Positions 1-32,000 of a DNA stretch of 32,000 nucleotides are shown here, one piece after another (positions within the stretch are counted from its first letter, which is position 1; the number at the start of each line of letters is the position of its first letter). Below the pieces are notes generated by a model that saw only the letters and a program-made list of their open reading frames with translations, was not told the DNA's origin and did not search any database. The stretch comes from Candidatus Saccharimonadota bacterium (GTDB taxonomy: Bacteria > Patescibacteriota > Saccharimonadia > Saccharimonadales > Saccharimonadaceae). The stretch spans positions 30,001 to 62,000 of the forward strand of contig DIRZ01000002.1 in the NCBI GenBank assembly GCA_002421785.1, given 5' to 3'. The position numbers and the translations under genes were made by a program.

Positions 1-321
1 CGAGCCGCTGCTGCTCGCCTGGGTGGCCTGCCGCTCCACGTCACGGTTGTACTGTTCCTGTAGGTAGAACACCCCTGTATTGGCATTCATGTGCGCAGCA
101 GAGTACCGCTGTAGATCGTAAATACGTGCAGCAATGTCATCGACGTTCCCTGTTTTATCGGCTGCAGCCACTGCGTGACGCCGGGCAACCATGCCAGTGT
201 TGTTGAGCCGCAGGAAGGTGGCAGCGAGGAATACCATCAGGATAAGCAGCACGACAAGCCGCCAGGTTTTTACCTGTTGCAACCGCTTGATACTGCGACG
301 TACCTTGCGTTTATCTGCCAC
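1..321 (-). CDS. hypothetical membrane-anchored protein (partial; C-terminal part runs off the window start)
   Basis: A stop-free minus-strand frame runs from GTG at 321 to the window edge. It is absent from the ORF track because it has no stop inside the window. An in-frame TAG lies 7 codons upstream of the GTG, and a GGTGGGGA SD-like run lies about 9 nt upstream. The translation VADKRKVRRSIKRLQQVKTWRLVVLLILMVFLAATFL... gives a basic N-terminus, one TM helix and a soluble tail. No family recognised; start codon uncertain. Confidence 0.5.
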   Translation of the reverse strand, partial: MADKRKVRRSIKRLQQVKTWRLVVLLILMVFLAATFLRLNNTGMVARRHAVAAADKTGNVDDIAARIYDLQRYSAAHMNANTGVFYLQEQYNRDVERQATQASSSGS

Positions 322-364
322 TAAAGTTTCCCCACCGTCATGCTACGATACAGTATACCAGGAA

Positions 365-1573
365 TTACTTGGCTGCGCGATGAATGAGCAGGAGTAACAA
401 CCCATAAAAGGCCGCAGCCACAAACATCGCCATCATCCCCTCGCGTAGTCCAAACATCATCATGCAGACATACAAGGTAAAGCAACCGAGCGCCGCACCG
501 AGACTGAGTATCATTTCGATAAACATCATGTAGGTAATGCGGTAGCCGGAACTATCGGCCACATCAAAAATCACGCGCGTGAGCGGCATCACATAGGCAC
601 TCGTAGCGATTTCGTTGGCAGTATTGATGCCCATTACCCCAGGAGCTGACGTGACGAATGGTCGGAAAAGGTGGATGACCATATTTGCTGCAGCGCCAAC
701 AACTAGCAGAACACCGCCCTTGTGCCTATCGACAATTTGGCCAAATGTCCAAGCGGCGATCATGCCAATGAACACTCCGAGTGAAGCGAGCCCTCCGAGA
801 GCAGCGTAGGTAGCATCGCCATAATTTTCAAACACAAATAGCGTCATAAACAACGTCCAGGTCATGCCACTGGCCACAAAATCAAACCCTATCACGCTTT
901 CAGCTGCGAGGCTTGACCGCGCGAGGCGCCAAGGAAACCCAGCGATACGCAGTTTATTGCGCGTCATCGTTGGTTCTATGGTCTTGAACAATGGCACCGC
1001 GGCCACAATGAGCATCACGCTCGCGACGATAATAGTGACCTGCGGACCGTACACCGATGCGATAACCCCACCAACGATTGGGCTGACAATTCGCGCAATT
1101 TTGTCGAAAATCTGCATTGTGCCGATTTCTTTGCCGGCATGTTCACTGTTCTTAACTTTTGAAAAATCCACCATATAGCAAAGATCATAAATGGTCGATG
1201 CTATTTGCTGGAATACCCCGAAGGCAACAATCGCCCAAAACCCAAACTCCGGTACCAACAAAAAGGCCACCATCGATGGAATGCGAACGATATTCGCAAG
1301 AAGTATGCCATGCTTTGGACCAAAGTATGCCGCATATTTGGCGGCCACAATCGAAAATGGTACCTTCAGCAGATACAAAACACCGTAAAAGAGTACGATA
1401 AACTCGACCGCATACCCGAGCTTGTACAAATAAACGGCCGCGAATAAATTCACAATGTTAACCGCAAATATCGTCAGAAGGCGTGACGTATAGAGTTCTG
1501 CAATTTCATCAAACGAAACAACACGCCAATAATGGCGACCGGCAAAAATTCGGTTTATCATCACTTTAAACAT
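365..1573 (-). CDS. MFS-type transporter (about 12 TM helices), substrate unknown
   Basis: 402-aa ATG-initiated ORF made almost entirely of hydrophobic helices. Two six-helix halves are separated by a basic loop (TMTRNKLRIAGFPWRLARSS), which is the major facilitator layout. Confidence 0.75.
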   Translation of the reverse strand: MFKVMINRIFAGRHYWRVVSFDEIAELYTSRLLTIFAVNIVNLFAAVYLYKLGYAVEFIVLFYGVLYLLKVPFSIVAAKYAAYFGPKHGILLANIVRIPSMVAFLLVPEFGFWAIVAFGVFQQIASTIYDLCYMVDFSKVKNSEHAGKEIGTMQIFDKIARIVSPIVGGVIASVYGPQVTIIVASVMLIVAAVPLFKTIEPTMTRNKLRIAGFPWRLARSSLAAESVIGFDFVASGMTWTLFMTLFVFENYGDATYAALGGLASLGVFIGMIAAWTFGQIVDRHKGGVLLVVGAAANMVIHLFRPFVTSAPGVMGINTANEIATSAYVMPLTRVIFDVADSSGYRITYMMFIEMILSLGAALGCFTLYVCMMMFGLREGMMAMFVAAAFYGLLLLLIHRAAK

Positions 1574-1594
1574 ATGTGTTTTTGTTCATTCCAA

Positions 1595-1633
1595 CCCTCA
1601 TAGTATAGCATACTGCTCATGCTATACTGAGGG
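1595..1633. promoter_or_regulatory. imperfect inverted repeat in the MFS/murC divergent promoter region
   Basis: CCCTCA(ta)GTATAGCAT - actgctc - ATGCTATACTGAGGG gives 15 paired positions with a 2-nt bulge. Each arm carries a TATAC(T) -10-like hexamer and a GAGGG run. Confidence 0.45.
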
Positions 1634-1634
1634 C

Positions 1635-2918
1635 ATGAACATCTACTTTTCGGGTATTGGTGGCGTGGGGCTGGGGCCTCTTGCCGAAATCGCGCGGGAT
1701 GCCGGACACACGGTCCGTGGCAGTGACGCGCACGAAAGCCTCACTACAGCCGAACTGCAAAGTCGCGGCATCACGGTTAGCAACGATCAGTCAGGCGACT
1801 ACCTTGCCTACTGCCACGTGCAGCAACCCATTGAGTGGCTAGTGTATACTTCTGCCCTCCCCGACAACCACCCCGAACTCGTAAAAGCACGTCAACTTGG
1901 CATCTACACAGCCAAGCGTGATGAGTTAATTAATTACATCATCAAAGAAAAGAACCTGAAGCTGATTGCCGTCGCCGGTACCCATGGCAAAACAACAACC
2001 ACTGCCATGCTGGTGTGGACATTCCGCCAACTTGGAATTCCCGTCAGTTTTTCGGTGGGCTCTAATATGAGCTTTGCTCCAAGTGGTTACTTGGACCCAG
2101 ATGCCCAGTATTTTGTGTATGAGTGTGACGAATTCGACCGTAACTTTTTACATTTCACTCCCCACCTATCGCTCATCACTAGTGTCGATTACGATCACCC
2201 CGACACCTACCCGACGCAGGCAGATTATGCCGATGCGTTCACAACGTTCCTCGGCCAATCAAAGCAGGTTATTATGTGGGACCGCGACACGGTTATTAAT
2301 ATTGTGCCACCCCATGGAACATGGCGACTCCACGAACCCGACATCATTGACTTCAAAATACCCGGCGCCCACAACAGGGCAAACGCTACGCTGATTGCCA
2401 AGGCATGTGAGTACCTAAAAATTGGTGACGAATCACGCATTCGAACCGCTATCGAATCATTCCCTGGCACAGCGCGCCGGTTCGAAAAGCTCGCCGATAA
2501 CCTTTATAGTGACTATGGCCATCATCCGGTAGAAATTGCCGCGACACTGCAGCTTGCGCGCGAGCTCTCCGACCACATCGTGCTCGTATACCAGCCGCAT
2601 CAGAACACCCGGCAGCACCAGGTGCGAAGTGGCTACACCTCATGCATGGAGCTGGCAGAAGAAATATTCTGGCTCCCTACCTACCAATCACGCGAAGACC
2701 TGAACCTTCCGATTTTGAAACCCGAGGAGCTTGCCGCTCGTCTTACGAACCGCAATGTCGTCACCTATGCCGATATGAACGATATGTTATGGGACCACAT
2801 GACCTGGGCGCGCACCAACGGAAAGCTTGTCCTGTGTATGGGCGCAGGTAGTATCGACGCATGGGTGCGAAGTCAACTTGCGGCGACCGCCGATGTTACT
2901 CCAGCTATTCCGTCGTAA
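1635..2918 (+). CDS. murC: Mur ligase family, UDP-N-acetylmuramate--L-alanine ligase-like (MurC; Mpl not excluded)
   Basis: 427 aa. It has the N-terminal dinucleotide-fold motif FSGIGGVGLGPLAEIARDAGHTVRGSD and the Mur-ligase P-loop IAVAGTHGKTTTTAML. DYDHPD and HNRANA motifs are in MurC-like positions. Confidence 0.75.
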   Translation: MNIYFSGIGGVGLGPLAEIARDAGHTVRGSDAHESLTTAELQSRGITVSNDQSGDYLAYCHVQQPIEWLVYTSALPDNHPELVKARQLGIYTAKRDELINYIIKEKNLKLIAVAGTHGKTTTTAMLVWTFRQLGIPVSFSVGSNMSFAPSGYLDPDAQYFVYECDEFDRNFLHFTPHLSLITSVDYDHPDTYPTQADYADAFTTFLGQSKQVIMWDRDTVINIVPPHGTWRLHEPDIIDFKIPGAHNRANATLIAKACEYLKIGDESRIRTAIESFPGTARRFEKLADNLYSDYGHHPVEIAATLQLARELSDHIVLVYQPHQNTRQHQVRSGYTSCMELAEEIFWLPTYQSREDLNLPILKPEELAARLTNRNVVTYADMNDMLWDHMTWARTNGKLVLCMGAGSIDAWVRSQLAATADVTPAIPS

Positions 2919-3573
2919 ACTCTTCAAAAAAGAATGTATCACCGAAAAAGCTTCGGGTCACAATTTGCTCAACCGCAGGGGCTAGCCGTAACTTTGGTAA
3001 ATCGAGGGGCTCTACCCACTGCAAATGATCGGCAGCAGGAATGGCGTCTGTTTCGAAACGGATGATATGTGCGAGCGTCGTGCTCTCTACTTCGCCATCA
3101 GCCATCACTCGAATATAACAATCACCTACATGCCGTAACTTATGCGGGTCGAAGTCAAGCTTTTCGCGAGCTTCGCGGCGCGCCGCGTCAAGGAGCGTGA
3201 CGTCATCAATATGTAGCTTGCCATAAGGCAACGTCCACGTATTGATGTAGGGCTGCTTGGTGCGCTTTTGTAGCAATACCTTGCCATAGCCATCCTGAAC
3301 CAGCAACATGGTAATAATTTTTGGCTGGGTACGCATCTGCATTTTGTCAGAGCTGATACGATCAACGTAGCGAAGCCCCATACGACTCAGGGTATAGCCT
3401 TGGTCAGTTTTGGCGACATACCCCTGCTTTTGCAACAACTTTAAATGGTAGCTAAACAAATTCGTATCAACGCGCGGCGGGCACAAATCGCTAAACCTGG
3501 CGTATTCCTGAAACATTAGTAAACGAACAATCTGGCGCTGTATGTGGTGTTTTAACGTATCATTCTCAAACAT
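2905..3573 (-). CDS. winged-helix DNA-binding domain fused to a Nudix-fold domain with a degenerate Nudix box
   Basis: 222 aa. The N-terminus (IVRLLMFQEYARFSDL...LFSYHLKLLQKQGYVAKTDQGYTLS) looks like a MarR/ArsR-type wHTH. The C-terminal half holds a Nudix-box-like stretch, GKLHIDDVTLLDAARREAREKLDF. The first conserved Glu position reads D, and REAREK replaces REUXEE. Confidence 0.7.
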   Translation of the reverse strand: MFENDTLKHHIQRQIVRLLMFQEYARFSDLCPPRVDTNLFSYHLKLLQKQGYVAKTDQGYTLSRMGLRYVDRISSDKMQMRTQPKIITMLLVQDGYGKVLLQKRTKQPYINTWTLPYGKLHIDDVTLLDAARREAREKLDFDPHKLRHVGDCYIRVMADGEVESTTLAHIIRFETDAIPAADHLQWVEPLDLPKLRLAPAVEQIVTRSFFGDTFFFEEFTTE

Positions 3574-3663
3574 ATTTGACTCAAATCTTACTATCTATAC
3601 CCTATCATACTTATTGATTATAGTGAATATGTAATCTGTAAATATGAAAGGAATAGTGAAAAC

Positions 3664-4815
3664 ATGTCAGTCGAATCAATTACAATTACAAATGAGTTTG
3701 AGCAAAAGATACCCCATGAAGTCGAGCACAAATATATCCCAATTTTCCCTGAAGACCTAGAAGTATACCGATCGAGCGGCTGGCCAATTGAGCAGTTTTA
3801 CTTGAGTCACCCTAGCGAAAGCTTCAGCCTTCGGATGCGAGAAGAATTCAAGGATGGGACATTGCATTACGAAGCGACGTTAAAAGACACTGGGCATATT
3901 ACTCCTGACGGCATATCGCGCATGGAAATAACAACCCCCGTTTCCCCTGAGCTTTACCAGTTATACCGATCGCCCGACACGCCCGTTCTTCGCAAAATAC
4001 GTGCCGAGCCACTTCCGGGCGTGACCGTGGACTTTTACGAAGACGGCATGGTGCAAGTAGAGTCAGAGAGCCCTGCTAACTGGCGAGAGTTCGTGCGCTT
4101 GCACGGTGACAGATTCGTGGAAGTAACTGGTGATCGCAGTAGCGACAATGAATGGAAAGCGCACCTGAGCTTCCGACGCAGTAATAACGGCAACGAGGCG
4201 CTCAAACCCAGCGTCGATTTGGCCTCCAAAGACATCGTTAACGACATATTAGCTGCCAATAAACCGGGCGAGCCAACCATCCTGCACATCGCGGGGCGCT
4301 CTGGGTCGGGTAAATCTACCATCGTTCGCGAGGTCCAGGCTGACTTAAACAACCTCGGTGTTGAGTCTGTCGTGCTGTCTACCGATGATTATCATCGAGG
4401 CAATACCTGGCTCGTGAACTATAACGACGGGGAAGCTTGGACCAAATGGGATGACGCTGTCGTGTACGACACAGCCGCCCTGGCGGTGGACTTAGCCGAA
4501 CTACGCGCCGGAAGGCCCATCTGGCAACGCACCATCGACTTCAGTGTGTGCGAGCCAAAAATTACTGGCACCATCCAACCGGCGCCTGTTGTTATCATCG
4601 AAGGAATCTACGCGGGCAGTGCCGATATTGCGTCGCCAAACCACCTGAGCTACGAAATGACAACACCACTCGCGACCTGTGTTGGCCGACGACTGTTGCG
4701 CGATATGCGGGAACGACCCCAATTTGCCGACCCGGTTGCTAGTCTGGAGTACATGCTCCGTGAGGCTGAGCCGGCCTACCGCCAACAAGAAGCTGCCCGT
4801 GGAGCATCGAAATGA
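3664..4815 (+). CDS. CYTH (triphosphate tunnel metalloenzyme) domain fused to a uridine kinase/phosphoribulokinase-family P-loop kinase
   Basis: 383 aa. The N-terminus has the ExExK signature (HEVEHKY) and CYTH-like strands (IEQFYLS, SLRMRE, ATLKD, RMEIT, RKIRAE, VDFYED..VQVESE). The C-terminal half has Walker A IAGRSGSGKSTIV, plus STDDYHRG, VVIIEGIYAG and RRLLRDMRER, as in Udk/PRK kinases. AAAGGA lies upstream of the ATG. Confidence 0.8.
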   Translation: MSVESITITNEFEQKIPHEVEHKYIPIFPEDLEVYRSSGWPIEQFYLSHPSESFSLRMREEFKDGTLHYEATLKDTGHITPDGISRMEITTPVSPELYQLYRSPDTPVLRKIRAEPLPGVTVDFYEDGMVQVESESPANWREFVRLHGDRFVEVTGDRSSDNEWKAHLSFRRSNNGNEALKPSVDLASKDIVNDILAANKPGEPTILHIAGRSGSGKSTIVREVQADLNNLGVESVVLSTDDYHRGNTWLVNYNDGEAWTKWDDAVVYDTAALAVDLAELRAGRPIWQRTIDFSVCEPKITGTIQPAPVVIIEGIYAGSADIASPNHLSYEMTTPLATCVGRRLLRDMRERPQFADPVASLEYMLREAEPAYRQQEAARGASK

Positions 4816-5087
4816 AACGTGGCGAGATAGTCGAAAACCCCGGCTATCATGTACGTGAGATTCCAAAAGGTGTCATCGGCGAATCAAGCAAAATACTCGA
4901 AGAGGTGCTTGAACTACAAGATGCCGAAGATCAAAATGCTTCGATTATGGCATTGGTCGAATTATCAGATATGGTCGGAGCAATTGAGCTGTACCTTGAA
5001 CATCGTCACCCTACCGTTGCCATCGAGGATTTGCTGATCATGTCACACATTACCCAACGAGCATTCAAAAATGGCCGACGAACGTAA
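4812..5087 (+). CDS. all-alpha NTP pyrophosphohydrolase-like protein (MazG/HisE superfamily)
   Basis: 91 aa. It overlaps the upstream stop by ATGA. EEVLE at residues 30-34 and ELSD at residues 50-53 (ELQD lies between them) fit the paired acidic EExxE...ExxD metal-binding pattern of MazG/PRA-PH-type enzymes. Confidence 0.6.
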   Translation: MKRGEIVENPGYHVREIPKGVIGESSKILEEVLELQDAEDQNASIMALVELSDMVGAIELYLEHRHPTVAIEDLLIMSHITQRAFKNGRRT

Positions 5088-5694
5088 CCTTCCTCACTTC
5101 GAGCCGTCGCTGATTGACTACACGATTTTAGCAGATGGCCTACGCTTTTACACGAACAATGGCTACCCGTACCACGAGGTGCCATGGGTGGTACGACCAG
5201 AAGCCGTCAACGTTACACTACCACCAGGAGCAGAGGCGACCCGCAACCAGTACGGAGACCTCGTGGGCAGCGGTGAACAGAGCTTGATTGAGCTAATGAT
5301 GCGCGGCGAGCACATACAAAAAGCGTGTTGCATTACCCCGTGCTTTCGGCTCGAGCCAGCGTATGACGATCTCCACCATGGTTACTTTATAAAACTAGAG
5401 TTATTCGACACCCAGGCAACTGTGCCGACACTGATGGCAATGGTCGCTTGTGCAAGTGCATTCTATGAGCAGTACATACCAACAAATGTTGTTGAGACAG
5501 GTGTTAATATGTACGACATTGTTGATGCACATAACGGCATAGAGCTTGGCTCATACGGGTTTCGAACATGGAGCGAAGGCACCTTTACATACGGTACTGG
5601 CGTCGCGTTGCCACGGCTAAGCACGGTGATGGCGCAGGCTCAGGGCTCTAAGCCTGGTGAGCCCTCACAAAGTACGACGTACGTCCCTCACTGA
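5071..5694 (+). CDS. minimal class II aminoacyl-tRNA-synthetase-like catalytic core (SerRS-like), no tRNA-binding domain
   Basis: 207 aa; it overlaps the upstream gene by 17 nt. It shows motif-1-like NNGYPYHEVPWVV, LVGSGEQSLIEL, motif-2-like ITPCFRLEP...HHGYFIKLELF, YDIV..GIELGSYGFR, and motif-3-like YGTGVALPRLSTVM. The last roughly 15 codons read antisense into trmB. Confidence 0.6.
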   Translation: MADERNLPHFEPSLIDYTILADGLRFYTNNGYPYHEVPWVVRPEAVNVTLPPGAEATRNQYGDLVGSGEQSLIELMMRGEHIQKACCITPCFRLEPAYDDLHHGYFIKLELFDTQATVPTLMAMVACASAFYEQYIPTNVVETGVNMYDIVDAHNGIELGSYGFRTWSEGTFTYGTGVALPRLSTVMAQAQGSKPGEPSQSTTYVPH

Positions 5695-6295
5695 GCCAAC
5701 GCTGCTCATAGGTCGTCATGATTTTATAATCATCGTCTAACACAGATTCGTGCACATCAAAAGCAAGCTGATCGATACTCCACTTTTCGGCAACGAGCTG
5801 CTCTAGTGACCACGCGAAAAATGCTGGGTCGTCATGCTTCAGGTACAGCGCCCCACTCGAGCTAAGTAGCCCCGAATATTTCGCAAGGAATGTCGGGTGC
5901 GTCATGCGACGGCCGGCGCTTCTACTGCGTGGAAATGGGTCGGGAAATGTCAGCCAAACTTGTGACAACGAATTTGCTTCAAATAGCTCATCAACTTGAT
6001 CTGCGCGCGCCCGAACAAACGCGATATTCGTTACGCCACGTTCAAGCGCTTTATAGGCACCGTGTTGCAAGCGATCTGCCTTGACGTCGACAGCCGCAAA
6101 CATTTGCTCCGGATGGCGTGCGGCGAGCTCGACGCTAAATAACCCGTTCCCCGCACCAATCTCTACGACATCGACAGGACGCTTTTGCCACTCGGCAAAT
6201 TCGAAACAATTTTCGGCGTTGTGAAACTTCGCAAATTTATACTTTTTGCGTTTACGAGTAATAATAAAATCTTCGGGGTTGAGTATTTCTGACAC
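5648..6295 (-). CDS. trmB: tRNA (guanine-N7)-methyltransferase
   Basis: 215 aa with a GTG start. It has the SAM-binding VEIGAGNGLFSVELA motif and the TrmB signature WLTFPDPFPRSRSAGRRM. The layout matches bacterial TrmB. Confidence 0.85.
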   Translation of the reverse strand: MSEILNPEDFIITRKRKKYKFAKFHNAENCFEFAEWQKRPVDVVEIGAGNGLFSVELAARHPEQMFAAVDVKADRLQHGAYKALERGVTNIAFVRARADQVDELFEANSLSQVWLTFPDPFPRSRSAGRRMTHPTFLAKYSGLLSSSGALYLKHDDPAFFAWSLEQLVAEKWSIDQLAFDVHESVLDDDYKIMTTYEQRWLSEGRTSYFVRAHQA

Positions 6296-6344
6296 TACTT
6301 GCCTATTATACTACGGTGTATCTGTTACAATAAGGGTAACCGCT

Positions 6345-8036
6345 ATGCATGCATCTATCTTCACCGAACTCGCAGTCATCGTCACGGTCGTCGTGGCGCT
6401 TTCTGCCCTGATGAAGTTGTTGCGTCAACCGCTCATTATGGGCTACATCATTACCGGTGTGCTAGTCGGTCCCAGTTTTAGCTTTTTCCATATTACTCGC
6501 AATCAAAACGCATTTGACTCGTTTAGTGCCATTGGAATTACCCTCCTACTCTTTATCATTGGGCTTGGGCTAAACGCTGGCGTCATCAAAAGCCTTGGTC
6601 GCGTGTCGTTCACGACCAGTATGTCGATCCTCCCCTTTCTGGGGTTCCTCGGTTTTGGTGCAAGCAAGCTGCTTGGCTTTGACGACACAACAAGCCTTGT
6701 CCTCGCCATGGCCATCTTCTTCAGCAGCACAATTATTGTCCTAAAGACACTTAGTGACAAAAAAGAAACGACCAGGCTGTATGGCCAAATAACGCTTGGC
6801 GTACTCTTAATTGAAGACTTAGTGGCGACCGTTGCCGTCGTGGTACTCGCCATGATGGCAGGTCCAGCCAGCACGGGTGATGTATCAATACTCGCGATTA
6901 TTGCCAAAGCCCTCGCGCTCGGCGGCGGGCTCTACGTGATTGGGCGATTTGTTATGCCATATATTGCACGATTCGTCGCGCAGAGCCAAGAACTGCTCTT
7001 CCTCTTTGCGCTCAGCTGGGGACTTGCTGTCGCCACACTGTTTGATATCGCAGGCTTTAGCCACGAAGTCGGCGCTCTGTTTGCCGGTGTATCACTCGCC
7101 GGTCTACCCTATGCATCCGAAATGGCCGCGAAACTCAAACCGTTACGGGACTTCTTCATTGTTATCTTTTTTGTCACACTGGGCGAATCGTTCACGATTG
7201 AGAGTATTAGGCAAAATCTCTGGGCTGCCTGTGTGCTCGCCGCGATTGTCATTTTTGGCAAACCGCTCTTAGTGCTCATGAGCCTCGGCATCCAACGCTA
7301 TACCAAGCTCACGAGTTTTAAAACCGCTCTCCATTTGTCACAAATTAGCGAGTTTTCTATCATTTTCGTCACCATCGCCGCGAGCAAAGGACTCGTTGCA
7401 GCCGACATGGTGTCGCTGATTACTCTGACTGCATTTATCACAATCGGTATCTCGTCGTATCTCATGAAACATGCTGATGGCCTGTTTAGGGTGTTCGAGA
7501 AACCACTTCGACACTTTGAACGTATCTCCACGCGCAATCCCAAGCAGCACAGGGCCTTCTACCCTGTCATCCTCGTCGGATACCACAAAGGTGGGCACGA
7601 GTTCTTACGAACGTTTCGCGATATGAAGCAGCGCTATATCGTTGTCGACTATGATCCCGAGGTCATTGAATCACTCGAAGAGCAAGGCGTCCGCCACGCA
7701 TACGGAGATGCGACAGACGAAGAATTCCTCGACGAACTCAATGCGGGCCGGGCACAGCTGGTGGTAAGCACCATGACTGACCTCGACACAAACCGTAGTT
7801 TGCTGCTCTATATCCGCCGGCGCAATCAAAAATCCAGTTTCATATGCCATGCCAATAACTATTCAGAAGCAGCAGAATTATACGAACACGGGGCCAGCTA
7901 CGTGAGCCTACCACACTATATCGGAAGCGAGCGTGTCAGCAGCTTCATCAAGCGCCACGGCCTCGACCATGACGCGCTTGCCAATTACCGCGATAAACAT
8001 CTAATTACCATCGGTCGACAGGCGCTCAAAGGCTAG
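6345..8036 (+). CDS. Kef-type monovalent cation:proton antiporter (CPA2) with C-terminal RCK/TrkA-N domain
   Basis: A multi-TM Na+/H+-exchanger-like body is followed by VILVGYHKGGHEFLRTF...IVVDYDPEVIESLEEQGVRHAYGDATDEEFL (Rossmann RCK). I chose the start at ATG 6345 (MHASIFTELAVIV). The track's TTG 6246 start would overlap the trmB start and its promoter. Confidence 0.85.
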   Translation: MHASIFTELAVIVTVVVALSALMKLLRQPLIMGYIITGVLVGPSFSFFHITRNQNAFDSFSAIGITLLLFIIGLGLNAGVIKSLGRVSFTTSMSILPFLGFLGFGASKLLGFDDTTSLVLAMAIFFSSTIIVLKTLSDKKETTRLYGQITLGVLLIEDLVATVAVVVLAMMAGPASTGDVSILAIIAKALALGGGLYVIGRFVMPYIARFVAQSQELLFLFALSWGLAVATLFDIAGFSHEVGALFAGVSLAGLPYASEMAAKLKPLRDFFIVIFFVTLGESFTIESIRQNLWAACVLAAIVIFGKPLLVLMSLGIQRYTKLTSFKTALHLSQISEFSIIFVTIAASKGLVAADMVSLITLTAFITIGISSYLMKHADGLFRVFEKPLRHFERISTRNPKQHRAFYPVILVGYHKGGHEFLRTFRDMKQRYIVVDYDPEVIESLEEQGVRHAYGDATDEEFLDELNAGRAQLVVSTMTDLDTNRSLLLYIRRRNQKSSFICHANNYSEAAELYEHGASYVSLPHYIGSERVSSFIKRHGLDHDALANYRDKHLITIGRQALKG

Positions 8037-8563
8037 CGCAAACGCTCGACCGTGCCGTCGTCGTGAATACGGATCAAACGGGATGGTGGCGTATCAGCCG
8101 GAACGGTGCCACCATCGACATATAGATCAACCGTTTCACCGAAATACTTCTTTGCCTGTGCGACTGTTGCTGCAGGCGGCAGGCCCTCGGGATTAGCACT
8201 TGGCGCGATAAGCGGGCCAGTCCGCGCAATAACATCCTGCAGCCAGTCGACGCTTGGTATGCGGTGTGCGATGAGTAAATTCTCACGATGCAGCCACGCT
8301 GGCGCAGCAGGCGAATCTACCAGTATGCTGGTTGGCGATGTTCGTTCATGATTGATTGCGCTAATATCACCGTAGGCCTGACTGGCGTTCGCGACAAGCA
8401 CGATGCACGACTTGCGAGCATTGCGGCCTTTCGCCTTGTACACCTTCTCAACCGCTTTTTCATTGTCAGCACAAGCAACAACCCCATACAGGGTGTCAGT
8501 GCGCACGACGGCAATTCCGCCCGCCAGCAGTGTTCTGATTAAATGCTCGTACTTACTTTTCAT
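8033..8563 (-). CDS. tsaC: L-threonylcarbamoyladenylate synthase (TsaC/YrdC family)
   Basis: YrdC-fold motifs are present: VVRTDTLYGVVA, KAKGRNARKSCIVLVAN, APSANPEG. I chose the start at ATG 8563 (MKSKYEHL). The longer 8611 start would overlap the divergent mscS start. Confidence 0.8.
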   Translation of the reverse strand: MKSKYEHLIRTLLAGGIAVVRTDTLYGVVACADNEKAVEKVYKAKGRNARKSCIVLVANASQAYGDISAINHERTSPTSILVDSPAAPAWLHRENLLIAHRIPSVDWLQDVIARTGPLIAPSANPEGLPPAATVAQAKKYFGETVDLYVDGGTVPADTPPSRLIRIHDDGTVERLR

Positions 8564-8582
8564 CCCTGTTATAATACCAGAT

Positions 8583-9410
8583 ATGGAACAAATTACGAGC
8601 ATAACCGCCATTCTGGCAATCGGCGCTGCCGGCTATTGGTTCGGACCAGCAATTGTTAATTGGCTCATGGCCCACGTCTTCGTGACGCCCTATCAACGCA
8701 CACTTCACCGTAAGGACCTCGAAAAGCGCCAACGTACGCTCGGCGCACTATTTGCAAATGTCTGGCGAATCATCGTCGTCATGCTCGTGGCCTACGGCGT
8801 TTTCGTTCAGTTCTTCGACTACAAAGCGCTCGCGCCAATCTTTGCGAGCGCAGGCATCATCGGTGTGGCTTTCGGCTTCGGTGCGCAGTCACTCGTCAAA
8901 GATTTCCTAAGTGGCGTGTTCATTATCAGTGAAAACCAGTTCCGGGTTGGCGATATCATTGAAATCGATGGCTTCGGCGGCACGGTCGAACGAATCGGCG
9001 TACGGTCCACGGTCATTCGTGATGTTGATGGCAACGTTCACTACTTCCCCAACGGCATGGTTCAGCATGTCATCAACAAAACGATGGGCTATAGCATGGC
9101 GCGATTTACGGTCGCCGTTGCACCCGACACCGATATAGACAAAGTCAGCAAACTCATCGACAAGCTTGGGTTAGCGCTCGCCAGCGAAGACGACTGGAAA
9201 GACAAAATACTCGAAGCGCCACACTTCGTGATGATGGGCGAATTTACCGCCACGGCGGTCAACCTCATCATTTCCGGCAAAACACAGCCTTCGGATCAGT
9301 GGTCTGTTGTCGCCGAAATGCGTCGACGAATTTTGGAAAAGTTTGAGCAAGAAGCAATTACCATCGGCACTGTTCCCGTTGCCAATGCTGCGCCCACCAA
9401 AAAACGATAG
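8583..9410 (+). CDS. small-conductance mechanosensitive channel (MscS family)
   Basis: TM helices are followed by the MscS core SLVKDFLSGVFIISENQFRVGDIIEIDGFGGTVERIGVRSTVIRDVDGNVHYFPNGMV. I chose the start at ATG 8583 (MEQITS). Confidence 0.85.
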   Translation: MEQITSITAILAIGAAGYWFGPAIVNWLMAHVFVTPYQRTLHRKDLEKRQRTLGALFANVWRIIVVMLVAYGVFVQFFDYKALAPIFASAGIIGVAFGFGAQSLVKDFLSGVFIISENQFRVGDIIEIDGFGGTVERIGVRSTVIRDVDGNVHYFPNGMVQHVINKTMGYSMARFTVAVAPDTDIDKVSKLIDKLGLALASEDDWKDKILEAPHFVMMGEFTATAVNLIISGKTQPSDQWSVVAEMRRRILEKFEQEAITIGTVPVANAAPTKKR

Positions 9411-9413
9411 TGC

Positions 9414-9806
9414 TTACTGCACTTGCTGTGCGTTCGCTGTGGTATCAGCATTCAATAGCTGAAGTGATTCTTCGCTCAAAGCGGCAGCATCAAACCCTTG
9501 GGTTTGACTGACTTTTGCCGCTTGTTCGCTGTAAAGTTTCGAAAAGTTATCGAGCGCAGCCTTGTCCAGCGTGCCCGTCGAAGGGAACGTTTTGGTCGTT
9601 GTATCACGACTTGCCTGCTTTCGTACTTCCTGAAAGCCGGGACGACTAAGGTCGAGCTGGGCGGCGCCACTGCTGTTATAGAGACTCAGCGCAACGCTCA
9701 CGAGAAACGTTGACAGCAAGATGACACCAGCAATCAATACAAAGAACTTGTGCTGTTCCCACCTAGTCATGGCGATAGCATCTTGGCGAAGTTCGTCGAT
9801 GCCCAT
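9414..9806 (-). CDS. hypothetical N-terminally membrane-anchored protein
   Basis: 130 aa with a single TM helix (FFVLIAGVILLSTFLVSVALSLY) and a polar tail. Its ATG overlaps the upstream stop (TAATG). No family recognised. Confidence 0.55.
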   Translation of the reverse strand: MGIDELRQDAIAMTRWEQHKFFVLIAGVILLSTFLVSVALSLYNSSGAAQLDLSRPGFQEVRKQASRDTTTKTFPSTGTLDKAALDNFSKLYSEQAAKVSQTQGFDAAALSEESLQLLNADTTANAQQVQ

Positions 9807-10336
9807 TACTTTACTCCCCCATTCGTCGAAAGCACTTGCGTCTTAAACGCATCGAACTGCGTGCCATACTGCTTCAGCAAGGCACTTAGTGTCGATACAG
9901 AATCATGAACAGACGCCCGATGGCTACGCGCCAGTGTAATCGTGTCGTAGAACGCAACCGGCTGGTCAACGCAGTTCATCTCGATGGCCTTCAGAGTTGT
10001 TTGCTCGTACTGCTGGTAATTAGTACTGAACTGACGAATCACGTTGTTAAAGTCGGCTGTCGTTTGCGTCATTGCGACGTTGTCTAGGCGGTTCAACGCG
10101 ATGCGACTATTCATCGGGGCCATCAAACGCGTCGCGATTGTTTCGTAGCGCTGCCCCAGGTTGACGCGCATCAACCCATCACTGGCGTGGATTCGCTGCA
10201 GTGCGGACTGTACACTCACGCAATTGGTGCGGATTAGTGCGATGTGTTCATCGGTGAGCAAAAAATCTTCCGCACGCGCAACCGGCCCCGTAAAGGCAAG
10301 GAAAACTGCGCATACAATGAGGAGTCGCTTGTACAT
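9806..10336 (-). CDS. hypothetical secreted protein (signal peptide, helical, two Cys)
   Basis: 176 aa. The signal peptide MYKRLLIVCAVFLAFTGPVARA/ED is followed by a helix-rich polar sequence. No family recognised. Confidence 0.6.
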   Translation of the reverse strand: MYKRLLIVCAVFLAFTGPVARAEDFLLTDEHIALIRTNCVSVQSALQRIHASDGLMRVNLGQRYETIATRLMAPMNSRIALNRLDNVAMTQTTADFNNVIRQFSTNYQQYEQTTLKAIEMNCVDQPVAFYDTITLARSHRASVHDSVSTLSALLKQYGTQFDAFKTQVLSTNGGVK

Positions 10337-10361
10337 TATGTTTATTATTGCGCACTCACCC

Positions 10362-11153
10362 CTAGTTGGTCAATCGAATCATGCCATTTGCCTCTGTTAT
10401 CAGACCATCTGACTTGAGTCCTGCGAGTGCCCGAGGGTACCGAGCATCGTCACCACATTCATGCATGAGTACCTTGGCAGCCATGGGACCTGTGGTGAGT
10501 AGACGAATAATCTGGCCTCGCACTTCGCGTACGCTTCCCTTTAATGGACTTTGCTTTTTATAGTGCTTGCTCGTGCTCAGCCTACCGAGACCCCGGGATT
10601 TCAGCGATGCGCCATAATCCATCAGCGCCCAAAACCATTCACGTGGGTGCTCAGTATCCATCGTGTCTCGAACCAGCTGCAGCACTTCTTTATCGCTGAC
10701 CTGCTGATGATTCGGAAAAAAGTGGTGGAAATAGACGGTGCGAATGTTGGTCTCGATGTACGCTGTGGGTACTCTGTAGACGTAGTTCATGATTGCGGCA
10801 GCGGTATTCGTGCCGACACCTGGCAGGGCAACCAACTCCTCAAGTGTTCGCGGTTCACCACGCTCCACAATTTGCTTGGCGGCGAGGTGCAAATACTTGG
10901 CACGACGATTATAGCCAAGCCCTTGCCACACTCCGAGTACATCTGCCAGGCTTGCACTCGCAAGCGAATCCAACGCGGGAAAAGCCCGCATGAATTCTGC
11001 ATACTTTGTCATCACGCGCGGTACCTGAGTCTGCTGTAACATAATTTCACTGACGAGCACGTGGTAAAGGCTAGGGTCATCGCGCCAGGGCATGGCACGA
11101 TATAGCTCACGCGCTGTCGCCCATACCGTATCCTGAAACTCTTGTCGGTCCAT
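10362..11153 (-). CDS. HhH-GPD base-excision glycosylase, MutY-like, without Fe-S cluster cysteines
   Basis: 263 aa with SEIMLQQTQV, GLGYNRRAKYL and the hairpin-helix-hairpin LPGVGTNTAAAI. The region where MutY/EndoIII carry CX6CX2CX5C reads GASLKSRGLGRLSTSKHYKK, with no Cys. Confidence 0.75.
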   Translation of the reverse strand: MDRQEFQDTVWATARELYRAMPWRDDPSLYHVLVSEIMLQQTQVPRVMTKYAEFMRAFPALDSLASASLADVLGVWQGLGYNRRAKYLHLAAKQIVERGEPRTLEELVALPGVGTNTAAAIMNYVYRVPTAYIETNIRTVYFHHFFPNHQQVSDKEVLQLVRDTMDTEHPREWFWALMDYGASLKSRGLGRLSTSKHYKKQSPLKGSVREVRGQIIRLLTTGPMAAKVLMHECGDDARYPRALAGLKSDGLITEANGMIRLTN

Positions 11154-11431
11154 TACTCTATTGTATCAACACCGAGCATTGCGCCGAACTCTTCGTCGGA
11201 ACGTGAAAACACCATCGCCCACGCCACAAGCGCCTGAGTATCGGTATGGGGTGTCTGGTCCAGCGCAGCCTGAAGGTAGCGACCAGCGCGCACCTGAACG
11301 TCTTCTTCGTCTTCACCCGCATCGGGCCGCTGCATCAGCATTTGTTGGTACCGCTGATACGCTTTCACCAGCTCCCACTGCACAAGCGGTTCGATCTGAG
11401 GGTTTGATTCAGGCCGAACATGCTCGCTCAT
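11153..11431 (-). CDS. hypothetical acidic protein
   Basis: 92-aa ATG ORF. It sits between neighbouring genes, with a TAATG overlap to the downstream gene and a 2-nt gap from the upstream gene. No motif recognised. Confidence 0.5.
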   Translation of the reverse strand: MSEHVRPESNPQIEPLVQWELVKAYQRYQQMLMQRPDAGEDEEDVQVRAGRYLQAALDQTPHTDTQALVAWAMVFSRSDEEFGAMLGVDTIE

Positions 11432-11433
11432 AA

Positions 11434-11676
11434 CTAAGACTTTTGTTTAGCGACCCAATGCATAATAATGACGCCCGCTACCCAATACGGTACAAGGAAC
11501 AGCACCGTGTCGAGTGGGGAGCGATTGCGATCAAGCATTGCGTAAGTTAGATACAAATATGCTGCATAGGGGATGTATGTGAGCCAGCCCTTCCAGTGGA
11601 CGGGAATGTAACTGCCACGGAGTGGCTTGAACCAGACATGCTGGCGTGTGCGTGTGTTTGATTTTTTTGTTGCCAT
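11434..11676 (-). CDS. hypothetical small membrane protein (2 TM)
   Basis: 80 aa with a basic N-terminus and two hydrophobic helices. It lies 14 nt downstream of aspS on the same strand. Confidence 0.5.
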   Translation of the reverse strand: MATKKSNTRTRQHVWFKPLRGSYIPVHWKGWLTYIPYAAYLYLTYAMLDRNRSPLDTVLFLVPYWVAGVIIMHWVAKQKS

Positions 11677-11690
11677 ATGTCTAGTATACC

Positions 11691-13439
11691 CTACAGGCCG
11701 AGTTCTTTGAGCTGGTGAGCATCGACGAGGCTTGGGCTGTTCATCATGACATCAACACCACTACCGTTTTTAGGGAAAGCGACCACTTCGCGAACGTTAT
11801 CTTCGCTCATGAGCTCCATAAGAATGCGGTCAATGCCGAAGGCGCAGCCAGCGTGGGGCGGTGCGCCAAATTTGAAAGCGTTCAACATGGCACCGAACTT
11901 TTCTTCCACATACTCTGGACTAAAGTCGAGAATCCCGAATACCTTGTATAGCACTTCGGGGTTGTGGTTACGCACGCCACCGCTACAGATTTCGTACCCG
12001 TTCATTACCATGTCGTACTGGTCGGCAATGATATCAAGCTTGTTCTCGGTGTTCTCGAGCGTTTCCATGCCACCTTTTGGCATACTAAACGGGTTGTGAC
12101 CGAAGTCGAGCTTGCGTGTGCTTTCGTTGATTTCGTAGAATGGAAAATCGACAATCCAGGCAAGAGCAACGACGTTTGGGTCGCGTAGCTCAAAATGCTT
12201 GGCGAATTCGATACGAAGTTTACCGAGGACAGCGTTCACGACACCGCGCGTGTCCGCACCAAAGAATACAGCATCGCCATCTTGAGCACCGGTTCGTTCG
12301 CGCACTGCAGACAATTCAGCCTCGCTCATAAATTTAGCAATTGGCGATTGCACTTCGCCGTCACGATACGTAAGGTACGCGAGTCCACCTGCACCTTCGC
12401 TCTTCGCAACTTCAGTAAATTTATCAATTTGTGATCGGCTGAGTTCAGCGCCGCGCTCCACACGAATGGCCTTAACGGCACCACCACTCGTAATCGCATT
12501 TTTGAACACACTAAATTCGCTACTTGCAAATACATCGCTCAGTTCAATCAGCTCCATGCCATACCGAAGGTCAGGTTTGTCGGAACCATATTTTTCCATT
12601 GCTTCACGGTACGGAATACGCGGTACTTCCTCGCTCAAGAGTCGCTTACCTGCAAAGTCAGTTGCAAGCTGCTTAATCAGCGGCTCAACCGTTTGGCGAA
12701 CCTCTTCGCCGTCTTCGACAAACGACATCTCAAGGTCGAGCTGATAGAACTCGCCGTACAAGCGGTCGGCACGGGGGTCTTCATCGCGGAAACATGCTGC
12801 CAATTGATAGTAACGCGGTACACCGCCCACCATGAGAAGCTGCTTAAACTGCTGCGGCGCCTGTGGCAGGGCGTAAAATTTCCCTTCTTGCAGTCGTGAC
12901 GGAATCAAGAAGTCACGCGCGCCTTCGGGACTGCTGTTGGCCAGAATCGGCGTCGTTATTTCGATAAAGTCGCGAGTATCCATATATTCGTGGATGCGTC
13001 GATACATTTCGGCACGCTTACGAAGCATGGTTTGAATGGCCGGTCGACGAAGGTCGAGGTAGCGATATTTAAAGCGCAAATCTTCGTTAGCCTGAGCTTC
13101 GGCAAATGGCTGGATTGGGAGTGCTTCAGCGCGGTTCAGAATCGTCAGTCCCTCGACGGCCAGCTCCACACCACCGGTGGGAATTTTATCATTCTTTAGC
13201 TCGGGTGCACGCTCACGGATGACGCCCGTTACCTTCACGACATATTCATCACGGAGCTCCTCGGCCAGCTTAAATGCTTCGGGAACCTCTGGGTTGATGA
13301 CAAGCTGCAAAACGCCCGTATGATCACGCACATCGATAAAGATTAATCCACCGTGGTCGCGGCGGGAGTGCACCCAGCCGGCAATAGACAGCTGCTCGCC
13401 GACCCTGCTGACTGCTTCCGTTATTAGTACTCTGCTCAT
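11691..13439 (-). CDS. aspS: aspartate--tRNA ligase (bacterial type)
   Basis: 582 aa. It has an N-terminal OB anticodon-binding domain (GWVHSRRDHGGLIFIDVRD) and class II motifs (FRDEDPRADR, QLDLEMSF, SGGVRNH, GCAFGIDR). The bacterial insertion domain is present, and an AAGGA SD precedes the ATG. Confidence 0.95.
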   Translation of the reverse strand: MSRVLITEAVSRVGEQLSIAGWVHSRRDHGGLIFIDVRDHTGVLQLVINPEVPEAFKLAEELRDEYVVKVTGVIRERAPELKNDKIPTGGVELAVEGLTILNRAEALPIQPFAEAQANEDLRFKYRYLDLRRPAIQTMLRKRAEMYRRIHEYMDTRDFIEITTPILANSSPEGARDFLIPSRLQEGKFYALPQAPQQFKQLLMVGGVPRYYQLAACFRDEDPRADRLYGEFYQLDLEMSFVEDGEEVRQTVEPLIKQLATDFAGKRLLSEEVPRIPYREAMEKYGSDKPDLRYGMELIELSDVFASSEFSVFKNAITSGGAVKAIRVERGAELSRSQIDKFTEVAKSEGAGGLAYLTYRDGEVQSPIAKFMSEAELSAVRERTGAQDGDAVFFGADTRGVVNAVLGKLRIEFAKHFELRDPNVVALAWIVDFPFYEINESTRKLDFGHNPFSMPKGGMETLENTENKLDIIADQYDMVMNGYEICSGGVRNHNPEVLYKVFGILDFSPEYVEEKFGAMLNAFKFGAPPHAGCAFGIDRILMELMSEDNVREVVAFPKNGSGVDVMMNSPSLVDAHQLKELGL

Positions 13440-13598
13440 GTTGTTTCATCCTTGTTTCGTTAATAGTGTCTGGCTAACGCTGGGGTCGTTTCCACGCTCT
13501 AAGCCCGCCTGGCTTACGCGCCGACCCGTGTATTACTATTACGATTACCAAACAGATGTATCATTACAGGCTATTTTACCACTGTTGGGCGCCTAGCG

Positions 13599-14612
13599 CT
13601 AGACGTTGGTGCCATGGGGCGAGTTGTTGTTCGTTTTAGCACTTCGTGCAGCAACGGCCCGCAAGTCGTCGTGTACATCAAATTCATCAACAATTTCCCT
13701 ACCCAGCAACGCTTCGATGACATCTTCGAGCGTCACGATGCCGGCGGTCTCTCGGTAGCCATTCACCACAACAAACAAGTGATGGCGAGTTTTTATGAAA
13801 GCAGCCAACGCGTGTTCAAGCGTTTGCTCTTGATTGATATAGAAGACCTTTGATTCCATAGCCTTTTCGGCAGTCTGCGACTTCCTATCGAAGCTCGTGA
13901 GGAGTTCTTTGATGTGCAACACTCCGACGATGTGATCGATGTCGCCGTCAGTAACCGGAAACCTGCTATGGCCCGTTTTGTGAAGTTCATCAAGCAGCAG
14001 CGGCCCGATTAGCTCTGTCTTTGGAATAGTCTCAACCACGCCTCGAGGAGTCATGACCTGTTCAACAATTTTGTCTTTAAAGCCAATGCCATTCACGATG
14101 AGCTTTTTTTCCTCTGCCGATAGCACCGTACCAGAGGTTTCGACCATATGAATAAGTTCTTCACGTGAGCTAACCTCTTGGTCGTTCGGCGCGACGGTCA
14201 CTGTGCGAATATACTTACCTATTTGCGGGTACCTCTCGACTTGCCGTATAACTGCAGGTTCAATTTTCTCGTAAAATCGCTGAGCATACCCGTGCACAAG
14301 CTCGGTTCGTGCTAAACGTCCATACGCTAACGCCACGAGCAGCGCGACGAGCGCGCCGAACAGTGAGCCGAATGCGGCCACGCTTGCCATCACTGTAAAC
14401 ACGAGGAATAGCGCCTCAAGGACATGTCGAATAGATAAAATATCTTCGAGAAGGACTTCTCGCTTCAGTTCCTCTGCCGCCGCACTATTACCCTCTTGGC
14501 GGCGCCGATCCAATTCAAAAGCCGAAAGTATGGAACGACGCGGTACGATACTTGCCAGTACAGTCAGTATCGCAAAGAGCATAACAAAACCTGTGATAAA
14601 GATGGTTTCCAT
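13599..14612 (-). CDS. CNNM/DUF21 membrane domain plus CBS-pair protein (HlyC/CorC-type transporter lacking the C-terminal CorC_HlyC domain)
   Basis: TM helices are followed by IVEQVMTPRGVVETI and a CBS pair (HSRFPVTDGDIDHIVGVLHIKELL; HHLFVVVNGYRETAGIVTLEDVIEALLG). I chose the start at ATG 14612. The track's TTG 14699 would overlap the divergent dsbA-like start and its SD. Confidence 0.75.
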   Translation of the reverse strand: METIFITGFVMLFAILTVLASIVPRRSILSAFELDRRRQEGNSAAAEELKREVLLEDILSIRHVLEALFLVFTVMASVAAFGSLFGALVALLVALAYGRLARTELVHGYAQRFYEKIEPAVIRQVERYPQIGKYIRTVTVAPNDQEVSSREELIHMVETSGTVLSAEEKKLIVNGIGFKDKIVEQVMTPRGVVETIPKTELIGPLLLDELHKTGHSRFPVTDGDIDHIVGVLHIKELLTSFDRKSQTAEKAMESKVFYINQEQTLEHALAAFIKTRHHLFVVVNGYRETAGIVTLEDVIEALLGREIVDEFDVHDDLRAVAARSAKTNNNSPHGTNV

Positions 14613-14692
14613 ACCCTCATTGTACCCCAGTTGTACTTGATAAGAAACTAGGTCAAGCGGTATACTAAGTAGGATTAATATAAGGAGTGTAT

Positions 14693-15448
14693 ATGACAAG
14701 TAAGGGCTGGATTATATTTGCGACCCTCTGTGTGGCCATCCTTGGCGGCATGATATTTTTGGCGCAAAAAGACAAAATGGATGTATCGAATATTGATATC
14801 AATAAGTTGCAGGCAGCGACTGAACAAAACGGCAACATCGCCGAGCATGTTGAAGGCAAAGCCGACAGCAAAGTAGTACTGATTGAGTATGGCGACTTTC
14901 AGTGCCCAGGCTGTGCGTCATCTCAGCCTGTCATGAAAGAGTTGGTCGAAAAATACAAAGGCCAAATCGCCTTTGCATTCCGCAACTACCCACTCTACCA
15001 GATACATCCAAACGCCTTCTCTTCCGCCAGTGCTGCTGAGGCGGCCGGCCTGCAGGGTAAGTACTGGGAAATGTATCATAAGCTATTCGAGAACCAAAGT
15101 GCATGGAGGGACCTAAGTGGTGCCGAGCGTACCAATTACTACCTCTCCCTCGCCTCAGACCTGAAACTAGACACGGCGAAGTTCACGACCGACATCGACA
15201 GCGAAGCCGTAAAAATGAAGATTGATTTTGATACGGCACTTGGGCAGAAAGCCGAAGTAACTGGTACGCCGTCGTTCTTCTTAAATGGCAAAAACGTGGG
15301 CGATCAGTACGTACTGGATGGCAAGATCGTACCGAAGGGCACAAGCGGCGCTTCGCTCATTTGGTCCGATGTAGCCGCATTTGAGAACCTCATAATTCTC
15401 CCCGCCCTAAAAGAAGCGGGCATCAGCGTCGCCGACCCAACGAACTAG
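14693..15448 (+). CDS. membrane-anchored DsbA-family thiol:disulfide oxidoreductase
   Basis: An N-terminal TM anchor is followed by a thioredoxin fold with the CPGC active site (YGDFQCPGCAS) and TGTPSFFLNG. The start at ATG 14693 is 5 nt after TAAGGAG. The track's GTG 14687 lies inside that SD. Confidence 0.8.
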   Translation: MTSKGWIIFATLCVAILGGMIFLAQKDKMDVSNIDINKLQAATEQNGNIAEHVEGKADSKVVLIEYGDFQCPGCASSQPVMKELVEKYKGQIAFAFRNYPLYQIHPNAFSSASAAEAAGLQGKYWEMYHKLFENQSAWRDLSGAERTNYYLSLASDLKLDTAKFTTDIDSEAVKMKIDFDTALGQKAEVTGTPSFFLNGKNVGDQYVLDGKIVPKGTSGASLIWSDVAAFENLIILPALKEAGISVADPTN

Positions 15449-15467
15449 AAAGCATTACTCTTACAAT

Positions 15468-15497
15468 AAAAACACCCCGGTGCCTTGGGGTGTTTTT
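15468..15497. terminator. bidirectional intrinsic terminator
   Basis: AAAAACACCCC-ggtgcctt-GGGGTGTTTTT forms a perfect 11-bp stem with an A-run on one side and a T-run on the other. It lies 20 nt after the dsbA-like stop. Confidence 0.7.
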
Positions 15498-15756
15498 AGA
15501 TTTTTAGCGTACACGCTAGACTAATGTGCGATATACAGCTGCCATTCGGCAGGCACCACATCCACCGCGATCTTTTTGCTCCTGCTTGGGGCAAATTCGA
15601 CTGCTATTGGCATGTGTTTTTTACCTTGGTTTCGTTTAACGAAGTGCGATTCGACCTTTAAAATTACTTTTATTTGTTCTAGGTGCACTTTTTGAAACCT
15701 TACCGAGAGTAGCACTCAAAAGCGTTATGGCGCAAGCATGGGCAATTTGCCCCTCT

Positions 15757-17439
15757 TTACTCACCTGGTGTAAGTTTCACACCACCGCGCAGTGGTCGTT
15801 CTTTTATAAAGGTAACGAGAACCAGTCCAGCTGCCATAAGTATCGAGCTGACAAGGAATATTTGGTGTAATGATACCGTAAACGAATCGATGAGCTTCAC
15901 GCGGAAATCTTTTTGTTGTGCGTTTACCTGTACAACGAGCGCTTCCTGCGCCTGGAGTGGGAGTGGCATCTCTTTAACACCTTGCTTCAGGCCCTCTGTA
16001 ATCGTCTGCTCCTGCGCATTGATTCGAAGCAGTGTATCAGCGGTAATCTCATCGCCAATCACTTGCTGTGCGGCGGGCGACTGCTTAAGTGTTTGTACGT
16101 AAGGAATGTTGTTTGGATTGCCAATAGCACCAATAATGCCTGTCGTGAGCAGTCCACTGAGAATTGCGGTACCCACCGTGGAGCCAAGCCCACGAAACAA
16201 CTGCACACTCGACGTCGCGGCACCCAAATCCTTTTGCTCGAACTCATTCTGTACCGCAAGGTTCAGAATTGGCATCGCCATACCAAGCCCAAGTCCACAA
16301 AATGCCATAATAATCGCTTCATGCCAATATGGCGAGTCAGGCTGCAGTGTAATGAGCGCAAAAATACTAAGTGAAGCGAGAGTGAAGCCAGCAATGATGA
16401 AGCGCTTGTACCTCCCGATTCTGGACACAATCTGTCCGGTCGTAATTGACGAAATCATCATGCCGCCAACCATCGGAAGCAACATCAGGCCCGCGCCAGT
16501 AGCGTCTGCACCGAATACCTGCTGATTAAACTGAGTGAGGTACAGGATAGAGCCCATGAATCCCGCGCCAAAAAGCAGTGTCACGGCGGTCATCAATGTA
16601 TACGTCCGGTTTTTAAAGAATACTAAGGGCAGTATAGGCTGCCGGGCACGTCGTTCGATCCATATGAATATTGCGAGTGCTACCAATGCCGTCACCCAAA
16701 GTGCACCTTGCAGGAGGCCCAGCGACAACCCGGCATCGATTAGCCCCTTAAAGATAGTTTCCGTGTTGTCCACGGCCAAAACGATAGCTGCCAACGCGAC
16801 CGATACCGCAGCCATCCCCGCGTAGTCTGGATGGTGTTCGGTGTCGTGGCGAATGGTCGGTAGCTTCGCCGCAATGACTGCACACGCCAGAATTCCTATG
16901 GGTACATTGATAAAAAATGTCCATCGCCAGTCAGTCATGGTGCCAAAAAGTGCCTGACCGTCAGTCAGCCAGCCGCCGAGCAACGGCCCAATGACGCTAC
17001 TCATACCAAATACTGCACCGATCATTCCCTGCCACTTACCCCGCTCGCGCGGCGTAAACAGGTCCCCTACAATCGTGAAGGCGTTAGCAGTAATAATACC
17101 GCCACCAATACCCTGCAGGGCACGCCACGCAATCAGCCACTCAATGCTAGGCGATAAGCCAGCTAGTAGCGATCCAATCGTAAAAACGCTCACACCGATA
17201 AGGAGCATCAGACGACGCCCATACATATCGCTTAACTTCCCTGCAATTGGGGTCATAATTGTCGTCATAAGCATATAGGCCGTGACGACGAAGCCCAAGC
17301 TACTGAAGCTATTGAAATCATTGACAATTGCACCAAGAGCGGTAGAGATAATAGTTTGATCAAGTGCGACAAGAAACAGCCCGCTCATAACCGCGAGCAT
17401 AACAATCACCTTCTCGCGTTTCGTTATGTGATGAAGCAT
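15757..17439 (-). CDS. MFS transporter, DHA2 (EmrB/QacA-like, 14-TM) drug/proton antiporter family
   Basis: 560 aa with LDQTIISTALGAI, the motif-A-like GKLSDMYGRRLMLL, and WRWTFFINVPIG. The extra central helices and a long C-terminal extracytoplasmic loop before the last TM are typical of DHA2. Confidence 0.85.
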   Translation of the reverse strand: MLHHITKREKVIVMLAVMSGLFLVALDQTIISTALGAIVNDFNSFSSLGFVVTAYMLMTTIMTPIAGKLSDMYGRRLMLLIGVSVFTIGSLLAGLSPSIEWLIAWRALQGIGGGIITANAFTIVGDLFTPRERGKWQGMIGAVFGMSSVIGPLLGGWLTDGQALFGTMTDWRWTFFINVPIGILACAVIAAKLPTIRHDTEHHPDYAGMAAVSVALAAIVLAVDNTETIFKGLIDAGLSLGLLQGALWVTALVALAIFIWIERRARQPILPLVFFKNRTYTLMTAVTLLFGAGFMGSILYLTQFNQQVFGADATGAGLMLLPMVGGMMISSITTGQIVSRIGRYKRFIIAGFTLASLSIFALITLQPDSPYWHEAIIMAFCGLGLGMAMPILNLAVQNEFEQKDLGAATSSVQLFRGLGSTVGTAILSGLLTTGIIGAIGNPNNIPYVQTLKQSPAAQQVIGDEITADTLLRINAQEQTITEGLKQGVKEMPLPLQAQEALVVQVNAQQKDFRVKLIDSFTVSLHQIFLVSSILMAAGLVLVTFIKERPLRGGVKLTPGE

Positions 17440-17440
17440 C

Positions 17441-17686
17441 TTACTTTCCGGCCCTTCGAAGCGTTTGTTTCATTGCCGTAAACTGGTCGCCCATTTTTTC
17501 AACATATTCCTGCGCCTGCTGTTCGGTAATGAACGCGACTGACTTTTTTTCGTCAAAATACAGCGCAATGAGTTTATCACCAGGTGTAATGCCCATGCCC
17601 TCACGGACCTCTACAGGTATAACCACCTGGCCCTTAGGGCCCACGGTGACCGTGCCCATTAATTGAATATGTTTATGAAATGTCAT
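17441..17686 (-). CDS. AbrB/MazE/SpoVT-family DNA-binding protein
   Basis: 81 aa with the swapped-hairpin motif TVGPKGQVVIPVEVREGMGITPGDKL. Its stop TAA is 1 nt from the MFS ATG, indicating translational coupling. Confidence 0.8.
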   Translation of the reverse strand: MTFHKHIQLMGTVTVGPKGQVVIPVEVREGMGITPGDKLIALYFDEKKSVAFITEQQAQEYVEKMGDQFTAMKQTLRRAGK

Positions 17687-17723
17687 AGTTATACATGTTA
17701 TACAAGTATAACTATAGTGTCAA
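17685..17723 (-). promoter_or_regulatory. sigma70-like promoter overlapped by a perfect 10-bp inverted repeat (putative operator)
   Basis: On the minus strand the elements are TTGACA (17723-17718), a 17-nt spacer, TAACAT (17700-17695), 8 nt, then ATG 17686. The inverted repeat is ATAGTTATAC (17685-17694) / GTATAACTAT (17706-17715) with an 11-nt spacer. It covers the -35/-10 spacer and the start-codon region. Confidence 0.55.
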
Positions 17724-17728
17724 GTCGC

Positions 17729-18412
17729 TTATGGTAGCTTACGGAGAACCCGGTTACCAAGCCGTGACCTGAACATCAGAGTCACAGCCATCACCCACCC
17801 GCCGCTCACAAGCCAGCCCGCCAAAATATCGGTCGGATAATGGACGCCCAGGTAAAGCCGGCTAAACCCAACAAACACTATGTAAAACGTCGCCGCGGTG
17901 AACGCCCACCAACGCCAACGTGAATCCCACAACGCAACAACAATCGCCGCGCCGAGGGCTGCGCTAGCCATCGCATGACCCGATGGAAACGAGAACCCTG
18001 GCTCTCGGACCAACGTCTCCCATAGGTCGGGGCGTGCTCGCTCGAACACGCTTTTGAGTATCAGGTTTATCCCTGCCGCTCCAGCAACAGTAATCGATAC
18101 CATAAGTGCCCGACGCCGTTCGTTCTTGTAGACAAAGAGTGCCGTCATAATAAGCGTAATAGCCACCACGCCGACGACGCCTCCAATATCAGTGGCGATG
18201 GGCATAAACGTATCGAGGAAATAGTTGCTCATACCATGAACAAGATTCAACACTGCAGTATCAAATGGCAACGTGTCCATTTCACGGACTTCGTCTGAAA
18301 GCCCGACGAATGCAAGCGTGCATAGCACAAAGCCGACAAACAGCGCTATCACTCCTGCGGTGAAGTACACTTGCGGCTTCTCAATTTGCTTTACATCATC
18401 AAGCTTAGTCAT
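17729..18412 (-). CDS. PAP2-family phosphatase (undecaprenyl-diphosphate/phosphatidate phosphatase-like)
   Basis: All three PAP2 motifs are present (KSVFERARP, PSGH, SRLYLGVHYPTD), embedded in about 6 TM helices. Confidence 0.85.
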   Translation of the reverse strand: MTKLDDVKQIEKPQVYFTAGVIALFVGFVLCTLAFVGLSDEVREMDTLPFDTAVLNLVHGMSNYFLDTFMPIATDIGGVVGVVAITLIMTALFVYKNERRRALMVSITVAGAAGINLILKSVFERARPDLWETLVREPGFSFPSGHAMASAALGAAIVVALWDSRWRWWAFTAATFYIVFVGFSRLYLGVHYPTDILAGWLVSGGWVMAVTLMFRSRLGNRVLRKLP

Positions 18413-18414
18413 GT

Positions 18415-19338
18415 CTACCTCTTTTTTATGAAATAATAGCTAATCGAAAATGCCGCGGCCGCACTGACAGCCACAATGGCCCAGAATGCACCTGCTTGGC
18501 TTGTATCGAAAGGAAATTGAACATTCATTCCAAAAATACCGGCAAGCATCGTAGGGACAGTCAATGATAGCGTCGCTACGGTCAAAACGCGCATTGTCTC
18601 GTTCAAACGGGTGTCCATAACGGCGCGGTAACTATCGCGCACATTGGTAATCGTACGCAGAAGTGATTTACATCGAGCAATCACCTGCTCGATGTCGACA
18701 GACAAATCCTCCACCATCTCTCCATCCTCTTCTTCGAGTTTAATCAACTGCGCCCGTGGGCTCAGCGTTTTTTCGAGGGCGGTGTTTGTGGGGATAAGCG
18801 CATCAAGATAATCATTCAGCTTGCGCTCGTACTCCACGAATGTCGCAATGTCTTTCGGTTTCAAATTGGTAATGTCGCCCGTCGCTGCTCGCATTTGCCG
18901 GTTAATTTGTGCCACGCGAGTCTGGTAAGAGCGCAGAATCATTTCAACCATCATGATGAAGAGTTCTGTTTGCCGGCCTGTTTTTGCCGTCGATGAATCA
19001 ATAAATGGCTGCCATAACCGGCCGAGCAAATCCCTGCTAATCGTGATAGTCTGTTCTTTACCAAGCGCAAACATAATTGGCGTCGTGTAGTCGTTAAAGT
19101 CATCACCAACATCCGGAACCCTCGTGATGAAATACGTCCATCCGTCATCGTGCTCAATACGCGGAACCTCGTGGGGGTCGAGGGCATCGGTCAGGATATC
19201 TTCATCGATACCCATCGCTTGAAGCCCCGCGATTTCAGTACCACTTGGTCGTTCACTTCGAACCCATGATCCAGCAAGGAGCCGTTGGCGTTCACGTATT
19301 CGGCCTGTCTCGGCATCGGTTCGATAGTAAGTTAGCAT
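18415..19338 (-). CDS. corA: CorA-family magnesium/cobalt transporter
   Basis: 307 aa. A cytoplasmic domain is followed by two C-terminal TM helices carrying the GMN signature (LAGIFGMNVQFP). Confidence 0.85.
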   Translation of the reverse strand: MLTYYRTDAETGRIRERQRLLAGSWVRSERPSGTEIAGLQAMGIDEDILTDALDPHEVPRIEHDDGWTYFITRVPDVGDDFNDYTTPIMFALGKEQTITISRDLLGRLWQPFIDSSTAKTGRQTELFIMMVEMILRSYQTRVAQINRQMRAATGDITNLKPKDIATFVEYERKLNDYLDALIPTNTALEKTLSPRAQLIKLEEEDGEMVEDLSVDIEQVIARCKSLLRTITNVRDSYRAVMDTRLNETMRVLTVATLSLTVPTMLAGIFGMNVQFPFDTSQAGAFWAIVAVSAAAAFSISYYFIKKR

Positions 19339-19376
19339 GTCATCATTTTACCTCATGTTATAGTAGTTTATACAGT

Positions 19377-20441
19377 ATGAAACATTTTCACCCCGCTCAC
19401 CCACTTCGTATCTTTGCTATTTCAGGTATCCTCACCATTGCACTCGCCGCGTTTGTATTTGGCCAACTTGGCTTTGCGGGGCTATGGATATTCACCATTC
19501 TTGTCATCCTTGAAGTAACCTTTAGTTTTGACAATGCCGTCATTAACAGCAAGGTCCTTTCCCGAATGTCACTCATATGGCAAAAGATATTCCTGACCGT
19601 GGGCATCTTCATCGCCGTGTTCGTTGTACGCTTCCTGCTCCCCATTGTCATTGTCATGCTTGCATCAAACAATGGATTCGGTGAAGTTGTGAACCTTGCA
19701 CTGAACCAGCCCGAACAATATGGCGAAACGCTTCATAAAGCAGCCCCTATGATCGACGCATTCGGTGGCGCTTTCCTGATTATGATTGGGATTAGTTATT
19801 TTATGGACCGCCGCAAAGACATTCACTGGCTTGGCAGTATCGAGAAACGGCTAGCCTCTGCAGGAAGGTTTGAAAACCTCAAGGTACTCGTAATGCTCAG
19901 CGTCGCGATGGTGCTCTATGCGACCGTCGGCGAAGAGTATCGAACAACAGTACTCGCTGCCAGCATACTCGGCGTATTACTCCACATGGGGCTCGAGCTC
20001 TTCGGTAGTATTTTTGAAAAACACCAAAAGACTTCAAACGCGGTTAAGCAAACAGGCATGGCCGCTTTTGCTTCGTTTCTTTACCTCGAAGTGTTGGATG
20101 CATCGTTTTCGTTCGATGGCGTCATTGGCGCATTCGCAATCACCAATAGCGTCATCTTGATTATTGCTGGCCTTGGTGCGGGCGCTATTTGGGTCAGGTC
20201 GCTGACTGTTTATTTACTTCGCACCGGCACACTGGCAAAATATCGCTTCTTGGAACACGGGGCGCACTGGGCAATTCTGGCACTTGGCATCATCATGTTC
20301 GTCAAGCTCTACCACGTCGAACCGCCAGAATGGATGACTGGTTCACTTGGTCTTGTATTCATTGGAACCGCAATTGTATCGAGCATCATTGAAAGTCGAC
20401 GCGAACAGCCAAAAGACGACGACGGTTACGTCGGACTGTAA
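19377..20441 (+). CDS. DUF475/TerC-like integral membrane protein
   Basis: It is multi-TM with two FSFDN/FSFDG repeats (LEVTFSFDNAVINSKVL; LDASFSFDGVIGAFAI), which are characteristic of the TerC/DUF475 group. I chose the start at ATG 19377. The track's 19245 start would overlap corA. Confidence 0.65.
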   Translation: MKHFHPAHPLRIFAISGILTIALAAFVFGQLGFAGLWIFTILVILEVTFSFDNAVINSKVLSRMSLIWQKIFLTVGIFIAVFVVRFLLPIVIVMLASNNGFGEVVNLALNQPEQYGETLHKAAPMIDAFGGAFLIMIGISYFMDRRKDIHWLGSIEKRLASAGRFENLKVLVMLSVAMVLYATVGEEYRTTVLAASILGVLLHMGLELFGSIFEKHQKTSNAVKQTGMAAFASFLYLEVLDASFSFDGVIGAFAITNSVILIIAGLGAGAIWVRSLTVYLLRTGTLAKYRFLEHGAHWAILALGIIMFVKLYHVEPPEWMTGSLGLVFIGTAIVSSIIESRREQPKDDDGYVGL

Positions 20442-21694
20442 AGTAACTCAGGCGTACTGCCTTTAGGATAAACGACCAGGGGGCTCTGCTCCATTGACCA
20501 GGCGTCAAGCAACGGCTGCAGCACTCGCCAGCTTTCCAAAATCTCCGCGCTTGAAGTGAAAAGACTCTTTCTTGAATCAATCGCATCGACGAGTACTTGC
20601 TCGTATGCATCAGGAAGCTCCGCGTCTGCTGGGTACGAAAAGGCCAATTGGCGCTGCTCTAGCTCGTGGCTATAACCAGGTTTTTTGGTGACTAATGCGA
20701 TTTCAACTCCTTCATGAGGTTGGATCCTAAATAGTAAGCAGTTGCTCTGCGAATCATGGCTTTTCGTAAAATGAATACGGATTTCCGTGGTCTTTTGTGC
20801 AAGGGCTTTGCCTGTCATCACCACGATCGGAACACCCTGCCATTCAGGAGCCTGCGAATGAAGCGTGACACCGACAAATGTCTCCGTACGGCTGCCCGGG
20901 TTTTGCGCTTCTTCATCATAACCTTTGTACTGCCCACGTACACTCTGGGCGGGGTCTGCCACGCTCAGCTGCTCTAAGGCTCTTAGTCTCTGCGCCGGGA
21001 CATCGTTCCATGACACACTCGCGGGAACGTCCATGAGCACTAACGATAATAGTTGCATTAAGTGTCCCTGTAATACGTCCCGAAGGGCGCCCGTTTGCTC
21101 GTAAAATTCCGCCCTACCTTCTATGCCAATTTTTTCACTCGCAACCAGCTCTATGCGCTCAATGTGGCGGTTATTCCATACCTGCGCAAAAAGTGCATTT
21201 TGAGTGCGAAATGTTACGATATTCTGCGCCATTTCTTTTGCCAGATAATGGTCGATGCGGTACAAGGCTGATTCATCAAAATACGAAGACGTTTCTGCTA
21301 TCATCTCTTTTGCGGACTCGGCGTCGATGCCAAAAGGTTTCTCAAACAGAATCTTTACACCAGGCTGGTTAAACTTTGCCGCTCCCATGTGCGCAACAAT
21401 CTGCGGGACCGCTAGTGGCGGCACCGACAAATAAATAATTGTTTGCTCGCCGTTGCGGACGACTTCTTTGTATAGCCGATCATAGTCTGCAGCATTCGCG
21501 AGGTCCATCATGAAGAGCCTACTAAAAGCAGCAAGCTCCTCGCCCACAAGGCCAGTGATATCTACCTCACGGCGCGAAACACCCACAACAGAGAATTCAT
21601 GGTCAGTCCGTTGGTGAATCTGCCTGAGGGCAGGAAGCAATTTTCGGCGGCTCAAATCACCCGTAATGCCGACAATGACAAATGTGGTCTTCAT
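20426..21694 (-). CDS. zwf: glucose-6-phosphate 1-dehydrogenase (short form, 422 aa)
   Basis: It has the NADP-binding VGITGDLSRRKLLPAL motif, the substrate motif RIDHYLAKE, and FEKPFG. Confidence 0.9.
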   Translation of the reverse strand: MKTTFVIVGITGDLSRRKLLPALRQIHQRTDHEFSVVGVSRREVDITGLVGEELAAFSRLFMMDLANAADYDRLYKEVVRNGEQTIIYLSVPPLAVPQIVAHMGAAKFNQPGVKILFEKPFGIDAESAKEMIAETSSYFDESALYRIDHYLAKEMAQNIVTFRTQNALFAQVWNNRHIERIELVASEKIGIEGRAEFYEQTGALRDVLQGHLMQLLSLVLMDVPASVSWNDVPAQRLRALEQLSVADPAQSVRGQYKGYDEEAQNPGSRTETFVGVTLHSQAPEWQGVPIVVMTGKALAQKTTEIRIHFTKSHDSQSNCLLFRIQPHEGVEIALVTKKPGYSHELEQRQLAFSYPADAELPDAYEQVLVDAIDSRKSLFTSSAEILESWRVLQPLLDAWSMEQSPLVVYPKGSTPELLYSPT

Positions 21695-21731
21695 GTATTC
21701 AGTATGTCACTCCCCGACAAAATTCACCAGA

Positions 21732-22109
21732 CTATACTCGGTGGGTTTTTGTAAGCGTAGAGCCTGCAGAAGCTTCAAACTCTGCTTCGAAGGCTTCCAT
21801 GCTAACCAATAAGCCAGCGAGGAAATAAGCGACAGAATCAAGCAATCCTAGCTGATAATTGATAGTCTGGGTGATAGAAAAAGCAATAATTAGCAATGCG
21901 AATCCTGCGAGTACTAGCCGTGCATTTTGCGAACGCGGTCGGGTCGCAATTAGTGTTGCAGCTAGTGCACAGGCAATCACAATTCTCGCAATAATGTGAT
22001 CAATATCTGTGCTCATAAATAGGCTGAAGCCTACTTCAACATTGAATGCTGCTACCGAAGCCATAAGAAGTAGCGCGCATATTGTACTGAGTGTCAGTGC
22101 CTTTTTCAT
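21732..22109 (-). CDS. hypothetical 4-TM membrane protein
   Basis: 125 aa, with a strong SD (GGAGGAAGT) directly before the ATG and four hydrophobic helices. It lies 37 nt upstream of zwf on the same strand. Confidence 0.6.
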   Translation of the reverse strand: MKKALTLSTICALLLMASVAAFNVEVGFSLFMSTDIDHIIARIVIACALAATLIATRPRSQNARLVLAGFALLIIAFSITQTINYQLGLLDSVAYFLAGLLVSMEAFEAEFEASAGSTLTKTHRV

Positions 22110-22170
22110 ACTTCCTCCATTTGCTTTTTAACTGTATGTCATTATCTTATCCGAACAGCGCAATCCGTTC

Positions 22171-22186
22171 TGTGACATTTGTCACC
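22171..22186 (-). promoter_or_regulatory. Crp-type box 1 (TGTGAcatttgTCACc)
   Basis: It matches TGTGA-N6-TCACA at 9 of 10 positions. On the minus strand it lies exactly 21 nt upstream of TAAGAT (22149-22144), which places the box centre near -41.5 for the membrane-protein/zwf transcription unit. Confidence 0.6.
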
Positions 22187-22258
22187 ATGCTTACGTTATA
22201 GCTAAATCGTTACCCTCATCTGGAAATAATTGTGCCAAGCCGTACTCGCAACCACAGA

Positions 22259-22274
22259 AGTGACTATTTTCACA
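22259..22274 (+). promoter_or_regulatory. Crp-type box 2 (aGTGActatttTCACA) overlapping the crp core promoter
   Basis: It matches the consensus at 9 of 10 positions. It lies 8 nt upstream of a perfect TATAAT (22283-22288), which is itself 9 nt from the crp ATG. Confidence 0.55.
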
Positions 22275-22297
22275 GTCCAGAGTATAATAAAAGTAAG

Positions 22298-22963
22298 ATG
22301 AAGCAACTGTTGTCACAACTTCGCGAGGTCGGGACACTAACAGTCTACAGAAAAGGTTCGAGCCTGTATTTTCAGGGGGAGGTGCCTCGCTATGCCGTCA
22401 TCCTTCTGGATGGTATCGTCAAAGCGTACACCATCAGCCGCGAGGGCAACGAAACCATCGTCCACCTGTACGGCAAAGGCTCTATTCTTCCGCTTGCATG
22501 GGTGAACAGTCAGAGTCCTACCGCCCTCTTCAATTACGAAGCAGTCAACGATGTGCGCTGTCTTAAACTAAAGCGGGATGACTTCTTGCATATCATGAGC
22601 GAAAAGCCAGAATACCTCCGTGAATATCTTGATTACATGGTACACAACCAAGCTTCCATGCTTCTGCGCATCACCGGCCTCGCGCAGTCACGAGCAATCG
22701 AAAAAATCTGCTATACGCTGTACTTTTTGATGTTCCGCTATGGCATCGACCGTGGTAGTGGCGACTATGTCATTGATCTTAAGCTAACCCAAACTCTGCT
22801 TGCCGAGCTGATTGGCCAAACACGCGAATCCACCGCAAAGAACCTGAAGGTTCTCAAAGAAGCAGGTGTCGTCGACTACACGTCGTCAACGTATACAGTA
22901 AACAAACCACGGCTTGAGGCATACCTCGGCGAAGACTCGTTTCGAAACCTCGATATCAGTTAA
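22298..22963 (+). CDS. Crp/Fnr-family transcription regulator (cNMP-binding domain plus HTH; no Fnr Cys cluster)
   Basis: It has a beta-roll cNMP-binding domain (LYFQGEVPRYAVILLDGIVKAY...GNETIVHLYGKGSIL) and a C-terminal HTH (LTQTLLAELIGQTRESTAKNLKVLKEAGVV). I chose the start at ATG 22298. The track's GTG 22232 would place box 2 and the TATAAT inside the coding sequence. Confidence 0.85.
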   Translation: MKQLLSQLREVGTLTVYRKGSSLYFQGEVPRYAVILLDGIVKAYTISREGNETIVHLYGKGSILPLAWVNSQSPTALFNYEAVNDVRCLKLKRDDFLHIMSEKPEYLREYLDYMVHNQASMLLRITGLAQSRAIEKICYTLYFLMFRYGIDRGSGDYVIDLKLTQTLLAELIGQTRESTAKNLKVLKEAGVVDYTSSTYTVNKPRLEAYLGEDSFRNLDIS

Positions 22964-23355
22964 GCTTTTGACTTCTCTCTGAGAATGCTGTCAACTAAAT
23001 GCACTAGGTCTTTCGGCGCAATACGTGCTTTTAGGACGTAGCGATCCACACCAAGCTCGTGAGCTTCGTCGATATCTCGATGAGAATCATAATTAGAGAA
23101 CACAATGATTGTTGATTCAGGATGGTTCTTCGGCTGGTATTCCCGCAAGAATTCAATTCCTGACATGACAGGCATATTGAGATCAAGCAAGATGATGGAT
23201 GGGTCCTTTTGTTGACCCGCAATCACATCCAGCGCCTCCTGGCCATTATATGCCGTCAGTACAGCATGCTGGGAAATTGTTCCCAAAATCATTTTATATG
23301 CATCATTGAGTGCAATATCGTCTTCAACTACTAGTATCGTGGCAGGCCGTTTCAT
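22960..23355 (-). CDS. single-domain response regulator (CheY-like receiver only)
   Basis: 131 aa with the acidic pocket VVEDD, the phospho-acceptor LLDLNMP, VFSN, and the conserved Lys in YVLKA. There is no output domain. Confidence 0.85.
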   Translation of the reverse strand: MKRPATILVVEDDIALNDAYKMILGTISQHAVLTAYNGQEALDVIAGQQKDPSIILLDLNMPVMSGIEFLREYQPKNHPESTIIVFSNYDSHRDIDEAHELGVDRYVLKARIAPKDLVHLVDSILREKSKA

Positions 23356-23391
23356 ATATTTATCATACTACATATCCCCCTGTCCGGTGAC

Positions 23392-23407
23392 AGTGAGAAT
23401 TTTCACG
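23392..23407 (-). promoter_or_regulatory. Crp-type box 3 (aGTGAgaattTTCACg on the plus strand)
   Basis: It matches the consensus at 8 of 10 positions. On the minus strand it lies exactly 21 nt upstream of TAGTAT (23370-23365), which is 9 nt from the receiver-gene ATG. Confidence 0.55.
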
Positions 23408-23429
23408 AATCGCTTCACCGGGCATGCAA

Positions 23430-23456
23430 AAGGCCCGCGGGGGTAGTGCGGGCCTT
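23430..23456 (-). terminator. intrinsic terminator after the glsB-like gene
   Basis: The minus strand reads AAGGCCCGC-actaccccc-GCGGGCCTT followed by TTGC, a 9-bp GC-rich stem running into a 4-T run. It lies 24 nt downstream of the stop. Confidence 0.55.
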
Positions 23457-23479
23457 ATGAGGGGTAAGTAATAACTACT

Positions 23480-23737
23480 TTATCGACGGAATGCTTTGAG
23501 GATGGCAAGTAGAATCACTGCACCGAAGATTGCTGCAAGGATACCAGGGATGCTGAGTGATCCAGCGGCAACGCCGATTTGCAGGACGTTATTGAGGATA
23601 AATCCACCAATAAACGCACCGACGATACCAACGAGAATGTTCGCAAGTGCACCCATCTGTGCATCTGTTTTCATTATCATTGAAGCAATCCAACCAGCTA
23701 GCGCACCAACTAGTATCCATACGAGAAAGTCAATCAT
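23480..23737 (-). CDS. GlsB/YeaQ/YmgE-family stress-associated membrane protein
   Basis: 85 aa with the typical sequence WILVGALAGWIASMIM...ILVGIVGAFIGGFILN. An AAGGAG SD lies upstream. Confidence 0.85.
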   Translation of the reverse strand: MIDFLVWILVGALAGWIASMIMKTDAQMGALANILVGIVGAFIGGFILNNVLQIGVAAGSLSIPGILAAIFGAVILLAILKAFRR

Positions 23738-23796
23738 TTTGTTATACTCCTTTATTAATTGATGTTTCTATCGTAACGTGATTTAACTACCTTGCC

Positions 23797-23812
23797 TGTA
23801 ATTATTTTCACT
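23797..23812 (-). promoter_or_regulatory. weaker Crp-type box 4 (TGTAAttatttTCACt)
   Basis: It matches at 8 of 10 positions, but the GTGA core is broken to GTAA. On the minus strand it lies exactly 21 nt upstream of TACGAT (23775-23770), ahead of the glsB-like gene. Confidence 0.4.
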
Positions 23813-23910
23813 AAACCTGCGACCAAACAATACCCCTGAAATTAAGGTGTTATATTATGCAGAACTTACGTTTTATAGTCCGCACGATTGGCACACAGTG
23901 CCTACGAGAG

Positions 23911-25203
23911 TTATGATGTCTCGTATTGACGACTGATTGTACGGTATGCCTTAGAACGAAGCGCAAGCGTCGAAACTGCAATCAGAATAATCGAAGCAGT
24001 CACGAAGATAAACGCGATACCTCGCATTTGTCCATAGCCAAGCAACCAAGCCCAGTCATTTTCGCCCTGCCCTCGCATATAGGGAATAATGACGTATTGC
24101 GCCAATGGGCCAATAGCGAATGCAGTAATGGGCGCAGCGGCAGCTTCGAGGCTTTGCTTAAAACCAAAGACACGGCCCTGTCGAGCAAGCGGCACAATTC
24201 GCTGTAGTACGACTTGCTCCGCCGCCTGAGCAATAGGCATTAAACACATATAACCGAATATCCCCACCACGTAGAGCCATGCCCATTCACGGAGCGTAAA
24301 CAGCAGGCCGACGAGCGACGTCGCCATGTTGACAATCAGTAGCGTTCGGAGCGGTCGCCTCCCTAGCCCCATCTTCGCGACAAGTAGGCCGCCAGCGATA
24401 AACCCGATACTCGTGATTGCCAGCATAATACCCCACATTTGCACACTGAAAAGCGTCAAACCGTATGGGTCCATCAGAGCCATAAATACGCCACCAATCA
24501 GGTTATTGAAAACAGCGAATAACAGCAGCGCCCATAACCCTGGCACGTCGGATATAGCCCGTACAGCACCTTTAAGGTCGATATGTTTTTCTGCTAGCTC
24601 AGGGTCGTGGACAATCTTTTTCTCAGGAATTTGCACCGTCATAATGTGAACGAGCGCGATTGTTGTCAGTACAATTGCGACAACAAGCGTCCAGCCAAGA
24701 CCTAAGTAGCCGATCGACAACCCACTGAGTACCGACGTCACCAAAAAAGCAACGCCACTCACCGATCCAATCAAACCGTTTGCTTTATCGCGCTTGCCTT
24801 TCGGCACGAGGATCGTAACTGTCGTCGATAACGCGATATTACGCATGTTTTCAACAACTGCACCCACCAAAATTATCGCGGCAAATATCCATAAGAATGG
24901 AGATGAGATGGTCGACAACATTCCTTCGCCAAATACCAGATACATAATACCAGCCGTAGTATAAGCAACCGCGCTAACCAACGACGACCACACCATGATA
25001 GTTTTTTTGCGGTTTTTATCAACCAGCGTACCAAACAGCAGCCCACAAAATGCCACCAGAAGCATATAGATACCCCCCAAAATTGCCGTCGCCATGACAG
25101 ACTGAGTTTCGAGGTAAAGCCAGAACGTTAATGCGAACCAAAGATAGCTGGTAGTGACATTCGCGATCAGCGTATTAACTAGTACTGCATAAAACTTTTT
25201 CAC
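23911..25203 (-). CDS. MFS transporter (12 TM; EntS/macrolide-efflux-like subgroup)
   Basis: 430 aa, hydrophobic throughout, with VDKNRKKTIM after TM2 (motif A-like). The start is GTG, and there is no in-frame ATG for about 35 codons. Confidence 0.75.
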   Translation of the reverse strand: MKKFYAVLVNTLIANVTTSYLWFALTFWLYLETQSVMATAILGGIYMLLVAFCGLLFGTLVDKNRKKTIMVWSSLVSAVAYTTAGIMYLVFGEGMLSTISSPFLWIFAAIILVGAVVENMRNIALSTTVTILVPKGKRDKANGLIGSVSGVAFLVTSVLSGLSIGYLGLGWTLVVAIVLTTIALVHIMTVQIPEKKIVHDPELAEKHIDLKGAVRAISDVPGLWALLLFAVFNNLIGGVFMALMDPYGLTLFSVQMWGIMLAITSIGFIAGGLLVAKMGLGRRPLRTLLIVNMATSLVGLLFTLREWAWLYVVGIFGYMCLMPIAQAAEQVVLQRIVPLARQGRVFGFKQSLEAAAAPITAFAIGPLAQYVIIPYMRGQGENDWAWLLGYGQMRGIAFIFVTASIILIAVSTLALRSKAYRTISRQYETS

Positions 25204-25305
25204 TGCTTCATTGTAACACCCACCCCTTGACCATATTGTGATTTTGCCGACATATTTACCTATTACAACTACCTACGCGGCGTATACTGTAAGCAAGGGG
25301 GACGT

Positions 25306-25572
25306 ATGTCAAAACAATGTCAAAGCTGTGGAATGCCCCTACAAACTCGCAAAGCTGGCGATTGCCGCGGCACAGATGCCGACGGAAGCAAAAGTGAGAT
25401 GTGGTGCAAACTCTGTTACCAAGATGGTGCATTTTACACGCCAAACTGTAGCCTCGAAGAGATGAGAGAGATTGTTGACGATGCGCTCAAAGAAAATGGC
25501 AGCGGAAAGCTGATGCGCTGGCTCGCGCAGAAACAACTTCACAGCCTAAAACGCTGGAAAACACCGCGTTAA
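25306..25572 (+). CDS. small zinc-ribbon domain protein
   Basis: 88 aa. CQSCGMP...WCKLCYQDGAF provides two CxxC pairs, and an AAGGGGGA SD lies upstream. Confidence 0.7.
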   Translation: MSKQCQSCGMPLQTRKAGDCRGTDADGSKSEMWCKLCYQDGAFYTPNCSLEEMREIVDDALKENGSGKLMRWLAQKQLHSLKRWKTPR

Positions 25573-26222
25573 TTCTGATGGAATGGCTTGATAACACATA
25601 AGCTCGCCTGGACTCTGTAAGACCCGTCATGCTCGCGCAACCATTCATCTGTAGCCTTTGCAGCCCCCGGTAAGGCTTCGTTTGCGTAATCATCCACAAC
25701 AATCACCGCACCTGAGGCAAGACACGGACTAACGACGCGCAGAGAATCACGAACCGATTCATAATAGTCACCGTCCATAAACGCGAACCCAATCTCTCGC
25801 GGTACATCCTCGTCGGTCAGATCATTAAACCAACCTTTGTGAACAAACGGTGGTGCAAGATTGCCTTTACGAAAATTAAGCAAGAACTCCTTTTTGCTCA
25901 CCGCAAGCGCACCGGTGACAAACTGCTCACCCGCCCGACTCTCATCTAGCCTTGTCTTCGGCGGAAGACCTTCAAACGAATCATACACATGGAATGCTGC
26001 CTTGCTCTCATAGGCATTGAGTAAACGACGTATAAATAGCGACGTGGTACCCGCATAGCAGCCGAATTCTACTACTGCGCCTGTCATTCCGGCTTGCAAG
26101 CATTTCTCTAACTCGCTCAAAATCACCCGTAGCTCCACCCTATCCACCTGATCGGTCACTATCGGGTACTTTGCCAATAGCTCATCAGTAACCGTGGGCC
26201 GCTCACCCCTCTGCGCTGCCAT
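25569..26222 (-). CDS. class I SAM-dependent methyltransferase, TylF/macrocin-O-methyltransferase-like
   Basis: It has VVEFGCYAGTTSLFIRRLL and FMDGDYYESVRDSLRVVSPCLASGAVIVVDDY. I chose the start at ATG 26222 (MAAQRGERP). The track's GTG 26327 extension translates to low-quality sequence and overlaps a much better alternative-frame micro-ORF. Confidence 0.75.
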   Translation of the reverse strand: MAAQRGERPTVTDELLAKYPIVTDQVDRVELRVILSELEKCLQAGMTGAVVEFGCYAGTTSLFIRRLLNAYESKAAFHVYDSFEGLPPKTRLDESRAGEQFVTGALAVSKKEFLLNFRKGNLAPPFVHKGWFNDLTDEDVPREIGFAFMDGDYYESVRDSLRVVSPCLASGAVIVVDDYANEALPGAAKATDEWLREHDGSYRVQASLCVIKPFHQN

Positions 26223-26224
26223 GC

Positions 26225-26323
26225 CTACTGACGCGCTTCCATGTACACCACAAGGAGGAGAATAATAATCGCCACGACGACGACGACCAGCTCGAGAATA
26301 GTAAAACCACCATGCTTCTTCAT
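26225..26323 (-). CDS. 32-aa prepilin-type (type IV pilin-like) N-terminal signal/TM micro-ORF
   Basis: My own translation of the alternative frame gives ATG AAG AAG CAT GGT GGT TTT ACT ATT CTC GAG CTG GTC GTC GTC GTC GTG GCG ATT ATT ATT CTC CTC CTT GTG GTG TAC ATG GAA GCG CGT CAG TAG. This reads MKKHGGFTILELVVVVVAIIILLLVVYMEARQ*. It has the class III signal pattern: a basic leader, G/F, Glu at +5, and a hydrophobic helix. The stop is 2 nt before the methyltransferase ATG. Confidence 0.45.
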   Translation of the reverse strand: MKKHGGFTILELVVVVVAIIILLLVVYMEARQ

Positions 26324-26382
26324 ACACCTATAGTACTCCCCTCACCAGCTCTTAGGAAATAGTGGTGATGCTTGTGGTTTTT

Positions 26383-26391
26383 TGATATACT
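26383..26391 (+). promoter_or_regulatory. extended -10 promoter element (TGaTATACT) ahead of the ATPase operon
   Basis: TGATATACT lies 27 nt upstream of ATG 26419 and is followed by a GAGAGGGAA SD. No good -35 is present, which is consistent with an extended -10 promoter. Confidence 0.35.
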
Positions 26392-26418
26392 AAATCAACA
26401 GAGAGGGAATAGAGATAC

Positions 26419-27240
26419 ATGCTTCGCACCGTTAAACGAAGAATCATTGCTACCAGTGCGGCCTACTTTGCTATGCTAGTGCTTGCTGTTCCTTTCGCTG
26501 CTGCCATTACCCCTATTTCACAGGGCTATTCCACCGACCAAACCATCCCTGTCGGCTCAATTGTCAGCCTGACACAAGGTTCCACCGATCGTGTGATTGC
26601 CGCCAGTACCACAACCAGCGATAGTATTATTGGTGTAGTCGTTAACGACGGCAGCTCGCCAATCAGCCTCAACTCGGGAGCCACCAATCAAGTACAGGTT
26701 GCCACTAGTGGTGTTGTGCCTATCTTTGTGAGTGACGTGAATGGCGACATTCAGCAAGGTGACCAAATCACTGCCAGCCACATAAAAGGCATCGGCATGA
26801 AAGCCAGCACTAATACAAAAGTCGTTGGCGTGGCCCAAGGCCCCATGACTGGCAAAAACAAGCAAAAAGTGAAAGACGAAACCGGTGAGGAGCAAGAAAT
26901 TACCCTTGGCCAATTACCCGTTCTTGTCAGTGTTAGTTATCATTACAAAACCCCCGACAAAACTATCATCCCCGCCGCGCTGCAAAACGTTGCTAATACT
27001 GTCGCAGGCAAAAAAGTAGACTCCTTGCCCATCATCATCAGCACGGTCATTTTCGTCGTTATGCTCATTACTGTTGTGAGTATCGTGTACGCAATGATTC
27101 GAAGTAGCATTATCAGTGTCGGTCGCAACCCTATGGCGCAATCAGCCGTCTACCGTGATATCATTCAGCTCTCCCTCCTCGTTCTTGCCATTATTGGCGC
27201 GGGCGTCATTGCTATTTACCTAATCTTGACGAGGCTCTAG
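26419..27240 (+). CDS. exported beta-rich protein with a C-terminal two-helix membrane hairpin (first gene of the ATPase operon)
   Basis: 273 aa. The signal/anchor MLRTVKRRIIATSAAYFAMLVLAVPFAAA is followed by a Ser/Thr/Val/Gly-rich domain. The C-terminus reads PIIISTVIFVVMLITVVSIVYAMIRSSIISVGRNPMAQSAVYRDIIQLSLLVLAIIGAGVIAIYLIL. The next gene starts 4 nt after the stop. Confidence 0.7.
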   Translation: MLRTVKRRIIATSAAYFAMLVLAVPFAAAITPISQGYSTDQTIPVGSIVSLTQGSTDRVIAASTTTSDSIIGVVVNDGSSPISLNSGATNQVQVATSGVVPIFVSDVNGDIQQGDQITASHIKGIGMKASTNTKVVGVAQGPMTGKNKQKVKDETGEEQEITLGQLPVLVSVSYHYKTPDKTIIPAALQNVANTVAGKKVDSLPIIISTVIFVVMLITVVSIVYAMIRSSIISVGRNPMAQSAVYRDIIQLSLLVLAIIGAGVIAIYLILTRL

Positions 27241-27244
27241 CAGG

Positions 27245-28141
27245 ATGTTTGGTGGGGACATAGCATTACAACTCTTTCTCCTCGTGAACGTGTTTGTGCT
27301 GGGCGTCATTATTGCTGTGGCAGTCATGAGCGCACGAGCTCACTATCGACCCGACGAGCCACGCATCGTCAAGAAGAATCTGCCGATGCTTCCCCATGAC
27401 GTACGCCAGCGTATTATTGACGAAGCCGAAGATGACTACGAAAAAGTTCTGCGCAAAAGTGCTCAGGCATTCGAAAAAGATCTCGAGTCAACTACCTCGC
27501 ATTTGAGCGAACAGTTGAGCAAAATTGGCAATAACATCATGGACGACGAGATGCAGCGCTACAAACAAGGCCTTGCCGAGCTGCGTGGTGAAACTGAACA
27601 AGCGGTGGGCATGGCCAGCCAAGAAATCACGAAGCATCAGGCCGAACTACGCGACAAACTTGCGCAGCGGCAAGCAGAAATTGAAGCAAAGCTGAGCGAA
27701 GGGCAGGCAGAGCTTGAGGCTAAATTTGCTGCGCGAAGCACCGAGCTTGAACAAACGTTCAAGCAGAAACAACTCGAATACGCTAGCAAGCAAGCAGAGC
27801 TTGAGGCACAGCTCGTCCAGCATCAGGCGGAACTAAGTGCCGCGCTTAAAGACCGCGAGGTCAAACTTGCTCAACATCAGGCCGAACTCGATGCAGAACT
27901 TATCGCGCTCCAAACGCAGCACGCCCAAAAGCAAGCTGCGCTCGAAGCAAAACTCGAACAAGACATCGCCGCGCAGCGTGAGCGCGCCGCCAAGCAAATC
28001 GAAACTAAAATCGGCGACACAATTGCCGCCTTCCTTACAGAAACCTTGGGTCATAATGTCGACCTAGGAGCGCAGACACCCTACCTAATAGCAACACTCG
28101 AAGAGCATAAACAAGATCTCATGGGTGAGGTACGAGAATGA
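27245..28141 (+). CDS. ATP synthase b-like peripheral-stalk protein (N-terminal TM plus long coiled coil), unusually long
   Basis: 298 aa with one N-terminal TM helix followed by a continuous helical, charged sequence carrying repeated xQAELEAKLxx units. It sits immediately before delta, with an ATGA overlap. The call rests on position and architecture only. Confidence 0.55.
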   Translation: MFGGDIALQLFLLVNVFVLGVIIAVAVMSARAHYRPDEPRIVKKNLPMLPHDVRQRIIDEAEDDYEKVLRKSAQAFEKDLESTTSHLSEQLSKIGNNIMDDEMQRYKQGLAELRGETEQAVGMASQEITKHQAELRDKLAQRQAEIEAKLSEGQAELEAKFAARSTELEQTFKQKQLEYASKQAELEAQLVQHQAELSAALKDREVKLAQHQAELDAELIALQTQHAQKQAALEAKLEQDIAAQRERAAKQIETKIGDTIAAFLTETLGHNVDLGAQTPYLIATLEEHKQDLMGEVRE

Positions 28142-28623
28142 GCATATCCCTCCCTGCTACTGTCTCGTCGACAAACGATCTAACCGGCCTTATTCTTGAA
28201 GTCCGCGAGTATGCCAAGTGGTTCAACCAGTACACGAACGCTACGAAACTCCATACATCTTATGCGCATACCCAGCCCGAACTGTCACCTACCGCGTCCA
28301 CCCTCATCCGTGATTGGGCTAAACAAGCCAGCCTCACGAGCGCTCGCCTGTACGAACTCATCACAGGACTTGAACACACCAAATCCCACGCACCAGTGAT
28401 GACAATCACATTGGCCGCGCCAGCTCCTACCGAAGTCAAAAAAGAGCTTGTCGCATGGTGCCGTGACAACATTAGTCCAAGCATTCTTGTTACGTTCCGT
28501 TTCAACTCGGGGATTCTTGGGGGTATGGTGGTGCGCTATGGCAGCAGCATCTATGACTGGTCATTCCGTCGCGCAATCATGAACGAACGCCATAAATTTG
28601 CGGAGATACTTAGTCGTGTTTGA
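28138..28623 (+). CDS. atpH: ATP synthase delta (OSCP)-like subunit
   Basis: 161 aa. The C-terminal half (VMTITLAAPAPTEVKKELVAWCRDNI..ILVTFRFNSGILGGMVVRYGSSIYDWSFRRAI) matches the delta pattern. That pattern is a T/S-A-x-P-L stretch followed by (L)IGG.v.+.gd..yD.S. Confidence 0.7.
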   Translation: MSISLPATVSSTNDLTGLILEVREYAKWFNQYTNATKLHTSYAHTQPELSPTASTLIRDWAKQASLTSARLYELITGLEHTKSHAPVMTITLAAPAPTEVKKELVAWCRDNISPSILVTFRFNSGILGGMVVRYGSSIYDWSFRRAIMNERHKFAEILSRV

Positions 28624-30110
28624 TAACACCGCATTCCAAAAACTTGTCGAGGCAGGCAACTTAACGGGCGAGGTCACAGCCACGAACCGATTCATCGTGG
28701 AAGTAAAAGGTCTTGAAGGCATTCGAATTGGCTCTCAGGTACTGTTCGAAGACGGCCAGCGAGCGATGGTGCGAGAAGCCTACGGTGACCGCGTTATTCT
28801 GTACAACATCGACAGCGAGAATGTGGCGCTTGGGGCGCTCGCAGTTGTTGAATTTGACGAGCTGCAGGTCCCAGTTGGTCCCGAACTCGTTGGTCGCGTC
28901 GTGAATCCCATGGGCATCCCGCTTGATGGCAAAGGCGCCATCCGCACAGCCCAGACAAGCGGCATGTTCACTCCCGCCCCGGGTATCATGGACCGTAAAA
29001 TGCTCGACGAGCAACTCGCAAGTGGCGTGTCTGCAGTGGACAGCTTCTTCCCCATCGTTCTAGGGCAGCGTATTGCGATACTCGGTGACAGCAAGTCAGG
29101 TAAAAGTACCTTCCTGAGCCAGCTCAGTGCCAACCAGCAGGGCACTGACCGCATTGTGGTATACGTGCTGATTGGTAAGCGCAAAGTTGACATCGAACGC
29201 CTTCTCAGCGACCTGCAACGCAGCGGCGCGATGGAGCATACCATCGTCGTTCTGGCCAACATTTTCGACAGCCTCACCCAAAGCTACCTGGCGCCCTATG
29301 CTGCCTGTAGTATGGCCGAATATTTGTGGTACAACGGGCAGGACGTCATCATTATTTATGACGACCTGAGCAGCCACGCCGAAGCATATCGCCAGCTGTC
29401 ACTACTTCAGGAAGTTGACCCAGGGCGCGATAGCTACCCGGGCGACATCTTTTATACTCACTCCTCGCTACTGGAGCGTGCAGGTAAGCTGCTGAGTAAC
29501 GACAAAACCCTCACGAGCCTGCCTGTTGTGCTCACACCCAATGACGATATCACTGCCTACCTTAGCACCAACATCATGTCCATTACCGATGGTCAGATTA
29601 TCTTTGACCTCGGCTATTTCCGAAAAGGCATTCGACCTGCCGTCAACGCCGGACTTTCGGTGAGCCGCGTGGGTGGTCAAGCGCAAACAAAGCGCCAAAA
29701 GCAGCTCAGTACCGCACTCTTTAAAGCGCTCGCTAACTATCACCAGGCAGAAGAATTCTCCCACTTTAGTAGCCAGCTTAGCAAAGATGCCCGTATCGAT
29801 TTGGCACGTGGTCGTCACCTTTACCAAGCCCTCAGGCAGGTTCCCGAGCAGCTCTTTTCGTTGCCAGAGCAACAGCTTCTCCTCGAAACCATCATGAAAA
29901 GCGACAATGACCTCGCGATCGATGTCCCCGGCCTCAAACAAGCCGTCAAGGGCCGAGGCAGCGACATGAAGGCGGATTCAGACTACGACACGCTTGAAGC
30001 TGAGCTATTGCAAAAGTTCCGCGCCGAGCCCGTTGTCGAAGCAGCGCCCGTTGTCACCGCGCCAGAACCCGAAACGAAAGATAAAAAGCACAAAAAAGTT
30101 GAGGTAAAAG

Positions 30111-30118
<8 letters not shown>
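28598..30118 (+). CDS. atpA: ATP synthase alpha subunit (divergent)
   Basis: It has GRVVNPMGIPLDGKG, Walker A ILGDSKSGKST, IIIYDDLS, PGRDSYPGDIFYTHSSLLERA, SITDGQIIF and GIRPAVNAGLSVSRVGGQAQTK. There is no ATG start. The candidates are TTG 28598 (track) and GTG 28616, which overlaps the delta stop. Confidence 0.85.

Positions 30119-32000
<1,882 letters not shown>

Follow-up and report, generated by a model that had tools for sequence, protein, structure and literature searches.

The region 2905-5694 of the window, the 32,000-nucleotide stretch of a Candidatus Saccharimonadota contig that was analysed, is a junction of two conserved units. The pair ORF3 and ORF4 (4812-5694) encodes a small acidic protein with weak similarity to HisE and MazG, and a minimal class II aminoacyl-tRNA-synthetase-like catalytic core that has kept the catalytic motifs. 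The other unit (2905-4815) consists of the CYTH-kinase gene ORF2 and a divergent wHTH-Nudix gene. The features of the locus are as follows.

2905-3573 (-): wHTH-Nudix gene, 222 aa, divergent from ORF2 as read from the sequence
3574-3663: divergent intergenic region of 90 nt, the presumed place of promoters and operator
3664-4815 (+): ORF2, 383 aa, N-terminal CYTH domain and C-terminal uridine/cytidine-kinase-like P-loop kinase
3712-4173 (+): CYTH domain of ORF2, approximately residues 17-170, with ExExK as EVEHK (residues 19-23)
4237-4791 (+): kinase domain of ORF2, approximately residues 192-376, Walker A GRSGSGKST
4812-4815 (+): ATGA overlap, the ORF3 start ATG (4812-4814) lying over the ORF2 stop TGA (4813-4815)
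4812-5087 (+): ORF3, 91 aa, small acidic all-alpha protein, weakly HisE/MazG-like, phrog_6408
4899-4913 (+): ORF3 EExxE, residues 30-34, putative metal-binding motif, invariant in alignment A3 and in the fusion alignment A6
4959-4970 (+): ORF3 ELSD, residues 50-53, second acidic motif (ExxD); E50 and D53 invariant, S52 not
5071-5087 (+): 17-nt overlap, from the ORF4 ATG at 5071 to the ORF3 stop TAA (5085-5087)
5071-5694 (+): ORF4, 207 aa, minimal SerRS-like class II core, phrog_4806
5341-5355 (+): ORF4 motif 2, CFRLE, residues 91-95, aligned with CFRxE of SerRS; C91 and R93 invariant in 55 sequences
5593-5616 (+): ORF4 motif 3, GTGVALPR, residues 175-182; T176, G177, A179, P181 and R182 invariant in 55 sequences

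The four ORFs and both overlaps had been listed in the initial annotation and were confirmed from the sequence; the recorded gene calls of contig JAVTWT010000008.1 are the same four ORFs. All domain assignments made there are supported by Pfam, profile and AF2/Foldseek evidence, weakly in the case of MazG/HisE. Neither a consensus promoter above chance nor an inverted repeat was found in the 90-nt intergenic region.

Genomic context

The families of ORF3 and ORF4 lie on the same strand within 0.8 kb of each other in 100 of the 104 loci, with ORF3 first in 77, ORF4 first in 20, and both fused in three. Among the four exceptions, three end at a contig edge just past ORF3, and in the fourth ORF3 was missed by the ORF caller. 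When ORF3 is first, an overlap of 1 to approximately 40 nt is the commonest arrangement. Natural fusions of the two proteins, 261-286 aa long, number at least 25, and one of them was modelled by AF2 (pLDDT 91, pTM 0.85). Phage records contain phrog_6408 in 278 and phrog_4806 in 276 cases, and the counts per host genus match.

The pair is carried mainly by large phages, including the E. coli phages phi92 and phAPEC8-like, and Acinetobacter phages, and in addition by Saccharibacteria. It is frequent in accessory regions of the large phages and stably syntenic amid housekeeping genes of Saccharibacteria. The setting suggested initially, an auxotrophic reduced genome, overlooks the predominance of the pair in large phages. 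Beside the pair there is no conserved third gene, as judged by BLAST clustering in 76 lineages and by Pfam analysis of 146 immediate neighbours. Recurring neighbours from nucleotide metabolism are canonical MazG, Nudix, P-loop kinases, RNR, and a radical-SAM fusion.

The initial annotation treated ORF2, ORF3 and ORF4 as one module whose products act together, and proposed a comparison of gene neighbourhoods. This comparison supports joint action of ORF3 and ORF4, given their strict co-occurrence, overlap and fusions, but not of the CYTH-kinase, which is lacking beside the pair in all phage loci and also in L001-L003 and L010. Conversely, the CYTH-kinase and the Nudix gene occur without the pair in Saccharibacteria (L108, L109, L110/L111, L112), and in L011 and L012 the kinase is downstream of the pair. 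Some relatives thus have only the pair, some only the kinase, and others both in the opposite order. Coupling of ORF2 and ORF3 by ATGA was observed in two contigs only, that of the window and one of 1.8 kb; in L105 the ORF3 homologue starts at 1102, before the end of the upstream gene at 1105. Since the synteny of the CYTH-kinase is not kept in other genomes, ORF2, ORF3 and ORF4 do not constitute a single conserved module. For the CYTH-kinase, the wHTH-Nudix gene is the conserved, divergently encoded partner; it has a fixed syntenic position in Saccharibacteria and is not specifically associated with the ORF3-ORF4 pair.

The earlier statement that the combination fits no described pathway or defence system agrees with our searches. 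ORF3 and ORF4 have no matches in PADLOC, where the Nudix and P-loop domains produce only weak generic ones, and no functional study of the pair was found in the literature.

ORF4, the synthetase-like protein

The AF2 model of ORF4 (pLDDT 94) has the fold of a class II core with an antiparallel beta-sheet. In Foldseek it matches the catalytic cores of PylRS, SerRS and PheRS (E ~1e-9, TM 0.6-0.7), and the best 15 matches of the profile in PDB are all SerRS. The alignment begins only at SerRS residue ~180-230. The conserved core of ~180 residues (residues 13-190) is essentially the entire protein, and the last ~20 residues form a low-confidence tail. The N-terminal helical arm is absent, as is an anticodon-binding or any other tRNA-binding domain, and the motif 2 loop is short.

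Motifs 1-3, the adenine-stacking Phe, and the acidic residue preceding motif 3 are retained. Positions R93, F106, K108, E110, E158, G160, S161, T176, G177 and R182 are invariant in the 55 relatives, and their equivalents, with the exception of G177, are invariant in the fusion proteins, where motif 3 is conserved too. There is also a SerRS-type S-G-E-Q element, aligned with T(S/A)E(Q/V) of SerRS, where this element binds the substrate's amino group; FxKxE is conserved. The Thr with which SerRS recognises the hydroxyl of serine is apparently replaced by Trp or Phe, as read by eye from the alignment.

No Pfam match was found for the window protein. Its relatives match tRNA-synt_2 (31 of 55) and 2d (15 of 55) at E<=0.1, the best match being 6.8e-08, which suggests that some of them, but not all, reach the Pfam thresholds. 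Protein gp287 of phage G matches tRNA-synt_2b with 58 bits against the cut-off of 29. The family is labelled 'histidyl tRNA synthetase' in PHROGs; however, the sequence similarity is to SerRS and not to HisRS. Both families of the pair are acidic, with median pI 5.3 and 5.4.

ORF3, the partner protein

ORF3 matches phrog_6408 with E 2.9e-35 and has 144 homologues; the identity between CPR bacteria and phages is 51-76%. The conserved motifs are GYHxxxIPKG, SKIxEExxEL, ELSD, and the C-terminal MSxxTxRAFxxGxR, and the invariant residues are K27, E30, E31, E34, E50 and D53. EExxE aligns to EEAAE of HisE (1yxb), with K27 at the HisE lysine directly before this motif, and ELSD aligns to ELGD of canonical MazG and ELAD of 1vmg. 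In the fusion model, the ORF3 part consists of three helices, and the acidic motifs are on helices 196-211 and 215-236. Residue S52 is in the middle of a helix and is replaced by Ala in L005 and some fusions.

Assignment of ORF3 to MazG/HisE-like proteins is consistent with these alignments, but statistically weak and below the Pfam thresholds. A match to PRA-PH was observed in 23 of 43 family members, with E 0.0017 at best, which does not reach the gathering score. The two best PDB matches are 1vmg (E 0.18), which we take to be a MazG-like protein although its record says hypothetical protein, and the HisE structure 1yxb (E 0.6). Comparison with canonical MazG by hhalign yields E 0.15.

The CYTH-kinase and the wHTH-Nudix protein

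The CYTH domain of ORF2 was not detected with the single sequence or a 3-sequence profile; the 50-sequence profile (A8) matches the CYTH structures 2fbl and 3typ with E ~1e-9 at positions 16-168. Pfam CYTH was found in 14 of the 50 relatives. The kinase domain matches Pfam PRK with 43 bits against the cut-off of 22, and the family profile matches UCK2 (3e-24) and the TTM1 structure 7z66 (7e-21). The score of ORF2 with the NCBIfam uridine-kinase equivalog is 64 against the cut-off of 180, and thus ORF2 is called uridine-kinase-like.

The protein encoded at 2905-3573 (-) matches NUDIX with 1.7e-12 and has a weak N-terminal wHTH match. Its Nudix box is degenerate (...RREAxEKL...), with Lys for the second Glu and the terminal Gly missing. 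The same degenerate box is present in eight of nine homologues, and L014 has Leu at the second-Glu position. A Nudix hydrolase with the intact box was considered and rejected: although the fold matches, the pattern GX5EX7REUXEEXGU is absent. The protein is probably a ligand-sensing regulator.

Possible functions

We see about an even chance that ORF3 and ORF4 form an obligate two-subunit enzyme beside a separate kinase-Nudix unit. ORF4 would convert ATP and a small alpha-amino acid to an aminoacyl- or acyl-adenylate, and would then transfer the acyl group to an acceptor other than tRNA; such an acceptor is proposed because ORF4 is acidic and has no tRNA-binding module. ORF3 would split the alpha-beta phosphate bond of a nucleoside triphosphate and thus supply or process the nucleotide partner, by the same logic as phage NTP pyrophosphatases, which feed nucleotide-modifying enzymes. 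The CYTH-kinase and the wHTH-Nudix regulator may constitute a Saccharibacteria-specific unit for salvage of nucleosides or polyphosphate. In the lineage of the window, the pair follows the kinase immediately and probably shares its transcript. A more tentative suggestion is that the pair makes a novel aminoacylated or amidated nucleotide or metabolite, and that large phages and genome-reduced Saccharibacteria have it in common as a means to control or usurp the host's nucleotide and amino-acid economy.

One alternative is that the products act on tRNA, the mini synthetase charging tRNA or a minihelix, or repairing or modifying a tRNA end or base, with the small partner as a cofactor. The truncated GluRS paralogue YadB modifies tRNA, and the closest sequence relative of ORF4 is SerRS. 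An appreciable minority of the phage loci has a context that fits: tRNA genes are within 5 kb of the pair in 11 of 60 viral loci (10 of 58 lineages), the pair is inside tRNA arrays at L032, L039, L062, L070, L073 and L082, its immediate neighbours include MetRS, Tyr/TrpRS, a class I aaRS and IF3, and a YqeY-like gene directly follows it in phi92. An RNA ligase is nearby in four lineages and RlaP in three (seven lineages together), and one partner is fused to a RF-1-like domain. However, none of the tRNA or RNA-repair neighbours is conserved, and tRNA, RNA-repair and nucleotide genes cluster in large phages anyway. ORF4 lacks a tRNA-binding domain and has a short motif 2 loop, both proteins are acidic, and the universal partner resembles an NTP pyrophosphatase rather than an RNA binder, so that a role in tRNA metabolism seems unlikely, though with an appreciable chance. 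A smaller chance is left to a pathway of three enzymes, the CYTH-kinase, the MazG-like protein and the mini synthetase, under the wHTH-Nudix regulator. Indeed, the window genes overlap and no internal terminator was found between them, and the pair in Saccharibacteria always adjoins the Nudix gene. It also adjoins a P-loop kinase in the window, L011, L012 and L014, and an AAA_33 kinase is upstream of the pair in one phage-like locus. On the other hand, all other examined loci with the pair lack the CYTH-kinase, the position of this kinase relative to the pair varies by lineage, and the kinase-Nudix unit stands alone in L108-L112.

We assign a slim probability to the model in which the synthetase-like subunit senses an amino acid or ATP and regulates the NTP pyrophosphatase subunit, as HisZ does for HisG. 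The two proteins form an obligate complex or are fused, and paralogues of aminoacyl-tRNA synthetases often turn into regulators, for example HisZ and SLIMP (PMC9437257); however, HisZ has no adenylation activity (PMC9437257), whereas the ATP-binding and adenylation residues of ORF4 are all invariant. It is very unlikely that ORF4 acylates the small partner or another protein in the style of PoxA/EF-P or aa:CP ligases. There are precedents of class II paralogues that modify proteins (PMC9437257), the partner gene is always adjacent, and its product has the invariant K27. But this lysine has a counterpart in HisE, the candidate S52 is not invariant and is located in mid-helix, and the conserved acidic motifs point to the partner as an enzyme and not an acceptor. 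Finally, the occurrence in accessory regions of large phages could indicate a defence or counter-defence module using a nucleotide signal. This is scarcely probable, as the pair has no PADLOC matches, contains no toxin-like or sensor domains, and in Saccharibacteria retains its place among housekeeping genes.

Returning to the two-subunit enzyme, ORF4 would be, to our knowledge, among the smallest natural class II synthetase cores with all catalytic motifs. It bears on the minimal size of a working synthetase and on the gain of non-tRNA acceptors by paralogues. The pair marks gene flow between large phages and Saccharibacteria, and in more than 270 phage genomes it bears the misleading database names 'histidyl' or 'seryl tRNA synthetase'. 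As the pair is present in tractable E. coli (phi92, phAPEC8-like) and Acinetobacter phages, its function can be tested directly and the annotations corrected.

Comparison with known systems

ORF2 is similar to plant TTM1/TTM2 in the combination of a uridine-kinase-like domain, seen in the TTM1 match, with CYTH. In TTM1 the order of the domains is reversed, and ORF2 differs as a bacterial protein whose partner is a wHTH-Nudix regulator. The divergent gene resembles NrtR, having a Nudix fold with a degenerate box and a winged helix, and a weak match to NCBIfam 'NtrR' (E 0.0035). However, the wHTH domain comes first, opposite to the order in NrtR, and the score falls well short of the family cut-off.

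In pairs such as MazZ-PurZ and T4 gp56-gp42, a kind common in large phages, an all-alpha NTP pyrophosphatase makes a NMP for the next enzyme. Here the downstream enzyme is a class II synthetase core, which has no known precedent in phage pyrophosphatase pairs, and modified DNA is not recorded in the annotation of the pair-carrying phages examined. Acceptors other than tRNA are ammonia for asparagine synthetase A and Lys34 of EF-P for PoxA/EpmA. Like ORF4, these are stand-alone class II cores (in part PMC9437257); they are much larger (~325-330 aa), are of the AspRS/LysRS lineage, and do without an obligatory small partner. In HisZ-HisG, a class II paralogue is complexed with a nucleotide-handling enzyme, and ORF3 resembles HisE. 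The differences are the loss of adenylation activity in HisZ (PMC9437257) against the invariant catalytic residues of ORF4, and the absence of HisG here.

The aa:CP ligases are proteins of ~300 aa derived from methanogen-type SerRS, with the partner encoded by a neighbouring gene. ORF4 differs from them by its core of ~180 aa and by a HisE/MazG-like partner without an invariant Ser. ORF3 was considered as a carrier protein and rejected: it has no invariant serine at a helix start for phosphopantetheine, S52 being Ala in several proteins. According to PMC9437257, the aa:CP ligases are SerRS-like (Mocibob et al. 2010, cited therein) and zinc-dependent, and their partner is a phosphopantetheinylated carrier protein. 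They share with ORF4 the loss of the tRNA-binding domain from a class II homologue, the retention of adenylation, which is predicted for ORF4, and a small partner protein (PMC9437257).

Locus structure

ORF calling on the window placed four ORFs where the initial annotation had them, flanked by housekeeping genes. By its synteny with Saccharibacteria MAGs, the window belongs to that group.

1635-2918, plus strand: MurC, housekeeping flank
2905-3573, minus strand: wHTH-Nudix gene, divergent from ORF2 (ORF call)
3664-4815, plus strand: ORF2, CYTH-uridine-kinase-like protein (ORF call)
4812-5087, plus strand: ORF3, probable HisE/MazG-like protein of 91 aa (ORF call)
5071-5694, plus strand: ORF4, SerRS-like class II synthetase core of 207 aa (ORF call)
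5648-6295, minus strand: TrmB, housekeeping flank

The two overlaps described initially are also present: ATGA at 4812-4815 joining ORF2 and ORF3 was read directly in the sequence, and the ATG of ORF4 at 5071 lies 17 nt ahead of the end of the ORF3 stop codon. Identical gene calls are recorded for JAVTWT010000008.1 (GCA_032229745.1), a contig 99-100% identical to the window. No Rfam families or tRNAs were found within the window, and no promoters, terminators or operator palindrome were observed above chance.

The MurC and Nudix genes share 14 nt at their 3' ends (2905-2918), and the convergent TrmB and ORF4 genes share 47 nt (5648-5694). The ORF4 tail overlapped by TrmB (residues ~190-207) is of low confidence and not conserved. 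The GC content is 0.456 at 3001-4000, against ~0.51 for the window; this stretch covers the Nudix gene together with the divergent intergenic region and the ORF2 start. In relatives, MurC and the Nudix gene are separated by a canonical MazG gene (PF03819, ~111 aa) that the window lacks (6611-6946 of locus L001 and 2888-3226 of locus L108, both on the minus strand). In L108 a reverse transcriptase (RVT_1, 2037-2891) is inserted between MurC and MazG. A large serine recombinase (L104, 462-2156) is encoded in the source contig ~5 kb upstream of MurC, beyond the window.

ORF2 and the divergent Nudix gene

ORF2 carries a C-terminal P-loop kinase domain of the uridine/cytidine-kinase-like type (Pfam PRK, 43 bits against a cut-off of 22; UCK2, 1.8e-8). 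The CYTH domain proposed for the N-terminus was not detected with the single sequence or a three-sequence profile. Among 1.8 billion representatives, 74 relatives of ORF2 were found, nearly all of the same two-domain length. A profile of 50 sequences matched the CYTH structures 2fbl and 3typ at ~1e-9 (positions 16-168) and, at positions 192-376, UCK2 (3e-24) and plant TTM1 (7e-21). Pfam CYTH is matched by 14 of these 50 family members, and the CYTH-kinase assignment is correct.

The divergent gene encodes a Nudix fold (1.7e-12) preceded by a weak match to a winged helix. The Nudix box is degenerate in eight of nine homologues (REAxEK, the terminal Gly missing); in the more distant locus L014, Leu replaces that Lys. 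This degeneracy fits a ligand-binding regulator, the putative role of the product.

The position of the kinase is variable. It lies upstream of the ORF3-ORF4 pair in the window and downstream in L011 and L012, and is absent in L001-L003 and L010. Four further kinase relatives (L108, L109, L110/L111, L112) are divergent beside a wHTH-Nudix gene in loci where the pair is absent. In L014 the pair is flanked by the Nudix gene and a different P-loop protein (AAA_28). Thus the slot beside the Nudix gene, in most of these genomes ahead of TrmB, is occupied by the kinase, by the pair or by both. ORF2 and ORF3 were found coupled through ATGA in just two contigs, the window's own and one of 1.8 kb. Very likely, the kinase makes up one unit with the Nudix gene, and ORF3-ORF4 are another. 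The observations behind the initial proposal of a single nucleotide module are confirmed, and its interpretation is supported in part: the pairing of ORF3 with ORF4 proved strict, but the kinase belongs with the Nudix unit and is not conserved with the pair.

The ORF3-ORF4 pair

In the closed Saccharibacteria-type genome CP060232.1 the gene order is MurC, MazG(-), Nudix(-), the small ORF, the mini synthetase, TrmB(-), with no CYTH-kinase. The Saccharibacteria ORF4 proteins form a tight group (53-64% identity), the closest viral relative being 43-48% identical. More distant homologues come from phage-like contigs on which just ORF3 and ORF4 are retained, with an overlap of 4 or 17 nt. A tblastn search of 50,697 phage records found ORF4 in 276 and ORF3 in 278, and the counts match per host genus (ORF4/ORF3: Escherichia 112/113, Acinetobacter 61/59, Caulobacter 13/13, Brevundimonas 7/7, Microcystis 8/8). 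Carriers include phi92 (gp197/gp196), phAPEC8-like phages, Acinetobacter T4-like phages, CcrColossus and Bacillus phage G.

The two families are encoded on the same strand, at most 0.8 kb apart, in 100 of 104 loci: ORF3 precedes ORF4 in 77, follows it in 20 and is fused to it in 3. Of the four exceptions, three end with the contig just past ORF3, and in the fourth ORF3 was missed by the ORF caller. With one fusion as query, at least 25 fusion proteins (261-286 aa) were retrieved; they share ~40% identity with it and always have the synthetase-like domain first. The AF2 model of one of them has pLDDT 91 and pTM 0.85. In BLAST clustering over 76 lineages, every other neighbour family was confined to five lineages at most, and Pfam analysis of 146 immediate neighbours revealed no dominant family. 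Strict linkage, fusions and the lack of a conserved third neighbour define the pair as a self-contained two-gene unit, and its products almost certainly form a physical complex.

ORF4 alone has no sequence match in Pfam, NCBIfam or PDB. The family comprises 94 homologues of ~180-200 aa. The AF2 model (pLDDT 94) resembles the catalytic domains of PylRS, SerRS and PheRS at E ~1e-9, and the top 15 matches of the family profile are SerRS sequences (best 2e-5), with S-G-E-Q opposite the SerRS T-x-E element and motif 2 also aligned. Invariant positions include R93 (motif 2), F106, K108, E110, E158, G160, S161, and T176, G177 and R182 of motif 3. The family alignment covers the core only, and the tRNA-binding module is absent, which bears out the description of ORF4 as a class II core without a tRNA-binding domain. 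The phage family phrog_4806, labelled 'histidyl tRNA synthetase', matches ORF4 at 2e-32.

ORF3 alone has no database match; 144 homologues were found, and phrog_6408 matches at 3e-35. PRA-PH is weakly matched by 23 of 43 relatives (best 0.0017). The two best PDB matches of the profile are HisE 1yxb and 1vmg, the latter recorded as hypothetical and presumably a MazG-like protein; both align SKIxEExxE and ELSD. The same motifs are aligned by hhalign with canonical MazG from neighbouring genes (E 0.15). ORF3 is probably MazG/HisE-like, as initially suggested, but the assignment is not firm statistically.

Several loci carry extended or fused variants. The ORF directly preceding the mini synthetase on one viral contig (L036, 4299-5243) encodes the MazG-like partner fused to a radical-SAM domain (CNKDCNFC, GGGEP). 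The partner is extended C-terminally by ~125 aa with no Pfam match in Acinetobacter phage Octan (L008, 5390-6013) and in L019 (5995-6630). The mini synthetase has an N-terminal RNA-polymerase alpha-CTD-like domain in Caulobacter phage CcrColossus (gp133; L020, 5260-6114) and a long unassigned extension, to 374 aa, in Brevundimonas (L021, 5227-6351). In phage G (gp277-gp283; L023, 1-3645) the pair is preceded closely by an NAD salvage cluster, encoding nicotinate phosphoribosyltransferase, NaMN adenylyltransferase and NAD synthetase, and by a gene for a KptA-like RNA 2'-phosphotransferase. In phi92 the YqeY/GatB-like gp195 (PF09424, 5e-7; L009, 6840-7274) is immediately downstream of the pair and is followed by anaerobic RNR genes.

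Possible function

All adenylation residues of ORF4 and both acidic motifs of ORF3 are conserved, and both families are acidic (median pI 5.3 and 5.4). Starting from ATP and a small alpha-amino acid, ORF4 may form an acyl- or aminoacyl-adenylate and hand the acyl group to a non-tRNA acceptor, while ORF3 would convert NTP to NMP and PPi, supplying or processing the nucleotide partner. We propose this tentatively, at rather less than even confidence. Mild support comes from recurring nucleotide-metabolism neighbours: canonical MazG, the RNR genes of phi92, the NAD salvage genes of phage G, the radical-SAM fusion and kinases.

The main alternative is a tRNA-related function. In 10 of 58 viral lineages, tRNA genes are found no more than 5 kb away; six loci (L032, L039, L062, L070, L073, L082) lie within tRNA arrays, with same-strand tRNAs on both sides. 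RNA ligase or RlaP is encoded nearby in seven lineages, and aaRS, IF3 and YqeY are among the neighbours. In L092 (4998-5681) an RF-1-like domain (PF00472, E 9e-5, below cut-off) is fused to the C-terminus of the MazG-like partner; it keeps HxPTG...N-K and lacks GGQ. None of these tRNA and RNA-repair links is conserved, and genes of this kind are in any case clustered in large phages. A defence system was also considered, and PADLOC gave no match.

Comparison with known systems

The object of interest is the ORF3-ORF4 pair, which is open to testing in cultured phages of E. coli and Acinetobacter. The literature found contains annotation-level mentions only, e.g. a SerRS 'for protein synthesis' in phage RXM. 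A 2022 review of synthetase paralogues (PMC9437257) lists aa:CP ligases, PoxA, HisZ, AS-A, SLIMP and YadB, and nothing like the pair. The pair is a widespread, mis-annotated variant of class II synthetase paralogues, uncharacterised as far as this literature goes. Among known systems, the nearest to it is the SerRS-like aa:CP ligase and its adjacent carrier protein. ORF3, in contrast, has no invariant Ser (the residue sits mid-helix, and a carrier protein was ruled out) and looks like an enzyme.

Follow-up and report, generated by a model that had tools for sequence, protein, structure and literature searches.

What is a protein with the catalytic motifs of seryl-tRNA synthetase (SerRS), and with only 207 amino acids, doing in a Saccharibacteria-type genome, and to what acceptor would it pass an activated amino acid? 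The question is raised by the window analysed here, a 32,000-nucleotide stretch of contig DIRZ01000002.1 from a Candidatus Saccharimonadota bacterium, where the initial annotation had placed a stand-alone SerRS-like class II catalytic core within an operon of nucleotide enzymes. The open reading frame is real according to the ORF listing, and the four motif strings quoted for it, GYPYHEVPWVV, LVGSGEQSLIEL, TPCFRLEP...HHGYFIKLELF and YGTGVALPRL, all occur in it exactly. The nucleotide-enzyme operon was found as well, with a CYTH/kinase gene, a MazG/HisE-like gene and, beside them, a divergent wHTH-Nudix gene. The genes of the locus are as follows:

2905–3573, minus strand: divergent wHTH-Nudix gene, with a NUDIX match (1.7e-12) and an N-terminal winged-helix match.
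3664–4815, plus strand: first gene of the operon, encoding a CYTH-like N-terminal domain and a uridine/cytidine-kinase-like P-loop domain.
4812–5087, plus strand: gene of the partner, a predicted MazG/HisE-like NTP pyrophosphohydrolase of 91 aa (PHROG 6408).
5071–5694, plus strand: gene of the class II core (PHROG 4806 family), an ATG-initiated open reading frame of 207 aa.
5648–6295, minus strand: trmB (NCBIfam TrmB, 5.5e-43).
5648–5694, 47 nt: convergent overlap between the tail of the core gene and the 3' end of trmB.

The stop codon of the CYTH/kinase gene overlaps the start codon of the partner gene (ATGA), and the stop of the partner gene overlaps the start of the core gene by 17 nt. The antisense overlap with trmB, previously put at the last 15 or so codons, measures about 15.7 codons. 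A scan of positions 3400–6400 for promoters and terminators returned nothing above chance.

The class II fold proposed for the core is borne out by structure and profile comparisons alike. The AlphaFold2 (AF2) model (pLDDT 93.7, pTM 0.88) has the canonical order of strands and helices, with a predicted antiparallel beta-sheet core, accompanying helices and motifs 1, 2 and 3 in succession, as expected of the class II superfamily. When this model was compared with the PDB using Foldseek, 540 matches were obtained at E≤1e-3, the PylRS, SerRS and PheRS cores reaching E ~1e-8 with a TMq of 0.6–0.7; the best 50 of the 540 are almost all class II synthetases (PylRS, SerRS), one being named only 'tRNA synthetase'. 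The cofactor ligases BirA, LplA and LipB, in which a class II-like fold carries biotin- or lipoate-binding motifs, are missing both from these best 50 and from the PDB profile hits (58 at E≤10); the core has every synthetase motif instead. The motifs, all on the plus strand, lie as follows:

5161–5193: motif 1, G31–V41 (GYPYHEVPWVV, including P38 and W39), aligned with the motif 1 region of SerRS.
5269–5280: loop S67-G-E69-Q70, aligned with the T-x-E loop of SerRS (TAEV/TSEQ).
5335–5403: motif 2, T89–L111 (TPCFRLE...YFIKLEL, with R93, F106, K108 and E110).
5542–5565: strand E158-L-G-S161-Y-G-F-R165, a candidate metal/ATP-phosphate site.
5590–5616: motif 3, Y174–R182 (YGTGVALPR, including T176 and R182).

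Among 299 non-identical members of the family, the residues that are 98–100% conserved are S67 and E69 (100%), Q70 (99%), C91, R93 (99%), F106 (99%), K108 (100%), E110 (99%), D149, E158 and S161 (99% each), and T176, A179 and R182 (98% each); in motif 1, P38 and W39 reach 94% and 95%. Both of the ATP arginines of class II enzymes are thus in place, R93 in motif 2 and R182 in motif 3. In the AF2 model, motif 2 forms two antiparallel strands (residues 84–92 and 105–113), and the motif 3 region is a strand (170–180) followed by a helix (182–190). The conserved part of the protein spans residues ~13–190, the N-terminus lying about 15 residues ahead of the motif 1 helix, and the tail (191–207) is unconserved and modelled with a pLDDT of 54–67. 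E158 and S161 are the putative equivalent of the E...S pair of SerRS. The near-invariance of residues in the putative ATP, metal and amino-acid sites supports a prediction of catalytic competence across the family. The core is a minimal folded catalytic core of the class II synthetase type, devoid of a tRNA-binding arm, an anticodon-binding domain or an editing domain.

The proposed likeness to SerRS stands for the N-terminal half of the protein. In a profile search of the PDB, SerRS comes first (1.4e-4), followed by PylRS, PheRS, AspRS and LysRS, and in hhalign the SerRS of E. coli is matched at 90% probability (E 1.4e-6), over residues 26–135 only, compared with 39% for AspRS. This region contains motif 1, the T/S-x-E loop and motif 2, which aligns to HTPCFRSE...HQFDKVEM of the E. 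coli enzyme such that the TPCFRxE and FxKxE columns match. For the molecule as a whole the assignment is less clear-cut: the C-terminal half alone retrieves no synthetase from the PDB by profile and is unrecognizable by sequence, PylRS is an equal match by fold, and PF00587, the Pfam model that contains SerRS, is absent from the 15 Pfam families matched by members of the family, among which PF00152 is hit by 29 of 50 and PF01409 by 14 of 50. Single-sequence searches of Pfam, NCBIfam and the PDB with the core and the partner retrieved nothing. As had been proposed, the N-terminal coiled-coil tRNA-binding arm of bacterial SerRS is missing, the alignment starting only at residue 184 of the E. coli protein; compared with SerRS, the core further lacks the insertions between motifs 2 and 3, has some 6 residues fewer in the motif 2 loop, measures ~190 rather than ~430 aa, and invariably comes with a MazG-like partner. 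Its compactness is similar to that of the catalytic core of PylRS (PylSc), which together with the PheRS alpha core gives the best or equal-best structural match (Foldseek E 8e-9, TMq 0.6–0.66) and to which the PDB profile alignment extends from motif 2 to motif 3. Unlike PylSc, it is smaller by ~80 residues, is only 13–18% identical to the PylRS chains aligned by Foldseek and has amino-acid-site motifs that resemble those of SerRS; it is also not known to have a partner equivalent to the tRNA-binding N-domain of PylRS.

The family is far larger than a single locus would indicate. We found 94 homologues of the core with E values down to 1e-139, and an exhaustive profile search expanded the family to at least 1,663 cluster representatives (1,202 at E≤1e-30), nearly all of them 175–200 aa long, with a median of ~190 aa. 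A point absent from the initial annotation is that this is mainly a phage family: the core corresponds to PHROG 4806 (E 1.9e-32, residues 13–188 on positions 3–185 of the 190-position profile) and the partner to PHROG 6408 (E 2.9e-35, residues 10–91 on positions 2–83 of 83). PHROG 6408 is labelled as of unknown function and PHROG 4806 as "histidyl tRNA synthetase", which probably reflects a weak HisZ/HisE-type resemblance; phage annotation mislabels the core as 'histidyl' or 'seryl tRNA synthetase'. The pair is carried by rV5-like phages of E. coli, T4-like phages of Acinetobacter and phiCbK-like phages of Caulobacter, and it is also present on the chromosome of Agrobacterium rubi. E. coli and A. 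rubi presumably own a serS, so the core is unlikely to be a housekeeping SerRS. A literature search found no published description of the pair and no biochemical result for any member of the family; a 'putative seryl-tRNA synthetase' has been reported on a Microcystis plasmid (PMC12510456), which could not be linked to the core family. A plasmid search with the family and a scan with the PADLOC defence models gave no match.

A second point missed by the initial annotation is that the core and the partner form an obligate two-gene unit. Of 56 viral loci, 52 have the partner gene directly upstream of the core gene in the same orientation (48 of them within ~400 nt), and the two PHROG families comprise 276 and 278 phage records, respectively, with matching host distributions. 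A single fused polypeptide combines both in 14 of 143 representatives (~10% of lineages), in the order core then partner, with a linker of 7–11 residues between the motif 3 arginine and the N-terminal GYH motif of the partner. These fusions and the gene order suggest a physical complex between the two proteins. Both families are acidic, with a median pI of 5.2 (core) and 5.6 (partner).

The partner itself is predicted to be a MazG/HisE-like NTP pyrophosphohydrolase. Across 199 sequences, E30, E31, E34, E50 and D53 of the EExxE...ExxD motif are 100% conserved, with K27 at 99% and D37 at 98–100%. The AF2 model (pLDDT 89) consists of three helices, so that the EExxE(12–28)ExxD signature of all-alpha NTP pyrophosphohydrolases would lie on a helical bundle. 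The top Foldseek matches are HisE (1yvw, 2a7w, 1yxb, 1y6x) and MazG (3cra, 2yxh, 7yh5, 1vmg), at probabilities of 0.90–0.94, yet with E values of 0.6–1.3, which are statistically weak; by sequence, the partner profile retrieved nothing meaningful from the PDB, and hhalign against a canonical MazG from one of the loci (L003) matched only 17 residues of the motif, at negligible probability. The usual MazG fold has four helices, the first of which appears, on comparison, to be replaced in the partner by an extended GYH...KG segment. Of 120 homologues, 93 have an extra domain joined to the partner; elsewhere, this domain occurs between a dNMP-kinase-like gene and a second gene of no identified family, whose GGAEGAD motif may be read as SLOG-like. 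For a domain of ~185 aa that we designated 'X', an assignment as a cupin thiol dioxygenase (HxH...H) was considered; Pfam and PDB profile searches did not support it, and we therefore make no claim on its identity.

In the Saccharibacteria-type genomes the pair is chromosomal. A scan of GTDB genomes with a narrower alignment gave six loci and does not amount to a census. The CYTH/kinase gene adjoins the pair in 4 of the 6 Saccharibacteria-type genomes compared, in two different orders, and its product is a lineage-specific third component that matches PF00485 (5.7e-11), UCK2 (1.8e-8) and plant TTM1 (1e-3), the CYTH matches being weak. The NrtR-like wHTH-Nudix gene lies divergently beside the pair in all six, and its product may regulate the operon. 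The surroundings contain a nucleoside kinase and no tRNA or repair genes.

With these findings in hand, we propose, at a probability of roughly 0.5, that the core and the partner work as a unit of two enzymes, in which a serine-like amino acid is activated and then transferred to an acceptor other than tRNA, probably of the nucleotide type. The core would bind ATP together with a small, polar alpha-amino acid, serine being the likeliest, form the aminoacyl-adenylate and deliver the acyl moiety to an acceptor that is not a tRNA destined for translation; the reason to look beyond tRNA is that every RNA-recognition module is missing. Specificity for serine is suggested by the motif resemblance of the N-terminal half and by the serine contacts of SerRS, which we take to be the T-x-E loop, the Glu of FxKxE and the motif 3 Thr: the candidate equivalents, S67/E69, E110 and T176, are 98–100% conserved, and the first two align with SerRS. 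The missing SerRS match of the C-terminal half and the missing match to PF00587 weigh against it. Least certain are the subsequent steps, in which the acceptor may be nucleotide-like (a nucleoside phosphate in free form, or else a ribose end), the partner may convert an NTP to NMP and PPi, either supplying the acceptor or processing the product, and, in Saccharibacteria, the linked nucleoside-kinase/CYTH protein may act on the same nucleotide pool. The leaning towards nucleotides comes from the linkage to the CYTH/kinase gene, the dNMP-kinase-like context of the extra domain and the acidity of both proteins, and the part assigned to the partner is modelled on phage pathways where the product of an all-alpha NTP pyrophosphatase goes on to an enzyme that modifies nucleotides. 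Such pathways include MazZ-PurZ, which makes 2-aminoadenine, and the T4 dCTPase, which works with dCMP hydroxymethylase and a dNMP kinase; here too a predicted pyrophosphatase of this kind is coupled in the genome to an ATP-using enzyme, which might attach a group to a mononucleotide, and is in some genomes linked to a kinase. Unlike in those systems, the ATP-using enzyme is a class II adenylate former rather than a PurA-type or thymidylate-synthase-type protein, and the pair is found in the core chromosome of Saccharibacteria as well; we know of no modified nucleotide in the phages that carry it.

Synthetase paralogues with unconventional acceptors provide another point of reference. EpmA has ~325 aa, and we know of no MazG-like partner of either EpmA or YadB. 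Glu-Q-RS (YadB) and EpmA/PoxA are paralogues of synthetase cores that use as acceptors a modified tRNA base and a lysine of EF-P, respectively (PMC9437257), and the core, as proposed, would likewise place an amino acid on a non-canonical acceptor. Unlike the core, YadB belongs to class I and EpmA is a paralogue of LysRS.

The alternative that survives best, although we consider it unlikely, shifts the chemistry to RNA ends: the core would be a genuine minimal transferase for seryl or other aminoacyl groups, with the 3' end of tRNA or of damaged RNA as its substrate, and the partner would act on the RNA end or supply nucleotides, jointly serving tRNA maintenance or repair in phages. This possibility derives from the phage neighbourhoods. 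The commonest neighbour of the pair is RlaP, an RNA 3'-end nucleotidyltransferase (PMC12776372), encoded no more than 8 kb away in 8 of 62 neighbourhood groups. It directly adjoins the pair in one locus (L006) and is two genes away in an rV5-like phage (L009) that also encodes a CCA-adding enzyme. At 16 of 60 loci, arrays of tRNA genes or a tmRNA gene are located within 10 kb; two of these loci have tmRNA, one of the two without tRNA. In three (L039, L059 and L079) tRNAs lie directly upstream of the pair, and a class I synthetase gene adjoins the pair in another (L014). Some cores have extensions, either an RNA-polymerase alpha-CTD, as the N-terminal HhH extension of CcrColossus gp133, or a cysteine-rich one that possibly binds Zn, Pfam scans of the N- and C-terminal extensions being mostly empty; in one locus (L074), a fragment of the partner is fused to an RF-1/GGQ domain. 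RlaP, the tRNA genes, the class I synthetase and the alpha-CTD and cysteine-rich extensions all point to RNA ends and away from free nucleotides. However, each of the neighbour associations covers at most 13–27% of the loci, and genes of this sort are clustered in large phages in any case; given that no third gene is conserved beside the pair in more than 8 of 62 groups, we regard RlaP and the NAD-related genes as weak context only. In Saccharibacteria, as described above, the context is one of a nucleoside kinase rather than of tRNA or repair genes. The absence of the tRNA arm, the shortened motif 2 loop and the acidity of both proteins also argue against an RNA substrate, as does the behaviour of arm-deleted SerRS, which retains serine activation and charges tRNA very poorly.

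Less probable still is an AsnA-like amidoligase, which would join a carboxylate to ammonia or an amine at the expense of ATP, or a dinucleoside-polyphosphate synthase of the Ap4A type whose product or substrate is hydrolysed by the partner; there might be a link to the salvage of NAD or nucleotides. The class II fold allows both chemistries, Ap4A being made by class II synthetases. A precedent for amidation is AsnA (PMC9437257). Genes for NAMPT (4 of 62 groups), NADAR (5), Nudix proteins (6) and NAD-dependent ligase (5) occur near the pair, and the divergent NrtR-like gene of all six Saccharibacteria-type genomes fits the same theme, but the frequencies of the NAD-related neighbours are low. 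AsnA, an AspRS-like enzyme of ~330 aa for amidation of the beta-carboxylate of aspartate, is absent from the PDB profile hits of the core at E≤10 and from the best 50 of the 540 Foldseek matches, hhalign against AspRS reaches no more than 39%, and the loop aligned with TxE is invariant in the core. In SerRS this loop is the one that binds the alpha-amino group; its invariance thus points to activation of an alpha-amino acid at its alpha-carboxylate.

We give equally little credence to a regulatory part for the core, in which, as a non-catalytic subunit, it would sense an amino acid and/or ATP and control the partner. The model for such an arrangement would be HisZ, a HisRS-derived protein of ~320–390 aa, and HisE, the family that supplies the best structural matches to the partner, is phosphoribosyl-ATP pyrophosphohydrolase. 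HisZ is a class II paralogue that serves as the allosteric subunit of a nucleotide enzyme, HisG, and has lost adenylation (PMC9437257). The pair described here resembles it in joining a class II paralogue to a nucleotide enzyme, and its tight stoichiometric coupling, up to fusion, would suit a subunit. The core differs in that the catalytic residues are retained: R93, R182 and E158/S161 stay 98–99% conserved among phage and bacterial members that have otherwise diverged widely, which is more than the sensing of a ligand should need. Moreover, HisG is absent from the annotated neighbour genes and clusters, and HisRS from the PDB profile hits of the core.

It is highly improbable that the core is an amino acid:carrier-protein ligase and the 91-aa protein encoded next to it the carrier, an arrangement for which truncated SerRS homologues had been cited as precedent. 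These ligases are ~300 aa long, with a Cys/Glu/Cys zinc site, and in Bradyrhizobium and Agrobacterium a small gene adjoins the ligase gene, as does the gene of a small helical protein of ~85 aa at the truncated SerRS-like core. They are truncated homologues of methanogen-type SerRS that depend on zinc and transfer an amino acid to the phosphopantetheine of a carrier protein (PMC9437257). The core shares with them the SerRS likeness, the missing tRNA-binding domain and, as proposed, a non-tRNA acceptor. Unlike them, it has no candidate zinc site, its one invariant cysteine, C91, being present in bacterial SerRS also, and its neighbour is of the NTP pyrophosphatase type. Neither carrier-protein ligases nor methanogen-type SerRS occur among the PDB profile hits or the best 50 of the 540 Foldseek matches, and the partner, with the invariant MazG metal motif and a fold that matches HisE and MazG, has no serine conserved at ≥90% among 199 sequences that could carry phosphopantetheine. 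The metal motif, the fold and the missing serine effectively refute a carrier role, and the precedent holds as an analogy only. Finally, a decaying serS fragment, the outcome that the initial annotation had named as fatal to its own proposal, or a chance open reading frame, has nothing in its favour besides the shortness of the protein and the overlap of its gene with trmB at the 3' end. It is refuted by the great size of the family (at least 1,663 representatives), its constant length and the strong purifying selection acting on it, together with invariant catalytic residues, a confidently predicted fold and a translationally coupled gene order.

The two-enzyme unit with a non-tRNA acceptor is accordingly the reading that we carry forward. 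Synthetase paralogues that serve acceptors other than tRNA are few (carrier proteins, EF-P, queuosine, asparagine synthesis), and the core family would extend this list, bringing a type of partner that is new to it. To our knowledge, no smaller natural protein retains a full class II adenylation site than this core of ~180–190 residues, which bears directly on the long-standing question of the minimum size of a functional class II synthetase. With at least 1,663 clusters and ~275 sequenced phages, including those of E. coli, Acinetobacter and Caulobacter, the proposal can be tested in standard laboratory systems. That the pair is fixed in some Saccharibacteria, whose genomes are tiny, suggests a genuine function in metabolism there, beyond that of a phage accessory. 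In its most specific form, which we put forward tentatively, the proposal amounts to an unrecognized pathway in which the core loads a seryl-type amino acid onto a mononucleotide made by the partner from an NTP; if this is true, an aminoacylated nucleotide would be a new metabolite, a DNA or RNA precursor or a signal, in large phages and Saccharibacteria.

As a single query, the 207-aa class II synthetase-like protein encoded in the window (the core) matches nothing in Pfam, NCBIfam or the PDB sequences, and the case for its identity is therefore built on relatives and structure. The core gene and its neighbors are as follows:

2905-3573, minus strand: protein with a winged helix and a Nudix domain, the Nudix box degenerate-looking by eye
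3664-4815, plus strand: two-domain protein, CYTH-like and uridine/cytidine-kinase-like (UCK2, 1.8e-8)
4812-5087, plus strand: 91-aa partner protein, PHROG 6408 (no known function), 2.9e-35
5071-5694, plus strand: class II core, 207 aa, ATG start, from the ORF listing
5648-6295, minus strand: trmB, convergent (TrmB equivalog, 5.5e-43)

All the motif strings quoted for this ORF in the initial annotation are present in the 207-aa translation, and the antisense overlap with trmB reported there is confirmed, with the 3' ends of the two genes overlapping by 47 nt. A word-index search retrieved 94 homologs of the core (175-264 aa), and an exhaustive profile search with a cutoff of E<=1e-3 yielded at least 1,663 cluster representatives, of which 1,202 reach E<=1e-30; nearly all of the 150 that were listed have lengths of 175-210 aa. 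Among 299 non-identical members, conservation is 98-100% at every one of S67, E69, Q70, C91, R93, F106, K108, E110, D149, E158, S161, T176, A179 and R182.

The AlphaFold2 model of the core, run with the family alignment, has a pLDDT of 93.7 and a pTM of 0.88, shows the helix-strand order typical of class II cores, and is of low confidence only in the last 17 residues, that is, the stretch overlapping trmB. Foldseek comparison with the PDB gave 540 matches at E<=1e-3, the best being PylRS, SerRS and PheRS-type cores (E about 1e-8, TMq 0.6-0.7). When the family profile is compared with PDB sequences, SerRS comes first (1.4e-4, 4.5e-4), followed by PylRS, PheRS, AspRS and LysRS. In hhalign, the core aligns with Escherichia coli SerRS over residues 26-135 at 90% probability (E 1.4e-6; matched columns S-G-E-Q/T-A-E-V, ITPCFRLE/HTPCFRSE and YFIKLEL/HQFDKVEM), and with the AspRS encoded in the same window at 39%. 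Structure and profile comparisons thus agree on the class II assignment. The closeness to SerRS proposed initially holds only in part: the PDB profile and the hhalign alignment over 26-135 support it, whereas PF00587 is absent from the 15 Pfam families matched by individual core members (PF00152 in 29 of 50, PF01409 in 14 of 50), PylRS matches the fold as well as SerRS, and the C-terminal half alone matches nothing in the PDB by profile. We read the core as a distinct, probably SerRS-derived lineage in which the coiled-coil arm and the insertions separating motif 2 from motif 3 are gone and the motif 2 loop is shortened. E110 and T176 may correspond to the pair of SerRS residues that bind the serine hydroxyl. 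The large, length-constant family, the confident fold and the 98-100% conservation of catalytic-site residues rule out that the core is a decaying remnant of serS.

The core matches PHROG 4806 (1.9e-32), labeled 'histidyl tRNA synthetase', and RefSeq phage records carry the same label (NC_049494, NC_049492, NC_019406 and others); GenBank records use 'seryl-tRNA synthetase'. The PDB matches of the family profile include no HisRS chain, and the histidyl label is misleading.

The 3' end of the partner gene overlaps the start of the core by 17 nt. The partner family is even better conserved, with 55-80% identity between phages and bacteria, and K27, E30, E31, E34, D37, E50 and D53 are 98-100% invariant in 199 sequences. 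These residues constitute the EExxE...ExxD metal motif of the all-alpha NTP pyrophosphohydrolases; GYH, KG and RAFxxGRR are further, family-specific motifs. The partner model is a three-helix unit (pLDDT 89) whose best PDB matches in Foldseek are HisE (1yvw, 2a7w, 1yxb, 1y6x) and MazG (3cra, 2yxh, 7yh5, 1vmg), at probabilities of 0.90-0.94; the E-values are weak, which the small size of this helical domain would lead one to expect. No serine is conserved at >=90% in the 199 sequences, and the partner is therefore not a phosphopantetheine carrier.

In the phage collection, the core occurs in 276 records and the partner in 278, with the same breakdown by host (core/partner, for example: Escherichia 112/113, Acinetobacter 61/59, Caulobacter 13/13). 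Among 56 viral contigs retrieved via the partner alone, the core lies downstream on the same strand in 52, within ~400 nt in 48, and most of the gene pairs overlap by a few bases (annotated examples: Acinetobacter phage Octan 117/116, CcrColossus gp132/gp133, Escherichia phage A5-4 141/140). In 14 of 143 cluster representatives the two are fused, the core being N-terminal, with only 7-11 residues between the motif 3 arginine and the partner GYH. When every neighbor up to 8 kb away was clustered across 62 dereplicated groups, no conserved third gene emerged; the commonest are RlaP (8 groups), Nudix, ClpP and SNF2 helicase (6 each), NADAR, NAD-dependent ligase and dCMP deaminase (5 each), and NAMPT (4). 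Core and partner are one unit, obligately coupled genetically and, sometimes, covalently. The core, initially described as stand-alone, is so as a single polypeptide here, but it is half of a two-gene unit whose MazG-like member had been overlooked.

Some members depart from this layout. Octan gp117 (L001 4390-5013, 207 aa), annotated only as 'MazG-like domain protein', has the partner domain at the N-terminus, and its last ~17 residues (190-206) again give a short partner-profile match. The CcrColossus gp133 core (L002 4758-5612) carries an N-terminal RNA polymerase alpha-CTD-like (HhH) module (PF03118, 3.1e-6), and core representatives P0245 and P0296 have cysteine-rich N-extensions. In 93 of 120 partner homologs, a ~185-aa domain is fused N-terminally to the partner; it has no Pfam or PDB sequence match and no assigned fold, and its H58, H60, C95 and H133 are invariant (alignment A6). 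At one locus, a stand-alone copy of this domain is flanked on one side by a dNMP-kinase-like gene and on the other by one that begins with 'SGGAEGAD'; the latter gene has no family match and, from its GGAEGAD motif, looks SLOG-like by eye. Elsewhere, the first two partner helices (GYH...EExxE...ELSD) are fused to an RF-1/GGQ peptidyl-tRNA-hydrolase domain (PF00472, 2.7e-13), with no class II core detected at either locus. Some jumbo-phage loci have, near the pair, phage tmRNAs and tRNAs with a CUA anticodon, called 'tRNA-Pyl' by ARAGORN and probably amber suppressors. The locations are:

L029, L032, L035, L036, about 9300-10000: ~185-aa domain fused to the partner
L081 5001-5567: stand-alone ~185-aa domain
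L074 9756-10310; L075 10016-10570: partner-helix/RF-1 GGQ fusions
L032 586-673; L051 16369-16444; L045 8352-8744; L007 8969-9283: CUA tRNAs or phage tmRNAs

The pair is found mostly in phages >100 kb: rV5-like, Acinetobacter and Morganella T4-like, and phiCbK-like phages, Brevundimonas, Xanthomonas, Stenotrophomonas and Vibrio jumbo phages, and Microcystis and Campylobacter phages. The window itself is cellular DNA, with genes for a Mur ligase family protein, AspRS, a Sua5/YciO/YrdC-family protein, a mechanosensitive channel and trmB, and no tRNA genes in its 32,000 nt. The Sua5/YciO/YrdC-family ORF (8033-8611, minus strand) and the MscS-like ORF (8403-9410, plus strand) overlap by ~200 nt on opposite strands, probably because one start codon is mis-set. 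The closest relatives are Candidatus Saccharibacteria-type assemblies (53-99% identity, shared synteny). In 6 of 6 such genomes the winged helix-Nudix gene is transcribed divergently from the pair, and its product resembles a nucleotide-sensing regulator of the NrtR type whose two domains stand in the opposite order; the CYTH/kinase gene is in the operon in 4 of 6, upstream in two and downstream in two. The N-terminal half of the latter protein has the CYTH 'ExExK' signature (EVEHK) and weakly matches CYTH structures 2fbl and 3typ; besides UCK2, the C-terminal half matches plant TTM1 (1e-3) and NRK1 (0.04). On an Agrobacterium rubi chromosome (L080 8001-9407), a three-gene cassette ~3 kb from a Wadjet (JetABC) defense locus encodes the partner, a helical protein of 183 aa that is unrelated, and the core. 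Because E. coli and Agrobacterium hosts presumably have a normal serS, the core family is not a replacement synthetase.

To our knowledge, the aa:CP ligases, HisZ, AsnA, PoxA, YadB and SLIMP are all clearly larger than the core. Unlike the core, none of these reviewed synthetase paralogs is paired with a MazG-like enzyme (PMC9437257). SerRS has a tRNA arm, which the core lacks. The precedent of aa:carrier-protein ligases invoked initially serves only as an analogy: these have a zinc site and a carrier, both absent here. HisZ derives from HisRS, has lost catalysis and pairs with HisG, none of which holds for the core. Neither AsnA nor BirA/LplA appears among the PDB profile hits or the best 50 of the 540 Foldseek matches. 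In two phage-genome surveys from the Aravind lab, MazG-family pyrophosphatases receive only general mention (PMC7824862, PMC9503650), and a full-text literature search found no description of the pair.

The strongly constrained elements are the class II adenylation site of the core and the NTP-pyrophosphatase-type site of the partner. The core would use ATP to turn a small, polar alpha-amino acid, with serine as the best guess, into an aminoacyl-adenylate and, given that it has no RNA-recognition module, would transfer the acyl group to an acceptor other than tRNA. We propose that this acceptor is nucleotide-like and that the partner either makes, from an NTP, the NMP that undergoes modification or trims the product. 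Action on nucleotides is favored because the only chemistry that we know of in the partner superfamily is on nucleoside triphosphates, the nucleoside kinase/CYTH gene is linked to the pair in Saccharibacteria, the ~185-aa domain also stands beside a dNMP-kinase-like gene, and both proteins are acidic. Several observations favor action of the pair at RNA ends, a less likely alternative: RlaP, its commonest neighbor, adds nucleotides to RNA 3' ends (2025 preprint, PMC12776372), 16 of 60 loci have a tRNA or tmRNA gene no more than 10 kb away, a class I synthetase adjoins the pair in one locus (L014), and occasional cores carry the alpha-CTD or cysteine-rich, possibly Zn-binding, extensions; none of these associations is frequent enough to choose between the two.

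The finding goes beyond the lone core of the initial annotation: the core is half of a widespread, uncharacterized two-enzyme system, mislabeled in phage annotations, that is experimentally tractable and may, by our inference, act on nucleotides.

Follow-up and report, generated by a model that had tools for sequence, protein, structure and literature searches.

The window, the 32,000-nucleotide stretch of a Saccharimonadota contig analyzed here as a whole, contains a micro-ORF that lies between a gene for a TylF-like methyltransferase and a divergent operon headed by the gene of a membrane protein (Table 1). The ATG at 26323 opens a frame of 32 codons that ends 2 nt before ATG 26222 of the methyltransferase. 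This arrangement had been proposed in the first-pass annotation, and its coordinates were confirmed; the two nucleotides of the gap are GC.

Table 1 Features of the micro-ORF locus
Feature	Position	Strand	Details
TylF/MycF/NovP-type SAM-dependent O-methyltransferase	25569..26222	-	217 aa; actual start at ATG 26222
Spurious 5' extension of the methyltransferase ORF	26223..26327	-	GTG 26327-26325 opens a 252-aa frame; pN/pS 2.29
Micro-ORF MKKHGGFTILELVVVVVAIIILLLVVYMEARQ	26225..26323	-	32 codons + TAG; ATG 26323-26321, stop 26227-26225
Predicted mature peptide FTILELVVVVVAIIILLLVVYMEARQ	26228..26305	-	26 residues; Phe+1, Glu+5
Valine run VVVVV	26273..26287	-	(GTC)4 at 26287-26276, GTG at 26275-26273
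Predicted class III (prepilin-type) leader MKKHGG	26306..26323	-	predicted cleavage after Gly6
-10-like hexamer TACTAT	26330..26335	-	6 nt upstream of ATG 26323; aligned with the TGnTAcAAT box of relatives
TATACT -10 box	26386..26391	+	divergent ~280-aa gene and ATP synthase operon
Divergent 273-aa membrane protein	26419..27240	+	first gene of the atpF-like/atpH/atpA/atpG operon; synteny, structure model

The peptide encoded by the micro-ORF reads MKKHGG↓FTILE, with the arrow at the predicted cleavage site, and continues with 19–21 hydrophobic residues. The leader is short and basic, and Gly-1, Phe+1 and Glu+5 are all present. The predicted mature peptide is formed by a single transmembrane helix of 19–21 residues and a polar tail of 4–5 residues, and residues 8–26 of the peptide have a mean Kyte-Doolittle hydropathy of 3.37. 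The peptide scores 25.6 bits (E 8e-6) against the Pfam N_methyl model PF07963, the gathering cut-off of which is 21.2 bits, and 11.3 bits against the NCBIfam model TIGR02532, under the cut-off of 16.3 bits. The Pfam match bears out the earlier recognition of a prepilin-type N-terminus. The accompanying claim, that such a match is unlikely to arise by chance, also held: an ORF combining the motif with a hydrophobic helix occurs once in the window and in none of 1000 first-order Markov shuffles of the whole 32 kb. The trinucleotide repeat had been suspected of varying in length. The exact five-valine peptide is present on 104 public contigs and a six-valine variant (P0128) on one, and variants with three, four or seven valines were not found among public contigs. 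Rare slippage is consistent with these counts; systematic length variation is not.

An intact micro-ORF of 30–45 aa is present in about 16 Saccharibacteria lineages, in which the methyltransferase is 54–67% and the divergent ~280-aa membrane protein (273 aa in the window) 50–75% identical to the proteins of the window. Among 18 distinct DNA sequences, synonymous sites in the micro-ORF frame are saturated, with a pS of 0.75 against a pN of 0.26. The two other frames over the same sequences have pN/pS ratios of 0.80 and 2.29, the latter belonging to the 252-aa frame. The codons of the invariant Gly, Phe and Thr make use of every synonymous codon. The L001 locus differs from the window by four nucleotides, which in the micro-ORF frame amount to three synonymous changes and one valine-to-isoleucine substitution, and which are all non-synonymous in the 252-aa frame. 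Because pS far exceeds pN in its own frame, it is the micro-ORF frame, and not the 252-aa frame, that evolves under purifying selection. The substitution pattern identifies the micro-ORF as a genuine, conserved protein-coding gene.

The first-pass annotation had offered three readings of the micro-ORF, two of which fail. A remnant of a truncated pilin gene is ruled out, since the same 30–45-aa ORF is whole in the relatives with 54–67% identical methyltransferases and the nearest database matches are 30–50 aa long. A frameshift that parts an anchor from a longer protein is ruled out as well, since no homolog joins the helix to the methyltransferase. In relatives, a full-length pilin was also sought at the orthologous position, and this possibility was rejected: the 175-aa pilin that lies near the methyltransferase in L089, L098, L109 and L110 occupies a different position, with an opposite-strand gene between the two. 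The upstream regions of sister loci with and without the micro-ORF were not alignable in a search for deletion scars.

The methyltransferase matches Pfam PF05711 (E 1.5e-22), is devoid of transmembrane segments, and has NovP, MycF and other O-methyltransferases as its relatives in the PDB. Its homologs are 203–217 aa long, and one of them (P0002) begins at the same MAAQRGE. These lengths and the pN/pS of the long frame rule out a conserved N-terminal extension. The N-terminus of the long ORF had already been called implausible, and the lack of amino-acid conservation over the extension agrees with this; the 252-aa ORF is best explained as an annotation artefact. A query of the protein database with the peptide fused to the methyltransferase gave no match over the peptide part, and the coverage of up to 87% corresponds to the methyltransferase alone. 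Likewise, there is no fused homolog among the listed best matches of 2489 methyltransferase relatives or among the best 150 profile matches.

In most lineages, the stop codon of the micro-ORF overlaps (ATGA or GTGA) or adjoins the methyltransferase start, and stop/start overlaps or gaps of 2–8 nt tie the micro-ORF to its downstream gene. At these coupled loci, the methyltransferase has neither a -10 box nor a strong Shine-Dalgarno sequence immediately before it. An obligate pairing with the TylF methyltransferase is nevertheless ruled out, as the micro-ORF is directly upstream in ~9 of ~150 distinct methyltransferase loci, which are scattered over the methyltransferase tree. Most methyltransferase homologs, including those of the oral Nanosynbacter clade, have no micro-ORF nearby, and the TylF methyltransferase occurs in three of six loci selected by their micro-ORF. 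Gene order and spacing characterize the TylF-like methyltransferase as a frequent, translationally coupled downstream gene, that is, a co-expressed neighbor and not a demonstrated partner. The first of the earlier readings, a bona fide minimal pilin-like peptide co-translated with a methyltransferase, is the one that the sequence data support, with one correction: the micro-ORF is not defined by its pairing with the methyltransferase.

The most constant neighbor of the micro-ORF is the divergent ~280-aa membrane protein. The micro-ORF adjoins its gene in all methyltransferase-selected lineages that have it in the locus and in six of six micro-ORF-selected loci. One locus (L024) contains the micro-ORF without the ~280-aa gene, and two of the three loci sampled from the side of the ~280-aa gene (L172 and L173) are missing the micro-ORF. 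The predicted structure of the neighbor, interpreted by fold search, consists of a phage-cement-like β-sandwich ectodomain and a helical hairpin. Its interpretation as a fused ATP synthase c-subunit, based on a GRNP loop, found no sequence support in Pfam or the PDB and was rejected. The micro-ORF keeps its place beside the divergent promoter on the ATP synthase side when its downstream gene differs; the alternatives are a convergent LtaS gene, unknown small ORFs, another methyltransferase, a response regulator and an inserted gene for a 202-aa membrane protein. The micro-ORF has no coupled downstream gene in L167, where a convergent gene follows, and in L169, where the gap is 140 nt, and in L014 and L171 it is retained before a gene with a promoter of its own. 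Judged by these contexts, the micro-ORF is a standalone gene that is dispensable in several lineages.

An OmpR-type regulator and a kinase with two transmembrane segments (2-TM) follow the micro-ORF or the methyltransferase in about 6 of 16 lineages and are absent from this window. Pilus assembly genes do not occur beside the micro-ORF among the ~16 contexts, in the loci with gene content listed. The 32-kb window contains neither PilD nor other pilus genes, and their presence in this genome is deduced from the literature: type IV pili and PilD occur in nearly all Saccharibacteria and CPR bacteria, 62 of 65 Saccharimonadia bins from activated sludge among them (PMC11623550, PMC6744442, PMC12592800).

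A TGnTAcAAT box, which resembles an extended -10 element, is conserved in most lineages and ends 6–12 nt before the ATG of the micro-ORF. The TACTAT hexamer of the window is weak and was not called by the consensus scan, and no consensus sigma-70 promoter was called for the micro-ORF in the window. The placement of the hexamer would imply a leaderless or near-leaderless mRNA. Longer leaders (L167, L169 and L170) contain the canonical Shine-Dalgarno sequence AAGGAGG in place of the TGnTAcAAT box. These signals, a conserved promoter-like box or a Shine-Dalgarno sequence, place the micro-ORF as the leading cistron. The same -10-to-ATG geometry is found at 87 of 130 methyltransferase-first loci, as opposed to 2.6% of random ATGs, and at one genuine pilin gene; it points to leaderless or near-leaderless mRNAs as a common feature of the phylum, which bears on gene prediction in CPR bacteria. 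The TATACT box is part of a conserved bidirectional promoter block, which reads AGTATAGCAAAAA on the micro-ORF strand in an intergenic alignment of 15 lineages. Terminator-like matches inside the micro-ORF were ruled out, as the GTC repeat pairs with itself. A search for a riboswitch or other RNA element before the SAM enzyme gave no Rfam match at E ≤ 1 at the locus.

The micro-ORF product belongs, by sequence similarity, to a distinct and uncharacterized Saccharibacteria family of headless prepilin-like micro-proteins, which has so far been named only by automatic annotation. Members of the family are 30–45 aa long and are composed of a short polar leader, a G↓FT(I/L/V)LE site, a very hydrophobic helix and a polar tail of 2–5 residues. 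Database searches revealed well over 100 clusters of 30–50-aa proteins. The best 120 matches of a word-seeded profile search are nearly all 30–46 aa long. Of the best 150 matches of an index-free search, which covered 1.84 billion representatives, about 135 are at most 70 aa and most are 30–50 aa; the long ones are ordinary pilins without similarity to the methyltransferase. Gly-1, Phe+1, Thr+2 and Glu+5 are present in 113 and 74 distinct members, an invariance that partly reflects ascertainment, since members were retrieved by motif or profile. The leaders of the 113 distinct members are short and basic or polar, and the predicted mature length in the family is 23–30 aa, with a mode of 26. 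A double-glycine leader of the bacteriocin type was ruled out because position -2 is variable across the family.

Pfam N_methyl matches 37 of 41 members and TIGR02532 matches 35 of 41 at E ≤ 1; weak matches to Flp1_like were obtained for four of the 41. Matches to ComGC, ComGD, GspG, GspH and PpdD-type models are restricted to the first ~25 positions. A typical pilin has a lollipop fold of more than 100 aa, and membership in the type IV pilins entails a full α1 helix of ~53 residues and a globular C-terminal domain, whereas the micro-ORF product ends 26 residues past the predicted cleavage site. The helix is without the Gly14 and Pro22 features of classical pilins.

The micro-protein shares with type IV pilins and pseudopilins the basic or polar leader, Gly-1, Phe+1, Glu+5 and an α1-N helix of ~20 residues, but it has no α1-C, globular β-sheet domain or Gly14/Pro22 and stops right after the helix. 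It also differs from them in its lack of pilus-gene company and in a predicted mature length of 23–30 aa as compared to >100 aa. The Flp/Tad (type IVc) pilins are the smallest accepted pilins with about 40–50 aa in the mature form, and the micro-proteins are markedly shorter; in Flp pilins the motif is G/XXXXEY and processing falls to TadV/CpaA in tad loci, whereas the micro-proteins have a type IVa-like GFTxLE site. In the headless pilins of Geobacter/Desulfuromonadales (PilA-N, GSU1496-like), the globular domain is gone and the prepilin signal and Glu+5 remain (PMC5174107). Geobacter PilA-N, however, is about 60 aa long when mature, has a full α1 helix and is encoded in a pilus cluster beside the PilA-C gene, while the peptide of Saccharibacteria has half this length and is followed by a gene that encodes a cytoplasmic methyltransferase or varies. 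The N-terminal 17–25 residues of mature Caulobacter PilA (CIP), alone in the membrane, suffice to bind the transmembrane helix of a sensor kinase and to change both signaling and the function of the pili (PMC7196804). In size and kind, the micro-protein in its predicted mature form resembles such a segment, but CIP is an experimentally excised part of a real 59-aa pilin and not the product of its own gene. Small membrane proteins such as AcrZ, KdpF, CydX and MgtS are single helices of 30–50 aa that are often missed or mis-annotated and bind larger complexes; none of them has a prepilin cleavage/methylation signature, unlike the micro-protein.

We consider it rather probable that the micro-ORF is a conserved headless prepilin-like gene, the product of which is processed by PilD to a helix of ~26 residues that acts within the membrane on the pilus machinery or a kinase. 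The precursor would insert with its leader in the cytoplasm, and PilD would remove the leader and probably N-methylate Phe+1. The resulting single helix would correspond to the α1-N segment of a type IV pilin without its globular head, and therefore it most likely builds no filament, although this step is more speculative. The absence of Gly14 and Pro22 fits a non-filament role; it could also mean that the pilus machinery does not act on the peptide at all. More speculatively still, the helix might engage pilin-binding partners, namely the assembly platform, the peptidase or a membrane sensor kinase, and mimic or titrate the membrane pilin pool, by analogy with the 17–25-residue N-terminal part of Caulobacter PilA. 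Residues 1 to 17–25 of mature PilA suffice for the signal to the first transmembrane segment of PleC, a synthetic PilA N-terminal peptide impairs pilus function, and intramembrane sensing of PilA by PilS, a system of P. aeruginosa, is cited in the same study (PMC7196804). The proposed target within the membrane is a conjecture, because the window has no such kinase pair and no more than about 6 of 16 lineages have one as a neighbor. We speculate, as a possibility that is tentative at best, that the processed helix is a dedicated intramembrane signal or decoy that sets pilus dynamics or host attachment through partners able to sense pilins, be it the assembly platform, PilD or the 2-TM histidine kinase of several lineages, and that the helix may be modified by the co-translated methyltransferase.

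Other explanations were weighed against this proposal. The helix could instead be a structural minimal pilin that is polymerized by the type IV pilus machinery after PilD processing, as a very thin filament of helices only or as a minor subunit of ordinary pili, such as a primer, spacer or terminator. Glu+5 serves in pilins for subunit-subunit registration in the filament core, and the micro-protein has the full prepilin signature with an invariant Glu+5. The shortest described pilins are about 60 aa (Geobacter) and 45 aa (Caulobacter) when mature; a peptide of less than half such a size would scarcely leave the membrane span. The headless truncated pilins of Geobacter do form filaments (PMC5174107) and the pili of Saccharibacteria are unusually thin (PMC11623550), but the thin pili of TM7x vanish on deletion of pilA2 (PMC11623550). 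With a gene that is dispensable in several lineages and has no pilus gene beside it in the ~16 contexts, as far as their gene content was listed, a structural pilin is quite unlikely. We regard it as unlikely, too, if a little less so, that the product is a generic small membrane protein with a single span and no relation to pili, which has its prepilin-like N-terminus only as an insertion or processing signal or as an evolutionary relic and which modulates another complex, for example the ~280-aa neighbor and ATP synthase. Many bacterial hydrophobic proteins of ~30 aa modulate larger complexes (AcrZ, KdpF, CydX), the most constant neighbor heads the ATP synthase operon, and the bidirectional promoter block is common to both genes. 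Adjacency over a divergent promoter of ~100 nt may, however, persist by chance or constraint, each of the two genes occurs without the other (L024; L172 and L173), and a plain anchor needs no invariant Gly-1, Phe+1 and Thr+2 or buried Glu+5.

The stop/start overlaps, short gaps and lack of a separate signal before the methyltransferase in most lineages are also what is expected of a cis-acting upstream ORF, the translation of which only brings ribosomes to the methyltransferase by termination-reinitiation on a leaderless mRNA and the peptide of which is functionless. This is very unlikely given the strong selection at the amino-acid level with saturated synonymous sites, the retention of the ORF where nothing is coupled downstream or the downstream gene has its own promoter, and the expression of most methyltransferase homologs without a micro-ORF; a regulatory leader peptide would be weakly constrained and precede one particular gene, and the micro-ORF is not of this kind. 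A membrane-active type I toxin (Hok/TisB/Fst-like) or another self-acting hydrophobic peptide would account for the size and extreme hydrophobicity, which are typical of such toxins, but type I toxins are patchy and fast-evolving, whereas the micro-ORF is vertically conserved at one constant site of the chromosome and encodes a pilin-specific motif, and the locus yielded neither an Rfam family nor an antisense-RNA-like element; we judge this reading extremely unlikely. We give hardly any credence to the micro-ORF being no functional gene at all, whether a chance ORF, a relic of a truncated pilin or the N-terminus of a membrane-anchored methyltransferase split by a frameshift. The overlapping long ORF, the in-frame trinucleotide repeat and its one six-valine variant could hint at instability, but in about 16 lineages the micro-ORF is whole and under selection, the shuffles yield no equivalent, the listed best matches include no fused homolog, and the full-length pilin of the L089 clade is located elsewhere, past an opposite-strand gene.

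Type IV pili have a central part in the episymbiotic life of Saccharibacteria and other CPR bacteria, in which they serve host attachment, twitching and competition. A conserved peptide that consists of a signal and a helix would be the shortest pilin-like protein described, about half the length of Geobacter or Flp pilins. It provides a testable handle on intramembrane pilin sensing or assembly control in a group that has recently become genetically tractable. If the signal or decoy role were true, the peptide would be a natural counterpart of Caulobacter CIP and represent a new class of pilin-derived regulator. Gene callers missed the micro-ORF in L171 and buried it under the spurious methyltransferase extension in the window and in P0001, so that the annotation of the locus is systematically wrong in public data. 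Artefacts similar to this extension occur in P0049 and P0065.

The product of the micro-ORF is a single transmembrane helix (Kyte-Doolittle 3.37) behind a complete prepilin signature, and 2 bases separate its TAG from the methyltransferase ATG (26222). The peptide scores 25.6 bits against the Pfam model N_methyl (cut-off 21.2), but only 11.3 bits against NCBIfam TIGR02532, below the cut-off of 16.3. ORFs that have both a G[FM][TS]xxE motif and 14 hydrophobic residues in a row occur once in the window and in 0 of 1000 Markov shuffles. Therefore, the micro-ORF is not a chance feature (the first-pass annotation had called chance unlikely). Its coordinates hold.

Features of the micro-ORF locus and of related loci (L handles); positions are those of the window unless a locus is named
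Feature	Location	Strand	Description
Micro-ORF	ATG 26323 to TAG 26227-26225	minus	32 codons, MKKHGGFTILELVVVVVAIIILLLVVYMEARQ
252-aa 'long' ORF	opens at GTG 26327	minus	third frame, crosses the micro-ORF stretch into the methyltransferase
Valine run	26287-26273	minus	(GTC)4GTG
273-aa protein gene	26419-27240	+	first gene of ATP synthase b-like/delta/alpha/gamma operon
Gene in ATP synthase b position	27245-28141	+	unusually long coiled-coil protein, 298 aa
Conserved block AGTATAGCAAAAA		-10 box on the other strand	TATACT -10 box of ATP-synthase-side operon
Conserved block TGnTAcAAT	ends 6-12 nt upstream of micro-ORF ATG		extended -10 box
Uncalled micro-ORF region	L171 2276-2501		example of inconsistent public gene calls
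TylF methyltransferase	L165, L166, L168 (3/6)		downstream of micro-ORF
Convergent LtaS	L167		downstream of micro-ORF
Small unknown ORFs	L169		downstream of micro-ORF
Unrelated SAM methyltransferase	L170		downstream of micro-ORF

The micro-ORF frame, rather than the long frame, is under selection. In this stretch, the closest relative, L001, differs from the window at four nucleotides; read in the micro-ORF frame, three of them are silent and the fourth is a V->I replacement, whereas none is silent in the long frame. Over a 22-codon core of 18 distinct sequences, the micro-ORF frame has a saturated pS of 0.75 against a pN of 0.26; pN/pS in the remaining two frames is 0.80 and 2.29, the latter in the frame of the 252-aa ORF. 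Every synonymous codon is used for the invariant Gly, Phe, and Thr of these sequences. The long frame, whose N-terminus had been considered implausible, is thus not conserved in relatives. The methyltransferase homologs, all from Saccharibacteria, are 203–217 aa long, and the long N-terminal extensions of database proteins P0001, P0049, and P0065 are, on inspection of the DNA, off-frame read-through of the same kind of micro-ORF. By these comparisons, the 252-aa ORF is an artefact, and the true methyltransferase start is ATG 26222, the same as in database protein P0002. Public gene calls at the locus disagree: they contain a wrong-frame methyltransferase extension (P0001, P0049, P0065; L001–L004), call the micro-ORF, or leave the gap empty.

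The first-pass annotation had also considered a frameshift that separated a pilin anchor from a longer protein. This was rejected, since none of the methyltransferase homologs among the best matches listed covered the pilin-like part of an artificial peptide-methyltransferase fusion query. The readings as a remnant of a truncated pilin and as a pure uORF were rejected as well. Co-translation of a minimal pilin-like peptide with the methyltransferase stands in part. The ORF is selected, and its stop, where adjacent, shares an ATGA or GTGA with the methyltransferase start or is 2–8 nt away from it, except in L014, where 30 nt intervene and the methyltransferase has its own promoter; the methyltransferase, however, is not an obligatory partner. 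Among 160 methyltransferase-selected loci, the micro-ORF is directly upstream of the methyltransferase in only ~9 lineages, scattered across the methyltransferase tree. Every lineage of this set with the divergent ~280-aa membrane-protein gene in the locus has the micro-ORF beside it. The micro-ORF/methyltransferase pair is retained without the ~280-aa gene in L024, is split by an ATGA-coupled 202-aa membrane-protein gene in L005, and is 5.6 kb apart in L017. In six distant family members sampled from the micro-ORF side (L165–L170), the constant neighbor is the ~280-aa gene, behind which come the ATP synthase genes for b-like, delta, and alpha subunits, and the gene downstream of the micro-ORF varies. 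Of three loci sampled from the ~280-aa-gene side, L171 has an uncalled micro-ORF followed by a response regulator, and L172 and L173 lack the micro-ORF. Because it is kept with varying neighbors and missing from these two loci, the micro-ORF is, as judged from synteny, an independent gene, common but dispensable, to which neither neighbor is obligatory.

The 202-aa insert (L005 5387-5995, also L085) belongs to UBA1944-type genomes, overlaps both neighbors by 4 nt (ATGA), and has no family assignment. In L170, a class I SAM methyltransferase (Methyltransf_23/11/25; 3158-3946) replaces the TylF type after the micro-ORF; this could be accidental, or could point to peptide-linked methylation. A full-length 175-aa type IV pilin is encoded ~350 nt upstream of the methyltransferase in L089 (2131-2658), L098, L109, and L110, preceded by two genes of secreted or surface proteins and separated from the methyltransferase by an opposite-strand 100-aa membrane-protein gene.

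Two blocks are conserved in the divergent intergenic region. The window version of the micro-ORF -10 box is TACTAT with 6-nt spacing; judged from the window by itself, this promoter is weak, a consensus promoter scan of the window made no call, and no Rfam family matches the region. Three longer-leader lineages instead have a canonical Shine-Dalgarno sequence before the micro-ORF ATG, such as AAGGAGGGTTATG in L170. Tight -10-to-ATG geometry is present at 87/130 methyltransferase-first loci, compared to 2.6% of random ATGs. At these 87 loci, within L005–L164, a hexamer (TATAAT, TACAAT, TATACT, or TATAGT), in many cases preceded by TG, ends 4–13 nt before the methyltransferase ATG, and a genuine pilin gene (L089 2112-2133) has the same geometry. 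This spacing, at the 87 loci and the pilin gene, indicates leaderless or very short-leader mRNAs at these loci, and suggests that mRNAs of this type, leaderless or nearly so, are common throughout Saccharibacteria. Together, the comparisons show a selected, independently maintained micro-gene with putative translation signals.

A profile built from nine micro-ORFs retrieved 224 proteins, the top 120 of which are almost all 30–46 aa long. When 1.84 billion cluster representatives were searched with index-free HMMER, the outcome agreed: ~135 of the 150 top-ranked proteins have <=70 aa, most of them 30–50 aa; the long matches are ordinary pilins without methyltransferase similarity. Residues G-1, F+1, T+2, and E+5 do not vary among 113 + 74 distinct members, a uniformity somewhat inflated by motif-based retrieval, and the predicted mature part has 23–30 residues (mode 26). 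The synteny-collected set, less dependent on database searches yet still scanned for a G[hydrophobic][T/S/A] core, has invariant G, F, and T, and E in 17/18 sequences. N_methyl matches 37/41 members, and full-length pilin models are matched over their first ~25 positions only. Some members carry the automatic names 'prepilin-type N-terminal cleavage/methylation domain-containing protein' or 'PulG/PilE', the copy of Ca. Saccharimonas aalborgensis is labelled 'hypothetical protein', and a literature search found no publication describing members. The family is, by sequence and placement, a new group of very short pilin-like proteins with automatic names only in databases and a conserved genomic position. 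The finding is more general than a single-sequence reading could show.

The first-pass annotation had suggested that the valine run could vary in length in frame. The peptide with exactly these five valines was found on 104 contigs, a V->I variant on 8, and G5S on 1. A six-valine form is present on one contig, but the contigs searched contain none with 3, 4, or 7 valines, a pattern of occasional in-frame slippage rather than programmed variation.

We propose that PilD would cut the precursor after Gly6 and methylate Phe+1, leaving a 26-residue alpha1-N-only peptide. PilD is found almost throughout the phylum (PMC6744442, PMC11623550, PMC12592800), but not in the 32-kb window. The invariance of the buried Glu+5 makes it probable that the peptide continues to interact with proteins that bind pilins. 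Because there is no head and no pilus-gene context, we judge it more likely to serve in the membrane as a regulator or decoy than as a structural subunit. A precedent is the N-terminal segment of Caulobacter PilA: the first 17–25 residues of the mature protein suffice for PleC TM1 binding, and a synthetic PilA peptide impairs pilus function (PMC7196804, which also cites PilA-PilS sensing in P. aeruginosa). An OmpR-type regulator and a 2-TM kinase are encoded directly downstream in L125, L168, and L171, and 3–6 kb downstream in L009, L039, and L024. The pair is missing from the 32-kb window, so that the kinase-peptide link is no more than suggestive. Modification of the peptide by the methyltransferase that recurs downstream (TylF-type; once, in L170, an unrelated SAM enzyme) is conceivable in principle. 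Through this family, intramembrane pilin biology in CPR bacteria becomes open to direct testing. The regulator/kinase pair recurs downstream of the micro-ORF or the methyltransferase, including in L089/L098/L109/L110, and its histidine kinase combines two membrane helices with an outer loop of ~45 aa.

The methyltransferase 3' end overlaps a convergent Zn_ribbon_2 gene (25306-25572, +) by 4 nt (25569-25572), as in L001. On the other side of the micro-ORF, the operon is headed by the 273-aa protein gene, in the place normally taken by the a and c subunit genes. The 273-aa protein has no Pfam match, and its family has >1400 members in Saccharibacteria. Its AlphaFold model (pLDDT 77) is composed of an N-terminal membrane helix, a β-sandwich ectodomain, and, at the C-terminus, a helical hairpin whose SVGRNP loop is invariant. 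The modelled ectodomain resembles phage capsid cement/decoration proteins (Foldseek E ~1e-5 to Borrelia phage BB1 and T1 capsids; homologs of the protein match PF23982). The 298-aa coiled-coil protein contains repeated QAELEAK-like heptads and has no significant Pfam match; across lineages, the protein in the b position is 189 to 313 aa long.
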